Assembly (NCBI RefSeq): GCF_035565035.1 | Contig: NZ_DATMTD010000115.1 | Span: 1,123 to 65,122, forward strand | Direction of reading: 5' to 3' | DNA length: 64,000 nt | Source: Oxalicibacterium sp. | Lineage (GTDB): Bacteria; Pseudomonadota; Gammaproteobacteria; Burkholderiales; Burkholderiaceae_D | Shown here: piece after piece, positions 1-64,000 of the stretch | Numbering within the stretch: position 1 is the stretch's first letter | How the letters are laid out: the number at the start of each line of letters is the position of its first letter | Notes under the pieces: generated by a model | Told to the model about the DNA's origin: nothing | The model's database searches: none | Seen by the model: only the letters and a program-made list of their open reading frames with translations | Translations under genes and position numbers: made by a program

Positions 1-359
1 GGCGCTTGCTCGACTTCGCCGGCCTGGACCGGAATCGATTCCGGCATGCCCGCCGGCGCATCGTCGGCGTGGCTGTCGCCGTTGGAAGAACGCAACGCCG
101 GCTTCTTTGCCGCCGCCAGTCGTGGATCGAGAACAAACTGCACGTCGATCGGGGCTTCCCAGAACTGGGCGGCGAGGGCGGTAATGCGGCTGGCAAACTG
201 CGCCTTGACCCAATCGAGCTTGAAACGATTCGGCGCAGCAATCCGCAACGTGCCATCCTCGTAATCGAGCGGCGCCAGCGGTTTGATCCACGCACTATAT
301 TGTTGAGGCGTCAATTCCTGCTCCAACTGGGCGGAGCAGGTCTGCCAGAAATTTTCCAT
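1..359 (-). CDS. dnaA: Chromosomal replication initiator DnaA, N-terminal part (runs off the window edge)
   Basis: Manual translation from ATG at 359: [28 protein letters not shown]...[11 protein letters not shown], DnaA domain I; divergent from rpmH as usual. Not in the ORF track. Confidence 0.95.
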
Positions 360-473
360 GAATCGTCTACTTGATCTTATTTATACAGGGGCTGTACTGC
401 ACTTCCCTTGGGTGGTCTAATGGTGCCTGAGGGCTCGCCACGCGTCGCGCTATTCTACCCCCGTCGGACCAAG

Positions 474-482
474 TTATCCACA
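474..482 (+). promoter_or_regulatory. Perfect DnaA box (TTATCCACA) in the dnaA-rpmH intergenic region, probably autoregulatory
   Basis: Exact 9-mer; the only perfect box seen in this intergenic region. Confidence 0.8.
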
Positions 483-534
483 GGCCGGCGGTTTATTTCA
501 AAAATCCCCACACTGGCCAAACTGCGCTAAGTAA

Positions 535-564
535 TTGACAGACAAGCGGAAAATGCTGTCTAAT
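535..564 (+). promoter_or_regulatory. Candidate sigma70 promoter for rpmH
   Basis: TTGACA (535-540), 18 bp spacer, TCTAAT (559-564). Confidence 0.45.
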
Positions 565-696
565 TCAGGGTTCACTACCCACGATGTTGGATCGTTGTGT
601 TGTCGCCATTAAAGGCATCAACCTGCGCCAGCTGCCCAGGATTTGGCGATGGGCGCGTGATGTTCCGATTTATTTTTGCCGATTAGCGAGACCACA

Positions 697-831
697 ATGA
701 AACGTACTTACCAACCTTCCGTCGTACGCCGCAAGCGCACCCACGGCTTCCGTGTCCGCATGGCTACCCGCGGTGGCCGCGCTGTGCTCAACGCACGCCG
801 CGCCAAAGGCCGCAAACGCCTCGCTGCCTAA
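697..831 (+). CDS. rpmH: 50S ribosomal protein L34
   Basis: Manual translation [44 protein letters not shown] (44 aa). Confidence 0.98.
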
Positions 832-840
832 GCAGATGGC

Positions 841-1242
841 GTGACCGGCGATCGTTCGTTCGATTTTGCACGCGATCGGCGGATCGTTAAAACGGATGAA
901 TTTTCATCCGTTTTTCGTTTGCGGCCCGTATATCGCACGGCACATTTCGTCCTCTATACACGCAAGACCGATCTGCCACACGCCCGTTTGGGCGTTGTCG
1001 CCGCCAAACGCCTCGCACCCCGCGCCGTGACGCGCAATACCATCAAGCGCATGACGCGCGAACTGTTTCGACAAACGGCTTTGCCGTCCATCGACTGCAT
1101 CGTGCGCCTGTCGCAACCCGTCAATACGAAAAAAGGCCCGGCAACCAGTGTCGGCCTGAAGGCGTTGTTGCGGGAAGAATTGACGCGACTGTTCGCTTCT
1201 CAACAAATTGCGCAGCAGGGCACGCCGGGAGCAACTTCGTGA
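841..1242 (+). CDS. rnpA: Ribonuclease P protein component
   Basis: [21 protein letters not shown]-type motif; synteny after rpmH. Confidence 0.93.
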
Positions 1243-1499
1243 AGACGTTGCTCGTATTGCTGGTGCGTGTCTACCAATTGGGCATCAGCCCGTTTCTCGG
1301 CCAGAACTGCCGCTTCTATCCCAGTTGTTCTCAATATGCGATCGAAGCAATCGGCCGGCATGGCGCAATGAAGGGCGGCTGGCTATCGGCCAAGCGTCTT
1401 TGCAAATGCCACCCCTGGCATCCGGGCGGGCTTGATCCCGTACCCGAATCGTCCACCAAAACCTCCTCTTCAACCGCTTGCGGTTGCGGCCATTCCTGA
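1239..1499 (+). CDS. yidD: Membrane protein insertion efficiency factor
   Basis: [10 protein letters not shown] and [17 protein letters not shown] motifs; synteny. Confidence 0.95.
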
Positions 1500-1514
1500 A
1501 CTGAGTAAGAGATT

Positions 1515-3170
1515 ATGGATACCAAACGTACCATCCTGTGGGTTGTGTTTTCGTTTTCGCTGTTGATGCTATGGGATAGCTACAACCGCTACACCGGCAA
1601 GGAACCGTTGTTCGGCCCGTCGACCGCGCAAAAAGCACCTGCTGCGGCCGGTGCAGGCGACGCCGCCGCTCCAACCGCCAATGTGCCTGCGGCAACGACC
1701 GGCACACCAACAACCGGTGTGCCAACCGGCGATACAGCTGCCGTTAAAAACGAATCCATCGTCATCACGACCGATCTGATGAAGGCAGAAATCGATACGG
1801 CCGGCGGCGAAATCCGTCATCTGGAATTGCTGAAGCACCACGAAAGCGGTCATCCGGACAAGAACGTCGTGCTGTTCGATGCCACACCGCCACGCACCTA
1901 TCTCGGCCAGACCGGCCTGACTGGCGGCGTGTATCCAAATCACAAATCGATGTTCGTCGCACAAGCCGGTCCGCGTGACCTGGGCGATGCCAACCAGGTA
2001 CAGCTGGTCCTGACGTCGGAACAGCATGGCGTCAAGTTGATCAAGACCTTCACGTTCAAGCGCAACGATTACCGTATCGACGTCAAACATGACGTCGTCA
2101 ACAATACCGGCGCACCGATCACCCCATCGCTGTACCTGCAACTGGTGCGCGACGGTGCCAAGCTGCCGAACGAATCGATGTTCTACAGCACCTTCACGGG
2201 ACCGGCTGTGTACACCGAAGGCGATAAATTCCAGAAGGTGAAATTCGATTCGATCGAAAAGGGCAAGGACGAGCACGCGACCAAAGCCAACAACGGCTGG
2301 ATCGCCATGGTGCAGCACTACTTCGTTTCCGCCTTCATCCCGCCGGCAGATGCTCAGCGTGAAATCTACACACGCAAGCTGGGCACCGACCTGTACGCCG
2401 TCGGCACCATCCTGCCAATGGGTGCGGTCGCACCGGGTGCAACCGCATCGATGGATGCCACACTGTTCTCCGGTCCGCAGGAATCCAAACGCCTGGAAGA
2501 AGTCGCGCCCGGCTTCGAGCTGGTCAAGGATTACGGCTGGCTGACGATCATCGCACGCCCGATCTTCTGGCTGATGACACACATCCACCAGATGCTCGGC
2601 AACTGGGGCTGGACCATCATCGTGCTGACGATCGTGATCAAGCTGGCGTTCTTCCCGTTGTCCGCTGCCGGCTATCGCAGCATGGCGAAGATGAAGCTGG
2701 TCACGCCGAAAATGACCGACATCCGCACCCGCCTCAAAGGCGATCCGCAAAAGATGAATGCGGCGATGATGGAGCTGTACAAGAAAGAGAAGATCAATCC
2801 GCTCGGCGGCTGCTTCCCGATCGTGATCCAGATTCCGGTTTTCATCTCGCTGTACTGGGTGCTGCTGGCCAGCGTGGAAATGCGCAACGCGCCGTGGATC
2901 GGCTGGATTCACGATCTGGCATCGCCTGATCCTTGGTACATCCTGCCGGTGCTGATGGCGATCTCGATGTTCATCCAGACCAAGCTGAACCCGACGCCAC
3001 CGGATCCGATCCAGGCCAAGATCATGATGTTCATGCCGATTGCATTCTCGGTGATGTTCTTCTTCTTCCCGGCCGGTCTGGTGCTGTACTGGGTCGTCAA
3101 CAACATCCTGTCGATCGCACAGCAATGGGTCATTACCCGTCGTATCGGTGATGGCAAGAAGCCTGCATAA
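1515..3170 (+). CDS. yidC: Membrane protein insertase YidC
   Basis: DYGWLTII, GNWGWTIIVLT, NPLGGCFP, LYWVVNN motifs. Confidence 0.97.
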   Translation: MDTKRTILWVVFSFSLLMLWDSYNRYTGKEPLFGPSTAQKAPAAAGAGDAAAPTANVPAATTGTPTTGVPTGDTAAVKNESIVITTDLMKAEIDTAGGEIRHLELLKHHESGHPDKNVVLFDATPPRTYLGQTGLTGGVYPNHKSMFVAQAGPRDLGDANQVQLVLTSEQHGVKLIKTFTFKRNDYRIDVKHDVVNNTGAPITPSLYLQLVRDGAKLPNESMFYSTFTGPAVYTEGDKFQKVKFDSIEKGKDEHATKANNGWIAMVQHYFVSAFIPPADAQREIYTRKLGTDLYAVGTILPMGAVAPGATASMDATLFSGPQESKRLEEVAPGFELVKDYGWLTIIARPIFWLMTHIHQMLGNWGWTIIVLTIVIKLAFFPLSAAGYRSMAKMKLVTPKMTDIRTRLKGDPQKMNAAMMELYKKEKINPLGGCFPIVIQIPVFISLYWVLLASVEMRNAPWIGWIHDLASPDPWYILPVLMAISMFIQTKLNPTPPDPIQAKIMMFMPIAFSVMFFFFPAGLVLYWVVNNILSIAQQWVITRRIGDGKKPA

Positions 3171-3209
3171 CCTGACGTAGCGTGTCGGTCGCGTAATGCG
3201 ACCTGCGAT

Positions 3210-3241
3210 AAAAAAAGCCCGCGCAGTTTGCGGGCTTTTTT
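3210..3241. terminator. Bidirectional intrinsic terminator between yidC and mnmE
   Basis: A-tract, AGCCCGC-gcagttt-GCGGGCT stem-loop, T-tract. Confidence 0.85.
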
Positions 3242-3289
3242 ATTGCTGTTTAGTTGCGCTTCGCATTTGAACAAACATAGAATGACTTC

Positions 3290-7064
<3,775 letters not shown>

Positions 7065-7199
7065 TGTGCCTGTCAGGCGGCACCGCTGCTGTGTCGCTTG
7101 ATTCAAAGCGCCCGGTCAATATGGACGGCGGGCGTTTCGAGCATGTTTGCCGGCAGTTGAGTACAATTTGCGCTTCACAATCCATGACTTCCGGGCAAC

Positions 7200-8096
7200 A
7201 TGATTAAATGGACTCTCATCACGCTGTTCCTTGCCAGCGTCTGCTATACGCATTACCGCGGCAAGGTGCGACATCGCTGGCTGCGCCAGTCGACAGATCA
7301 CTCGACATTCATGGCGCCGATCAATGCGTTCATGACCCTGTTTTCCAGTCTGCCGGACAAGCCGTATCACGACGTCAACAGCTATCCGGAACTGAAAGCG
7401 CTGGCTGAACAATGGCAGGTCATTCGTGACGAAGCGATTGCGTTGCAAGGCGAGATCAAGGCATCGGCCAACATGGATGATGCGGGCTTCAACTCCTTTT
7501 TCCGCCGCGGCTGGACCCGCTTCTATCTGAAATGGTACGGCGAGAGCCATCCATCGGCCGTGCAGCGTTGCCCACGCACCGTCGCCATTCTCGATTCGAT
7601 TCCGACCATCAAGGCCGCGATGTTCACGCAATTGCCGCCGGGTGCCGATCTCGGCAAGCATCGCGATCCGTATGCCGGTTCGCTGCGTTATCACCTCGGG
7701 CTGGTGACGCCGAACGACGATCGCTGCTTCATCGATGTCGATGGCGTGCGTTACAGCTGGCGTGACGGCGAGGCAGTGATCTTCGACGAAACGTATATTC
7801 ACTGGGCAGCCAACGAGAGCGACAAGAACCGCATCATTCTGTTCTGCGATCTGGAACGCAAGATGAAGTGGCGCTGGGCACAGGCGGTCAATCACTGGTT
7901 CAGCAGCACGGTGATGGCGGCAACTGCGGCACCGAATGACATGCACGACCGCACGGGCGGCGTTAATCGTGCGTTCAAATACATCTACTCGGTACGCGCG
8001 GCATTCAAGCGCCTGAAAGCACGCAACAAATTTGCGTATTACGCGATCAAGTGGTCATTCCTGGCCGCCATCGTGGGCGGCGTCATCCTGATCTGA
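7200..8096 (+). CDS. Aspartyl/asparaginyl beta-hydroxylase family, LpxO-like lipid A hydroxylase
   Basis: HRDPYAGSLRYHLGL iron-binding motif, FDETYIH; hydrophobic anchors at both termini. Confidence 0.8.
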   Translation: MIKWTLITLFLASVCYTHYRGKVRHRWLRQSTDHSTFMAPINAFMTLFSSLPDKPYHDVNSYPELKALAEQWQVIRDEAIALQGEIKASANMDDAGFNSFFRRGWTRFYLKWYGESHPSAVQRCPRTVAILDSIPTIKAAMFTQLPPGADLGKHRDPYAGSLRYHLGLVTPNDDRCFIDVDGVRYSWRDGEAVIFDETYIHWAANESDKNRIILFCDLERKMKWRWAQAVNHWFSSTVMAATAAPNDMHDRTGGVNRAFKYIYSVRAAFKRLKARNKFAYYAIKWSFLAAIVGGVILI

Positions 8097-8183
8097 TCAA
8101 CCGTTTGCGTGCTGCAGAATGCTGGCATGCACGCAAACGTTCTCTCCCTGCGACATCCACCCTCTTCATGACGCAACATGCAA

Positions 8184-8750
8184 TCAGTTGCCTCGCTTCT
8201 CCACGAACACCGTGATCTCCTTGCTGGAGACGTAGTACGGTACGTGACGATAATCTGCAAACAGCAACCTTAATGTGTGCTTGCCCGGCGGCAGATCCAG
8301 CACGGTTTCTGTTTCTCCATTGCCGAAGTGCTTGTAATGCTGGTGCGTGTGTTCATTCGGCTTGTCGAACGGAATCGGCGCCTTGATATCGACCGGCAAC
8401 GGCATGTCGATCAGGATATGGTGATGGCCGGTATTGTCGATATTGCCGGCGGCGACAGGCGCCACGCCCATGCCGGTGACGGCAAACGCGACGCGAAACG
8501 GCGACTTCACCCGGTCGCCGTCCTTGATGTTGGTGAAGTACGCCAGCTTTTCACCGACCGGAAAAGGGCGTGTGCGTTCGCCTGCGCCGATGGTGCTGAT
8601 GATGGAATCGGTATCGACTTTTTTGTCGATATCCGCTTTTCTCGCAGGTTCGGCTGCGTAGACCTGTGCGCACTGACAGGCCAGTGCGATTGCCAGTGCG
8701 CGGGCAGTGACCGTTTGGTGGACGAACATGATTTTAGGACTCGTTTGCAT
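8184..8750 (-). CDS. DUF4399-like exported protein
   Basis: GHHHILID, HFGNGETETVLDLPPGKHTLRLLFAD pattern; signal-like N-terminus; start codon uncertain. Confidence 0.7.
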   Translation of the reverse strand: MQTSPKIMFVHQTVTARALAIALACQCAQVYAAEPARKADIDKKVDTDSIISTIGAGERTRPFPVGEKLAYFTNIKDGDRVKSPFRVAFAVTGMGVAPVAAGNIDNTGHHHILIDMPLPVDIKAPIPFDKPNEHTHQHYKHFGNGETETVLDLPPGKHTLRLLFADYRHVPYYVSSKEITVFVEKRGN

Positions 8751-8881
8751 GGAGATGTAGGGAAAGGTTGCCGGCAATAACGTTGTAAACGTTGCCAACC
8801 AGAATTTATTCCATTACACCATTATTTGCCTGTGCCGTCTGCGCACGTAATGCCTTGCACAAGCGTTGCTATGCATGACAC

Positions 8882-8920
8882 AAAAGAAAATGGCCGAGTC
8901 GAGTCGAGTCGGCCATTTCT
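8882..8920 (-). terminator. Intrinsic terminator downstream of the Lar-like gene
   Basis: AAATGGCCGA/TCGGCCATTT stem with T-rich tail on the minus strand; loop made of GAGTC repeats. Confidence 0.75.
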
Positions 8921-8946
8921 AGTTTGCTGATTGCTATGGGATTAGC

Positions 8947-9171
8947 TTAATGATGGAGTTCGGGCGCCTTCTGCTTGTTCCATGCAGCAACGGCGCTCTC
9001 GCTGTTTTTGCTTTCGCTACCGCCGCTGAAGTGAGCCGTGTTGTGACTCAATACACATTCACCATTCGTACAATGGACGTAGCTATACGGCAATTCGGAT
9101 TCAAGATAATGGGATTCTTTCAACTCTGCCCGGCTGCCGCACAGCGGACACGATTTCAGTGCTTTATCCAT
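8947..9171 (-). CDS. Small Cys-rich protein resembling the Lar restriction-alleviation family
   Basis: LKSCPLCG ... YVHCTNGEC ... SAVAAWN; strong RBS (aggagggaaag) before ATG. Confidence 0.6.
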   Translation of the reverse strand: MDKALKSCPLCGSRAELKESHYLESELPYSYVHCTNGECVLSHNTAHFSGGSESKNSESAVAAWNKQKAPELHH

Positions 9172-9358
9172 CTTTCCCTCCTAGTTTGATTTGCTTGTCA
9201 AACATGCGATTAATTCACCATCCGAGAGTTCCGCCGCTTCCTCCTGTTTTTGATCTGACGGCAGACCGATAACAGTCCACTCGATTTGATTCTAGTACAA
9301 ATTCGTTTGTGTGTATTTCAGTTGAAAACTATGCATGCGGAAGGTTTTCCGATGAGTG

Positions 9359-11194
9359 TTATCGACGATCCTCTGCACATTTGGTTTCGTCGCTGTTTTT
9401 CGGCTCGAAGTGCAGGCGACGGCCATTGATCTCCAGGTCCTTGAACTCCGGGACGACAAGCTGATAGCTGCCCGCTTGCATCGCTTCCATCATGTCCTTG
9501 CATCGAGCGCCCCGGATATAGCCTGACAATTGCCACTGACCGGTTGTCGTATTCGCCGTGAAGACGGCGATCGGGCTGTAACGATTTTCATCCTTCAACA
9601 GGATATCGGTCCGGCCATCGCCATTCAGATCGTTCAGGTATGCGTTGCAATGACGATTCTGGTAGCGCAGACATTCCGTTGCCGTCGCATCCTTGTTCCA
9701 GTCCTGTTGCAGAAAATCTTCCGGCAATGATTCCGTCTTCGGCCACACCGTCATATTTTTTACGCGCGACGCCGCGTTCGCTGCCGGATTGCCTTCGTTG
9801 CGATCCCATTTGTTTTTTCTGTTCAATGCCGTCTCGGCCAGCGTTCTGATGGTCGCCGCATCGTTGCCAGTGGTTCTGGTTTTGAGCACCTGCAACGCGT
9901 CGTTGCCGTAACGTGCGCCTTCGAATTTCAGGTAGGCGTAATCGAATTCCGCTGCGCCGACCTTGCCGCTTTCCAGTCGCGCCATCTGGCTGGCGACCGA
10001 CAGTCGTGCCGGATCCGCAATCGGTGTAAACAATGCAATCAAGACCGCCAGAATCATGAACGCCGTGATGACATTGGTCGGCGCAATACGCGCCAGCCAT
10101 GTGCCACGCTCGCATGCCGCCCACAGATAGCCGACCGCATAGCAGATTGCGATCAGCAGACCCGCCGCGGCGATGATGCGGTCATTGGTCCAGCCGTATT
10201 GTTCTACACGCAGCGTCAGCGAATAAATCGCGATCAGCACCATCGGCAGCAACAGAATGCATGCTGCCCTGGCGACAACGCGCAGCACACGTGCAATCTG
10301 CTTACCCAGTTCGCCGCTTTGAAAGGTCGCGTTGATCAGCAGCACGAGCACGGCGGTCGCACCCAGCAATACCGATGTTGCGTGGCGCGTCGCCCAGAGT
10401 GGTTCCAGCCCGACAAAAGGCAGACTCACCAGAAAACCACCGACGATCAGTGTCGTCACCGGCAACAGCCACGACATCAATACCAGCAGCAAGCCGCGAA
10501 TCCCGCGCACGATGCCTGGTCGGACATCGGTAACGTGCAACGCCGTCGCAAAAGCAAACGTGGTCACAATCACGACAAACCAGGGCTTCCCCAACAGGTC
10601 CTGCAGGAAACGAAGTTTGACCAGCATGAACAGCGCTGAACCCAGCCACAGGATCAGCCACAACACACCGGTGAACAACAATGAAAACATGATCTGAATG
10701 ATCAGTTTCCAAGATATTTCGAAATACGACGAATAGCTTGCTATGCGCCGCTTATCTGCTGCGCCGGAGAGAACCAGTGCATGTGCGATATAAAGACCGG
10801 CCGGCAGGAAGAACAGCAGCCAGCCTGAAGGCGAATATCCGGTAGATGTATTGCCGAAAAAGCGCCATTCGCCGTTCCCCATGCCGGAACGCCAGATATC
10901 GTGCAGCGTCAGCAACACGCAAACTGCAATAGCCCCCACCATCCAGATCGCAATGCGCCGCTTCTCCAGATGCCCGAGACCAGAAACGAACAGTGCCGGC
11001 ACGAACAGGAAAGTCATCACCAGCGATGCAAACAGATAGAGATGGGAGGAAGGCCAGCCGGTATGTTTCGCGGACCAGTACAGGAAATAAAGCACCACTC
11101 CCTGCAACAAGCCGGTTGCCATGCGCCATTGCGCAATGCGACTGCTCACAATCGATTGCGGTATCGACAGTTCTTCATCTGTTGCCGTATGCAT
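9359..11194 (-). CDS. Polytopic membrane protein, DUF4153-like
   Basis: Many TM segments, LRVEQYGWTNDR, DPARLSVASQMARL; RBS aggag before ATG 11194. Confidence 0.7.
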   Translation of the reverse strand: MHTATDEELSIPQSIVSSRIAQWRMATGLLQGVVLYFLYWSAKHTGWPSSHLYLFASLVMTFLFVPALFVSGLGHLEKRRIAIWMVGAIAVCVLLTLHDIWRSGMGNGEWRFFGNTSTGYSPSGWLLFFLPAGLYIAHALVLSGAADKRRIASYSSYFEISWKLIIQIMFSLLFTGVLWLILWLGSALFMLVKLRFLQDLLGKPWFVVIVTTFAFATALHVTDVRPGIVRGIRGLLLVLMSWLLPVTTLIVGGFLVSLPFVGLEPLWATRHATSVLLGATAVLVLLINATFQSGELGKQIARVLRVVARAACILLLPMVLIAIYSLTLRVEQYGWTNDRIIAAAGLLIAICYAVGYLWAACERGTWLARIAPTNVITAFMILAVLIALFTPIADPARLSVASQMARLESGKVGAAEFDYAYLKFEGARYGNDALQVLKTRTTGNDAATIRTLAETALNRKNKWDRNEGNPAANAASRVKNMTVWPKTESLPEDFLQQDWNKDATATECLRYQNRHCNAYLNDLNGDGRTDILLKDENRYSPIAVFTANTTTGQWQLSGYIRGARCKDMMEAMQAGSYQLVVPEFKDLEINGRRLHFEPKNSDETKCAEDRR

Positions 11195-11293
11195 CCGGTC
11201 TCCTCTGGGTGATCCCTGCACGAATGTGCCATGCGACTTTACGCGATTACTGAAACAATGCCATCCCTGAAACTGGGTAAGCCAGATGCAGCC

Positions 11294-12511
11294 TTAATCG
11301 CGCTGCATGCGCTGCGCGCGATAAATGCCGGTGTGCCCGGAAAAAAGATAACTGACCACGCAGGCAATGCCCGCATACGGCCCGATTGTCGGACCGAACA
11401 GTTCGATCGCCATCACGGTCGATGCAATCGGTGTATTCGACGCACCGGCAAATACCGCAACAAACCCCAATGCAGCAAGCGTCTGGAAAGGCAGTTGCAA
11501 CAGCGGCGCCAATGCGTTGCCGAGCGTGGCCCCGATATAAAACAGCGGCGTGACTTCGCCTCCCTTGAAACTGCTGCCGAGCGATACGACGGTAAACACC
11601 AGCTTGCCGATCGCATCCCATATCGGCAATGGCTGCTGGAATGCCTCATTGATGACCGGAATGCCAAGCCCGATGTAACGCTGCGAATCAAGCGCCCATA
11701 CGGCAACGGCGACCACGATACCCCCGATGAAAGGCCGCCATGGCGCGTACGCAACATGTTTCTTCATCAGGTCGCCGACGCCGTGCACGCTGCGCGCAAA
11801 CAGCATGCCGACCAGACCGAAGGCAATACCGGCGACCACCGTCGCCGCCAGGGTCGGCAACGTGATATCCGGCACGATCGCTACCGCGAAATGCATGTGA
11901 TGCACGCCCCACAGATTGCCAACCTGTTCGCCGACAATCGCCGCGAAAAAGCAGGGGAGAATCGCGTCGTAACGCATGCGGCCGACCATCAATACTTCCA
12001 GGCCGAAGATGGCACCGGCCAGCGGTGTACCGAACACCGATGCGAAACCAGCGCTGATACCTGTCATGATCAACAGACGCCGGGCCTGTTTATCCATGCG
12101 CAAGATCGGCGTCAATTGATCGGCCAGCGCTGCGCCCATCTGCACGGCGGTTCCTTCGCGTCCGACCGATGCGCCGAACAGATGCGACGTGATCGTCGCG
12201 CCAAGAATCAGCGGCGCCATGCGCAGCGGGATGATTTTTTTCGGATCATGGATTTCATCGATGATCAGGTTGTTGCCGGCTTCAACCTCCTTGCCCAGCT
12301 TCAGGTAGATCCAGGCAACGGCAAATCCGGCCAGGGGCAGGAACCAGATGATCCAGCCATGCGTTTCGCGCCATGCTGTTACCTTGTCGAGCGCAAAGAG
12401 AAAGAAAGCCGATGCCGTACCCGCGAGAGCGGCGACGACCAGCGACAACAGCAGCCATTTCAACGCATACGGCAGCAGCGCGACTTGTTCGGGATATTTT
12501 GAATTTTTCAT
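11294..12511 (-). CDS. CLC-F type fluoride/proton antiporter
   Basis: CLC-F signature motifs GNNLI, GREGT, GEVTP; fluoride riboswitch upstream; start placed at MKNSKY. Confidence 0.9.
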   Translation of the reverse strand: MKNSKYPEQVALLPYALKWLLLSLVVAALAGTASAFFLFALDKVTAWRETHGWIIWFLPLAGFAVAWIYLKLGKEVEAGNNLIIDEIHDPKKIIPLRMAPLILGATITSHLFGASVGREGTAVQMGAALADQLTPILRMDKQARRLLIMTGISAGFASVFGTPLAGAIFGLEVLMVGRMRYDAILPCFFAAIVGEQVGNLWGVHHMHFAVAIVPDITLPTLAATVVAGIAFGLVGMLFARSVHGVGDLMKKHVAYAPWRPFIGGIVVAVAVWALDSQRYIGLGIPVINEAFQQPLPIWDAIGKLVFTVVSLGSSFKGGEVTPLFYIGATLGNALAPLLQLPFQTLAALGFVAVFAGASNTPIASTVMAIELFGPTIGPYAGIACVVSYLFSGHTGIYRAQRMQRD

Positions 12512-12587
12512 GAAATCGGATGGCAGGTTGGACAACCCGGTCACGATGCGCTAACGACGAACGCCTGCAGCTCCCCGACCGGGAACA

Positions 12588-12663
12588 CTACAGGCATCAT
12601 CAGCCGCCCAGGACAAGGATGTAAGGCAGGCGGCGGTTGGGTCGGGAGGAATGCCATCTCCCG
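12588..12663 (-). ncRNA. Fluoride (crcB) riboswitch
   Basis: Minus strand reads GGAGATGGCATTCCTCC...AACCGCC...GGCGGCTGATGATGCCT, matching the family consensus; directly upstream of CLC-F. Confidence 0.92.
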
Positions 12664-12716
12664 TACAGCATGCGAATCTTAGCAGGAAGCCCTGACTGTT
12701 GTTCACAGCGAAACAG

Positions 12717-12962
12717 TCATGCGCGGAAAACATACAACAACACACACAATCCGCCGCCGACCAGATACAGCATCCCGGTACGCGAGATCGCATACGGATA
12801 CAGCATCAGTGCCACACCGATCCATTTCGGATAAGGCAATTCGGCCTTCTTGCCGTATCGATAGGCAGCGTAGCCGACGATGCCGAACAGGATGGCGCCG
12901 AACAGATAGGCCGGACTCGGCAATTGCAGACCGGCAGATTGAAGTGCGTCGAGGTTGTTCAT
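12717..12962 (-). CDS. Small hypothetical membrane protein
   Basis: 81 aa, three hydrophobic segments (SPAYLFGAILFGIVG..YGKK..LMLYPY); RBS present. Confidence 0.7.
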   Translation of the reverse strand: MNNLDALQSAGLQLPSPAYLFGAILFGIVGYAAYRYGKKAELPYPKWIGVALMLYPYAISRTGMLYLVGGGLCVLLYVFRA

Positions 12963-13117
12963 GACGATGTCCTGCATTTTCCACGAAGCATAACTCTACC
13001 CGATTAGTCGTGGCGAACGGCAACATTCGCTACGTGCATGTGCCGTTGAACGTTCGGCATGACCATACGTCCAACCTGTCCGCGTCGCATGCATGGCGAT
13101 GAATCCAGGAGCACAAA

Positions 13118-13312
13118 ATGTCCAAGGACGACTGGCACTACAAATGGGTCAAGGCGCTGGTTCATGCCGGCATTTCCGTCGAAAGCGCAGAGAATGCCTT
13201 CAAGCTCCGGTTCGGCAGCGCCGACAATATCGATACGGATGCCGATCCGCTGAGCGACGCACAGAATTTTATTGATACGCATCCGGTGGTCAAGGAACCG
13301 CGATATTTCTGA
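13118..13312 (+). CDS. Small hypothetical protein
   Basis: 64 aa ORF with RBS aggagcacaaa-ATG. Confidence 0.6.
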   Translation: MSKDDWHYKWVKALVHAGISVESAENAFKLRFGSADNIDTDADPLSDAQNFIDTHPVVKEPRYF

Positions 13313-13434
13313 ACATCTCACGATCATTCCAACTGCGTCGATATGACAGACGAATGACAAATCCTGCATACCGTCTGCCAAAAACTCTCGCATCCAAAAT
13401 AGTTGCCCTGCGTCACAACGGCGTAACAATGCCT

Positions 13435-13509
13435 CGCTATGCTTGCCTCGATACTTCTCCAAGTATTGATATTCTCTTTTGCCCGCACCGGAAGTGCGGG
13501 CTTTTTTTT
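13435..13509 (+). ncRNA. Candidate small RNA (CUCC-loop hairpin plus terminator)
   Basis: ATACTT-ctcc-AAGTAT hairpin followed by GCCCGCAC-cggaa-GTGCGGGC-T8; no convincing ORF; 5' end uncertain. Confidence 0.4.
13481..13509 (+). terminator. Intrinsic terminator
   Basis: 8-bp GC stem plus 8 T. Confidence 0.85.
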
Positions 13510-13519
13510 GCGTAACTCC

Positions 13520-13548
13520 AAAATAAAACGGCCGCCGAAGGCAGCCGT
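13520..13548 (-). terminator. Probable terminator for the asparaginase-domain gene
   Basis: ACGGC-c-GCC-gaa-GGC-a-GCCGT stem with A-tract on its left. Confidence 0.55.
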
Positions 13549-13572
13549 CACGGTCAATGCATCGCGCTTCCA

Positions 13573-14058
13573 TCAAGCCTGTTCGAATACGCCTTCCGTG
13601 CGATTCTTGCGAACATCGTCCCACGTAAAAATCCTCGCGTTCATCGCGATGTAGACGCCATGCGGCAAGGTCTGTGCAATGCCGCAGGCAAAACCGAAGT
13701 TGAACAGCGCATCGGAATTTTTCACTTCGTAAGGAATCATCGCGCCAGTCAGCACGATGGTTTTCGGCAGTTGCGCCGTACCCAGCACCTCAGCCGTTTC
13801 CTTCATCGTGTCGGTACCGTGGATGACGACGATGCTTTTTTCATCCGCACGCAGGCAGGAGGCTGCGATGCGCTGGCGATCGGCATCGTGCATATCGAGC
13901 GAATCGAGGAAGGGCAGTTGTTCAAGCTGGATCGGCACCGTGATGCGGGCACGCTTGATGACATGCGGAAGATGGCCGTGGCCAAAACCGAGACGACCCT
14001 CGATCTCGTCATAGTGTTTATCGAAGGTACCGCCGGTGGCGATGATGCGTAGTGTCAT
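13573..14058 (-). CDS. Asparaginase N-terminal domain-only protein
   Basis: ATGGTFDK and HGTDTM catalytic motifs; only 161 aa. Confidence 0.85.
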   Translation of the reverse strand: MTLRIIATGGTFDKHYDEIEGRLGFGHGHLPHVIKRARITVPIQLEQLPFLDSLDMHDADRQRIAASCLRADEKSIVVIHGTDTMKETAEVLGTAQLPKTIVLTGAMIPYEVKNSDALFNFGFACGIAQTLPHGVYIAMNARIFTWDDVRKNRTEGVFEQA

Positions 14059-14208
14059 TTTTATGATCGCGCAGGCAAAGGATTATTTGAAATTGCTTTG
14101 CACATCATAACGCCAGCAGTGCCTGTTGCGACAACTGTTACGACATGAAATTTTCTAATTAACCTTTCCGTCACCGCGCCGAGATCCGGTGCGGTGACGG
14201 TCCACTCG

Positions 14209-16767
14209 TCAGGCCGCGATCTTCATCGCGGGATCGATCGGGATTTCCTCACCATTGAGGACGGCAAACAGGTGATCGATATTGATTGCCTGAATCAGCA
14301 GTTCGCCGCGATTGGCCTGGATGACCTCGGTCACGAGCATGCCGGTTTCCGGCGCGGCCAATGGCGTCGGCACGATTTGCGCGGGCTGGAATTCCGGCAC
14401 GCCGTGCAGTTCGCTGACCAGCAGGCCGATACTCTTGCCGTCGCGCTGGACGACGATGACCTGACTGCTGCTGTCGATCTCCGACTTCGTGCCACGCATC
14501 AGATGGCCGAGATCGAACACCCACACGAAACGACGCGACTCGCCATCGTGGTTCAGTGCGAGGATGCCGATCCGCTCGGCGCGGCTGCCCATCGACATCG
14601 AGGAAATCGCCGAGGCGGGCAACGCTTCCTGCACGTATTCCGCAGCAATGGCAAACAACGACCCGTCGACGAAGAACGTTGCGAACTCGCGTCCCGCCGG
14701 CGCAGCCGGATCGACCTCCAGTACGGCATTCACATGCTTGCCGTTTCCGGATTGCCGACGTTCTTCGCCGAACGCGTTGTAGACGACCGCGATCACGTCT
14801 TCGCGATAACCGTCGGATGTCTTGAACTCGCGATAACCGTGCGACACCGTGCAGCCGAGGATCGCGTAATGTCCATCGTGAATCACGATGCGCGAGGTGC
14901 TGCTGCCGTTTGGCAGGGCCAGCAACTCGCCATCGATTTCCAGTTGCGTGCCGACTGGCCGCGACGCATCGGTACTGGCGATGATGTGGCCGTCACGATC
15001 GACGAAGAGGGCGCTGACATCTTTCTTGTCGCCGAGCGCGCCTTTCAGCATTGCGGAAAATTCCGGCGCCGCGTCGAACACGATGCCGATACCGCCGACC
15101 ACGCTGAACTCGTTTTCCGGGTGACGGATCGCGGCGTGGTACACATACGTTGGCCGGCCGCCATACAACGGCGTCGCTTCGAACGGCGAGACGTAATACT
15201 GCTGATCGTTGGTCAGTGCGACGACCGCCTCCAACGTTCTTGCGTCGATGCTGGTGCCGATCACTTGCAGACCGTCTCCCTTGAAGTCGGTGCTGGCGAC
15301 GATGATGCCATCGCGGTCGTAGACGAAGATGCGCGTATAGACCGTGTACAGCGAATTGATGTAATCGAGGATCTCCGTAATGCGCGCAACGGTCTGCGCC
15401 GATTTATGCGGATCGGCCAGCGCAACCTGCAACTCCGGCGTCAGCGCCCACCAACGGCAGTCGTCGGATCGTTCGTACAGATTACGATCAAGCAGATCGA
15501 CCATCAGGTGCGAGACGAATTCGGAATCGCTGAGGCTGGACGACAGTACTGTTTCGTACAGATCGCGAATCGATTGCGAGAACAGTTCGTTGCTGCGCGC
15601 ACCGGTTTCGCTGATCTGCTCGAGGATGGTTTTCAGTTTCAGCAGTTCGCCGTTCTGGCCGGCGGTCATGACCTGGCCATTCCAGACGACGCGTCGAATG
15701 GTTTCCGCTGCGCTCATGATTTCGAACAGCGGCGGACAAAACGATTCGGCATGCGACAGCAGACCATCGGCGACATGTGCGTCGAGCGAGGTCAGCGCAT
15801 TTGTCGCCAGTCCGGTGAAGCCCAGTTCGACGGGAATCATCACCTGTCCCTGCCAGCCCGGCGGCCCCATGTAACCTTGATAACCATCCGCAGAAAACGT
15901 ACGCGCCAGATATTCGCGGCCTCCGTAAACCACCAGCTTCGGCTCGGCGTCACGATTGACCGGCACGACCGCACCGACCGGAATCCAGCGCGGATCGGCG
16001 CTGGCGATCACGCGGTTGCCGCCATCCAGCAGCAGCATGTTGGAGCGCTCGGCCGGATCGCGATGCGAGCGGAAGATTCCGGCCAGTTCTTCCTCGAAGT
16101 GAAAGCACAGGCACAGCACGCCGACCACCTCACCGGTTTCCGGGTGATGCATGCGGCGCGAATAGATCAGTGCTTCGTGTTTGCCTGGACGCAAGTCGGT
16201 GGCGCGAAACGTTTCGACATACGTATCCGATTCCAGCGTCTGTTCGAGCAGCGGATCGGTGCTGCCTTCGAGCGGCGTCGATTCACCGATCTGCACCAAC
16301 ACGTTGCCTGCCGTGTCGAGCAGGATGATCTCGTCATACACCGTGTATTTGTTGCGATAGGCACGCAGGCGTGCGCGAATCATGTCGCGCTCGTCATGGA
16401 TGCCGGCGACGAATGTACACAGCTCGCGATCGGTCGCGAGGAAGCCAACGTCGGCTGTGCGTTCGTACAGATTGCGCACGACGATGTCGATCACGTACTG
16501 CGCCTTGGTGCCGATTTCTTCCAGCACATTGGCGACTTTTTCACGCACCAGACTGGTCACCAGTTCCTGCTCGAGACGATTGAACCCGGCACGCGTTGCC
16601 GCCATCGTCGGCAGGATCGCTTTCGCTTCGACCGGGCAATTCATCTTGGCGGAGGCTTCGATCATGCGCCAGATCAGATTCAGTTCGCGCAGCGATTGTT
16701 CGCAACGGCTGACATCGCGCATGTAGGGAAGGAAGGTGTCAATTTGCAGCGGGGCGTGGGCGTCCAT
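14209..16767 (-). CDS. Large soluble protein with tandem Cache/PAS-like modules and a C-terminal CheW domain
   Basis: RNLYER(T/S)xD motif twice; C-terminal FATFFVDGSLFAI...DLGHLM...IGLLVSELHGV CheW-like segment; start placed at MDAHAP. Confidence 0.75.
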   Translation of the reverse strand: MDAHAPLQIDTFLPYMRDVSRCEQSLRELNLIWRMIEASAKMNCPVEAKAILPTMAATRAGFNRLEQELVTSLVREKVANVLEEIGTKAQYVIDIVVRNLYERTADVGFLATDRELCTFVAGIHDERDMIRARLRAYRNKYTVYDEIILLDTAGNVLVQIGESTPLEGSTDPLLEQTLESDTYVETFRATDLRPGKHEALIYSRRMHHPETGEVVGVLCLCFHFEEELAGIFRSHRDPAERSNMLLLDGGNRVIASADPRWIPVGAVVPVNRDAEPKLVVYGGREYLARTFSADGYQGYMGPPGWQGQVMIPVELGFTGLATNALTSLDAHVADGLLSHAESFCPPLFEIMSAAETIRRVVWNGQVMTAGQNGELLKLKTILEQISETGARSNELFSQSIRDLYETVLSSSLSDSEFVSHLMVDLLDRNLYERSDDCRWWALTPELQVALADPHKSAQTVARITEILDYINSLYTVYTRIFVYDRDGIIVASTDFKGDGLQVIGTSIDARTLEAVVALTNDQQYYVSPFEATPLYGGRPTYVYHAAIRHPENEFSVVGGIGIVFDAAPEFSAMLKGALGDKKDVSALFVDRDGHIIASTDASRPVGTQLEIDGELLALPNGSSTSRIVIHDGHYAILGCTVSHGYREFKTSDGYREDVIAVVYNAFGEERRQSGNGKHVNAVLEVDPAAPAGREFATFFVDGSLFAIAAEYVQEALPASAISSMSMGSRAERIGILALNHDGESRRFVWVFDLGHLMRGTKSEIDSSSQVIVVQRDGKSIGLLVSELHGVPEFQPAQIVPTPLAAPETGMLVTEVIQANRGELLIQAINIDHLFAVLNGEEIPIDPAMKIAA

Positions 16768-17156
16768 GATGGTCCTGACTTTCTGAAAATTGCGGGCGAC
16801 AGAGGTTGCGGGGAAGATAGCAACATGACGCATAGATGCTTCAAAGCAATTAGCAGACCAGCCGCACACATCATTATTGACATGACAACGCCGCACGCAA
16901 AACGTCCTGTCACAGCGAAGATGTGTGACGTTTGCCTGGAAAAAATTTACACATTCGCACCGGGGTGATGCGCCGGTGCACAACTTCCATTCTTCCATTA
17001 GGCGCGTTCGATGCAACATGCGCAGGATTCCGGCTTGAAAGAAAATAAAGCCCGGATAAATACGCTGCACGCATACCGATCCGGCATCGACGCAGTCAAA
17101 TCCCGCTACACTAACGCCTCATTACTTCCTGTTTTTTGCAATCAACTGTTTGCTCA

Positions 17157-17930
17157 ATGAAACCCATCGCACCCGGCACCGTGATTTTCCATCGCCATCG
17201 AGGCTATGGCGTCATCACGGCCGTTAATCTGATGACCGGCTGGATCTCGGCGCGCTTCGGCAGCGAGATGCGGACGCTCGACCTTAATCTGTCGACCGAT
17301 GAAGTCCAGCATGCCGATGGAGAGCCGATTCTGTTCCGCCGAACACCGCCCGATCCGATGCCGCACGCGCGATTGATGGCGATGGTGCGGCAACTGCATC
17401 GCGCCGGTTATCAACGCCTGTATCTGTATAGCTGGCCGAAACCGTCAGGCCTGCATCTGCGCTGGCATTTGTTTACCGGTCCGCGCAACTGGATGGAACG
17501 TCCGTGGCGTGAAGGCTGGTACGGCTCGGGAGCCGAATACAACTTCAATCCTGTGATGGGTTGGGGCGACGCCCCTGGCGAAACAACGGAAGAGCTGGCC
17601 AGCACCCTGGCACAGTTCGACCCGACCGGGATGGCACAAGCGCTGGGACGCGATGAAGATCACACGTTGTGGTTCGAGACAGTCTGTGAAGCGTTGCTGC
17701 CGGATTACACCTATTCGCTCGGCTGGAATGATCGCGACGGCCAGATACCGGACGCGTTGCCGGTCATTCCGGTGCGTCGCGGTGTGCCGCCCTACAGCGG
17801 ACCGCCGCTGCCGTGGCCGCCGGGCTGGATCAAGCTGTGGGGTGGTGGCCATCTGGCAACCACAACGGCGACCCTGCTGCCGTCTTCCAAACGCGGCCCG
17901 ACTGACGCCGAATCCGATATCGCTCGCTGA
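17157..17930 (+). CDS. Hypothetical protein (Trp/Pro-rich, two-domain)
   Basis: 257 aa ORF with coding-like codon usage; fills the gap between neighbours. Confidence 0.7.
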   Translation: MKPIAPGTVIFHRHRGYGVITAVNLMTGWISARFGSEMRTLDLNLSTDEVQHADGEPILFRRTPPDPMPHARLMAMVRQLHRAGYQRLYLYSWPKPSGLHLRWHLFTGPRNWMERPWREGWYGSGAEYNFNPVMGWGDAPGETTEELASTLAQFDPTGMAQALGRDEDHTLWFETVCEALLPDYTYSLGWNDRDGQIPDALPVIPVRRGVPPYSGPPLPWPPGWIKLWGGGHLATTTATLLPSSKRGPTDAESDIAR

Positions 17931-17937
17931 ATCGTTA

Positions 17938-18918
17938 TCAGGCTTCCGGTTGCAGCACGTTCTGTGGCGTGCCATTCGCAAAATCAATAATGTTCTGAAA
18001 CGCGCTGCGAAAATAGATTTCGTAACTGTTTTTCTCGACATAACCGAGATGCGGTGACGCCAGTACATTCTCCATTTGCAGCAACGGTGAAGTCGGCGGC
18101 AACGGTTCGCTTTCATACACATCGAGGGCGGCGTAACCGGGACGTCCCGCCCGCAGCGACGCCAGCAATGCATCCGGCGCCACCAGTTCGGCACGACTGA
18201 TATTGACGAACAGCGCATCGGGCTTCATCCGCTGCAGATCTTCCGCCGTGACGATACCGCGCGTCTGGTCGTTCAGGCGCAGGTGCAGCGACAATACATC
18301 TGCTTCGCCGAAGAAGGTTTCCTTCGATGTGGCGAAACGAAATCCATCCTGCTCCGCCGCCGCGCGACTCGTCTCGCGTCCCCATACAACGACGTCCATG
18401 CCGAATGCCTTGCCGTATCCGGCCATCTTGCGGCCGATACGGCCGTAGCCCCAGATGCCGAGCATGCGCCCCTTCAACGACGTGCCCAGCGTATTGCGCT
18501 CGGGCGACATCGATGCGACCTGCCACAGGCCGTCCTTCAGATTATTGACGTATTGCGGCAGTTTGCGCGTGGCCGCCATGATCAGCGCCCACGCAAGTTC
18601 CGATGGCGCAGTCGGATCGCCGATGCCTTCGCAGATCGTGATGCCGCGTGCCGCCGCGGCAGCAACATCGATGTGACCGCTGACTTTGCCGGTTTGCGAA
18701 ATGAGCTTGAGATTCGGCAGCTTCTCCAGCAATTGCCGCGACAACGCCGTGCGTTCACGTATCAGCACCAGCGCATCGAAATCCCGCAACCGGATTGCCA
18801 ACTGCCCGACGCCGCGTGCGTTATTGGTGAACACCTTGACGTCATGTCCGTCCAGCAGGGAGAAACAATCAAGCCGCCGTACGCTGTCCTGATAGTCGTC
18901 GAGGATTGCGATTTTCAT
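17938..18918 (-). CDS. D-2-hydroxyacid dehydrogenase family protein
   Basis: MKIAILDDYQ start, GIWGYGRIG Rossmann motif, SLHLRL, FVNISRAELV, SPHLGYV. Confidence 0.92.
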   Translation of the reverse strand: MKIAILDDYQDSVRRLDCFSLLDGHDVKVFTNNARGVGQLAIRLRDFDALVLIRERTALSRQLLEKLPNLKLISQTGKVSGHIDVAAAAARGITICEGIGDPTAPSELAWALIMAATRKLPQYVNNLKDGLWQVASMSPERNTLGTSLKGRMLGIWGYGRIGRKMAGYGKAFGMDVVVWGRETSRAAAEQDGFRFATSKETFFGEADVLSLHLRLNDQTRGIVTAEDLQRMKPDALFVNISRAELVAPDALLASLRAGRPGYAALDVYESEPLPPTSPLLQMENVLASPHLGYVEKNSYEIYFRSAFQNIIDFANGTPQNVLQPEA

Positions 18919-19010
18919 GAAAGCTCCGGGTGATAAATGATCATGCGCGATACGCAAACAGTGCGCCGTATTATCCGACAGCTGTTCGTCGTTTGTTTTC
19001 AAGCGGCGAT

Positions 19011-19036
19011 AAAAAAGCCGCTGAAAAATCAGCGGC
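19011..19036 (-). terminator. Intrinsic terminator after the DUF2061-like gene
   Basis: GCCGCTGA-aaaa-TCAGCGGC stem with 6-A tract on its left. Confidence 0.75.
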
Positions 19037-19059
19037 CTCGATCATTCGGAGTTCGGCGA

Positions 19060-19299
19060 TTATGCATTCTGTGTTTTTTGCGAGGCGACCTGCATCTGCG
19101 CTTTTTCGCGTGCATTGATCCTGTAGCGGATCTTTTCCCAGACCTTGTCATGCACCGGCATTAACATCACATTGCAGATCGGCTCGATGACAGCCGCCAC
19201 GCCGCCAAGCGCGATCGAACCGGTGAAGATGTACATGACGCTGAATGCAACTGTCATGTGCATGCCGACCTGACTGACGGTTTTTGCTGCGGTAACCAT
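19060..19299 (-). CDS. DUF2061-like small membrane protein
   Basis: KTVSQ..MHMTVAFSVMYIFTGSIALGGVAAVIEPICN...HDKVW pattern. Confidence 0.7.
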   Translation of the reverse strand: MVTAAKTVSQVGMHMTVAFSVMYIFTGSIALGGVAAVIEPICNVMLMPVHDKVWEKIRYRINAREKAQMQVASQKTQNA

Positions 19300-19457
19300 G
19301 ATGTGATCCTTTCCCTATTCGTTTGATGACTGACGCATGAGGCAAAGAGTAATCATTCTCGTTTAATAGAACAATTTGATTTATTCAACCAAAATAATAG
19401 GTGCGGGCTATTGCCTCTGATCTGGCGTAGAATCGGGTCTCAACTACCGGACAACAC

Positions 19458-19814
19458 GTGCCCCGCCAATTACTGCGCGCAGCAGCGCTGCCTTACCGAT
19501 TCATTCGCAATACCACGCACTTCCTGTGGGCAATGCAGGGACGTGAACGCACGCGCCTGTGGCATGAAATGAACGAGATGCGCGGCCTGCTGCCCTTGCT
19601 GATGAAGCGACGCAATGGCGAACGCTGGACCGACCTCGATCGCAAACGGATTCGCGTGCATCTGCACAAGTTGATGGAGTTGAGTCCCTACATGGTGCTG
19701 TTCATCGCACCGGGCGGTTTCTTCGTCCTGCCTTTACTGGCCTGGTGGCTGGATAGACGTCATCCAAAACCTGCGCCCGAACCCATCGTTACCGAACAGC
19801 AGATTCAACCGTAA
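19458..19814 (+). CDS. Hypothetical membrane protein
   Basis: 118 aa, GTG start, C-terminal LFIAPGGFFVLPLLAWWL hydrophobic hairpin. Confidence 0.65.
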   Translation: MPRQLLRAAALPYRFIRNTTHFLWAMQGRERTRLWHEMNEMRGLLPLLMKRRNGERWTDLDRKRIRVHLHKLMELSPYMVLFIAPGGFFVLPLLAWWLDRRHPKPAPEPIVTEQQIQP

Positions 19815-19925
19815 CGCTTTCCGCGGCTCCCGTTTCACGAGCTCTGCTGATGTGTTCTGCAAAAGCCTTCACCTGCCGGAACCTTCGAACGATGACTGCC
19901 TCGCCGATCACCGGGACGACAGCCG

Positions 19926-20672
19926 CTAACCGCATTGATTGGCAAGTCCGGTTTTGACGTTCGCCAAACGAACATATCGAAAACCTTCGATCACCATGCT
20001 GATCGCCACGCACACTGCCCAGGAAATCCACAGCGACCACAGGTTGTGAGAAACGAAGTGCGCGCCACGCACCACCTGTACCGCGCTCATCACCGTACCA
20101 AGTACGAGACTGCCGATCAGGATGCCGCGCGCCCATCGCGGAGCCCGCTCGCGCAACGCGAAATAACCGGCAATCAGGACGAAACCCGCAGAAGCATGGC
20201 CACCCGGCCAGCAGCGTCCCTGGCGCACCGCCATCTTCACCGTATCGAACAGTGGAAACCAGACGCTCTTGCCGCCGTACATCGCAAGGTCGTACGGGCA
20301 TGCATGCATGCTCGATCCTTTCAGCATCTGGATCACGAGTGATACCGCACCGCCCATGGCAATGAATACAAGCAATGGCCGCCGCCACGTGCGAAGACGT
20401 TGCGACCAGACGCCGGCAAGCGCCAGGCCGATGCATACCAGCCAGGCAATCACGCTCAGCTTCTTCAATACCTGATGTCCCCAGTAAAACAATCTTTTGT
20501 TGTGTTCGAGAGGAAAGGTTTGCGTGACGGGATCGAAGAACTGCTGCGACACCCAGAAATCGATGGTACCGCTGCGGGAGAGCCATACAAACAGAACGCC
20601 TGAGACGAAGAGTCCGATCAGATTGACGGAGATAAAACGGCGATAAGAATTTTCCACAACACGTTCCCGCAA
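19926..20672 (-). CDS. PAP2 family membrane phosphatase
   Basis: K.SSMHACP, CWPGGHAS, QVVRGAHFVSH phosphatase motifs. Confidence 0.85.
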   Translation of the reverse strand: MRERVVENSYRRFISVNLIGLFVSGVLFVWLSRSGTIDFWVSQQFFDPVTQTFPLEHNKRLFYWGHQVLKKLSVIAWLVCIGLALAGVWSQRLRTWRRPLLVFIAMGGAVSLVIQMLKGSSMHACPYDLAMYGGKSVWFPLFDTVKMAVRQGRCWPGGHASAGFVLIAGYFALRERAPRWARGILIGSLVLGTVMSAVQVVRGAHFVSHNLWSLWISWAVCVAISMVIEGFRYVRLANVKTGLANQCG

Positions 20673-20790
20673 AACGATTGCCCCACAGCATTCTTGCAGC
20701 GGAATACTCTGAAGTTCGAAAAGATTTGATAACGATAGAGCGTCACAAACACGCCCGTTTACATACCCTCAAGAAACTACGCCTCAGCAG

Positions 20791-20807
20791 GTTAAATTCT
20801 CGTTAAG
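20791..20807 (-). promoter_or_regulatory. Candidate PmrA/QseB-type direct repeat upstream of the PAP2 gene
   Basis: Minus strand CTTAAC-gagaa-TTTAAC (hexamer-N5-hexamer). Confidence 0.4.
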
Positions 20808-20925
20808 ACGGTCGTTTTTTGGAGTAAATTGCGGACGAGACTGGTAGCAAACGGCTAACTGGTCATCACACGAGCGTCGCCAAAATATTCGGCGCATCCC
20901 CGGATGATTTTTCAAGGAGACGAAG

Positions 20926-21282
20926 ATGGCTTACGTAGATGGTTTCGTTATTCCCGTACCGAAAAACAATATCGAAGAGTACAAGGCATTCGCCAGCAAA
21001 TTCGGCGCCATCTGGATGGAATACGGCGCACTGCAATATCGCGAATGCGTGGCAGACGATGTCAAACCCGGCAAGCTCACGTCATTCCCGCAAAGCGTGG
21101 ATTTGAAGGACGATGAAACGGTAGTGTTTTCATGGATCGTCTACCAGTCGCGCGCGCATCGTGACGAAGTCAACGACAAGGTGATGAAAGATCCACGTGT
21201 TGCCGACATGTCGCCGGACAAAATGCCGTTCGATGCGAAGCGCATGATTTTCGGCGGGTTCGAGATGGTGATCGATCTGTAA
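20926..21282 (+). CDS. DUF1428 family protein
   Basis: MAYVDGFVIPVP, TSFPQSV, ETVVFSWI, MPFDAKRMIFGGF. Confidence 0.88.
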   Translation: MAYVDGFVIPVPKNNIEEYKAFASKFGAIWMEYGALQYRECVADDVKPGKLTSFPQSVDLKDDETVVFSWIVYQSRAHRDEVNDKVMKDPRVADMSPDKMPFDAKRMIFGGFEMVIDL

Positions 21283-21347
21283 TCGGCGTGATGTGCGTCG
21301 TTTGCAATGACGCTGAATGTCTCTGCAAAGCCGTCCCCGACAGCTTT

Positions 21348-22247
21348 TTATTGCGTCGTTGATGTTGGTGATGGCGCCGGTTGCCGCAGACGAATCAAGC
21401 CTTCCTGCGCCACCGTCGCGATCAGCACACCTTCGCGGTTATACACGTGGGCGAGACACAGTCCGCGACCGCCGGAAGCATTCGGTGTATCGATCGAGAA
21501 AAGCAGCCACTCATCCATGCGGAACGGCCGGTGAAACCAGATCGTGTGGTCGAGACTGGCAATCTGCAGACGCGGATCGCCGACGGAAATGCCGTGCGGC
21601 TGCAATGACGTCCACAACAATCCGTAATCCGATACGTAAGCGAACAGGCTTTCGTGCACATACGCATCGTCGGGCAAACGCATCGGCGCGCGCATCCAGA
21701 CGTTGCGGCTGGTCGACCCGCGCGGGCCGCTCAACAGATCGCCATCGTGCGTCGCACGATAGTCCATCGGCACCGGACGGAACGGCCAGCCGCTCGTCGC
21801 CTGCTGTCGCCATTGTTCGACGCTGGAAGGAAGTGTTTCCGGATCGATCATCGGCGGCGGTGATTTTTGATGCGACAGACCTTCTTCCGGCGACTGGAAC
21901 GACGTCGACATCACGAAGATGCGTTTGCCTTCCTGCGTCGCAACCACGCGTCGCGTGCTGAAACTGCCGCCGTCACGCACACGCTCGACTTCATATTCAA
22001 TCGGCAAACGAAGATCGCCGGGCAGAATGAACAACGCATGCAGCGAATGCGGACGACGATCTTCCTGCGGCACCGTCATGTTCGCCGCATGCAGCGCCTG
22101 GCCAAGTACCTGTCCGCCGAACACGTGCGGCGCACCCATGAAATGGCTTTGCCCGCTATAGCGATCGGCGCCGCCTGTCTGCAGCGACAGCAGCGCGACG
22201 ATTTCTTCCGTGTTGAACAGCGATGGATCCGGCATGGTTATGCTCAT
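21348..22247 (-). CDS. tesB: Acyl-CoA thioesterase II
   Basis: VFGGQVLGQAL, RVRDGGSFSTRRV, AYVSDY, ASLDHTIWFH, AQEGLIR. Confidence 0.9.
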   Translation of the reverse strand: MSITMPDPSLFNTEEIVALLSLQTGGADRYSGQSHFMGAPHVFGGQVLGQALHAANMTVPQEDRRPHSLHALFILPGDLRLPIEYEVERVRDGGSFSTRRVVATQEGKRIFVMSTSFQSPEEGLSHQKSPPPMIDPETLPSSVEQWRQQATSGWPFRPVPMDYRATHDGDLLSGPRGSTSRNVWMRAPMRLPDDAYVHESLFAYVSDYGLLWTSLQPHGISVGDPRLQIASLDHTIWFHRPFRMDEWLLFSIDTPNASGGRGLCLAHVYNREGVLIATVAQEGLIRLRQPAPSPTSTTQ

Positions 22248-22256
22248 GGTTATGCG

Positions 22257-23258
22257 TCAGGACTGGCGGCGCACGTCGGCGACGATTTCATACGAACGCA
22301 CGCGTGCTGCGTGATCGAACGCCATCGTGTGGATGATGATTTCGTCCGCCTGCGTCGTGTCGAGGAAGGCCTGCAGTTTCTCGCCCACGATGGCGGCATC
22401 GCCGATGATCGATGCTCGCAACATCGATTCCACCGAAATGCGTTCATGCGGCAGCCACGCGTCATCCATGTTTTCGATCGGTGGCGGCAACTGACCGGGC
22501 GTGCCGCGTACCAGGCCAAGATGCATCTGCTGCTGCGATGTCGCCATGCGCTGCGCCTGCTCTTCGGTATCGGCGGCAAACACATTGACACCGACCATCG
22601 CGTACGGTTTCTGCAACGTGCCGGACGGGCGGAAATTCTGGCGATACAGTTGCAGTGCCGTCAGCATGTAGTCCGGCGAGAACTGACCGGCAAACGCAAA
22701 CGGCAAACCAAGATGGCCGGCAAGCTGCGCGCTGTAACTGCTCGACCCCAACAGCCAGATCGGAACATCGATGCCCTGGCCGGGAATTGCCTGCACCGGC
22801 GCATCTTCATGGGCCGGTTGAAAGAACCCGCGCAATTCATTCAATTGCCGCGGAAATTCGCTGCCGTCATCGCTGATCTCGCGTCGCAATGCACGCGCCG
22901 TCGCCTGATTGGAACCCGGCGCACGACCGAGACCGAGATCGATGCGGTTCGGATACAACGAGGCCAGCGTGCCAAACTGCTCAGCCACCACCAGCGGGGC
23001 GTGATTCGGCAGCATGATGCCGCCGGAACCGACCCGGATCGTCGACGTCGCGCCCGCAACGTGACCGATGACGACAGCGGTTGCCGCGCTGGCGATACCC
23101 GGCATGCTGTGATGTTCGGCCAGCCAGATGCGGTGATAACCGAACTGTTCAACGCGTTGCGCCAGATCGCGTGATCGACGGAAGGCATCGGCTGCATCGC
23201 CGCCGACGGTGATCGGTGACAGATCCAGCACCGACAAGGGAATATCTTTTAATTTCAT
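22257..23258 (-). CDS. LLM class flavin-dependent oxidoreductase
   Basis: [38 protein letters not shown]. Confidence 0.9.
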
Positions 23259-23357
23259 GGCGAATCCTGATCCTTGATCGACGCATGCGCACCTGCGCAT
23301 TCGCGTACAAGACAGATGACAGAATAACGTGAATCGGAAATCCGGTTTGGAGGTGCG

Positions 23358-24254
23358 CTATTTGCGTAACGCCTGCACGAATTCGACGAACGCCTTCAAT
23401 GCCGCCGGCATCTGGCGACGACTTGGATAGTACAAATACAGACCCGGATAATGCGGGCACCAGTCGTCCAGCACGGCCTGCAGATAGCCGGCTTCGACAT
23501 AAGGCGCCGCCATCTGCTCGAACGCGTAAGCGAAACCAGCACCATGCAACGCGGCATCCAGCATCAGTCCGACATCGGTCAGGGTCAGCGGACCAGTTAC
23601 ATCGGTTTCCAGCTTGACACCGCCGCGTTCGAATTCCCAGCGATACACGACACCACTGGGAAATCGATGGCGAATGCAGGGCAGTCCCAGCAAGTCTTTC
23701 GGATGTTTGGGTTTGCCGTGCTGCTTGATGAAAGCCGGGGTCGCCACCACGATCGAACGCTGATAAGGACCGAGCGGAATGGCGATCATGTCGGCTTCGA
23801 TACGCTCGCCGAAACGTACCCCGGCGTCGAAACCCGACGACACCATGTCGACGAAGGCATCGTTGTCCACGATTTCCACTTTGACCTCCGGATAAGCCTG
23901 CAAGAACGCGGCGACAACCGGCAGCAGCACGATCTGGGTCGACGCTCGGCCGGAGGTAATACGCAAGGTACCGACCGGCTTGCCGCGAAAATCATTGAGA
24001 TCTTCCAGCGCATCATCGATGTCGCGAAAAGCGGGATCGACGCGTGCGAACAGGCGCTCGCCTGCTTCAGTCAGCGCCACGCTGCGCGTCGTGCGATTGA
24101 AGAGCCGCAGATCGAGCCGTTCCTCTATACCGCGTAGCGCATGGCTAAGCGCGGAGGGCGTCAGGCCAAGTTCGACCGCCGCGCGGCTGAAGCTGAGATG
24201 CCGCGCAATACTTAGGAAGACGGCGAGGTCGGATGGCGTGACGCGTGGTTTCAT
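23358..24254 (-). CDS. LysR family regulator (DmlR/PtxR-like)
   Basis: HTH SFSRAAVELGLTPSALSH..RLFNRTTRSVALTEAG; FDAGVRFG. Confidence 0.92.
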   Translation of the reverse strand: MKPRVTPSDLAVFLSIARHLSFSRAAVELGLTPSALSHALRGIEERLDLRLFNRTTRSVALTEAGERLFARVDPAFRDIDDALEDLNDFRGKPVGTLRITSGRASTQIVLLPVVAAFLQAYPEVKVEIVDNDAFVDMVSSGFDAGVRFGERIEADMIAIPLGPYQRSIVVATPAFIKQHGKPKHPKDLLGLPCIRHRFPSGVVYRWEFERGGVKLETDVTGPLTLTDVGLMLDAALHGAGFAYAFEQMAAPYVEAGYLQAVLDDWCPHYPGLYLYYPSRRQMPAALKAFVEFVQALRK

Positions 24255-24269
24255 GGCGTTTTCAATTAG

Positions 24270-24282
24270 TGAATTTTATTCA
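24270..24282. promoter_or_regulatory. LysR-type T-N11-A palindrome in the divergent promoter
   Basis: TGAA-tttta-TTCA. Confidence 0.5.
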
Positions 24283-24411
24283 TAAGGTCTTTCAAAATTA
24301 TAGGGATTATCACATCAATCGTGTTCCCCTAAAGTTCAGTCATCGCGATGCACGTTACAGACACGACGGCATTGCGCCACTTAGACAACTTGACTTGAAC
24401 AGGAGAACAAA

Positions 24412-25248
24412 ATGCGTACATGGTTGATTACAGGTGCTTCCCGCGGTTTCGGTGAATTGATTGCAAAGAAGGCTCTGGCCGCTGGCGATGCAGTAATTGC
24501 CACCGCACGTAAAACGGACGGCATGGCAGAACGTTTCGGCAATCCTCCGAATCTGCTGCCGGTACAGCTCGATGTGACCAGCGAACAGCAGGCACATCAG
24601 GCAGTGGCAGAAGGCATCAAGCGTTTCGGCCGGATCGACATCCTCGTCAACAACGCCGGCTACGGCTTGCTCGGCGCGGTCGAAGAAGCCAGCAAGGAAG
24701 AAATCGAACCGCTGTTTGCCACCAATGTGTTCGGGGTACTCGCCGTGACGCGCGCCGTGCTGCCGCACATGCGCCGTCAGCGTTCCGGTCACGTGATCAA
24801 CATTTCGTCGATCGGTGGTTACGAGGCGTATTACGGCTGGGGCGTCTACGGCGCAACCAAGTTCGCGGTCGAAGGGTTGTCGGAAGCGTTGCATCAGGAA
24901 TTGCAACCACTCGGCATCCATGTGACGGTGGTCGAACCGGGCTTCTTCCGCACCGACTTTCTCGATGCATCGTCGCTCGTCACTTCGGGCAACCAGATCA
25001 CCGATTATGCAGATACCGTCGGCGTGATGCGCAACGTCGCCAGTAATCTTAGCCATGCACAACCAGGCAATCCGGCGAAACTTGCGGACGCGTTCCTGAC
25101 ACTGGCGAATGCACAAAATCCGCCATTGCGCCTGCCACTCGGCAGCGATACCGTCGCGCGCATCGAGCAGAAGAATCGCAGCGTTGCAGCAGAACTGGAC
25201 CAATGGCGCGACCTTGCACTGTCGACCGATTTTGTACAGGCCGCCTGA
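24412..25248 (+). CDS. Short-chain dehydrogenase/reductase
   Basis: ITGASRGFG, NNAGYG, YGATK. Confidence 0.92.
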   Translation: MRTWLITGASRGFGELIAKKALAAGDAVIATARKTDGMAERFGNPPNLLPVQLDVTSEQQAHQAVAEGIKRFGRIDILVNNAGYGLLGAVEEASKEEIEPLFATNVFGVLAVTRAVLPHMRRQRSGHVINISSIGGYEAYYGWGVYGATKFAVEGLSEALHQELQPLGIHVTVVEPGFFRTDFLDASSLVTSGNQITDYADTVGVMRNVASNLSHAQPGNPAKLADAFLTLANAQNPPLRLPLGSDTVARIEQKNRSVAAELDQWRDLALSTDFVQAA

Positions 25249-25368
25249 TGTCGATCTGATCCCGCTTTTCAAATGTTGCGCGCCAGCCGAATGGTATCGG
25301 CGCGCAACGTTTTGCGAATCGGCGTACATTAATCGCCTCTTTGCTTTTACCGCACCATCGAGGATCAC

Positions 25369-26217
25369 ATGACTGCACACACCAAACCCGTCTGGTTCAT
25401 CACCGGCTGCTCCACCGGCTTCGGCCGCCAGCTCGCCAAACACACGCTGTCGCTCGGTTATCCGACTGTCGTCACTGCGCGCAACGTCAAGCAGGTCGAA
25501 GACATCGTCGCCGGTCACGAAGACCTTGCACTGGTGGTACCGCTCGACGTCACCGTGCAGGCGCAGATCGATGCGGCGGTCGCCGCAGCAGAACAGAAAT
25601 TCGGCCGCATCGACGTGCTGGTCAACAATGCAGGTGTCGGCTACTTCGGCTCGTTCGAAGAAAGCGATATCGACGAAGTGCGCCAGATGTTTGAAATCAA
25701 TATCTGGGGATTGACCAGCATGACGCGCGCGGTGCTGCCATTGATGCGCAAGCAGCGCAGCGGCACCATCGTGAATATTTCATCGATGGGCGGACTGACG
25801 GCGTTTCCTGCGGTCAGTTTCTATAACGCCACCAAGTTTGGCGTCGAGGGATTATCCGAAGCGCTGGCGCAGGAAGTCGCGCCGCTCGGCATCAAGGTGT
25901 TGATCGTCGAGCCGGGTCCGTTCCGCACCGACTGGGCCGGGCGTTCGGCCAGCGAAGTGCCTGCCACCATCGCCGATTACGACGCCACCGCCGGGGCGCG
26001 CTTGCGCACGATACGTGGCTATAGCGGCAATCAGCCGGGCGATCCGGAACGTGCCGCAGCCATCATCGTCGAGACCGTCGCATCGGCAAATCCGCCCCTG
26101 CGTCTGCTGCTCGGCAAGAGCGCGCTGTCGATCACACGCAACAAGCTTGCTTCATTGAAGCAGAACGTGGAAGACTGGGCGCAGATAAGCGAGTCGGCGG
26201 ATTTCCCGGAAACCTGA
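25369..26217 (+). CDS. Short-chain dehydrogenase/reductase (tandem paralog)
   Basis: ITGCSTGFG, NNAG, YNATK. Confidence 0.92.
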   Translation: MTAHTKPVWFITGCSTGFGRQLAKHTLSLGYPTVVTARNVKQVEDIVAGHEDLALVVPLDVTVQAQIDAAVAAAEQKFGRIDVLVNNAGVGYFGSFEESDIDEVRQMFEINIWGLTSMTRAVLPLMRKQRSGTIVNISSMGGLTAFPAVSFYNATKFGVEGLSEALAQEVAPLGIKVLIVEPGPFRTDWAGRSASEVPATIADYDATAGARLRTIRGYSGNQPGDPERAAAIIVETVASANPPLRLLLGKSALSITRNKLASLKQNVEDWAQISESADFPET

Positions 26218-26235
26218 TCCGTATTCGAACAAAAC

Positions 26236-26270
26236 ACGGCGCCGTTTGAAAAAGCAGGCGCCGTTTTTTT
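26236..26270 (+). terminator. Intrinsic terminator after the SDR pair
   Basis: ACGGCGCC/GGCGCCGT stem plus T-tract. Confidence 0.8.
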
Positions 26271-26432
26271 ATGCCTGTGCAGCAAGAAACGATCGAAAAT
26301 CCATACTTTTTGAAAAATGCACCGGCATGCAATATGTAAGTTTTTCACTCTGAAACAAAAGCGAAAATATCTCTTCTAATCGCAAGATCGCTCACTACAA
26401 TGAGATCACGCAACCCTGGTTAGGAGATCGAC

Positions 26433-26771
26433 ATGTCCGTTACCCGTTCCGTTTTTGCCTCAACCGTTACTTCCGTTTTCGTTCTCGCCGTACTGGCCGG
26501 CTGCAAGAAGGCCGAGACGCCACCGACACCGTCGATGGGCGATACGCCAAGCACCAGCGGTTCGGTCGCCGCGCCACCGAGCAGCATGCCGCCATCCGAA
26601 ACGAAAATGGTTCCTTCGCCTGCAGACAGCCCCACCAACAGCGGTGACGCCGCTGGCCCCACTCAGGCTCATCCACAAGACCTGACCAAGGAAGAAGAAA
26701 GTTCGGCCATGCCGAAGTCCGGCCAGGTCAATAACCATTCAACCGCCAATCCGGTCGGTGAGCAGAAATAA
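26433..26771 (+). CDS. Small Pro/Ser/Thr-rich lipoprotein
   Basis: Lipobox LAGC; RBS aggag; low-complexity mature part. Confidence 0.75.
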   Translation: MSVTRSVFASTVTSVFVLAVLAGCKKAETPPTPSMGDTPSTSGSVAAPPSSMPPSETKMVPSPADSPTNSGDAAGPTQAHPQDLTKEEESSAMPKSGQVNNHSTANPVGEQK

Positions 26772-26878
26772 ATACGTGGAACGCTACGTAGAACAACACG
26801 CGCAATAACACGCGGTCCATTTCGCCCGCCTGCCAGCAGCGCGGGTTATTTTTTGTTCGCGCATCGTGAAGGAGCGCC

Positions 26879-27403
26879 ATGAGTGCAGAGAGTAGCGTGG
26901 GCGCCGAAATTCTGCGGACTATTCGCGACGAGTTTTCCGACATCAGCGATGCGGAGCAGGTGACGCGCGTCTGCGTGCGCCTGCTGGTTGCGATGATCCT
27001 GGGTGGTTTGCTGGGTTATGAACGTGAGACGCGCGGCATCTCTGCCGGCTTGCGCACGCATATGCTGGTGGCACTCGGTGCGGCGATTTTCGTGCTGGTA
27101 CCGCTGGAAGCGGGCGTCAGTCATGGCGACTTGAGTCGCGTGCTGCAAGGCGTGATTACCGGCGTCGGCTTCCTCGGTGCCGGCGCGATCATCAAGCTTA
27201 ATCAGGAGCAGGAAATCAAGGGCCTGACGACTGCCGCCAGCGTCTGGCTCACCGCAGCGATCGGTGTCGCGGCAGGCATGGGCCGCGAAGCGACTGCCGT
27301 GTTAAGCACGCTGCTGGCACTATTCATTCTGGCGGTCCTGCGTCAGGCCGGCAGCCGACACAAGAACGACAAGAAAGAATCGACTGACCCACTGCAGAAA
27401 TAA
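26879..27403 (+). CDS. MgtC/SapB family protein
   Basis: GYERE....AGLRTHMLV, QGVITGVGFLGAGAI, GLTTAASVW. Confidence 0.9.
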   Translation: MSAESSVGAEILRTIRDEFSDISDAEQVTRVCVRLLVAMILGGLLGYERETRGISAGLRTHMLVALGAAIFVLVPLEAGVSHGDLSRVLQGVITGVGFLGAGAIIKLNQEQEIKGLTTAASVWLTAAIGVAAGMGREATAVLSTLLALFILAVLRQAGSRHKNDKKESTDPLQK

Positions 27404-29449
27404 TTACGCCAGCAATCGCACCGTGAATTCGGTGCCGGCGCCTTCGTCGCTCTTTACGGTGATCGTGCCGCCGTAACGCGCCACCAGCGTGTAACTGATC
27501 GACAGTCCGAGCCCCGTTCCGCCTTGTCTTTTCGTCGTGAAGAACGCGTCGAACACACGGCCGACATCTTCCTTCTTGATGCCGACGCCGGTATCGGCGA
27601 CGCGAATGGTGACGCCGCTTGTGCCGTTTGCACCATCTCTTTCATGCCAGTCCGCGGTCGCGATGGTCAAGCAACCGCCGTCCTTCATCGCGTGAATGGC
27701 GTTCGTGCACAGGTTGATCAACACCTGCTGCAACTCGCCGCGATTGATCGGCACGGCAAGCGTCGCACCCTTGATGTGTTCGACCCGGATGTTGCTCTGG
27801 TTCAGAAGATGGCGCACCAGCACCAGCGAATCGGTGACGACCTCGTCGACGGAAATGGTTTCGACATAGCCGGCAAATTCTCCGGGGCTGGCGAACTGCA
27901 GCAGTTTGGTGACGATCGTATTGATGCGATAAATCTGTTGATCCATCAATTGCAGTTCGCCCTGCACCGGTTTCGCCGCGGTGCCGAGTGCATCGCGCAA
28001 CACGTCGAGATTGCCCTGCAGGACGGCGACCGGATTGTTGATTTCATGTGCGACACCGGCGGTGATTTCGCCGATCGCCGCGAGTTTTTCGGCGAGTACC
28101 AGTTGCTGCTGCGCCTGCACCAGCAACTTGTTGGTCTGTTGCAGTTCGATGGTGCGCTCGACGACCTTGCGATCCAGTTGCTCGCCCCACGTTTTCAGCT
28201 CGTGATTTTGCGCCTGCACGGTATCCAGCAATTCGTCCAGATGGCGCGACAGATTGCCCAGTTCGTCGAGCGTCTGCAGGTTGCCGGTGCGTGCGTCCAT
28301 GTCGCCCTGTTCGACCGCCGTCATCGTGCGATTCATCGCGGACAGCGGCGAGTAGATATCGCGTGCAACGCGTAAAGAGAAATAGACGCCGCCGATGCCG
28401 ATCACCGTAAACAACGCTGCCAGCAGCACGAAGGCGGTTTCCTTCGCCTTGCGGAACGGTTCTTCCAGATAACCGACGTACAGCATGCCGACGCGGCGGC
28501 CGAAACTGTCTGTAATCGGTTCGTATGCGGAGATGTACCAGTCGTGCACGACGAAGGCACTGTCGAGCCAGGTCCGGCCGTCTTCCAGCACATGATTGCG
28601 CACGACCTGCGACGCACGCGTGCCGAGCGCACGACGATTGCCGAACAAGCGCACATTGGTTGCAATGCGCACGTCGTCGATGAACAGCGTTGCGGTACCG
28701 GCACTGCCTTCCGGCAGCGAACCGTCGGCATACACGAGACTGTTGATCGTATCGACGAACGGCAGATTCTGGTTCAGCAGCATGCCGCCTTCCAGCACGC
28801 CCAGCAGGCGACCGTCCGCATCGTAAATCGGTGTAGCCGCATGAATCACCATGCCGCTGGTTTCCGCCTTCTTGTCGGTCGGAGCGGCGTTCGGCGTATC
28901 GACCAGTTCCAGATGAGCTTGCTGGGCAAGATGCTCATCGAGTTCGCGCAGCTGCTTTTCGGAATAGATGTCGATGTCATTGCCGGCATTGCCTTGCAGG
29001 GCCGATTGCACGACGGGCCAATGCGCGTTGTCGATCGTTTTGGGTGTTACCGCCGACACACGCAGGTTTCCCTGCGTATCGAGAAAATTCAGGAAATCCA
29101 GTCCAAGCGCCACCTGTCGCTCCGCCAGAAACTGCTGCAGCGCAGCGTTGTTGTTCTCTTCGATGGTGGTGACAAGCGGATGCGAATTGCCGAGGCTGGA
29201 AATATCCTGCCCGACACGATCGCGCACGTGCTGAAAATATTCATGCGCAACCGCGAGGTCGCTGCTGACCTTGAATGTCAGCAGACGATCGTAATAGCCG
29301 ACGCCCCAGTAAAAGATGAGGAAGAACAAAATCGGCAGCACCGTCAGGAACGGCACCAGCGCCACCAGCAACAGCTTGGTGCGCACCGACGCGTTGCCGA
29401 AGAAACGCAACCTCAGCCACCATTGCAAAAAGCGACGCACGACGCGCAA
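27404..29449 (-). CDS. Sensor histidine kinase with periplasmic Cache domain and HAMP
   Basis: Two TM segments, DDVRIATNV Cache motif, H-box AGVAHEINNP, QQVLINLCTNA, FFTTK..GTGLGL. Confidence 0.92.
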   Translation of the reverse strand: MRVVRRFLQWWLRLRFFGNASVRTKLLLVALVPFLTVLPILFFLIFYWGVGYYDRLLTFKVSSDLAVAHEYFQHVRDRVGQDISSLGNSHPLVTTIEENNNAALQQFLAERQVALGLDFLNFLDTQGNLRVSAVTPKTIDNAHWPVVQSALQGNAGNDIDIYSEKQLRELDEHLAQQAHLELVDTPNAAPTDKKAETSGMVIHAATPIYDADGRLLGVLEGGMLLNQNLPFVDTINSLVYADGSLPEGSAGTATLFIDDVRIATNVRLFGNRRALGTRASQVVRNHVLEDGRTWLDSAFVVHDWYISAYEPITDSFGRRVGMLYVGYLEEPFRKAKETAFVLLAALFTVIGIGGVYFSLRVARDIYSPLSAMNRTMTAVEQGDMDARTGNLQTLDELGNLSRHLDELLDTVQAQNHELKTWGEQLDRKVVERTIELQQTNKLLVQAQQQLVLAEKLAAIGEITAGVAHEINNPVAVLQGNLDVLRDALGTAAKPVQGELQLMDQQIYRINTIVTKLLQFASPGEFAGYVETISVDEVVTDSLVLVRHLLNQSNIRVEHIKGATLAVPINRGELQQVLINLCTNAIHAMKDGGCLTIATADWHERDGANGTSGVTIRVADTGVGIKKEDVGRVFDAFFTTKRQGGTGLGLSISYTLVARYGGTITVKSDEGAGTEFTVRLLA

Positions 29450-29452
29450 CGG

Positions 29453-30859
29453 TCAGACACCCCACTCGGCGCATTTGCGCTCGAGCGTCTTGCGCGAAAT
29501 GCCGAGACGACGTCCGGCTTCGGTCTTGTTGCCGCCGGCTTCGTCCAGCACCTTGAGAATGTGACGCTTCTCGACAGCCTCCAGCGTCATGTCGCCGCCG
29601 GTAATCTGTTCCTCGATTTTTCTTTGTTGGCCGGCTGAGATATCGGACATGGTGCCGAGAATCAGCCAGCGTTCAATCAGGTTGCGCAGTTCGCGCACGT
29701 TACCGGGCCACGCGTACGATCCCATCGCCTTCAGCAACGTGGCGTCGGGCGCATGCGGTGGCACGCCGAGTTGCTGCGCAAGCTGCCGCACGAAATAAGC
29801 GGACAACGCAGGAATGTCGTCGATGCGTTCGCGCAATGGCGGCATGTGAATCTGCACGACGTTCAACCGGTAGTACAGATCCTGACGGAAACGGCCTTCG
29901 CGCACTTCTTCCTCGACATTCCGATTGGTCGCTGCGATGACGCGTACGTCGACCGGAATCTCGCGCTCGGCGCCGACCGGACGAATCTTCTTTTCTTCCA
30001 GCACGCGCAACAGCTTGACCTGCATCGCCAGCGGCAACTCGGCAACTTCGTCGAGGAACAGCGTGCCGCCTTGCGCATAGAAAAACAGGCCTTCGCGCGA
30101 CGAGGCGGCGCCGCTGAATGCACCTTTCACATGGCCGAACAATTCGCTCTCGATGATTTCGGGTGCGACCGCACCGCAGTTGATCGGCACGAAGTGATTG
30201 CTCGATCGATTGCTCAACGTGTGCATCGCACGCGCGGCGATTTCCTTGCCGGTACCGGATTCGCCGGTGATCATGACCGTACTGGTCACCGTCGCCAGCC
30301 GCTTGATCGCTTCGCGTATCGGCTCCAGCGCGGCAGAGTTGCCGACCAGTCCCTCGACGCCGGCAAGATCGGCATGCTGATCCAGTTCGCGACGCAGCAC
30401 GAAATTTTCGCGGCGCAGATGCGCGCGATCGAAGCAGCGACCGATGGCGCTGAGAATCTGGTTGACGCGAAAAGGCTTCAGCAGAAAATCGGCGGCGCCA
30501 GCGCGCAACGCGCGGATCGCGATATCGAGATCGGCGAACGCCGTGATCAGCACGACATCGTTGTGCAGGCCGAGCGTGCGGATTTCCTGCAGCCAGTCGA
30601 CGCCGGATTTGCCGGGCAGGGAATTGTCGAGGATGATCAGATCGAAGTGATGCTGGCCAAGCAGCACGGCTGCCTCTTCAACCGACTCGGCCGTTTCGAC
30701 ACGGCTGCAGCGACTTGCCAGCGTGCGATGCAGGAAGCTGCGCATGCCGGGTTCATCATCGACAATCAGAATGGAGCGATGCTGCCAGCCACCGAAGGCT
30801 TCGGTGAACGATTCATCGGCGTCCGGCGCGGCAGGAATCGTTGTACTCGCGGAATTCAT
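29453..30859 (-). CDS. Sigma54-dependent response regulator (NtrC family)
   Basis: Receiver domain (VDDE, ILD), [22 protein letters not shown]-terminal Fis-type HTH; start uncertain. Confidence 0.93.
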
Positions 30860-30951
30860 CGGATATTCGCTCATTTCATTCGGACGGCAATGCATTGTGC
30901 CGTCATTTTGCGCTTCTGCTGTTGCATTTTTTTGCGGCCTTCACCACGTGC

Positions 30952-30983
30952 AAGAAAAAAGGCGAGAGGGTCTCTCTCGCCTT
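30952..30983 (-). terminator. Intrinsic terminator after MFS plus small subunit
   Basis: AAGGCGAGAG/CTCTCGCCTT stem, T-tract on the minus strand. Confidence 0.75.
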
Positions 30984-31016
30984 GTCGATGTTACCGCATG
31001 CAATACGGCATTGCTG

Positions 31017-31157
31017 TCAGTGGAACAATGCTGTCGCCTTTTGCAGCGTCGACCACACGCCCCATGCCAGCGGAATGCCGACATACAGCCAGAAGGCAAC
31101 GATGAGCAACGGATTGGTCGGCTGGCTCGCTTCGGCCGAAGAGTAATGGTTATTCAT
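31017..31157 (-). CDS. 46-aa membrane protein, probable MFS transporter small subunit
   Basis: Manual translation MNNHYSSAEASQPTNPLLIVAFWLYVGIPLAWGVWSTLQKATALFH; RBS aggagca; below ORF-track cutoff. Confidence 0.75.
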   Translation of the reverse strand: MNNHYSSAEASQPTNPLLIVAFWLYVGIPLAWGVWSTLQKATALFH

Positions 31158-31184
31158 GCTGGATGCTCCTTGTCGATGAATTGT

Positions 31185-32570
31185 TCAATGTGCGCCGGCC
31201 AGATCAGGCTCGGCACTGCGCAGTTGCTGTTCGGTCATGTGGTGACGCTGGCTCACCGGCTTGATCAACAGATTGCAGATGAAGCCCACGATCAGCAGAC
31301 AGGCCATCACGTACATCGTCACTTCATACGAAGCCGCTTTTTCCACGCCATGCTCGACCTGATATTCGCGGATGTAGTTGACCAGTACCGGGCCGAAGAT
31401 GCCGGCAGCAGACCATGCAGTCAGCAGTCGTCCATGAATGCCGCCAACGTACTTGGTGCCGAACATGTCAGCCAGATAGGAAGGAATCGTCGAGAAGCCG
31501 CCACCGTACATGCTGATGATCAAACAGTAGGCCAGCACGAACAGTGCAACGCTGTTGGTCTGTCCCGTATGGGGAACCAGTGTGTACAGAATGGTGCCGA
31601 GGATGAAGAAGACGAAGTAGGTATTCTTGCGTCCCAGATAGTCGGAAGCCGACGACCAGAAGAAGCGACCGCCCATGTTGAACAGGCTCATCAGACCGAC
31701 GAAACCGGCTGCCGCGGCCGGCGTCACGCTGCCCTTGAAGGTCTCCTGAATCATCACCGATGCCTGGCCCAGCACACCGATACCGGCGGTCACGTTCAGG
31801 CACAGCACCAGCCACAACAGATAGAACTGCGGTGTCTTCAACGCTTCATCGATATGCACGTGATTGCGCGTGATCATGCGGTTCTCCGCAACCGGTGGCG
31901 TCCAGCCTTTCGGTGCCCAGCCTTCGGCCGGAATGCGGATCGTGAATGCGCCGATCGTCATCGAGATGAAATACAGCACGCCCATCACGAGGAAGCTTTC
32001 GATCACGCCAACCGAAGTTGCCGACTTGAAGGTGTTCATCAGGAAGACGGACAACGGTGCACCGATCAGCGCACCGCCGCCAAAGCCCATGATCGCCAGA
32101 CCGGTCGCCATGCCGCGACGATCCGGGAACCATTTGATCAGCGTCGAGACCGGCGACACATAACCCAGGCCGAGGCCGATACCGCCGATCACGCCATAGC
32201 CGAGATAGAGCAGCCAGATCTGATGGGTCGCCACGCCGATCGCGGAAACCAGAAAGCCGCCGCCGAAACAGCACGCCGCGACAAACATCGTCAGACGCGG
32301 ACCGACTTTTTCCAGCCACTTGCCGCCGAACGCTGCGGCCAGACCGAGGAAGAAAATGGCGAGACTGAAAATCCAGCCGATGGTGGTCAGCTTCCAGTCG
32401 TCCGGTGCCGAGCTGTCGATGCCGATGACCTTCGACAGCGGGCCGTTAAAGACGCTGAATGCGTATGCCTGTCCGATACATAGATGAACTGCCAACGCGG
32501 CCGGCGGCACCATCCAGCGATTGAAGCCCGGGCCGGCAACGGTTTTGTCTTTTGCAAAAAATGCGAGCAT
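31185..32570 (-). CDS. OFA (oxalate/formate antiporter) family MFS transporter
   Basis: HLCIGQAYAFSVF, GLGLGYVSPVSTLIKWFPDRRGMATG, YGGGFSTIPSYLAD..GGIHGRLLTAWS. Confidence 0.85.
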   Translation of the reverse strand: MLAFFAKDKTVAGPGFNRWMVPPAALAVHLCIGQAYAFSVFNGPLSKVIGIDSSAPDDWKLTTIGWIFSLAIFFLGLAAAFGGKWLEKVGPRLTMFVAACCFGGGFLVSAIGVATHQIWLLYLGYGVIGGIGLGLGYVSPVSTLIKWFPDRRGMATGLAIMGFGGGALIGAPLSVFLMNTFKSATSVGVIESFLVMGVLYFISMTIGAFTIRIPAEGWAPKGWTPPVAENRMITRNHVHIDEALKTPQFYLLWLVLCLNVTAGIGVLGQASVMIQETFKGSVTPAAAAGFVGLMSLFNMGGRFFWSSASDYLGRKNTYFVFFILGTILYTLVPHTGQTNSVALFVLAYCLIISMYGGGFSTIPSYLADMFGTKYVGGIHGRLLTAWSAAGIFGPVLVNYIREYQVEHGVEKAASYEVTMYVMACLLIVGFICNLLIKPVSQRHHMTEQQLRSAEPDLAGAH

Positions 32571-32658
32571 GTGAAATCTCTCCTCTGATCTTTTCATGCG
32601 CAACGTGAATACTGTCGCGCGCTTGGTGGCAAAAAGCTTTTGCCATTGCAGATCACTA

Positions 32659-32674
32659 GGCAATCGACATGCCA
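32659..32674 (-). promoter_or_regulatory. Sigma54 -24/-12 promoter for the MFS gene
   Basis: Minus strand TGGCAtgtcgaTTGCc, exact GG-N10-GC spacing. Confidence 0.75.
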
Positions 32675-32689
32675 TCACAAAACAAACGC

Positions 32690-32702
32690 TAACCCCTTGA
32701 TT
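32690..32702 (-). promoter_or_regulatory. IHF site
   Basis: Minus strand AATCAAggggTTA matches WATCAANNNNTTR, between the sigma54 promoter and the putative enhancer. Confidence 0.65.
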
Positions 32703-32738
32703 TGTAAAGACATGCTGCCGGAGTACGAAAAAACAGGC

Positions 32739-32772
32739 GCGACAATTTGACTCGTCGTCGCGACAAATTGTC
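32739..32772. promoter_or_regulatory. Candidate enhancer (UAS) for the NtrC-family activator
   Basis: Two near-palindromic copies GACAAtTTGAC and GACAAaTTGTC about 70-100 bp upstream of the -24 element. Confidence 0.5.
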
Positions 32773-32893
32773 CGTGGGTGAATTTACGAAGTCTCCCCTT
32801 GGCCGGGCATAGCGGACATGGTTTTCATTTTGTACATCCATGCATCCCGTCCGCGTAGCGCAACGCACCGCCGCAGTAACCTGGCGATCACAG

Positions 32894-32918
32894 CGTTATG
32901 TCGTTAAAAGTAATAATG
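32894..32918. promoter_or_regulatory. Candidate ModE box
   Basis: CGTTATGTC-N7-GTAATAATG versus CGTTATATA-N7-TATATAACG consensus, upstream of modE-modABC. Confidence 0.45.
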
Positions 32919-32960
32919 GATATAATTCGTGTTCTGTCTTCATCCCGTCTGAAATATCCG

Positions 32961-34536
<1,576 letters not shown>

Positions 34537-34553
34537 ATGTACGCCACCGCAGC

Positions 34554-35225
34554 ATGACTGATCCCAACATCGGCGCGATCATCCTGACGTTAAAGCTGGC
34601 AGCGCTCACCACATGCATTCTGCTGGTCATCGGCACACCACTCGCATGGTGGCTGGCGCGTACGCGCTCATGGCTGAAAGGTCCGATCGGTGCGATGGTC
34701 GCACTACCGCTGGTGCTGCCGCCGAGCGTGATCGGTTTTTATCTGCTGGTAACGCTCGGGCCGAACGGGCCCATTGGCCAGCTGACGCAAGCCATCGGCA
34801 TTGGCACGCTGCCCTTCACGTTTGCCGGACTTGTGGTTGGTTCCGTACTGTATTCAATGCCGTTCGTTGTACAACCCATTCAGAATGCATTCGAGGCCAT
34901 CGGCGATCGACCGCTTGAAGTTGCCGCGACATTGCGCGCTTCGCCATTCGATACTTTTTTCAGCGTGATCCTGCCTTTGGCAAGGCCGGGTTATCTGACG
35001 GCAACCGTGATGGGTTTTGCACATACGGTCGGCGAGTTCGGCGTGGTGCTGATGATCGGCGGGAACATTCCCGACAAGACGCGTCTGGTGTCGGTGCAGA
35101 TTTACGATCATGTGGAAGCGCTTGAATTCGGACAGGCGCACTGGCTCTCGGCCGGCATGGTGGCGTTCTCGTTAGTGGTGCTGATCGCGCTCTATACATT
35201 GAATCCGACCGGACGCCGCAAATGA
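34554..35225 (+). CDS. modB: Molybdate ABC transporter permease
   Basis: [34 protein letters not shown]. Confidence 0.95.
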
Positions 35226-36319
35226 GCGAATTACCTCACGCACCAAATCAAATCTGCGCACGCTTCAACGTCGATTACGGCGCATTCGATCTCGATATCG
35301 ATCTGGCGCTGCCGGGACGCGGCGTGACAGCCCTGTTCGGCCCGTCAGGTTCCGGCAAGACAACCTTCCTGCGCGTGATGGCGGGGCTGGAACGCGCATC
35401 GCATGTGCGGTTGCGCGTGAATGGCGACATCTGGCAGGACGATGCAAGCGGGTTGTTTGTGCCGACCTGGCAGCGATCGCTTGGTTATGTATTTCAGGAA
35501 GCAAGCCTGTTTGCGCATCTGGATGTGCGTCGCAATCTGGAATACGGCATGCGTCGCATCGCTGCTGCGCAGCGCCAGGTTTCGCTCGACCACGCAATCG
35601 CGTTGCTCGACATTGGGCATCTGTTGCCGCGCAAACCCGACAAGTTGTCGGGCGGCGAACGCCAGCGCGTGGCCATCGCACGTGCGCTGGCAACCAGCCC
35701 GCGCGTTCTACTGATGGACGAACCGCTTGCCGCACTCGATGCGCGACGCAAGGAAGAAATCATGCCGTATCTGGAACGTCTGCACGACCAGCTCGAGATT
35801 CCTGTGCTGTACGTCAGTCATTCGGTGGAAGAAGTCGCGCGTCTTGCCGATCATCTGGTGCTGCTCGAAGCCGGGCGTGTGACGGCCAGCGGTGCAACGG
35901 CTGAACTGATGACGCGCCTCGATCTGGATGTGGCGCATGGCACCAATGCCGGTGCGCTGATTACGGCAACCGTGATAGAACACGATCCGGCATTCCATCT
36001 GACATCGGCCGAATTTCCCGGTGGACGACTATTGTTGCCGCAACATCGCGCCGCGATCGGCCAGCAGGTACGCATCCGGATTCAGGCGCGCGATGTCAGC
36101 CTGAGCCGCACGCCGCAGCGCGACACCAGCATTCTGAATATTGTGGAAACGACGGTCACCGAATTCGTGGACGACGGTGCCGGACAGGTGATGGTCGGAC
36201 TGGATGCAAACGGCACGCGTCTGTTGGCACGCATTACGCGCAAGTCCTGTGCAACGATGAATCTTGCGCCAGGCAACCGCGTTTATGCGCACATCAAGGG
36301 AATTGCGATTCTGAAGTAG
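35222..36319 (+). CDS. modC: Molybdate ABC transporter ATPase
   Basis: [26 protein letters not shown]-terminal MOP domain. Confidence 0.95.
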
Positions 36320-37415
36320 GCGGCGCAACAGGACGCCGCGTCGCCGCGGTACCGAATGCTTCGGACAGCAGCAGGATCTTGCCGGTATCGGTCGATTCGT
36401 AGCCTGCCAGCCCATTGATCAGTTTGCGGAAGTAGCCGGACTGCACAACCTCGATCACATGCTGGATCAACGGATCTTCCATCATCGACAGCGGCAACGC
36501 CATGAAATAGCGCTCCTTCACCAGCGGGATGAAATCCAGACCAAAACGATGCGCCGCCGTCTGCACGCCGACGCCGACATCCGCCATGCCGCTGGCGATA
36601 TACGCCGCGACAGCCGAGTGCGTGAATTCGTTGCTTTGATAACCTTCGATATCGAACGGTGAAATACCCGCTCCGGCCAGCATCAGCTCAAGCAGCATGC
36701 GCGTGCCGGAGCCGGCCTGACGATTGACGAAGCGCACACCGGGACGCGCCAGATCCTGCAGCGTCAGAATTTTTTTCGGATTGCGCGGCGCGACGAACAT
36801 CCCCTGCGTACGGATCGCCAGATGGATCAGGCAGTGTTCACGCGGATTCAGCCATTGCGTGTAGCGCTCCACCGCTTTTTTCTCGAATTCGCCAAGCGGC
36901 ACATGGAAGCCGGCCAGATCGCATTCGCTCCGGGACAACGCAGCCACCGCATCGGTACTGTTGCGATAACGCAGATCGACCGGAAGATTCGCTTCGGTCA
37001 ACTGATGCAGCAACGCATCGACCGCGAAGCCATGGCTGGCGTCCAGCCGCAGCGGTTTGGTTTTGCCGACGATGGTTTTGCCAATTTCATTTTCCAGCTC
37101 GGACGCCAGACTTTCCAGCGTCGGCGACAAACGCGCGCGAATGCGACGATCGGCCCAGATCAGCTTTTCTGCCAACGGCGTCAATGTCGTGCCACGGCCG
37201 CGGTCTGTATTCAATAGCGGTGTGCCGAACAGTTTCTCGACGTCACGCAGCATTCCCCACGAATAGCGATAAGAGAGTCCCACCAGCCGCGCTGCCTTCG
37301 AAATCGAACCGGTCTTCTGGATCGACATCAGCAAATCGAGCAAAACCGCCGTGTCCAGCGGCGCGTCGGCGTCGTGCGTGATCTCCCAGTGCGGGTTGAT
37401 GATGACTTTGAACAT
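36294..37415 (-). CDS. FdsR-like regulator (ModE-type HTH plus PBP substrate-binding domain)
   Basis: TGSISKAARLVGLSYRYSWG HTH; FVNRQAGSGTR, EFTHSAVAAYIASGMADVG; divergent from fdsG. Confidence 0.85.
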   Translation of the reverse strand: MFKVIINPHWEITHDADAPLDTAVLLDLLMSIQKTGSISKAARLVGLSYRYSWGMLRDVEKLFGTPLLNTDRGRGTTLTPLAEKLIWADRRIRARLSPTLESLASELENEIGKTIVGKTKPLRLDASHGFAVDALLHQLTEANLPVDLRYRNSTDAVAALSRSECDLAGFHVPLGEFEKKAVERYTQWLNPREHCLIHLAIRTQGMFVAPRNPKKILTLQDLARPGVRFVNRQAGSGTRMLLELMLAGAGISPFDIEGYQSNEFTHSAVAAYIASGMADVGVGVQTAAHRFGLDFIPLVKERYFMALPLSMMEDPLIQHVIEVVQSGYFRKLINGLAGYESTDTGKILLLSEAFGTAATRRPVAPPTSESQFP

Positions 37416-37556
37416 ATGTCAAAAAAAGCCTATGTATCGTTTACGCCGCGTTCGCGATTATGCAAAAGATAGCCTATTGAAGCTTGCTTTTACGGGTGCT
37501 AACTTTCAGCCGTTGGAAAAGGTTTGCCTGCAAACTATATGCTATAGAAAGCATAT
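37414..37556. promoter_or_regulatory. Three ATANG-N10-CNTAT-like operator sites between the fdsR-like gene and fdsG
   Basis: ATATG-N10-CCTAT (37414-37433), TTATG-N10-CCTAT (37458-37477), ATATG-N10-CATAT (37537-37556). Confidence 0.65.
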
Positions 37557-37670
37557 ATACAAGCTAAAACAAGATAATTTTTATAAACAAGGAAGCAGTA
37601 TGGTCTCGTTTTATTTCACGACCTCGCGGCACGACGTATCGCCATCGATGTCGTTGGTAGGAGTCTCTTC

Positions 37671-38150
37671 ATGAGCGCCCAGAACACATTCGATATGGCA
37701 GCGGTGGAATCCATCATCGCACAACGCAAGGCAACACCAGGCGCGTTGTTGCCGATTTTGCACGATATCCAGGCGGTTGTCGGATACATTCCGCCAAGCA
37801 CCGTTCCGGCCATCGCCGACGGCCTGAATATTTCGCGCGCGGAAGTCCACGGCGTGATTACCTATTATCACTTTTTCCGCCAGCATCCGGCCGGAAAGCA
37901 CGTGGTGCAAATCTGCCGCGCAGAAGCCTGCCAGGCACGCGGTTGCGAAGACCTTGCTTCCCACGCCAAAGAATTGCTGGGTTGTGACTTCCACGGCATC
38001 ACGGACGACAACAACTTCTCGCTGGAAACCGTCTACTGCCTCGGCCAGTGCGCCAGCGGTCCCGCGGTGCAGATCGATGACGACCTGTACGCGCGCGTTT
38101 CCAAGGAAAAATTCAATCGCCTGATCCAGGCGAAGCGAGGTGTGCAATGA
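37671..38150 (+). CDS. fdsG: NAD-dependent formate dehydrogenase gamma subunit
   Basis: NuoE-like: SRAEVHGVITYYHFF, CRAEAC, CLGQCASGP. Confidence 0.92.
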   Translation: MSAQNTFDMAAVESIIAQRKATPGALLPILHDIQAVVGYIPPSTVPAIADGLNISRAEVHGVITYYHFFRQHPAGKHVVQICRAEACQARGCEDLASHAKELLGCDFHGITDDNNFSLETVYCLGQCASGPAVQIDDDLYARVSKEKFNRLIQAKRGVQ

Positions 38151-39724
38151 CCTCAGTTAAAACAGCCACCATTTTCGTCCCGCGCGATTCGACCGCGCTG
38201 GCACTCGGCGCCAACGAAACGGCAGCGGCCATCGCCAAGGAAGCGAAGGCGCGCGGCATCGACATCAAACTGGTGCGCAACGGCTCGCGCGGCATGTTCT
38301 GGCTGGAACCGCTGGTTGAAGTCGCCACCGACGCCGGCCGCATCGGCTTCGGTCCGATCGAAGAGCATGAAGTCGCCGGCCTGTTCGACGCCAATTTCAC
38401 TTCCGGCAAGGTTGAGGAACAACGACATCCGAAAGCACTCGGCCTGGTCGAAGAAATCCCTTACCTGAAGAAACAGGAACGCCTGCAATTTGTGCGCGTC
38501 GGCATCACCGACCCTGTTTCACTGGACGACTATCTGGCACACGAAGGTTACGTCGGCCTGAAAAAGGCGATCGCGATGGAACCTGCTGCCATCGTGCAGG
38601 AAGTCACCGACTCCGGCTTGCGTGGTCGCGGCGGTGCGGCGTTCCCGACCGGTATCAAATGGAAAACCGTGCTGGGCGCGCAAGCTGCACAGAAATACAT
38701 CGCCTGCAATGCCGATGAGGGTGATTCCGGCACGTTCTCCGATCGCATGGTGATGGAAGACGATCCATTCATGCTGATCGAAGGCATGACGATCGCGGGC
38801 ATCGCGGTTGGCGCGACGGAAGGGTATATCTATGTGCGTTCCGAGTATCCGCACTCGATCGCCAACCTGAACGAAGCGATCGACGCCGCCAACAAGGCCG
38901 GCTATCTGGGCCAGAACATTCTCGATTCCGGCCGCACGTTCAACCTGCAAGTCCGCAAGGCTGCGGGCGCATACGTGTGCGGCGAAGAAACGGCAATGCT
39001 GGAAAGCATCGAAGGCAAGCGCGGCATGGTGCGTGCCAAGCCGCCGCTTCCGGCACTGGAAGGCCTGTTCGGTCAGCCAACCGTCATCAACAATGTCATT
39101 TCTCTGTCCGCAGTCCCACTGATCCTGTCGCGTGGCGCCGAGTTCTACAAGAACTATGGCATGGGTCGTTCACGCGGCACGCTTCCGATGCAACTGGCCG
39201 GCAACCTGAAATACGGTGGTCTGGTCGAGAAGGCATTCGGGGTCACGCTGCGCGAATTGCTGTACGACTTCGGCGGCGGTTCGGAATCCGGTCGCCCGAT
39301 TCGCGCCGTCCAGGTCGGCGGCCCGCTCGGTGCCTACATGCCCGAATCGCTGTTCGACACGCCGTTCGACTACGAGGCTTTTGCAGCTGTCGCCTCGACC
39401 GTCGGACACGGCGGGCTTGTCGCCTTCGACGATACCGTCGACATGGCAAAACAGGCACGTTACGCCATGCACTTCTGTGCGGAAGAATCGTGCGGCAAAT
39501 GCACGCCATGCCGAATCGGCTCGACTCGCGGTGTGGAAGTCATGGACAAGATCATCGCCAACCAGAACCGCCCGCAGCAAATCAAATTGTTGCGTGACTT
39601 GTGCGATGTAATGGTCACGGGATCGCTGTGCGCGATGGGCAACATGACACCGTTCCCGGTGTTGTCCGCCCTGAACCACTTCCCTGACGACTTCGGCGAT
39701 AAACCAATGGCTAATGCAGCCTGA
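38147..39724 (+). CDS. fdsB: NAD-dependent formate dehydrogenase beta subunit
   Basis: NuoF-like: SGLRGRGGAAFPTG, NADEGDSGTF, YVCGEETA, ESCGKCTPCRIG. Confidence 0.93.
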   Translation: MTSVKTATIFVPRDSTALALGANETAAAIAKEAKARGIDIKLVRNGSRGMFWLEPLVEVATDAGRIGFGPIEEHEVAGLFDANFTSGKVEEQRHPKALGLVEEIPYLKKQERLQFVRVGITDPVSLDDYLAHEGYVGLKKAIAMEPAAIVQEVTDSGLRGRGGAAFPTGIKWKTVLGAQAAQKYIACNADEGDSGTFSDRMVMEDDPFMLIEGMTIAGIAVGATEGYIYVRSEYPHSIANLNEAIDAANKAGYLGQNILDSGRTFNLQVRKAAGAYVCGEETAMLESIEGKRGMVRAKPPLPALEGLFGQPTVINNVISLSAVPLILSRGAEFYKNYGMGRSRGTLPMQLAGNLKYGGLVEKAFGVTLRELLYDFGGGSESGRPIRAVQVGGPLGAYMPESLFDTPFDYEAFAAVASTVGHGGLVAFDDTVDMAKQARYAMHFCAEESCGKCTPCRIGSTRGVEVMDKIIANQNRPQQIKLLRDLCDVMVTGSLCAMGNMTPFPVLSALNHFPDDFGDKPMANAA

Positions 39725-39738
39725 TCTGGAGCGAAAAA

Positions 39739-42606
39739 ATGAACTTACTTAATGGCATCGATTACGGCACGCCGAAACGTGAATCCGAAAATCTCGTCAC
39801 ACTGGAAATCGACGGTAAAACGATCTCCGTGCCGCAAGGCACGTCGGTCATGCGTGCGGCAGCAGAAGCCGGCATCAACGTCCCGAAATTGTGCGCCACC
39901 GACAGCCTGGAAGCATTCGGCTCCTGCCGTCTGTGCCTAGTTGAAATCGAAGGCCGTCGCGGCTATCCGGCATCGTGCACGACGCCTGCCGAAGCGGGCA
40001 TGAAGATCAAGACCCAAACCCCGAAACTGGCCGACATCCGCCGTGGTGTGATGGAACTGTACATTTCGGATCATCCACTGGACTGCCTGACCTGTCCGAC
40101 CAACGGCAACTGCGAACTGCAGGACATGGCCGGCGTGGTCGGCCTGCGCGACGTGCGCTACGGCTACGATGGCGAAAACCATCTGAAGATGGAGAAGGAC
40201 GAATCCAATCCGTACTTCACTTATGACGCATCGAAATGCATCGTCTGCAATCGTTGCGTGCGCGCCTGCGAAGAAACGCAAGGCACGTTTGCACTGACGA
40301 TCGACGGCCGCGGCTTCACTTCGCGCGTCGCTGCCAGCCAGAACGAAGACTTCATCGAATCGGAATGCGTTTCCTGCGGTGCCTGCGTCGATGCATGCCC
40401 AACTGCGACGCTGACCGAGAAGACCGTCATCATGATGGGGCAGGCAGAACACAGCAAAGTCACGACCTGCGCATACTGCGGCGTCGGTTGCTCGTTCAAG
40501 GCCGAAATGAAGGGCAACGAAGTTGTCCGCATGGTGCCGAATCCGGACGGCAAGGCCAACCAGGGACACGCCTGCGTCAAGGGCCGTTTTGCATGGGGTT
40601 ATGCGACGCATAAGGACCGCATGCTGAAACCGATGATCCGCTCGAAGATCACCGACCCGTGGAAAGAAGTGTCGTGGGAAGAAGCGATCAACTACGCCGC
40701 ATCCGAAATCAAACGCATCCAGGGCAAATACGGCAAGGGTTCCGTTGGCGGTCTGGTGTCGTCGCGGTGCACGAATGAAGAAGGCTATCTGGTACAGAAA
40801 CTGGTCCGCGCTGCGTTCGGCAACAACAACGTCGACACCTGCGCACGCGTTTGCCACTCGCCGACCGGTTACGGCCTGAAGGTCACGCTGGGCGAATCGG
40901 CCGGTACGCAAACCTTTGCCTCGGTGATGAAATCCGATGTCATCATGATCATCGGCGCCAACCCTGCATCGGGCCACCCGGTATTTGCCTCGCAGATGAA
41001 ACGCCGGCTGCGTCAGGGCGCCAAGTTGATTGTTATCGATCCGCGTGAAACCGAAATGGTCAAGTCGGCACACATCATGGCCGACTATCACCTGAAACTG
41101 AAGCCGGGCAGCAACGTCGCCGTCATCAATGCGCTGGCGCACGTGATCATCACCGAGGACCTGCACAAGCCCGACTTCATCAAGGAACGTTGCGAAGTCG
41201 ACTCGTTCGAGGAATGGGCGGAGTTCGTTTCGTTGCCGGAGAACTCGCCGGAAGCGATGGAACCGTTCTCGGGCGTTCCGGCCGCTGACGTCCGTGCCGC
41301 TGCACGCCTGTTCGCCGAAGGCAAGAACGGCGCAATCTATTACGGCCTGGGCGTCACCGAACATGCACAAGGTTCGACCATGGTCATCGGTATTGCCAAC
41401 CTGGCGATGGCAACCGGCAACATCGGTCGCGAAGGCGTGGGTGTGAACCCGCTGCGTGGTCAGAACAATGTGCAGGGTTCGTGCGACATGGGTTCGTTCC
41501 CGCATGAGCTGCCCGGCTATCGTCACGTATCCGACACCACTGCGCGTTCCGAATTCGAAGCGGCATGGAACGTCAAACTGGATCCGGAACCGGGCCTGCG
41601 CATTCCGAACATGTTCGATGCCGCGATGGACGGCACCTTCATGGGCCTGTACTGCGAAGGTGAAGACATCGTTCAGTCCGATCCGAACACGCAACACGTG
41701 ACCGGCGCACTGGAAAAAATGGAATGCATCATCGTTCAGGACATCTTCCTGAACGAAACCGCGAAATACGCACACGTGTTCCTGCCGGGTTCGTCGTTCC
41801 TCGAGAAAGACGGCACCTTCACCAATGCCGAGCGCCGTATTTCGCGCGTACGTAAAGTGATGCCGCCGAAATCCGGCTATGGCGACTGGGAAGTCACGCA
41901 GATGCTGTCGAACGCATTGGGTTATCCGATGAACTACAAGCATCCACGTGAAATCATGGACGAGATCGCATCGTTGACGCCGACCTTCACCGGCGTCAGC
42001 TTCAAGCGCATCGATGAACTGGGCGGCAGCATCCAGTGGCCATGCAACGCCGAAGCACCGGAAGGCACGCCAACCATGCACATCAAGGAATTCGTGCGCG
42101 GCAAGGGCCGTTTCATCAACACCAAGTACTTCGGCAGCGGTGAGCGCACCAACAAGGATTTTCCGTTGATCCTGACGACCGGCCGTATCCTGTCGCAGTA
42201 CAACGTCGGGGCGCAAACCCGCCGTACGTTCAACAACATGTGGCACAGCGAAGATCGTCTGGAAATCCATCCGGACGATGCAGCGGAACGCGGCATCAAG
42301 CAGAACGACTGGGTCGGCATCGAATCGCGTGCCGGGCAGACGGTCCTGCGCGCGGACATCACCGAGCGTATCCAGCCAGGCGTTGTCTACACCACGTTCC
42401 ACTTTCCTGAATCGGGCGCCAACGTGATCACGACCAGCTCGTCCGACTGGGCCACCAACTGTCCCGAGTACAAGGTCACGGCGGTACAAATCATGCCTGT
42501 GTCGCAACCGTCGGAATGGCAGCGTTCGTACAACCGCTTCAACGCCGAGCAGGAAAGTTTTGCGAGCACCAAGCTGATCCCTCGTGAAACGACTGCAGCG
42601 AAGTAA
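39739..42606 (+). CDS. fdsA: NAD-dependent formate dehydrogenase alpha subunit (Cys-type molybdoenzyme)
   Basis: N-terminal Fe-S motifs, CAYCGVGC, CARVCHS, LRGQNNVQG; Cys rather than Sec at the active site. Confidence 0.95.
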   Translation: MNLLNGIDYGTPKRESENLVTLEIDGKTISVPQGTSVMRAAAEAGINVPKLCATDSLEAFGSCRLCLVEIEGRRGYPASCTTPAEAGMKIKTQTPKLADIRRGVMELYISDHPLDCLTCPTNGNCELQDMAGVVGLRDVRYGYDGENHLKMEKDESNPYFTYDASKCIVCNRCVRACEETQGTFALTIDGRGFTSRVAASQNEDFIESECVSCGACVDACPTATLTEKTVIMMGQAEHSKVTTCAYCGVGCSFKAEMKGNEVVRMVPNPDGKANQGHACVKGRFAWGYATHKDRMLKPMIRSKITDPWKEVSWEEAINYAASEIKRIQGKYGKGSVGGLVSSRCTNEEGYLVQKLVRAAFGNNNVDTCARVCHSPTGYGLKVTLGESAGTQTFASVMKSDVIMIIGANPASGHPVFASQMKRRLRQGAKLIVIDPRETEMVKSAHIMADYHLKLKPGSNVAVINALAHVIITEDLHKPDFIKERCEVDSFEEWAEFVSLPENSPEAMEPFSGVPAADVRAAARLFAEGKNGAIYYGLGVTEHAQGSTMVIGIANLAMATGNIGREGVGVNPLRGQNNVQGSCDMGSFPHELPGYRHVSDTTARSEFEAAWNVKLDPEPGLRIPNMFDAAMDGTFMGLYCEGEDIVQSDPNTQHVTGALEKMECIIVQDIFLNETAKYAHVFLPGSSFLEKDGTFTNAERRISRVRKVMPPKSGYGDWEVTQMLSNALGYPMNYKHPREIMDEIASLTPTFTGVSFKRIDELGGSIQWPCNAEAPEGTPTMHIKEFVRGKGRFINTKYFGSGERTNKDFPLILTTGRILSQYNVGAQTRRTFNNMWHSEDRLEIHPDDAAERGIKQNDWVGIESRAGQTVLRADITERIQPGVVYTTFHFPESGANVITTSSSDWATNCPEYKVTAVQIMPVSQPSEWQRSYNRFNAEQESFASTKLIPRETTAAK

Positions 42607-42624
42607 GGACGACAACAGGACTGC

Positions 42625-43458
42625 ATGATGAATGCATTCACAGATGAAGAACGCAGTGCGCTGGTTCGCGTCCCCGTTGAAAAATGGGACGCGGATCGGC
42701 GTGTCGTCTGCGAAGACGACGTCGCGGAGGAAATTCCGGTCGCGCTGGAGTACAACGGCATCTCGCATGCAGTGATGATGACGTCTCCCTACGATCTGGA
42801 AGATTTCGCGCTGGGTTTTTCACTCAGCGAAGGCATTCTGCAAGACAGGTCCGAGTTGTACGACTGTGAAGTGATCCCCGGCTGCGATGGCATCCAGGTA
42901 CAGATGCAGGTGGCAACCGAACGATTCGTCGCGTTGAAGGACAAGCGCCGCAACCTGACGGGCCGTACCGGCTGCGGTCTGTGCGGTGCCGAGACGCTCG
43001 AACAGGCGATTCGCCGTCCTGAAGCAACGATCGGTACCGCGATGTTTTCTGCCGCACAGATTCACGCCGGCATGAAAACCATGCGCAACATGCAGCGCCT
43101 GCAGAAATACACGGGCGCGACGCATGCGGCAGCATGGATGACTGTCGAAGGCAGCATCGATCTGGTGCGCGAGGATGTCGGTCGCCACAATGCTCTGGAT
43201 AAATTGATCGGCGCCATGGCAGCAAAAAGACTGGATTTTTCTGCTGGTGCTGCGCTGATCACCAGTCGCGCCAGTTATGAAATGGTGCAGAAATCCGCGA
43301 CGATGGGCATTGGATTTCTTGCCGCGATTTCGGCGCCGACAAGCCTGGCCATTCGCATGGCCGAGGAGTCCAATGTGACGCTGATCGGTTTCGTAAGAGA
43401 TCAAAGTCACGTCGTCTATGCACAGTCGCATCGTCTGATACGAGCCACTTCAAAATAA
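42625..43458 (+). CDS. fdhD: Formate dehydrogenase sulfurtransferase FdhD/FdsC
   Basis: AEEIPVAL, GCGLCG, REDVGRHNALDKLIG, SRASYEMVQK. Confidence 0.94.
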   Translation: MMNAFTDEERSALVRVPVEKWDADRRVVCEDDVAEEIPVALEYNGISHAVMMTSPYDLEDFALGFSLSEGILQDRSELYDCEVIPGCDGIQVQMQVATERFVALKDKRRNLTGRTGCGLCGAETLEQAIRRPEATIGTAMFSAAQIHAGMKTMRNMQRLQKYTGATHAAAWMTVEGSIDLVREDVGRHNALDKLIGAMAAKRLDFSAGAALITSRASYEMVQKSATMGIGFLAAISAPTSLAIRMAEESNVTLIGFVRDQSHVVYAQSHRLIRATSK

Positions 43459-43483
43459 AAGAATTTACTCCAAGGAAAACGCA

Positions 43484-43711
43484 ATGAGCGGCAATACCAT
43501 AGACACCCTGATCATCATGGCCAACCAGATCGGTGATTTTTTTGAATCGATGAAGGATCGTACAAAATCGCTGGATGAGATCGCCGGCCATCTGAGAAGA
43601 TCGTGGGATCCACGCATGCGCATCGCGTTGATGGATCACGTTGAACATCATGGCGGCGAAGGCTTGAAGGACATCGTTCTGGAAGCCGTGCGTACACATA
43701 AAATGATCTGA
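43484..43711 (+). CDS. fdsD: Formate dehydrogenase delta subunit
   Basis: LIIMANQIGDFF...IAGHLRRSWDPRMR. Confidence 0.9.
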   Translation: MSGNTIDTLIIMANQIGDFFESMKDRTKSLDEIAGHLRRSWDPRMRIALMDHVEHHGGEGLKDIVLEAVRTHKMI

Positions 43712-43736
43712 CGGAAAAGAACTGTCTCAAGCCCAC

Positions 43737-43771
43737 GCTGCGCTACCATCTGGGTCCGCAGCTTTTTATTT
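43737..43771 (+). terminator. Probable terminator after fdsD
   Basis: GCTGCG/CGCAGC stem followed by TTTTTATTT. Confidence 0.55.
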
Positions 43772-43795
43772 CATGTCTTGCCTGTAGGAGAAATC

Positions 43796-44605
43796 ATGTT
43801 ACGTCGATCCGTATTCCGTCTTGCCGCTGTCGTGCTTGCATCTGCATTCGTCGCGCCGGTCTTTGCACAACAAATCATCAAGCTGTCGACCACGACCAGC
43901 ACTGACAATTCCGGCTTGCTGCCTTATTTGCTGCCGGCGTTTGAAGCCAAGACAAATTCCAAGGTCCATGTGATTGCCGTCGGTACGGGCAAGGCGCTTG
44001 AGCTGGCGAAGAACGGCGACGTCGACGTGACACTGGTTCATGCGCGCTCGTTGGAAGACAAGTTCATGGCTGAAGGCCATGGCGTCAATCGTCGCGACGT
44101 GATGTACAACGATTTCATCATCGTCGGTCCGACCAGCGATCCGGCCGGTATCAAAGGCAGCCATGATGTTCTTGCCGCGATGAAGAAAATCGCCGACGCG
44201 AAAGCGAAATTCATTTCGCGCGGTGACAACTCCGGTACGGATGTCATGGAAAAATCGTACTGGAAGGATATCAACGTCAAGCCGGAAGGCAGCAATTACG
44301 TTTCTGCCGGCCTCGGCATGGGTGAAGTGCTGACGATGGCAGGCGAACTGCAGGGCTATACGTTGACTGATCGTGCAACGTACGGTGCATATCGTGCAAA
44401 AACCGGCCTGGCCATCATGGTTGAAGGCGACAAGAAGATGTTCAATCCGTACGGCATCATTGCCGTCAACCCGGCCAAGTACAAGGACATCAACTACAAG
44501 GGCGCCATGCAGCTGGTTGACTGGATCACGTCGCCTGAAGGCCAGAAGAAAATCGGTGAATACCGCGTCAATGGCGAACAGGTTTTCTTCCCGTCAGCCA
44601 AATAA
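43796..44605 (+). CDS. tupA: Tungstate-binding protein, TupA-like
   Basis: LSTTTSTDNSGLL signature, VGTGKAL, MYNDFIIVGP, FISRGDNSGT, TLTDRATY. Confidence 0.8.
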   Translation: MLRRSVFRLAAVVLASAFVAPVFAQQIIKLSTTTSTDNSGLLPYLLPAFEAKTNSKVHVIAVGTGKALELAKNGDVDVTLVHARSLEDKFMAEGHGVNRRDVMYNDFIIVGPTSDPAGIKGSHDVLAAMKKIADAKAKFISRGDNSGTDVMEKSYWKDINVKPEGSNYVSAGLGMGEVLTMAGELQGYTLTDRATYGAYRAKTGLAIMVEGDKKMFNPYGIIAVNPAKYKDINYKGAMQLVDWITSPEGQKKIGEYRVNGEQVFFPSAK

Positions 44606-44693
44606 GAAATCAAATGAGATCGTTCGCCGTTGGTTCTTAACGAACGTGAAAGCCAACCGATTGCAGCGGATTGAAATCCGCTGTGTAAAAAAC

Positions 44694-44718
44694 AAAAGCG
44701 CGGAATTCCGCGCTTTTT
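44694..44718. terminator. Bidirectional terminator
   Basis: AAAAGCGCGGAATTCCGCGCTTTTT palindrome between convergent genes. Confidence 0.85.
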
Positions 44719-44720
44719 AT

Positions 44721-44903
44721 TTACTGTCCCTGATAGGCATCTTCGCTGGCTGTCTTCAATTCCTTGGCTTCCTCGACCATACGACGGTGGGCAATTCGCT
44801 TTCGCATGATTTCGGCATGCTGCTCTGCCGTCATCGGTGGTGTGGTCATCAGTTCTTTCAACAACGCACTGTTGGCATAGTTGTTTTTGATAAGACGGCT
44901 CAA
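44721..44903 (-). CDS. Small hypothetical protein
   Basis: 60 aa, TTG start with RBS aggag; own terminator. Confidence 0.65.
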   Translation of the reverse strand: MSRLIKNNYANSALLKELMTTPPMTAEQHAEIMRKRIAHRRMVEEAKELKTASEDAYQGQ

Positions 44904-45045
44904 GTTGACTCCTGTGGGATAACAACATCACGACATCCGCCGACTGCAAAGCAGGCGGCAACTCCATTTTGCACCAAATCGCGGGTTTTATCCTGATATT
45001 GACGCGAATTGTCAGCACAATGTTCCAGTTTGAGACACGTAGACG

Positions 45046-45150
45046 AAAAAAAGCCTCGCTGAGCATTCGGCTCGCGGGGCTTAAACCTTCCTTGAGAGGG
45101 AGGAGGAGACACGGTAAAACGTCGCCCGATGTGACGTCGGGCAGCGTCGT
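45046..45150 (-). ncRNA. Small RNA resembling the Betaproteobacteria toxic sRNA family
   Basis: Minus strand: 5' hairpin GCCCGAcgtcacaTCGGGC, GTGTCTCCTCCTCCCTCTC anti-SD tract (45094-45112), terminator stem plus T7; 5' end approximate. Confidence 0.7.
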
Positions 45151-45330
45151 TAAATATTTCCAAAGCGGCGTCATATCACGCTCGCTTGAATCGCAGGCTT
45201 CCAGCCACATTTCGACTTCGCGACTTCAGCCGTCGCAATATTCAATTAACAGTTACCGCCGAATATTGCGAAATTTCCTTTTTATCGATTGAATTGTTAA
45301 TTTTCGTTCAACCGATTTCAACGTGGTGCG

Positions 45331-45594
45331 TTAAGCGAAAGCCGCTTGCATGCGCAGCTGAATGGCGCGCTGCGGTTGCGATTGAGCGATCGAGTTTGCC
45401 TTGCTGTTCAGTGCTTGAGCCGACTTCACTGCTTTGGCTTCCACTTGAGCAACGCGTTGAGCGAATGGTTGCTGAAGGCCGTAGGCAGCGCGCATGCGCA
45501 GAGCCGATGCCAGTTCAGGTTGCGATTGAGCGATCTGGTTGGCTTTGCTGTTCAACGCATAAGCGGAAGTAGTGCTGTTCAATAATGTAGACAT
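45331..45594 (-). CDS. 87-aa protein with an internal tandem duplication
   Basis: ALNSKANQIAQSQPELASALRMRAAY / ALNSKANSIAQSQPQRAIQLRMQAAF; RBS agaaagga; divergent from LysR. Confidence 0.75.
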   Translation of the reverse strand: MSTLLNSTTSAYALNSKANQIAQSQPELASALRMRAAYGLQQPFAQRVAQVEAKAVKSAQALNSKANSIAQSQPQRAIQLRMQAAFA

Positions 45595-45746
45595 GATAAT
45601 TTCCTTTCTTTCTATAAATGATCCCTGTTGATGCATTGCAGTATAGGTATAGTAGAGATATAAATCTAATTTCAATTTCGGATACCAGTTATACTAATCA
45701 TGAATATGAACGGGATCGCTAATTTCCTTTATTCGGTAACCACACC

Positions 45747-46700
45747 ATGAGTTTTCTCACCCTTGATCTGAACCTGTTGCGCGTCTTCGATGCCGTCATG
45801 ACGGAGCAGAACCTGACCCGCGCCGCCAACCTGCTTGCGATGACGCAGCCGGCGGTTTCCAATGCCCTGCGGCGCCTGCGCGAAACTCTCGGCGACGAGC
45901 TGGTCATCCGGACGGCACACGGCGTCAAACCGACGTCGCGCGCTGCAGAGTTGTGGCCGATCGTGCGTCGCGCGCTGTCGGATCTGGAGGCCGCCGTTAC
46001 TCCGGACACGTTTGACGTATCGCGCGTCAATACGACATTTCGCATGGCGATGGCCGATGCGACCGCCGCGCTGTGGTTACCTTTCCTTGTGCGAGCGATC
46101 GAGCGCGATGCGCCCGGGCTGAATGTGCGGATGGTGCCGTTGACGACGCGCGAGCCGCGACCGATGCTGTTGCGCGGCGATGTTGACCTGGCAATCGGCT
46201 TTTTCCCGGGCGTCGCCGCACAGCTGGCCAGCGGGCAGAACACGGCCATTTCGCAAATCCGCCATGAACGTCTCTACACCGGCGAATATGTCTGCGTGAT
46301 GCGCAAAAATCATCCTTTGGCCAAGGAAGAACTGACGCTGGATACTTATTGTGCAGCGCATCATCTGTTGGTAAGTTTCTCCGGACGTGCAAAGGGATTG
46401 ATGGATGACGCATTGACTGAATTGGGCCGGGAGCGTCGTATCTTGCTGACAGTCAACCAGTTCTTTACTGCCGGGCGCGTCGTGGCCAGTTCGGATCTGA
46501 TCACGGTGCTGCCGCGACACTTGATTGCATCGACCGGCATGGAAGATTCACTGATCGCAAAGGTTTTGCCGTTTGAACTGCCGGATGTTCACGTCGATAT
46601 GTTGTGGCACGAGCGCGATGCGCGTAATCCGGCACACAAATGGCTGCGCGAACAACTGAGCGCGAGCACCGAAGATGGTATCGGACGTATCAAGAAATAA
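45747..46700 (+). CDS. LysR family regulator (NahR/LeuO-like)
   Basis: LDLNLLRVFDAVM..NLTRAA..TQPAVSNALRRLR; WHER..NPAHKWLR. Confidence 0.93.
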   Translation: MSFLTLDLNLLRVFDAVMTEQNLTRAANLLAMTQPAVSNALRRLRETLGDELVIRTAHGVKPTSRAAELWPIVRRALSDLEAAVTPDTFDVSRVNTTFRMAMADATAALWLPFLVRAIERDAPGLNVRMVPLTTREPRPMLLRGDVDLAIGFFPGVAAQLASGQNTAISQIRHERLYTGEYVCVMRKNHPLAKEELTLDTYCAAHHLLVSFSGRAKGLMDDALTELGRERRILLTVNQFFTAGRVVASSDLITVLPRHLIASTGMEDSLIAKVLPFELPDVHVDMLWHERDARNPAHKWLREQLSASTEDGIGRIKK

Positions 46701-46726
46701 CGCTGAGCTGCCATGTAACAGGCTTC

Positions 46727-46751
46727 AAGCCCTGCGTTGCAGGGCTTTTTT
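46727..46751 (+). terminator. Intrinsic terminator
   Basis: AAGCCCTGC-gtt-GCAGGGCTT plus T-tract. Confidence 0.85.
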
Positions 46752-46919
46752 ATTCCCTTTCGATATCCTCTGTGTTCTGGCTGCCCGTCGTTACCGGTCA
46801 TTTCGGTTTGTGATCAATGTGTGTTGTTTCACATAATGACGGCAAAACCGGCCCGGTATACGTTGAACTCGAAACTTGCAGGGCAGTCCTATTTATATTG
46901 TCATTGACCAAGGTTCCCC

Positions 46920-48926
46920 ATGTCTCGAACGCAAAAAATAATCATGTGGAGCACGCTGGGCTTACTCGCGATTCCGATCCTCTGCATCGTGTTCCTGTTG
47001 ACGTTCGATTGGAATCGGGCGAGGCCGTGGATCAATGAGCGCGTCAGCGACGCGACAGGGCGCGTATTCGAAATCCGCGGCGATCTGAACCTGGATTGGA
47101 AACGCGCCGCGGAAGAGGATGGCTGGCACGCATGGATTCCATGGCCGCGTCCTTCTGCCAGCGACATCGTGCTGAGCAATCCTGACTGGGCCAGGACCGG
47201 GCCGCAAATGGTCACGCTCAAGCAAGTGGCGTTCTCGATCAATCCCTGGCCTTTGCTGGCAAAAAAAGTGGTATTGCATGAACTGGATGTCGACGGTCTG
47301 GCATTGGGCCTGGAAAGAACGACCGACGGTAAAAATAACTGGACCTTCAAGAAGAATGACGACGAGCCTTCAGCCTGGGCCGTTGAATTCGGCAAACTGG
47401 TAATCAGGCAGGCCGCGTTGCGCTATCTCGATCCAAACATCAAACTCGATTTGAAAGCGACCGCACAGACACTGAACGACAACAATCCAAAAGGTTATGG
47501 TCTGCAGTTCACGGCAGGCGGCAGCTATAACAACGCGCCGATCACCGGCGGCGGCAAGACCGGCGGCATTTTGTCGTTAAAGGAAAAGGGCACTGTCTTT
47601 CCGGTACAAGCCAATGTGCACATCGGCAAAAATATTATCGGCGTCGAGGGCAACGTCACCCAGCCAACTGCCGTTACTGCAATCGATCTGCATCTGACAC
47701 TGGCCGGCCCGAGCATGGCCAACCTGTATCCGCTGACCGGCGTGCTTCTGCCGGATACACCTCCTTACGCCACAAAGGGGCATCTGATCGGGCACCTGAA
47801 CGCCGACGGCAGCAACTGGAAATACGAAAAATTCACCGGCAAGGTTGGCGAAAGCGACCTGGCAGGCACGCTCGAATACATCGTCCAAAAACCTCGTCCA
47901 CTATTGCGTGGCGAGATGGTTTCCAATCAGTTGCGACTGGAAGATCTCGGTGCAGTCGTAAAAGCTGACAGTAACGCCGAAAAGAAAAATCGCGATGCAA
48001 AAGCCGTACAGCCTGATGCCAAGGCTTTGCCGGTCGAGCAGTTCACCACCGACAAATGGGACGCGCTGGATGCCGACGTCAAATTTACCGGCCGTAAAAT
48101 TGTTCGGGATGCCGCATTGCCGATCGATGATCTGGTGACCGAGATCCACATGAAGGACAAGGTATTGACGCTGACACCGCTGAACTTTGGTGTGGCAGGC
48201 GGCAACCTTACCTCCAATATCACGCTCAACGGGCAATCGAATGTCATTCAGGCGCAAATCAAAACGGCTGCGCGGCATTTGAAGATCAAGCAGCTTTTCC
48301 CGACGCTGGAAAGCATGCAGGCCAGTCTGGGCGAAGTGAATGCCGATGCATCGTTATCGGGCACCGGTAATTCGATCGCCGCAATGGTGGGTTCTGCCAA
48401 TGGTGAAGTAAAAGGTGCTGTTACAGAAGGCAGTGTCAGCAAGTTCATTCTGGAAGCAGCAGGCTTGAATGTTCCCAATGCTGTGTTTGCCAAATTATTC
48501 GGTGACAAGCAGGTGCAGTTGAATTGCCTCGCAGCCGACTTCGACGTCAAATCAGGTCTGATGCAAACGGAATATTTTGTAATGGATACCGATGACGCTG
48601 TCGTTGTTGTCGATGGCACGATCAACCTGTCGACGGAAGCAATGAATCTCGACGTGCGACCGAAGACAAAAGGGTTGCGCATCATCTCGTTGCGTTCGCC
48701 GTTGTACGTCAAGGGTACTTTCAAAAATCCGGACATCGGTCTGTACAAAGGTGCGCTTGTCGCCAAGGCGGGCGGTGCAATCGCATTGGGGGTATTGGCG
48801 CCACTCGCCGCGGTTGTTCCCTTGATTAATCCGGGACGCACCGAGGCAATCGATTGTGCGAAATTGTTGGCTGATTACAGGGAAAAGCCGAAAGCACCTC
48901 CGCCCGGCCAAAAAAAGGTTGATTGA
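46920..48926 (+). CDS. AsmA family protein (YhjG-like)
   Basis: N-terminal TM, FDWNRARPWIN, SMANLYPLTGVLLPDTPPY, SLRSPLYVKGTF..P. Confidence 0.85.
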   Translation: MSRTQKIIMWSTLGLLAIPILCIVFLLTFDWNRARPWINERVSDATGRVFEIRGDLNLDWKRAAEEDGWHAWIPWPRPSASDIVLSNPDWARTGPQMVTLKQVAFSINPWPLLAKKVVLHELDVDGLALGLERTTDGKNNWTFKKNDDEPSAWAVEFGKLVIRQAALRYLDPNIKLDLKATAQTLNDNNPKGYGLQFTAGGSYNNAPITGGGKTGGILSLKEKGTVFPVQANVHIGKNIIGVEGNVTQPTAVTAIDLHLTLAGPSMANLYPLTGVLLPDTPPYATKGHLIGHLNADGSNWKYEKFTGKVGESDLAGTLEYIVQKPRPLLRGEMVSNQLRLEDLGAVVKADSNAEKKNRDAKAVQPDAKALPVEQFTTDKWDALDADVKFTGRKIVRDAALPIDDLVTEIHMKDKVLTLTPLNFGVAGGNLTSNITLNGQSNVIQAQIKTAARHLKIKQLFPTLESMQASLGEVNADASLSGTGNSIAAMVGSANGEVKGAVTEGSVSKFILEAAGLNVPNAVFAKLFGDKQVQLNCLAADFDVKSGLMQTEYFVMDTDDAVVVVDGTINLSTEAMNLDVRPKTKGLRIISLRSPLYVKGTFKNPDIGLYKGALVAKAGGAIALGVLAPLAAVVPLINPGRTEAIDCAKLLADYREKPKAPPPGQKKVD

Positions 48927-48939
48927 AGTCGTGTCATCG

Positions 48940-48966
48940 AGCCTGCATGAAAATGCGGGCTTTTTT
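48940..48966 (+). terminator. Intrinsic terminator
   Basis: AGCCTGCAT-gaaa-ATGCGGGCT plus T-tract. Confidence 0.85.
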
Positions 48967-49259
48967 GTCTGTACCTAATTTGTAGTGTTCACAGTGTGTA
49001 AGGCTGAGTCAAAACAATTTTTGGTTGAGGAAACGATCCAGGCAACTCTGGTCGAGTTAATCGGAGCATCCCTCACCAAGATCGACGATTCGATTATGAC
49101 GTGGCTGTGGGGCCTTCTAATGGCGAGGTTCGAGCTTTAGTGCGCTCAAGGTCCTTCAACAAGACGTTGTTCGAGCAGTATTCTGAATATCGGTACGGAA
49201 TGTATAACGAGGGAAGTGTCTGATTAAGTTGCGTCGATTCACATCACGTCAGATTTCCT

Positions 49260-49555
49260 GGAAATGAAATTTAATGGATGGTTTTCAGTTCTTCTTTTTC
49301 TGGTTTGGGGGTTTTGATGGGGTTCTGGTTTTAAATTAAATTGGTTGTATATATGTTTAGTAGTAATAGTTAACGTAGGGTGTTTTCTGTGGATAACCCT
49401 GTAAACAGTTTTTAAATCAGTTATTTACGCTTGGGATAAAACCTGCATAAGCAGTGTATTGAGCAGGGATGGATTCTGCATAAGATCAAGACTTCTCTTT
49501 TCCACATCGTTATCCACAAACTATCCAGTGTTTTTCCCGTGCCTTATCCACAGCC
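49260..49555. other. Probable chromosomal replication origin oriC
   Basis: AT/GT-rich stretch, TAG-TAG-TAA-TAG trios (49358-49369), consensus DnaA boxes at 49388-49396, 49498-49506, 49510-49518, 49544-49552, IHF site 49415-49427, phased degenerate boxes; parS sites and mnmG nearby. Confidence 0.85.
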
Positions 49556-49624
49556 TGAATCAGTAACATTTGCGACGTCATGGTAATCTCATCGGCCAGA
49601 TAATCAACGGCCTGAGGGATCCAG

Positions 49625-51136
49625 ATGCGCCTTCCGATAATTGGACATTATATAAATGGTGGACGTGTCGATTCCGCTGATGGCGATCGTCAACCGGTTT
49701 TCAATCCCGCGACAGGTGAAGTCGGTGCGGAGGTACTCGTCGGTAACGAAGCCGACGTAGAAACCGCTGTTGCAGCCGCCAAAGCTGCGGCCCCGGCCTG
49801 GGCAGCAACGGCTCCGTTGAAACGGGCGCGCATCCTGTTCAGGTTCAAGGATCTGATCGAACGCCATCATGATGATCTTGCCGCGGCCATTACCCGGGAA
49901 CATGGCAAGATCTTTTCAGACGCAAAAGGCGAAGTGACGCGCGGACTGGAAGTGGTTGAATTCGCTTGCGGCATCCCGCAGTTATTAAAAACACAATTTA
50001 CTGACAATATCGGTGGAGGCATCGATAACTGGAACCTGCGTCAACCGCTTGGCGTCACCGCCGGCATTACGCCGTTCAATTTTCCGTTCATGGTGCCGAT
50101 GTGGATGGCACCGGTTGCACTGGCGACGGGAAATACGTTTATTCTGAAACCGTCGGAGCGCGACCCTTCCCCTTCGCTGATGGTGGCGGAGCTATTGCAC
50201 GAAGCCGGTTTGCCTGATGGGGTATTCAATGTATTGCAGGGCGGCAAAAATGTAGTCAATGCCTTGCTGCGGAATCCGGATGTGCGTGCGGTTTCCTTTG
50301 TCGGCTCGACGCCAATTGCCGAACATGTCTATACCGCCGGTACCAGCCGCATGGGTCCCTATCCACTCAGAGTACAGGCACTCGGCGGAGCGAAGAACCA
50401 CTTGGTCGTGATGCCGGATGCAAACTTGGAGCAGGCAGTCGATGCATTGATGGGCGCGGCATACGGGTCGGCTGGCGAACGCTGCATGGCGGTTTCAGTT
50501 GCGGTGGCCGTCGGCAGTGTGGCGGACAAGCTGATCGACGCCTTGATTCCGCGTGTGCAATTACTCAAGGTTAAAAATGGCATGGATCCGGACGCTGAAA
50601 TGGGCCCGGTCGTCACTGCCGAGCACAAAGCAAAAATCGAAGCCTACATCGAAGCTGGTGTAAAAGCAGGCGCAAAGCTGCTGGTAGATGGGCGCGGACT
50701 GAAAGTGGGTGGCCACGACCAAGGTTTCTTTCTGGGGGGATGCCTGTTCGATCATGTGACTCCAGACATGACGATTTACAGGGAAGAAATCTTCGGACCG
50801 GTTCTGTGCATCGTTCGTGTACCCGACTTTGCTGCTGCCATTGATCTGATTAACGGCCATGAATTTGGAAACGGGGTTTCGTTATTCACATCGGATGGCA
50901 ATACCGCCCGCGAGTTTTCCCGCCGGATCGAAGTCGGGATGGTCGGAATCAATGTCCCTATTCCGGTACCGATGGCATGGCACTCGTTCGGTGGTTGGAA
51001 ACGCTCCATGTTCGGTGACCTCCATGCTTACGGCGAAGAGGGCATCCGGTTTTATACGCGTTATAAATCAATCATGCAGCGCTGGCCGGAAACAATCGAT
51101 AAAGGCCCCGAGTTTTCGATGCCGGTAAGCAAATAA
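49625..51136 (+). CDS. mmsA: CoA-acylating methylmalonate-semialdehyde dehydrogenase
   Basis: [62 protein letters not shown]. Confidence 0.9.
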
Positions 51137-51142
51137 GTTCAA

Positions 51143-51158
51143 TGTTTCACGTGAAACG
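51143..51158. other. parS centromere site
   Basis: TGTTTCACGTGAAACG, 15/16 to the canonical palindrome. Confidence 0.9.
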
Positions 51159-51208
51159 TTATTGGGTCTTTTCCAAAACACTGATCAGAAAACGCAGGGA
51201 CTGCCTGC

Positions 51209-51970
51209 ATGGCTGATTATGTCATTCTGGCGATTGCGGCATTTGTTGCAGGACTGATCGACGCCGTGGTCGGTGGCGGCGGGTTGGTCCAGCTACCAGC
51301 ATTGTTTTCGGCCATGCCCAATGCCATGCCGGCAACACTTCTCGGCACGAATAAATTGGCGGGAGTTTGCGGCACGACTGCGGCCGCTGTCGGTTTCGCA
51401 CGTCGGGTTCGGGTGCAATGGAGCACAGCCGTGCCGGCAGCCATGGCCGCATTCGCACTCTCTTTTGCCGGCGCATTTGCCGTCACGCATATCCCGCCGG
51501 ACTTTATCCGGAAATTTTTACCCTTTGTTCTGGTCGCTGTAGCGATATATACGTTTCGTAAAAAAGACTTTGGCAGCGTCCATGCTCCTGCGCATACGGG
51601 AAGGAGAGAGCGGGCGATTGCAATCCTGGTCGGCGGCGGCATCGGATTTTATGACGGGTTTTTTGGCCCGGGTACCGGCAGCTTTCTGGTATTCCTGTTT
51701 GTCCGTTTCTTCGGCTTCGATTTTCTCGGCGCTTCTGCCGTGGCGAAAGTGGTCAATGTCGCCTGTAATTTTGCCGCCTTATTGTGGTTCGGTTATAGCG
51801 GACATTTGTTGTGGCAATTGGGTGCAGTGATGGCCGCATGTAATGTAATCGGGTCACTGGTCGGTATCCGGCTGGCCGTTCGTTACGGAGCGGGTTTTGT
51901 CCGCAAGTTATTCCTGTTCGTGGTTTCGGCCTTGATCCTGAAGACGGCTTACGACGCCTTTTTGGGCTGA
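51209..51970 (+). CDS. TSUP (TauE/SafE, YfcA-like) membrane transporter
   Basis: AGLIDAVVGGGGLVQLP, LLGTNK, GFYDGFFGPGTGSF. Confidence 0.9.
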   Translation: MADYVILAIAAFVAGLIDAVVGGGGLVQLPALFSAMPNAMPATLLGTNKLAGVCGTTAAAVGFARRVRVQWSTAVPAAMAAFALSFAGAFAVTHIPPDFIRKFLPFVLVAVAIYTFRKKDFGSVHAPAHTGRRERAIAILVGGGIGFYDGFFGPGTGSFLVFLFVRFFGFDFLGASAVAKVVNVACNFAALLWFGYSGHLLWQLGAVMAACNVIGSLVGIRLAVRYGAGFVRKLFLFVVSALILKTAYDAFLG

Positions 51971-51974
51971 CGAG

Positions 51975-51990
51975 TGTTTCACGTGAAACA
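51975..51990. other. parS centromere site
   Basis: Perfect TGTTTCACGTGAAACA. Confidence 0.93.
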
Positions 51991-52102
51991 TCCCGCGCTT
52001 GATTGTTGCGGGCCTGCTCGGCAACGGGCGAAATAAAATCAAAAAGACTTTATAATCTCGCCTCTGCCTAACTGTCTCACCTAAGTCTCATTGAGGCGCA
52101 CC

Positions 52103-54040
52103 ATGATTTTTCCTGACAAATTTGATGTGATCGTTGTCGGCGGCGGCCATGCCGGAACCGAAGCTGCACTGGCGTCTGCCCGCATGGGACAGGCGACGCT
52201 GCTGCTTACGCACAATATTGAAACGCTGGGCCAGATGTCCTGCAACCCGTCGATTGGCGGGATCGGCAAAGGCCACCTGGTCAAGGAAGTCGATGCCATG
52301 GGTGGCGCAATGGCGATTGCCACTGATGAAGCAGGTATCCAGTTCCGCATCCTGAACTCCTCCAAAGGCCCGGCCGTTCGTGCCACGCGCGCGCAAGCCG
52401 ATCGTATCCTTTACAAACAAGCGATCCGTTCGCGCCTGGAAAATCAGCCGAATCTTTGGCTGTTCCAGCAAGCAGTCGACGATCTGCTGGTCGAAGGCGA
52501 TCGTGTGGTCGGCGCAGTTACGCAAGTTGGTATCAAGTTCATGGCGAGAGCTGTGGTGCTGACGGCAGGTACTTTTCTCGACGGGAAGATTCACGTCGGC
52601 ATGAATAATTACTCGGCGGGTCGTGCCGGCGATCCACCTGCAGTTTCGCTTTCTGCGCGCCTGAAGGAATTGAAGCTGCCGCAGGGCCGATTGAAAACCG
52701 GTACGCCGCCGCGTATCGATGGCCGCACGATCGATTTCTCGGTGATGGAAGAACAGCCGGGCGATCTCGATCCGATCCCGGTGTTTTCCGTCATGGGCTC
52801 GGCCGCGATGCATCCAAAACAGATGCCTTGCTGGATCACGCACACGAACGAACAAACGCACGACATTATCCGCGGCGGTCTGGATCGCAGTCCGATGTAC
52901 ACCGGCGTGATTGAAGGCGTCGGTCCGCGGTACTGCCCATCCATCGAGGACAAGATCCATCGTTTCGCCAGCAAGAACTCGCACCAGATCTTCCTTGAGC
53001 CGGAAGGCCTGACCACGAACGAGTTTTATCCGAACGGGATTTCCACCAGCCTGCCATTCGATGTGCAGTTAAACCTCGTGCGTTCGATGCGTGGCCTGGA
53101 AAATGCGCATATCCTGCGTCCCGGTTATGCAATTGAATACGACTACTTCGATCCGCGTGGCCTGAAGGCATCGCTGGAAACCAAGGTCATCCAGGGACTG
53201 TTTTTCGCCGGCCAGATCAACGGTACCACCGGTTATGAAGAGGCCGCCGCACAAGGCATGCTGGCCGGACTCAACGCTGCATTGCAGACGCAAGGTCGGG
53301 AGGCATGGACGCCACGCCGCGACGAAGCCTACCTCGGCGTGCTGGTCGATGACCTGATCACCAAGGGTGTGCTGGAGCCATATCGCATGTTTACCAGCCG
53401 GGCCGAATATCGTTTAAGCCTGCGTGAAGACAACGCCGATATGCGCCTGACGGAAATCGGTCGTGAACTCGGTTGTGTCGGCGATGCGCAATGGACGGCA
53501 TTCGAAACCAAGCGAGAAGCGGTTGCGCGCGAGCTGGAACGCCTGCGTTCCACTTGGGTCAATCCCCGAATTTTGGCTCAAGCTGAGGCCGAACGCGTGT
53601 TGGGTAAAGGCATTGAGCGAGAGTATGCACTCGCAGACTTACTCAGTCGCCCGAATGTCAGCTATGCCAGTCTGATGACGTTGAAGGGCGCCGACGGCCA
53701 GGATCTGGGCGGCCCGGGCGTCTCGGGAGACGCGGTGCGCGAGCAGGTCGAGATCCAGTTGAAGTACGCCGGGTATATCGGTCGCCAGGCAAAGGAAGTC
53801 GAACGTCACGATTATTACGAGAACCTGAAATTGCCAGGGGCCTTTGACTACATGGAGGTCAAGGGCCTGTCGTTCGAAGTGCGGCAGAAATTGTGCAAGC
53901 ACAAGCCTGAAACCTTGGGACAGGCATCGCGCATTTCGGGCGTCACGCCGGCTGCAATCTCGTTGTTGCTGGTGCACCTGAAGAAGGGCGGCTTCAAGGA
54001 ATTTGCTACGGTGCCGCCGGCATCCGAAGCGGCAGCATGA
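52103..54040 (+). CDS. mnmG: tRNA uridine modification enzyme MnmG/GidA
   Basis: [53 protein letters not shown]. Confidence 0.98.
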
Positions 54041-54699
54041 AGTCCTTTGATCGAGCGGCGTTGACCGCCCAACTGACTGATGGCGCGCGCGCCTTGTCTG
54101 TTTCGTTGAGCGAAGCGCAATGTGACAAGCTGATCGACTATCTGGCCTTGATGCTCAAGTGGAACGCGGTTTACAACCTGACCGCCGTACGCGACCCATC
54201 GCAGATGGTGGTGCAGCATTTGCTGGACTCCCTGGCGGCAGTCACGGCATTTGACGGTGCGCGGTTTGTGCTTGACGTTGGTGCCGGCGGTGGCTTGCCT
54301 GGAATCGTGCTGGCGATCTGGGCCGAAGAAGCGCAACCCGAACTTCGATTGACCATGATCGATACGGTGCACAAGAAGACCGCGTTCCTGACGCAGGTGA
54401 AAGCAGAGCTTGATCTGCATAATGTCAGCGTGCAAACCGGTCGCGTCGAACAGTGGCAGGCACCGCAAATGTTTGACGTGATTACTTCGCGCGCGTTTGC
54501 GGAGCTCAATGATTTCGTTACATGGTCGCAGCACCTGCTGGATGAACGTGGACGTTTTATCGCGCTCAAGGGCGTGGCGCCGGGTGAAGAGGCGGGGCGT
54601 CTGGCCGAAGGCTGGCGCGTCAGCGAAATACTTCAGCTCCATGTGCCGACATTGAATGCGGAACGCCATCTGGTTTTTATCGAAAGGGAGGCAGCATGA
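54037..54699 (+). CDS. rsmG: 16S rRNA m7G methyltransferase RsmG/GidB
   Basis: [29 protein letters not shown]. Confidence 0.96.
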
Positions 54700-55235
54700 A
54701 CAGAATCTTGATGCTTGGTGCACTCTGTGCGGCTTGTCTGTTCAATTCGGCACTTGCTCAGGATGTGCGGCCGGTTGCCAAGGTTGATCTCGATCGTTAT
54801 GTCGGTGGCTGGTACGAAATTGCGCGCTTTCCCAATCGTTTCCAGGATCAGTGCAGCGGCAATGTCACTGCCGAATACAGCAAGCGTACCGACGGTGAAA
54901 TCGAGGTCGTCAATCGCTGCAAGAAGAGCGACGGTACATTGGAGGAAGCGATCGGCCGCGGACGTATCGTCGATGCCATCACCAACGCGCGCTTGAAGGT
55001 ACGTTTTGCACCCGACTGGCTCGGCTGGATTCCTTTCGTCTGGGCGGATTACTGGATTATCGATCTTGCGGACGATTACACGTATGCAGCCGTTGGCGAA
55101 TCGTCACGCGAGTATTTGTGGATTCTGTCGCGCACACCGACGATGTCGGATGCCACATACGCGGCAATCGTCAATCGCCTGACCGAGCAGGGCTTCGATA
55201 CGGCAAAACTGGTCAAGACCAGACAGACGCCCTGA
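54696..55235 (+). CDS. Lipocalin family protein (Blc-like)
   Basis: VDLDRYVGGWYEIARF, YWIIDLADDY, YLWILSRTP; cleavable signal peptide. Confidence 0.9.
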   Translation: MNRILMLGALCAACLFNSALAQDVRPVAKVDLDRYVGGWYEIARFPNRFQDQCSGNVTAEYSKRTDGEIEVVNRCKKSDGTLEEAIGRGRIVDAITNARLKVRFAPDWLGWIPFVWADYWIIDLADDYTYAAVGESSREYLWILSRTPTMSDATYAAIVNRLTEQGFDTAKLVKTRQTP

Positions 55236-55291
55236 GTCATTATTTTCATGATCGGCGCAATGCCGAACCGACCACCAACTAAAACGAGAAC

Positions 55292-56062
55292 ATGGCAAAA
55301 ATTTTCTGCGTCGCGAATCAAAAGGGAGGCGTCGGCAAGACCACTACGGCAGTCAATCTGGCAGCGGGTTTGGCACAATTGAATCAGCGTGTCTTGCTGG
55401 TCGATCTCGATCCGCAGGGCAATGCAACAATGGGTGCGGGCATCAACAAGGCCGAACTGAAATCGTCGATCTATGAAGTGATGCTCGGCATGGCGGATGT
55501 GACTGCCGCGCGCGTGACATCGGAGACCGGCAAGTTCGACGTGTTGCCGGCAAACCGCGAACTCGCAGGCGCCGAGGTGGAAATGGTGGAACTCGAGAAT
55601 CGCGAAAATCGTCTGAAGGATGCGTTGTCCGCGGTCGATGCCGGTTACGATTTCATGCTGATCGATTGTCCCCCAGCGTTGTCGATGCTGACGCTGAACG
55701 GACTGTGTGCAGCGCACGGCGTGATCATTCCGATGCAGTGCGAATACTATGCGCTGGAGGGCTTGTCCGATCTCGTCAACACGATCAAGAAAGTGCATGC
55801 AAAGCTGAATCCGGACCTGAAGATCATCGGCCTGTTGCGCGTGATGTTCGATCCGCGCATGACCTTGTCACAGCAAGTGTCGCTGCAACTGGAACAGCAT
55901 TTCGGCGACAAGGTATTCAAGACGATCATCCCGCGCAATGTGCGACTGGCCGAAGCGCCGTCATACGGCATGCCGGGAATCAATTTCGATCCGGCGTCCA
56001 AGGGTGCGCAGGCCTATCTGGCGTTCGGCGCCGAAATGGTCGAACGCATCAAGGCGATTTGA
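55292..56062 (+). CDS. parA: Chromosome partition ATPase ParA/Soj
   Basis: NQKGGVGKTT, DLDPQGN, DCPP, IPRNVRLAEAPS. Confidence 0.96.
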   Translation: MAKIFCVANQKGGVGKTTTAVNLAAGLAQLNQRVLLVDLDPQGNATMGAGINKAELKSSIYEVMLGMADVTAARVTSETGKFDVLPANRELAGAEVEMVELENRENRLKDALSAVDAGYDFMLIDCPPALSMLTLNGLCAAHGVIIPMQCEYYALEGLSDLVNTIKKVHAKLNPDLKIIGLLRVMFDPRMTLSQQVSLQLEQHFGDKVFKTIIPRNVRLAEAPSYGMPGINFDPASKGAQAYLAFGAEMVERIKAI

Positions 56063-56123
56063 AAACAAATGTGTGGTGTGCGGCGAAGTCGCATGTCACC
56101 AATCGATAGGCAATAAGCGAAAC

Positions 56124-57014
56124 ATGGTTACGAAAAAACAAAAAGGCCTGGGCCGCGGCCTGGATGCATTGCTCGGCGGTTCCAGCGATTTCAATGAAGC
56201 CGTTGCCGCGATTCCCGGCGCACCGACGACGTTGCAGGTGGCCGACATGCAGGCCGGTAAATATCAGCCGCGCACGCGCATGGATGAAGGTGCGTTGAAT
56301 GAACTCGCTGCGTCGATCAAGGCGCAGGGTTTGCTGCAGGCAATTCTTGTGCGTCCTATTGCGCCGGTCAACGGCAAGCCGCGTTATGAAATCATCGCCG
56401 GTGAACGTCGCTTCCGCGCCGCCCAGATCGCCGGTCTGACAGAAGTGCCGGTGCTGGTGAAAGAGGTCGACGACGAAGCCACGGCCGCGATGGCGCTGAT
56501 TGAAAATATCCAGCGCGAAGATCTGAACCCTCTGGAAGAAGCGCAAGGCATTCACCGCCTGATCGCCGACTTCAATTTCACGCATGAACAGGCTGCCACG
56601 GCCGTCGGTCGTTCGCGCAGCGCCGTTTCCAATTTGTTGCGTCTGCTGAATCTGGCGAAACCGGTCCAGACCATGTTAATGGCAGGCGATATCGATATGG
56701 GCCATGCGCGTGCGTTGCTGTCGGTGGATTCCGCAACGCAGATTTCGCTGGCCAACCAGATCGTTGCCAAACGTATGTCGGTCCGCGAAGCCGAAAAACT
56801 CGTCGTGCGCTCGACGCTGGACCAGGGCGGTGCCAAACCGAAAGCCGGCAAGGAAAAGTCACGTGATATTGCCCGGCTGGAAGAAGAGTTGTCGGATACG
56901 CTGGCCACCCAGGTTGCCATCAAACTCGGCGCAAAAAATCGTGGTCAATTGATCATCGATTTCGCCGATCTCGATGCACTTGACGGGGTGATTGCCAGAT
57001 TGCGTGCTGCCTGA
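56124..57014 (+). CDS. parB: Chromosome partition protein ParB
   Basis: KGLGRGLDALL, YQPR, IIAGERRFRA, ENIQREDLN. Confidence 0.96.
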   Translation: MVTKKQKGLGRGLDALLGGSSDFNEAVAAIPGAPTTLQVADMQAGKYQPRTRMDEGALNELAASIKAQGLLQAILVRPIAPVNGKPRYEIIAGERRFRAAQIAGLTEVPVLVKEVDDEATAAMALIENIQREDLNPLEEAQGIHRLIADFNFTHEQAATAVGRSRSAVSNLLRLLNLAKPVQTMLMAGDIDMGHARALLSVDSATQISLANQIVAKRMSVREAEKLVVRSTLDQGGAKPKAGKEKSRDIARLEEELSDTLATQVAIKLGAKNRGQLIIDFADLDALDGVIARLRAA

Positions 57015-57175
57015 CCTGCGTTTTTATTAGGGGCGGTCGGTATGTTGTCAAAACGAAAGCATTCGACCAAGTCAATCCCGTTGCAACGTTGCAGATGAAT
57101 TTATAAAGCAAAACAATCCGTTTGTCGATGCGGGAAAACCCGAAATATTCATCGGGATTTCAGGAACCAAACCGT

Positions 57176-57205
57176 TTGACGCTTCCTTAATAAAGCCCTT
57201 ATAAT
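57176..57205 (+). promoter_or_regulatory. Sigma70 promoter upstream of the atp operon
   Basis: TTGACG, 18 bp, TATAAT. Confidence 0.65.
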
Positions 57206-57305
57206 CCCGTGGCTTCATGGAACGCACGACTTAGTTAGTATTCACCCCGGCTCCGAAACGGCCCGATCGAAACAAGATCGCCTGGAGCTGCACCATCTGG
57301 AACGT

Positions 57306-57644
57306 ATGCTGCCCGTCGTCCTCCTGCAACTCGCGGCTACTGTGATCACGAGTCTGATTGCAGGTTTGATTGCTGGAATGCCGGCATTTTATTCGGCGCT
57401 GTTGGGTGGGTTGTGCTGCGTGGTGCCGAACGGTCTGTTTGCGCTACGCCTATTTTCCGCTGCGCAAAAATCCAAGTCCGTCAACCCGATGACATTTTTC
57501 ATCGGTGAATTTGTCAAGATTGCTTTGACGATTGCCTTGTTGTGGGCAGTCGTCCGGTTGTACCACGATCTGAATGTGTTTGCGCTGATCGCCGCATTCG
57601 CCGTGGCATTGAAAAGTTACATCATCTTATTATTTAGGCACTGA
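57306..57644 (+). CDS. atpI: ATP synthase protein I
   Basis: Hydrophobic 112 aa, SALLGG..VPNGLFA, GEFVKI; first gene of the atp cluster. Confidence 0.8.
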
Positions 57645-57646
57645 AC

Positions 57647-58489
57647 ATGGCGACTGAAATGGCTACAGCAGGTGCGGAGCACCACGCACCGACCGCTTCC
57701 GAATATATCGTCCACCATCTTGGGCATTTTTCGACCCATCATCAAGACAAGATCGTCGATTTTTCGATCATCAATATTGATACGTTGTTCTGGTCCATTT
57801 TTGCCGGTGTGGTTGGCTGCTTCCTGATGTACTGCGCTGCCCGCAAGGCGACGTCCGGCGTGCCGGGCCGTTTCCAGGCTGCTGTCGAAATGGTGGTTGA
57901 AATGGTCGACAACCAGGCCAAATCGATTGTTCACGGCGACCGTACCTTTATCGCACCACTGGCTCTGACGGTTTTCGTCTGGGTTGCATTGATGAACTCG
58001 CTGGACTTCCTGCCGGTTGACATGTTCTCCGCATTTTTCCATGCAGTTGGTCTGGACAGCGTGATCTCGCATCACCGTGTCGTGCCGACGGCCGACCTGA
58101 ACGGCACGATGGGCATTGCGCTCGGCGTGTTCGCGCTGATGATCTATTACAACTTCAAGATCAAGGGTGCCGGCGGCTTCATTCACGAGCTGTTCGCCGC
58201 ACCGTTCGGTATCTGGCTGGCGCCGTTCAACCTGTTGTTGAACATCATCGAATTCGCAGCAAAAACCGTATCGCTCGCGATGCGACTTTTCGGCAACATG
58301 TACGCTGGCGAATTGCTGTTCCTGTTGATCGCATTGCTGGGTTCGACCGCGACCGCGTTCGGCTTCTTCGGCCATGTGCTGGCAGGTTCGTTGTGGGCAA
58401 TCTTCCACATCCTGATCGTTTTCCTGCAGGCATTCATTTTCATGATGCTGACGCTGGTGTACATCGGCCAGGCGCACGAAGGCCACTAA
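57647..58489 (+). CDS. atpB: F0 subunit a
   Basis: [36 protein letters not shown]. Confidence 0.97.
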
Positions 58490-58538
58490 GATTTTTGAAA
58501 TGCAGTAATTGCAGTTTTGGTTTTAACTTTTGATTTAA

Positions 58539-58805
<267 letters not shown>

Positions 58806-58877
58806 TTCGGTTCTCGTTACCGGTTTCACGCTGAAACACGATTTCGGCAGACACGTTAATTTGAGAAGGAAATAACC

Positions 58878-59348
58878 ATGAACTTAAATGCAACCCTGAT
58901 TGCGCAGTTCGTGGTCTTCTTCATCCTCGCCGGCTTCACGATGAAATTCGTGTGGCCTCCGCTGATGAATGCGCTCGATGAGCGCGCCAAGAAGATCGCG
59001 GACGGTTTGGCTGCTGCCGAACGTGGCAAGTCGGATCTGGCTGCCGCTGAAAAGCGCGCGCAGGCAGAACTGACTTCTGCGCAGGAAGCCGGACAGAAGC
59101 GTATCAGCGACGCCGAAAAGCGCGGTCTGGGCATCATCGAGGAAGCGAAGAAAACCGCTGCCGAAGAAGCTGCCCGCATCATCGCTGCTGCAAAGGCAGA
59201 CGCAGATCAGCAAGTCACCCAGGTGCGTGAAGCATTGCGTGACCAGGTCGCCACCCTGGCAGTCAAGGGTGCCGAGCAGATTCTGAAGCGCGAAGTCAAT
59301 GCTGCGGTCCACGCCGATCTGTTGAACCAACTGAAAGCCGAGCTGTAA
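58878..59348 (+). CDS. atpF: F0 subunit b
   Basis: [28 protein letters not shown]. Confidence 0.96.
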
Positions 59349-59350
59349 TC

Positions 59351-59884
59351 ATGGCCGAACTTGCAACGATTGCCCGTCCTTACGCCGAAGCCCTGTTCCG
59401 CGTGGCGAAATCCGCCGATCTGAACGCATGGTCGACCCTTGTTTCCGAAATGGCTCAGGTTGCTGCGCATCCCGATGTTTACGCATTGGCGCACAACCCT
59501 AAAGTCTCGGACAAGGATGTCAGCACCACGTTTGTGTCTGCGTTGAAATCCCCCGTTGGCTCAGAAGCGAAAAACTTCATCGACATGCTGGTACAGAACG
59601 ATCGCCTGACGTTGCTGCCGGAAATCGCCGAGCAATTCCACGCATTGAAAAATGCGCAGGAAGGTGCCGCCGATGCCGACATCACGAGCGCCTTCGAAAT
59701 GTCGCCGTCGCAAGTCACGGAGTTGGTCGCGACGCTGGAAAAGAAATTCGGCCGCAAGCTTAATCCGACCGTCGCTGTAGACAGCGCATTGATCGGTGGC
59801 GTGCGCGTCGTTGTCGGCGATGAAGTGCTCGATACCTCGGTGCGCGCGAAGCTGCAACAGATGCATGTTGCGCTGACCGCATAA
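59351..59884 (+). CDS. atpH: F1 subunit delta
   Basis: [26 protein letters not shown]. Confidence 0.96.
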
Positions 59885-59927
59885 TCGTCCGTGCCCTCAA
59901 GCTACAGAGAAAATTTTAGGAGTTTAT

Positions 59928-61463
59928 ATGCAACTCAACCCGTCTGAAATCAGCGAACTGATCAAGAGCCGGATTCAAGGGCTCGGCGACAACGCTGAGA
60001 TTCGCAATCAGGGCACGGTCATCTCCGTGTCCGACGGTATCTGCCGCATTCACGGTCTGTCCGACGTCATGCAAGGCGAGATGCTGGAATTCCCGGGTAA
60101 CACGTTCGGCCTCGCGCTGAACCTGGAACGCGACTCCGTCGGCGCCGTTATTCTGGGTGAATACGAGCACATTTCCGAAGGCGATACGGTCAAGTGCACC
60201 GGCCGCATTCTGGAAGTGCCGGTCGGTCCTGAACTGCGCGGCCGTGTGGTTAATGCGCTGGGTCAGCCTATCGACGGCAAAGGTCCTGTCAATGCCAAGT
60301 TGAGCGCACCGATCGAGAAAATCGCACCGGGCGTTATTGCACGTCAATCCGTTGACCAGCCAATGCAAACCGGTATCAAGGCAATTGACGCCATGGTGCC
60401 GATCGGTCGCGGTCAGCGCGAACTGATCATTGGCGATCGTCAAACCGGTAAATCCGCTGTGGCCGTTGATGCGATCATCAACCAAAAAGGCCAGGGCGTT
60501 ACCTGTATCTACGTTGCAATCGGTCAGAAAGCTTCGTCGATCAAGAACATCGTGCGTTCACTGGAACAGCACGGCGCGATGGAATACACGATCGTCGTTG
60601 CAGCATCGGCATCGGAATCGGCTGCAATGCAGTTCGTCTCCGCCTACTCCGGTTGCGCAATGGGCGAATACTTCCGCGACCGCGGTGAAGACGCGCTGAT
60701 CGTCTATGACGATCTGTCGAAGCAAGCCGTTGCGTACCGTCAGGTTTCGCTGCTGCTGCGCCGTCCACCAGGCCGTGAAGCGTTCCCTGGCGACGTGTTC
60801 TATCTCCACAGCCGTCTGCTCGAACGCGCAGCACGCGTCAACGCCGATTACGTCGAAGCTTTCACCAAAGGTGAAGTCAAAGGCAAAACCGGTTCGCTGA
60901 CCGCACTGCCGATCATCGAAACGCAAGCCGGCGACGTTTCCGCATTCGTTCCGACCAACGTGATTTCGATTACCGACGGTCAGATCTTCCTGGAAACCAA
61001 CCTGTTCAACTCCGGTATCCGTCCTGCAATTAACGCAGGTATCTCGGTGTCGCGCGTTGGTGGTGCTGCTCAGACCAAGGTCATCAAAGGCCTGTCCGGC
61101 GGTATCCGTACCGACTTGGCGCAGTACCGTGAACTGGCAGCATTTGCGCAGTTTGCTTCCGATTTGGATGCAGCAACCCGCAAGCAGCTGGATCGTGGTG
61201 CACGTGTGACCGAACTGCTGAAGCAAGGTCAGTACGCACCGTTGTCGATTTCGCTGATGGCTGTTTCGCTGTTCGCCGTCAACAAGGGCTACTTCGATGA
61301 CATCGAAGTCAAGAAAGTGCTCGCGTTTGAATCGGGTCTGCACGGTTTCATGAAGTCCAGCCACGCAGCATTGCTGCAGAAGATCGAAGACACCAAGAAG
61401 CTCGAGAAAGACGACGAAGCTGCATTGGCTGCCGCGATTGCTGATTTCAAAAAATCGTTCTGA
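59928..61463 (+). CDS. atpA: F1 subunit alpha
   Basis: [40 protein letters not shown]. Confidence 0.98.
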
Positions 61464-61491
61464 TCTTTGGGGCTATAAGGAGTAACAACTC

Positions 61492-62361
61492 ATGGCTTCA
61501 GGCAAAGAGATACGTGGCAAGATCAAGAGCGTAGAAAATACGAAGAAGATCACCAAGGCGATGGAAATGGTCGCTGCATCCAAAATGCGCAAGGCGCAGG
61601 ACCGGATGCATGCGGCTCGTCCATACAGCGACAAGATTCGCAATATCACTGCCAACCTGTCGCAAGCCAATCCGGAATACACGCATCCGTTCCTGGTGAA
61701 ATCGGACCTGTCGAAAACGGTGGGTTTCATCATCGTGACGACCGACAAGGGTTTGTGTGGCGGCATGAACACGAACTCGTTGCGCATCGTGACCAGCAAA
61801 CTGCGTGAGCTGGAAGCGCAAGGCAAGAAAGTCGAAACCGTTGCAATCGGCAACAAGGGTCTGGGTTTCCTGAACCGTATCGGCGCGCGTGTCGTGTCGC
61901 ATGCGGTGCAAATCGGTGACACCCCGCACCTGGACAAGCTGATTGGCCCGGTCAAGGTGATGCTCGATGCGTACCAGGACGGCAAGCTGGATGCGGTGTA
62001 CCTCGTGTATACCAAGTTCATCAACACGATGAAGCAGGAGCCGATGATGGAGCAGTTGCTGCCATTGGCTGCTGACAAGTTGACGGCAGATGCAGATTCG
62101 CTGGCATGGGATTACATCTACGAGCCGGACGCACAAACCGTGATCGATGAACTGCTGGTGCGCTACGTTGAAGCGCTGATTTTCCAGGCAGTGGCCGAAA
62201 ACCTCGCGTCCGAGCAATCGGCTCGCATGGTGGCGATGAAGTCGGCAAGCGACAATGCCGGCAGCGTGATTGGTGAACTGAAGCTCGTCTACAACAAGAC
62301 GCGTCAGGCTGCGATCACGAAGGAACTGTCGGAAATCGTTGCCGGTGCGGCTGCGGTTTAA
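61492..62361 (+). CDS. atpG: F1 subunit gamma
   Basis: [38 protein letters not shown]. Confidence 0.98.
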
Positions 62362-62420
62362 TGCGATTGCAGAGCGGTGTCAGCGGAAACGATGCGCTGC
62401 TCTCAACAACCAGATTTTAA

Positions 62421-63845
<1,425 letters not shown>

Positions 63846-63936
63846 TCGTTGAGCCGGCTCGTGCGAAGCAATTCACGCAGCCGGCAGTTCGTATCGGTAC
63901 CATTACCGATCTTTGGACGAATGAAAAGGTTCTAAC

Positions 63937-64000
63937 ATGGCACACACAATGCGCGTAGACGTCGTCTCCGCCGAAGAAGAAATTTTCTCCGGCGAGGCAG
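63937..64000 (+). CDS. atpC: F1 subunit epsilon, 5' part (runs off the window edge)
   Basis: Manual translation MAHTMRVDVVSAEEEIFSGEA. Confidence 0.9.
   Translation, partial: MAHTMRVDVVSAEEEIFSGEA

Follow-up and report, generated by a model that had tools for sequence, protein, structure and literature searches.

The locus analyzed here raises two questions: does replication of this Oxalicibacterium chromosome start in a 700-bp non-coding gap between an AsmA-like gene on the left and mmsA on the right, and, if so, have two initiation designs been joined there in one origin? A preliminary description of the DNA had answered both in the affirmative, reading an E. coli arrangement (an R1-type DnaA box, an IHF site, and two opposed arrays of phased boxes) and a B. 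subtilis arrangement (box, spacer, DnaA-trios, and AT-rich cluster) in the same sequence. We examined the window, by which we mean the whole stretch of 64,000 nucleotides that contains the locus, together with the 2.8-Mb draft genome from which it comes (123 contigs, 56.6% G+C) and the genomes of relatives. The candidate unit at 49330–49552 is very probably the single chromosomal oriC, built on the same plan as the oriC of E. coli, and the only trait by which it stands out is how clean its run of trios is.

The candidate origin unit and its genomic setting

The features of the locus are summarized in Table 1. When the sequence was read again, all motifs of the preliminary description were found where it had placed them, and the 9-mers of the left array do stand exactly 11 bp apart throughout, while those of the right array follow at a pitch of 12, 11, 11, and 12 bp.

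Table 1. Features of the candidate origin unit and its flanks in window coordinates, with the information content of aligned positions among congeners
Feature	Position	Strand	Description	Bits per column
AsmA-like gene, left flank	46920–48926	+	668 aa, from the ORF list; runs toward the origin	
Terminator-like hairpin	48939–48968	+	with T run, 3' of the AsmA-like gene	
Left non-coding spacer	48969–49324	none	~400 nt, peculiar to this genome	
AT-rich unwinding element (DUE)	49330–49357		86% A+T; genus consensus TTTTAAnTTAATTGTTTaTATATATGtt	1.64
DnaA-trios	49358–49369	+	four, 5'-TAG TAG TAA TAG-3', on the strand that carries TGTGGATAA at R1	1.98
Trio–R1 interval	49370–49387		18 bp; conserved TTAAC, variable stretch, TTTTC	1.89 (TTAAC)
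R1-type perfect DnaA box	49388–49396	−	TGTGGATAA on plus, TTATCCACA on minus	1.97
IHF site	49415–49427	+	AATCAGttatTTA (AATCAGTTATTTA)	1.84 and 1.81 (halves); 0.67 (central NNNN)
Left array	49431–49483	−	five degenerate boxes oriented like R1; starts 49431, 49442, 49453, 49464, 49475	0.99–1.85 (ten boxes of both arrays)
Right array	49498–49552	+	five boxes in opposite orientation; starts 49498, 49510, 49521, 49532, 49544	0.99–1.85 (ten boxes of both arrays)
R1–IHF gap, mid gap, most inter-box dinucleotides				0.34–0.93
mmsA, right flank	49625–51136	+	methylmalonate-semialdehyde dehydrogenase (TIGR01722, 654 bits); away from the origin	
parS-like site	51143–51158		one mismatch; gap beside the TauE-like gene	
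parS site	51975–51990		perfect, TGTTTCACGTGAAACA; gap beside the TauE-like gene	
mnmG (gidA) and rsmG (gidB)	52091–54699	+	TIGR00136, 897 bits; TIGR00138, 167 bits; mnmG at 52091–54040	

No 40-mer duplex of the 64-kb window is less stable than the one that starts at 49329 and covers the DUE and the trios (dG of −39.5 against a mean of −58.9 with SD 4.0, which is 4.8 SD above the mean). The trios themselves form an uninterrupted run of four, at least three consecutive NAN trios being required of such a run, and are separated from R1 by an interval of ~46% G+C, which is thus hardly GC-rich. Since the length of this interval is a multiple of three, the run is in phase with R1; an isolated TAG occurs in the same phase at 49376–49378, 9 bp from R1. 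No second DnaA box was seen between R1 and the trios, where no 9-mer exceeded four of nine matches when inspected by eye. On the other side of R1, the conserved C of the IHF site falls at 49418, exactly 21 nt after the end of R1 at 49396. Relatives carry AATCAAnnACTTG at this site, a perfect match to the consensus WATCAANNNNTTR, and both ihfA and ihfB are encoded in the genome with scores above the curated cut-offs.

Compared with the DnaA-box consensus, the 9-mers of the left array match at 7, 6, 5, 4, and 7 of nine positions and those of the right array at 8, 9, 6, 5, and 9, two of the latter being perfect. The genus consensus of the left array reads anaggATAA, CCTGCATAA, GGTGTAtnn, naaGgATaG, and tcTGcATAA, and that of the right array tTtTcCAca, TTATCCACA, CTATCCACg, TTttnCAgA, and TTATcCACA. 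Judged from this genome alone, the third and fourth left boxes (L3, agtgtattg, and L4, cagggatgg) are not convincing; we accept them as boxes because GTGTAT and GGATAG are conserved as their cores among relatives. A repeat search found no family of 13-mer repeats in the unit, and GATC occurs in it once, at 49484.

The region is present in 22 of 24 genomes of the genus. An alignment of 27 copies from these 22 congeners has almost no indels within the unit (a few copies have a single-base indel), and in it the boxes, trios, and IHF site are conserved and the gaps between the elements variable. The inter-box gaps of both arrays vary apart from two conserved dinucleotides, the exception in the left array being an AT between L4 and L5. 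The DnaA-trios named in the preliminary description are a canonical run between the AT tract and R1 and are essentially invariant in the 22 species. A second alignment, of 26 sequences from several genera, is again nearly free of indels, and the same layout was found in Herbaspirillum, Noviherbaspirillum, Actimicrobium, Paucimonas, Lacisediminimonas, and several uncultured lineages; the trios are retained in other Oxalobacteraceae genera, and the IHF site has its conserved C 21 nt after R1 in all aligned relatives. Of 401 genomes from 177 genera sampled in the order, 174 genomes and 107 genera gave a match, mostly near full length, to a profile built from the 26-sequence alignment.

Within its own genome, the box cluster and the phased arrays are genome-wide outliers. 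Perfect TTATCCACA boxes number 16, three of which lie within 157 bp here, and boxes with at most one mismatch number 350 (0.125 per kb), with four within 157 bp here. Five 11-bp-phased windows scoring at least 29/45 were found at three loci in 5.6 million positions, namely this unit and two versions of the dnaA–dnaN spacer (contigs C115 and C4), and the pattern of the right array reached 33/45 or more only at this locus in 5.6 million positions. The origin profile gave one match over the whole genome, to this unit, and no second or relic copy of the origin was detected by repeat search in the window, by the whole-genome profile, or by BLAST with the spacer.

The position of the unit also agrees with the switch in GC skew of a congener with a complete 3.78-Mb genome (G001), in which negative skew extends from 0.7 to 2.49 Mb and the rest of the chromosome has positive skew. 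The sign turns from negative to positive at 2.485–2.500 Mb, the origin copies lie at 2,499,657–2,500,946, and the terminus is ~1.8 Mb from the origin locus. The skew switch expected of an origin was found at the orthologous locus; on the contig studied here the cumulative minimum is at ~41–43 kb, 6–8 kb to the left of the unit, with skew near zero in between and strongly positive from ~47.9 kb. To the right of the unit, two parS sites, against a chance expectation of 0.03, are located at a distance of 1.6–2.4 kb between mmsA and mnmG, where a TauE-like gene also lies; mnmG and rsmG are classic origin-linked genes. The skew switch in G001, the linkage to parS and mnmG, the box cluster, and the conservation of the unit all support the view that this locus is oriC.

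The left flank differs from that of relatives. The AsmA-like gene has a weak NCBIfam AsmA match (E 1.5e-10), under the curated cut-off. At the position of the left spacer, relatives have a minus-strand mtnN, the gene for MTA/SAH nucleosidase, and often a second, inverted origin copy; in four single-copy congeners, mtnN lies between asmA and the DUE. No mtnN gene or remnant was found in the spacer or anywhere in this assembly, BLAST of the spacer against the loci of relatives and the rest of the genome gave no match, and neither the left spacer nor the DNA between the origin copies of relatives matched a structured RNA in Rfam at E up to 1. On the right, TGGTAATCT at 49581–49589 precedes mmsA, and in relatives it is kept in no origin copies other than those nearest mmsA. 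This sequence, which lies immediately beyond the last DnaA box, may serve mmsA as an extended −10 element, and from this proximity DnaA might influence mmsA transcription; a scan of 48850–49700 for the sigma-70 consensus promoter gave no match, so the assignment as a −10 element is only a guess.

Relation to known origins and a proposed route of unwinding

The annotated oriC of E. coli K-12 (NC_000913.3, 3925744–3925975) was aligned with the unit on R1 without gaps. The order of DUE, reverse R1, IHF site, reverse phased weak boxes, and forward phased boxes is common to both, the IHF cores coincide (TTTTAAGATCAAC against TTTTTAAATCAGT), and in each the conserved C follows R1 by 21 nt. The left boxes are found at +43, +54, +65, +76, and +87 from R1, and R5M of E. 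coli at +55. Judging by the E. coli sequence, we assign tau2, I1, and I2 to its sites at +66, +77, and +88; the last four left boxes here lie within 1 bp of R5M and these three sites. The forward boxes start at +110, compared with +106 for R2, and the last is at +156, compared with +180 for R4, the right half being ~24 bp shorter than in E. coli and continuous. Both origins have 11 boxes in total and are linked to mnmG–rsmG. Given the agreement of these offsets, orientation, box count (11), and phasing match E. coli, and the E. coli-like R1, IHF site, and opposed phased arrays of the preliminary description are borne out. Unlike E. coli, the unit has no 13-mer repeats and a single GATC, the presence of 13-mers and of more GATC being traits of the enterobacterial subtype and not part of the layout; with one GATC only, we expect no Dam/SeqA-style control. 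It also differs in the clean TAG TAG TAA TAG run 18 bp from R1 and in being inverted relative to mnmG, which is on the right-array side, with mmsA and the TauE-like gene in between.

A recent prediction study aligned the origins of E. coli, both origins of P. aeruginosa, ~300 Halomonadaceae origins, and that of B. subtilis on R1, and described DUE, DnaA-trio, R1, IHF, L-DOR, and M/R-DOR as shared by the E. coli, Pseudomonas, and Halomonadaceae origins, with the elements from the DUE to the IHF site forming the left part common to the aligned origins and the two arrays following it (Weigel 2025 preprint, doi 10.1101/2025.08.05.668638). All these elements are found both in the unit and in the mnmG-linked oriC2 of P. 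aeruginosa and Halomonadaceae, which lies tens of kb from dnaA and in which five or six reverse boxes make up the L-DOR and forward boxes the M/R-DOR. The position of the conserved C of the IHF site 21 bp after R1, described as a rule of the Gammaproteobacteria (Weigel 2025, doi 10.1101/2025.08.05.668638), holds here as well. The R1-type reverse box is likewise about two helical turns from the DUE, the trio run ending 18 bp before R1, and the reverse left and forward right arrays have their boxes 2–3 bp apart (five and five, at 11–12 bp pitch). The genomes of P. aeruginosa and Halomonadaceae usually contain a complete second origin in the region preceding dnaA; in the genome studied here, that region has one perfect box only and no further match to the profile. 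Their oriC2 also has the opposite orientation relative to mnmG. The gene on the DUE side is reported always to point away from the origin (Weigel 2025, doi 10.1101/2025.08.05.668638), whereas the AsmA-like gene, unlike its counterpart in E. coli, points toward the DUE and is followed by the terminator. Relatives conform to this rule through the minus-strand mtnN that is absent from this genome.

From this layout we infer the following course of initiation. DnaA would bind to the three perfect boxes, of which R1 starts at 49388 and the two of the right array start at 49510 and 49544, after which ATP-DnaA would fill the phased weak boxes to give two facing oligomers, on 49431–49483 and 49498–49552. 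IHF at 49415–49427 would bend the R1-to-L1 interval, so that the left oligomer and the R1-bound DnaA could reach the AT tract. The ATPase domains of the DnaA oligomer would capture the strand 5'-TAG TAG TAA TAG-3' (49358–49369) and keep 49330–49369 open, and helicases would be loaded at the opened DNA, with the right array helping to load the second one.

A possible but rather doubtful alternative, with the same locus and function, is that DnaA forms a continuous filament from R1 over the 18-bp interval onto the trios, by the route of the basal unwinding system, and that the main role of IHF and the arrays is to time initiation and load helicases and not to loop the left oligomer back onto the single strand. 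Such a filament would fit the phase that the trio run and the isolated TAG share with R1, and when genera are compared, conservation within the unit is highest at the trios and the TTAAC next to them. However, the intervening TTA, ACG, GGT, GTT, and TTC are without the central A that defines trios (PMC8287927), and the IHF site stands in the exact register that supports looping in E. coli. Combining an E. coli-type layout with a textbook trio run, this origin is a natural substrate for comparing the loop-back model, which we prefer, with the continuous-filament model.

The incC basal unwinding system of B. subtilis (Richardson 2016/2019; Pelliciari 2021, 2023) is similar to the unit in having a box, a spacer, the commonest trios (3'-GAT-5'), and an AT tract in the same strand relationship. 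The B. subtilis geometry of the preliminary description was accordingly recovered as far as the order of the elements is concerned, but not in its particulars: there is a single box where B. subtilis has a tandem pair, and the spacer has 18 bp and ~46% G+C. In the published search, the spacer was at most 16 bp, with 13 bp the commonest length, and the tandem box pair, optional in the definition, occurred in 57% of predictions (Pelliciari 2021, PMC8287927). The 18 bp to the four-trio run exceed this limit and are longer than in characterised cases. The unit further differs from incC in the IHF site and the pair of opposed arrays that follow downstream and in not being located beside dnaA.

It is improbable that this is a genuinely hybrid origin, in which B. 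subtilis box–spacer–trio unwinding and E. coli R1–IHF–array looping were joined in one lineage. The trio run is indeed far more canonical than that of E. coli, whose box–spacer–trio score is relatively weak (Pelliciari 2021, PMC8287927), and every E. coli-type element is present in addition. However, trios beside an R1-type box have been assigned to most origins, including those of E. coli, Pseudomonas, and Halomonadaceae with IHF and two arrays (Weigel 2025, doi 10.1101/2025.08.05.668638), box–spacer–trio modules are predicted in 1755 of 2070 species, or 85% (Pelliciari 2021, PMC8287927), the unit itself occurs in 107 of the 177 genera sampled in the order, and the tandem boxes and short spacer specific to B. 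subtilis are missing. The contrast drawn in the preliminary description between E. coli 13-mers and B. subtilis trios has been dropped in recent literature, and its two separate designs turn out to be a layout that is already standard. As trios are standard in E. coli-type origins and the profile is widespread in the order, we regard this as an ordinary betaproteobacterial origin and not as a one-off combination.

On this reading, the locus fixes the origin of the draft genome, and the full E. coli-type plan, including the IHF register and the box phasing, would extend through much of the Betaproteobacteria. We found no experimentally mapped betaproteobacterial origin in the literature searched, and the origin of Burkholderia cenocepacia is still called uncertain.

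The dnaA–dnaN spacer and other clusters of DnaA boxes

The dnaA gene is located ~50 kb to the left of the unit, just beyond the edge of the window. A lone perfect DnaA box upstream of it (window 474–482, C115:1596) is probably autoregulatory, and neither the perfect-box search nor the origin profile revealed an origin-like unit upstream of dnaA. The dnaA–dnaN spacer (C115:20–75, left of the window, and C4:294–350) carries five DnaA boxes in the same orientation at 11–12 bp pitch, which might be left over from an origin once linked to dnaA or might serve in titration or autoregulation. That replication starts at this phased array, and that the locus at 49330–49552 is a DnaA-binding regulatory or titration site or a retired origin, is most unlikely: although no phased array elsewhere in the genome has a comparable score and the authors of the Herbaspirillum genome paper guessed that the origin was close to dnaA, the skew of G001 is strongly negative for 60 kb rightward of dnaA (at 2.432 Mb, 67 kb left of the origin locus) and flips at this locus, the part of the spacer that can be read before the contig ends shows neither an AT tract nor trios, an IHF site, or an opposed array, and the parS sites and mnmG adjoin this locus instead.

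Contigs C4 (1–368) and C115 (1–371) both carry the 3' end of dnaA and the spacer, with 85% identity. As the identity is only 85%, the bin probably holds a piece from a second, related population (dnaN–gyrB, contig C4). In addition, a three-box cluster, TTATCCACAaagTTATCCACAagattTGTGGATAG, with two direct boxes and one inverted, was identified near contig ends (C28:3577–3611 and C100:133–165). In G001 this cluster is present in three tandem copies with a pitch of ~385 bp (2,539,712–2,540,521), 40 kb to the right of the origin; it resembles the DARS-type DnaA-reactivating sites of E. coli.

Origin units in relatives

The single origin of this genome overturns nothing, and the more surprising result, which is also the more interesting lead, is that multi-copy origin units are the majority state among relatives. 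Eight congeners (L014, which is G001, L005, L009, L010, L012, L013, L016, and L022) have two complete units as inverted repeats between asmA and mmsA, with the DUE ends inward, and two (L019 and L021) have tandem pairs. The two arms of G001 (L014:434–729 and 1442–1737) are 296 nt each, 98% identical, and 712 nt apart. Copies within one congener genome are 95–99% identical, whereas between G016 and G024, the one pair of sister species that allows this comparison, copies are 92–94% identical, and the outer flanks of paired copies are position-specific. The higher identity within than between genomes, together with the position-specific flanks, suggests gene conversion between the paired copies.

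In the family, 130 of 151 sampled genomes matched the origin profile at E up to 1e-10. One unit was found in 29 of them, two in 82, and three in 19, so that 101 of the 130 (78%) are multi-copy. Each of the units in these genomes has a DUE, trios, R1, an IHF site, and both arrays, and they are arranged in tandem or inverted, a few hundred bp apart. Assembly error is no explanation, as the multi-copy state is also seen in single-contig genomes. Tentatively, the origin unit might be a cassette that is copied and kept, in which case the single unit of this genome would be a reduced state. If adjacent units all fire, or if the extra units time initiation by holding DnaA, this would be an organization of bacterial origins that we have not found described; the literature searched on Oxalobacteraceae origins and on duplicated origin units yielded nothing relevant, and multiple origins are not mentioned in the text of DoriC 10. 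A pair of a different arrangement from those of Oxalicibacterium was observed in Paucimonas sp. L034, where units at 2741–2966 (+) and 5528–5756 (−) flank mmsA with their right-array ends inward.
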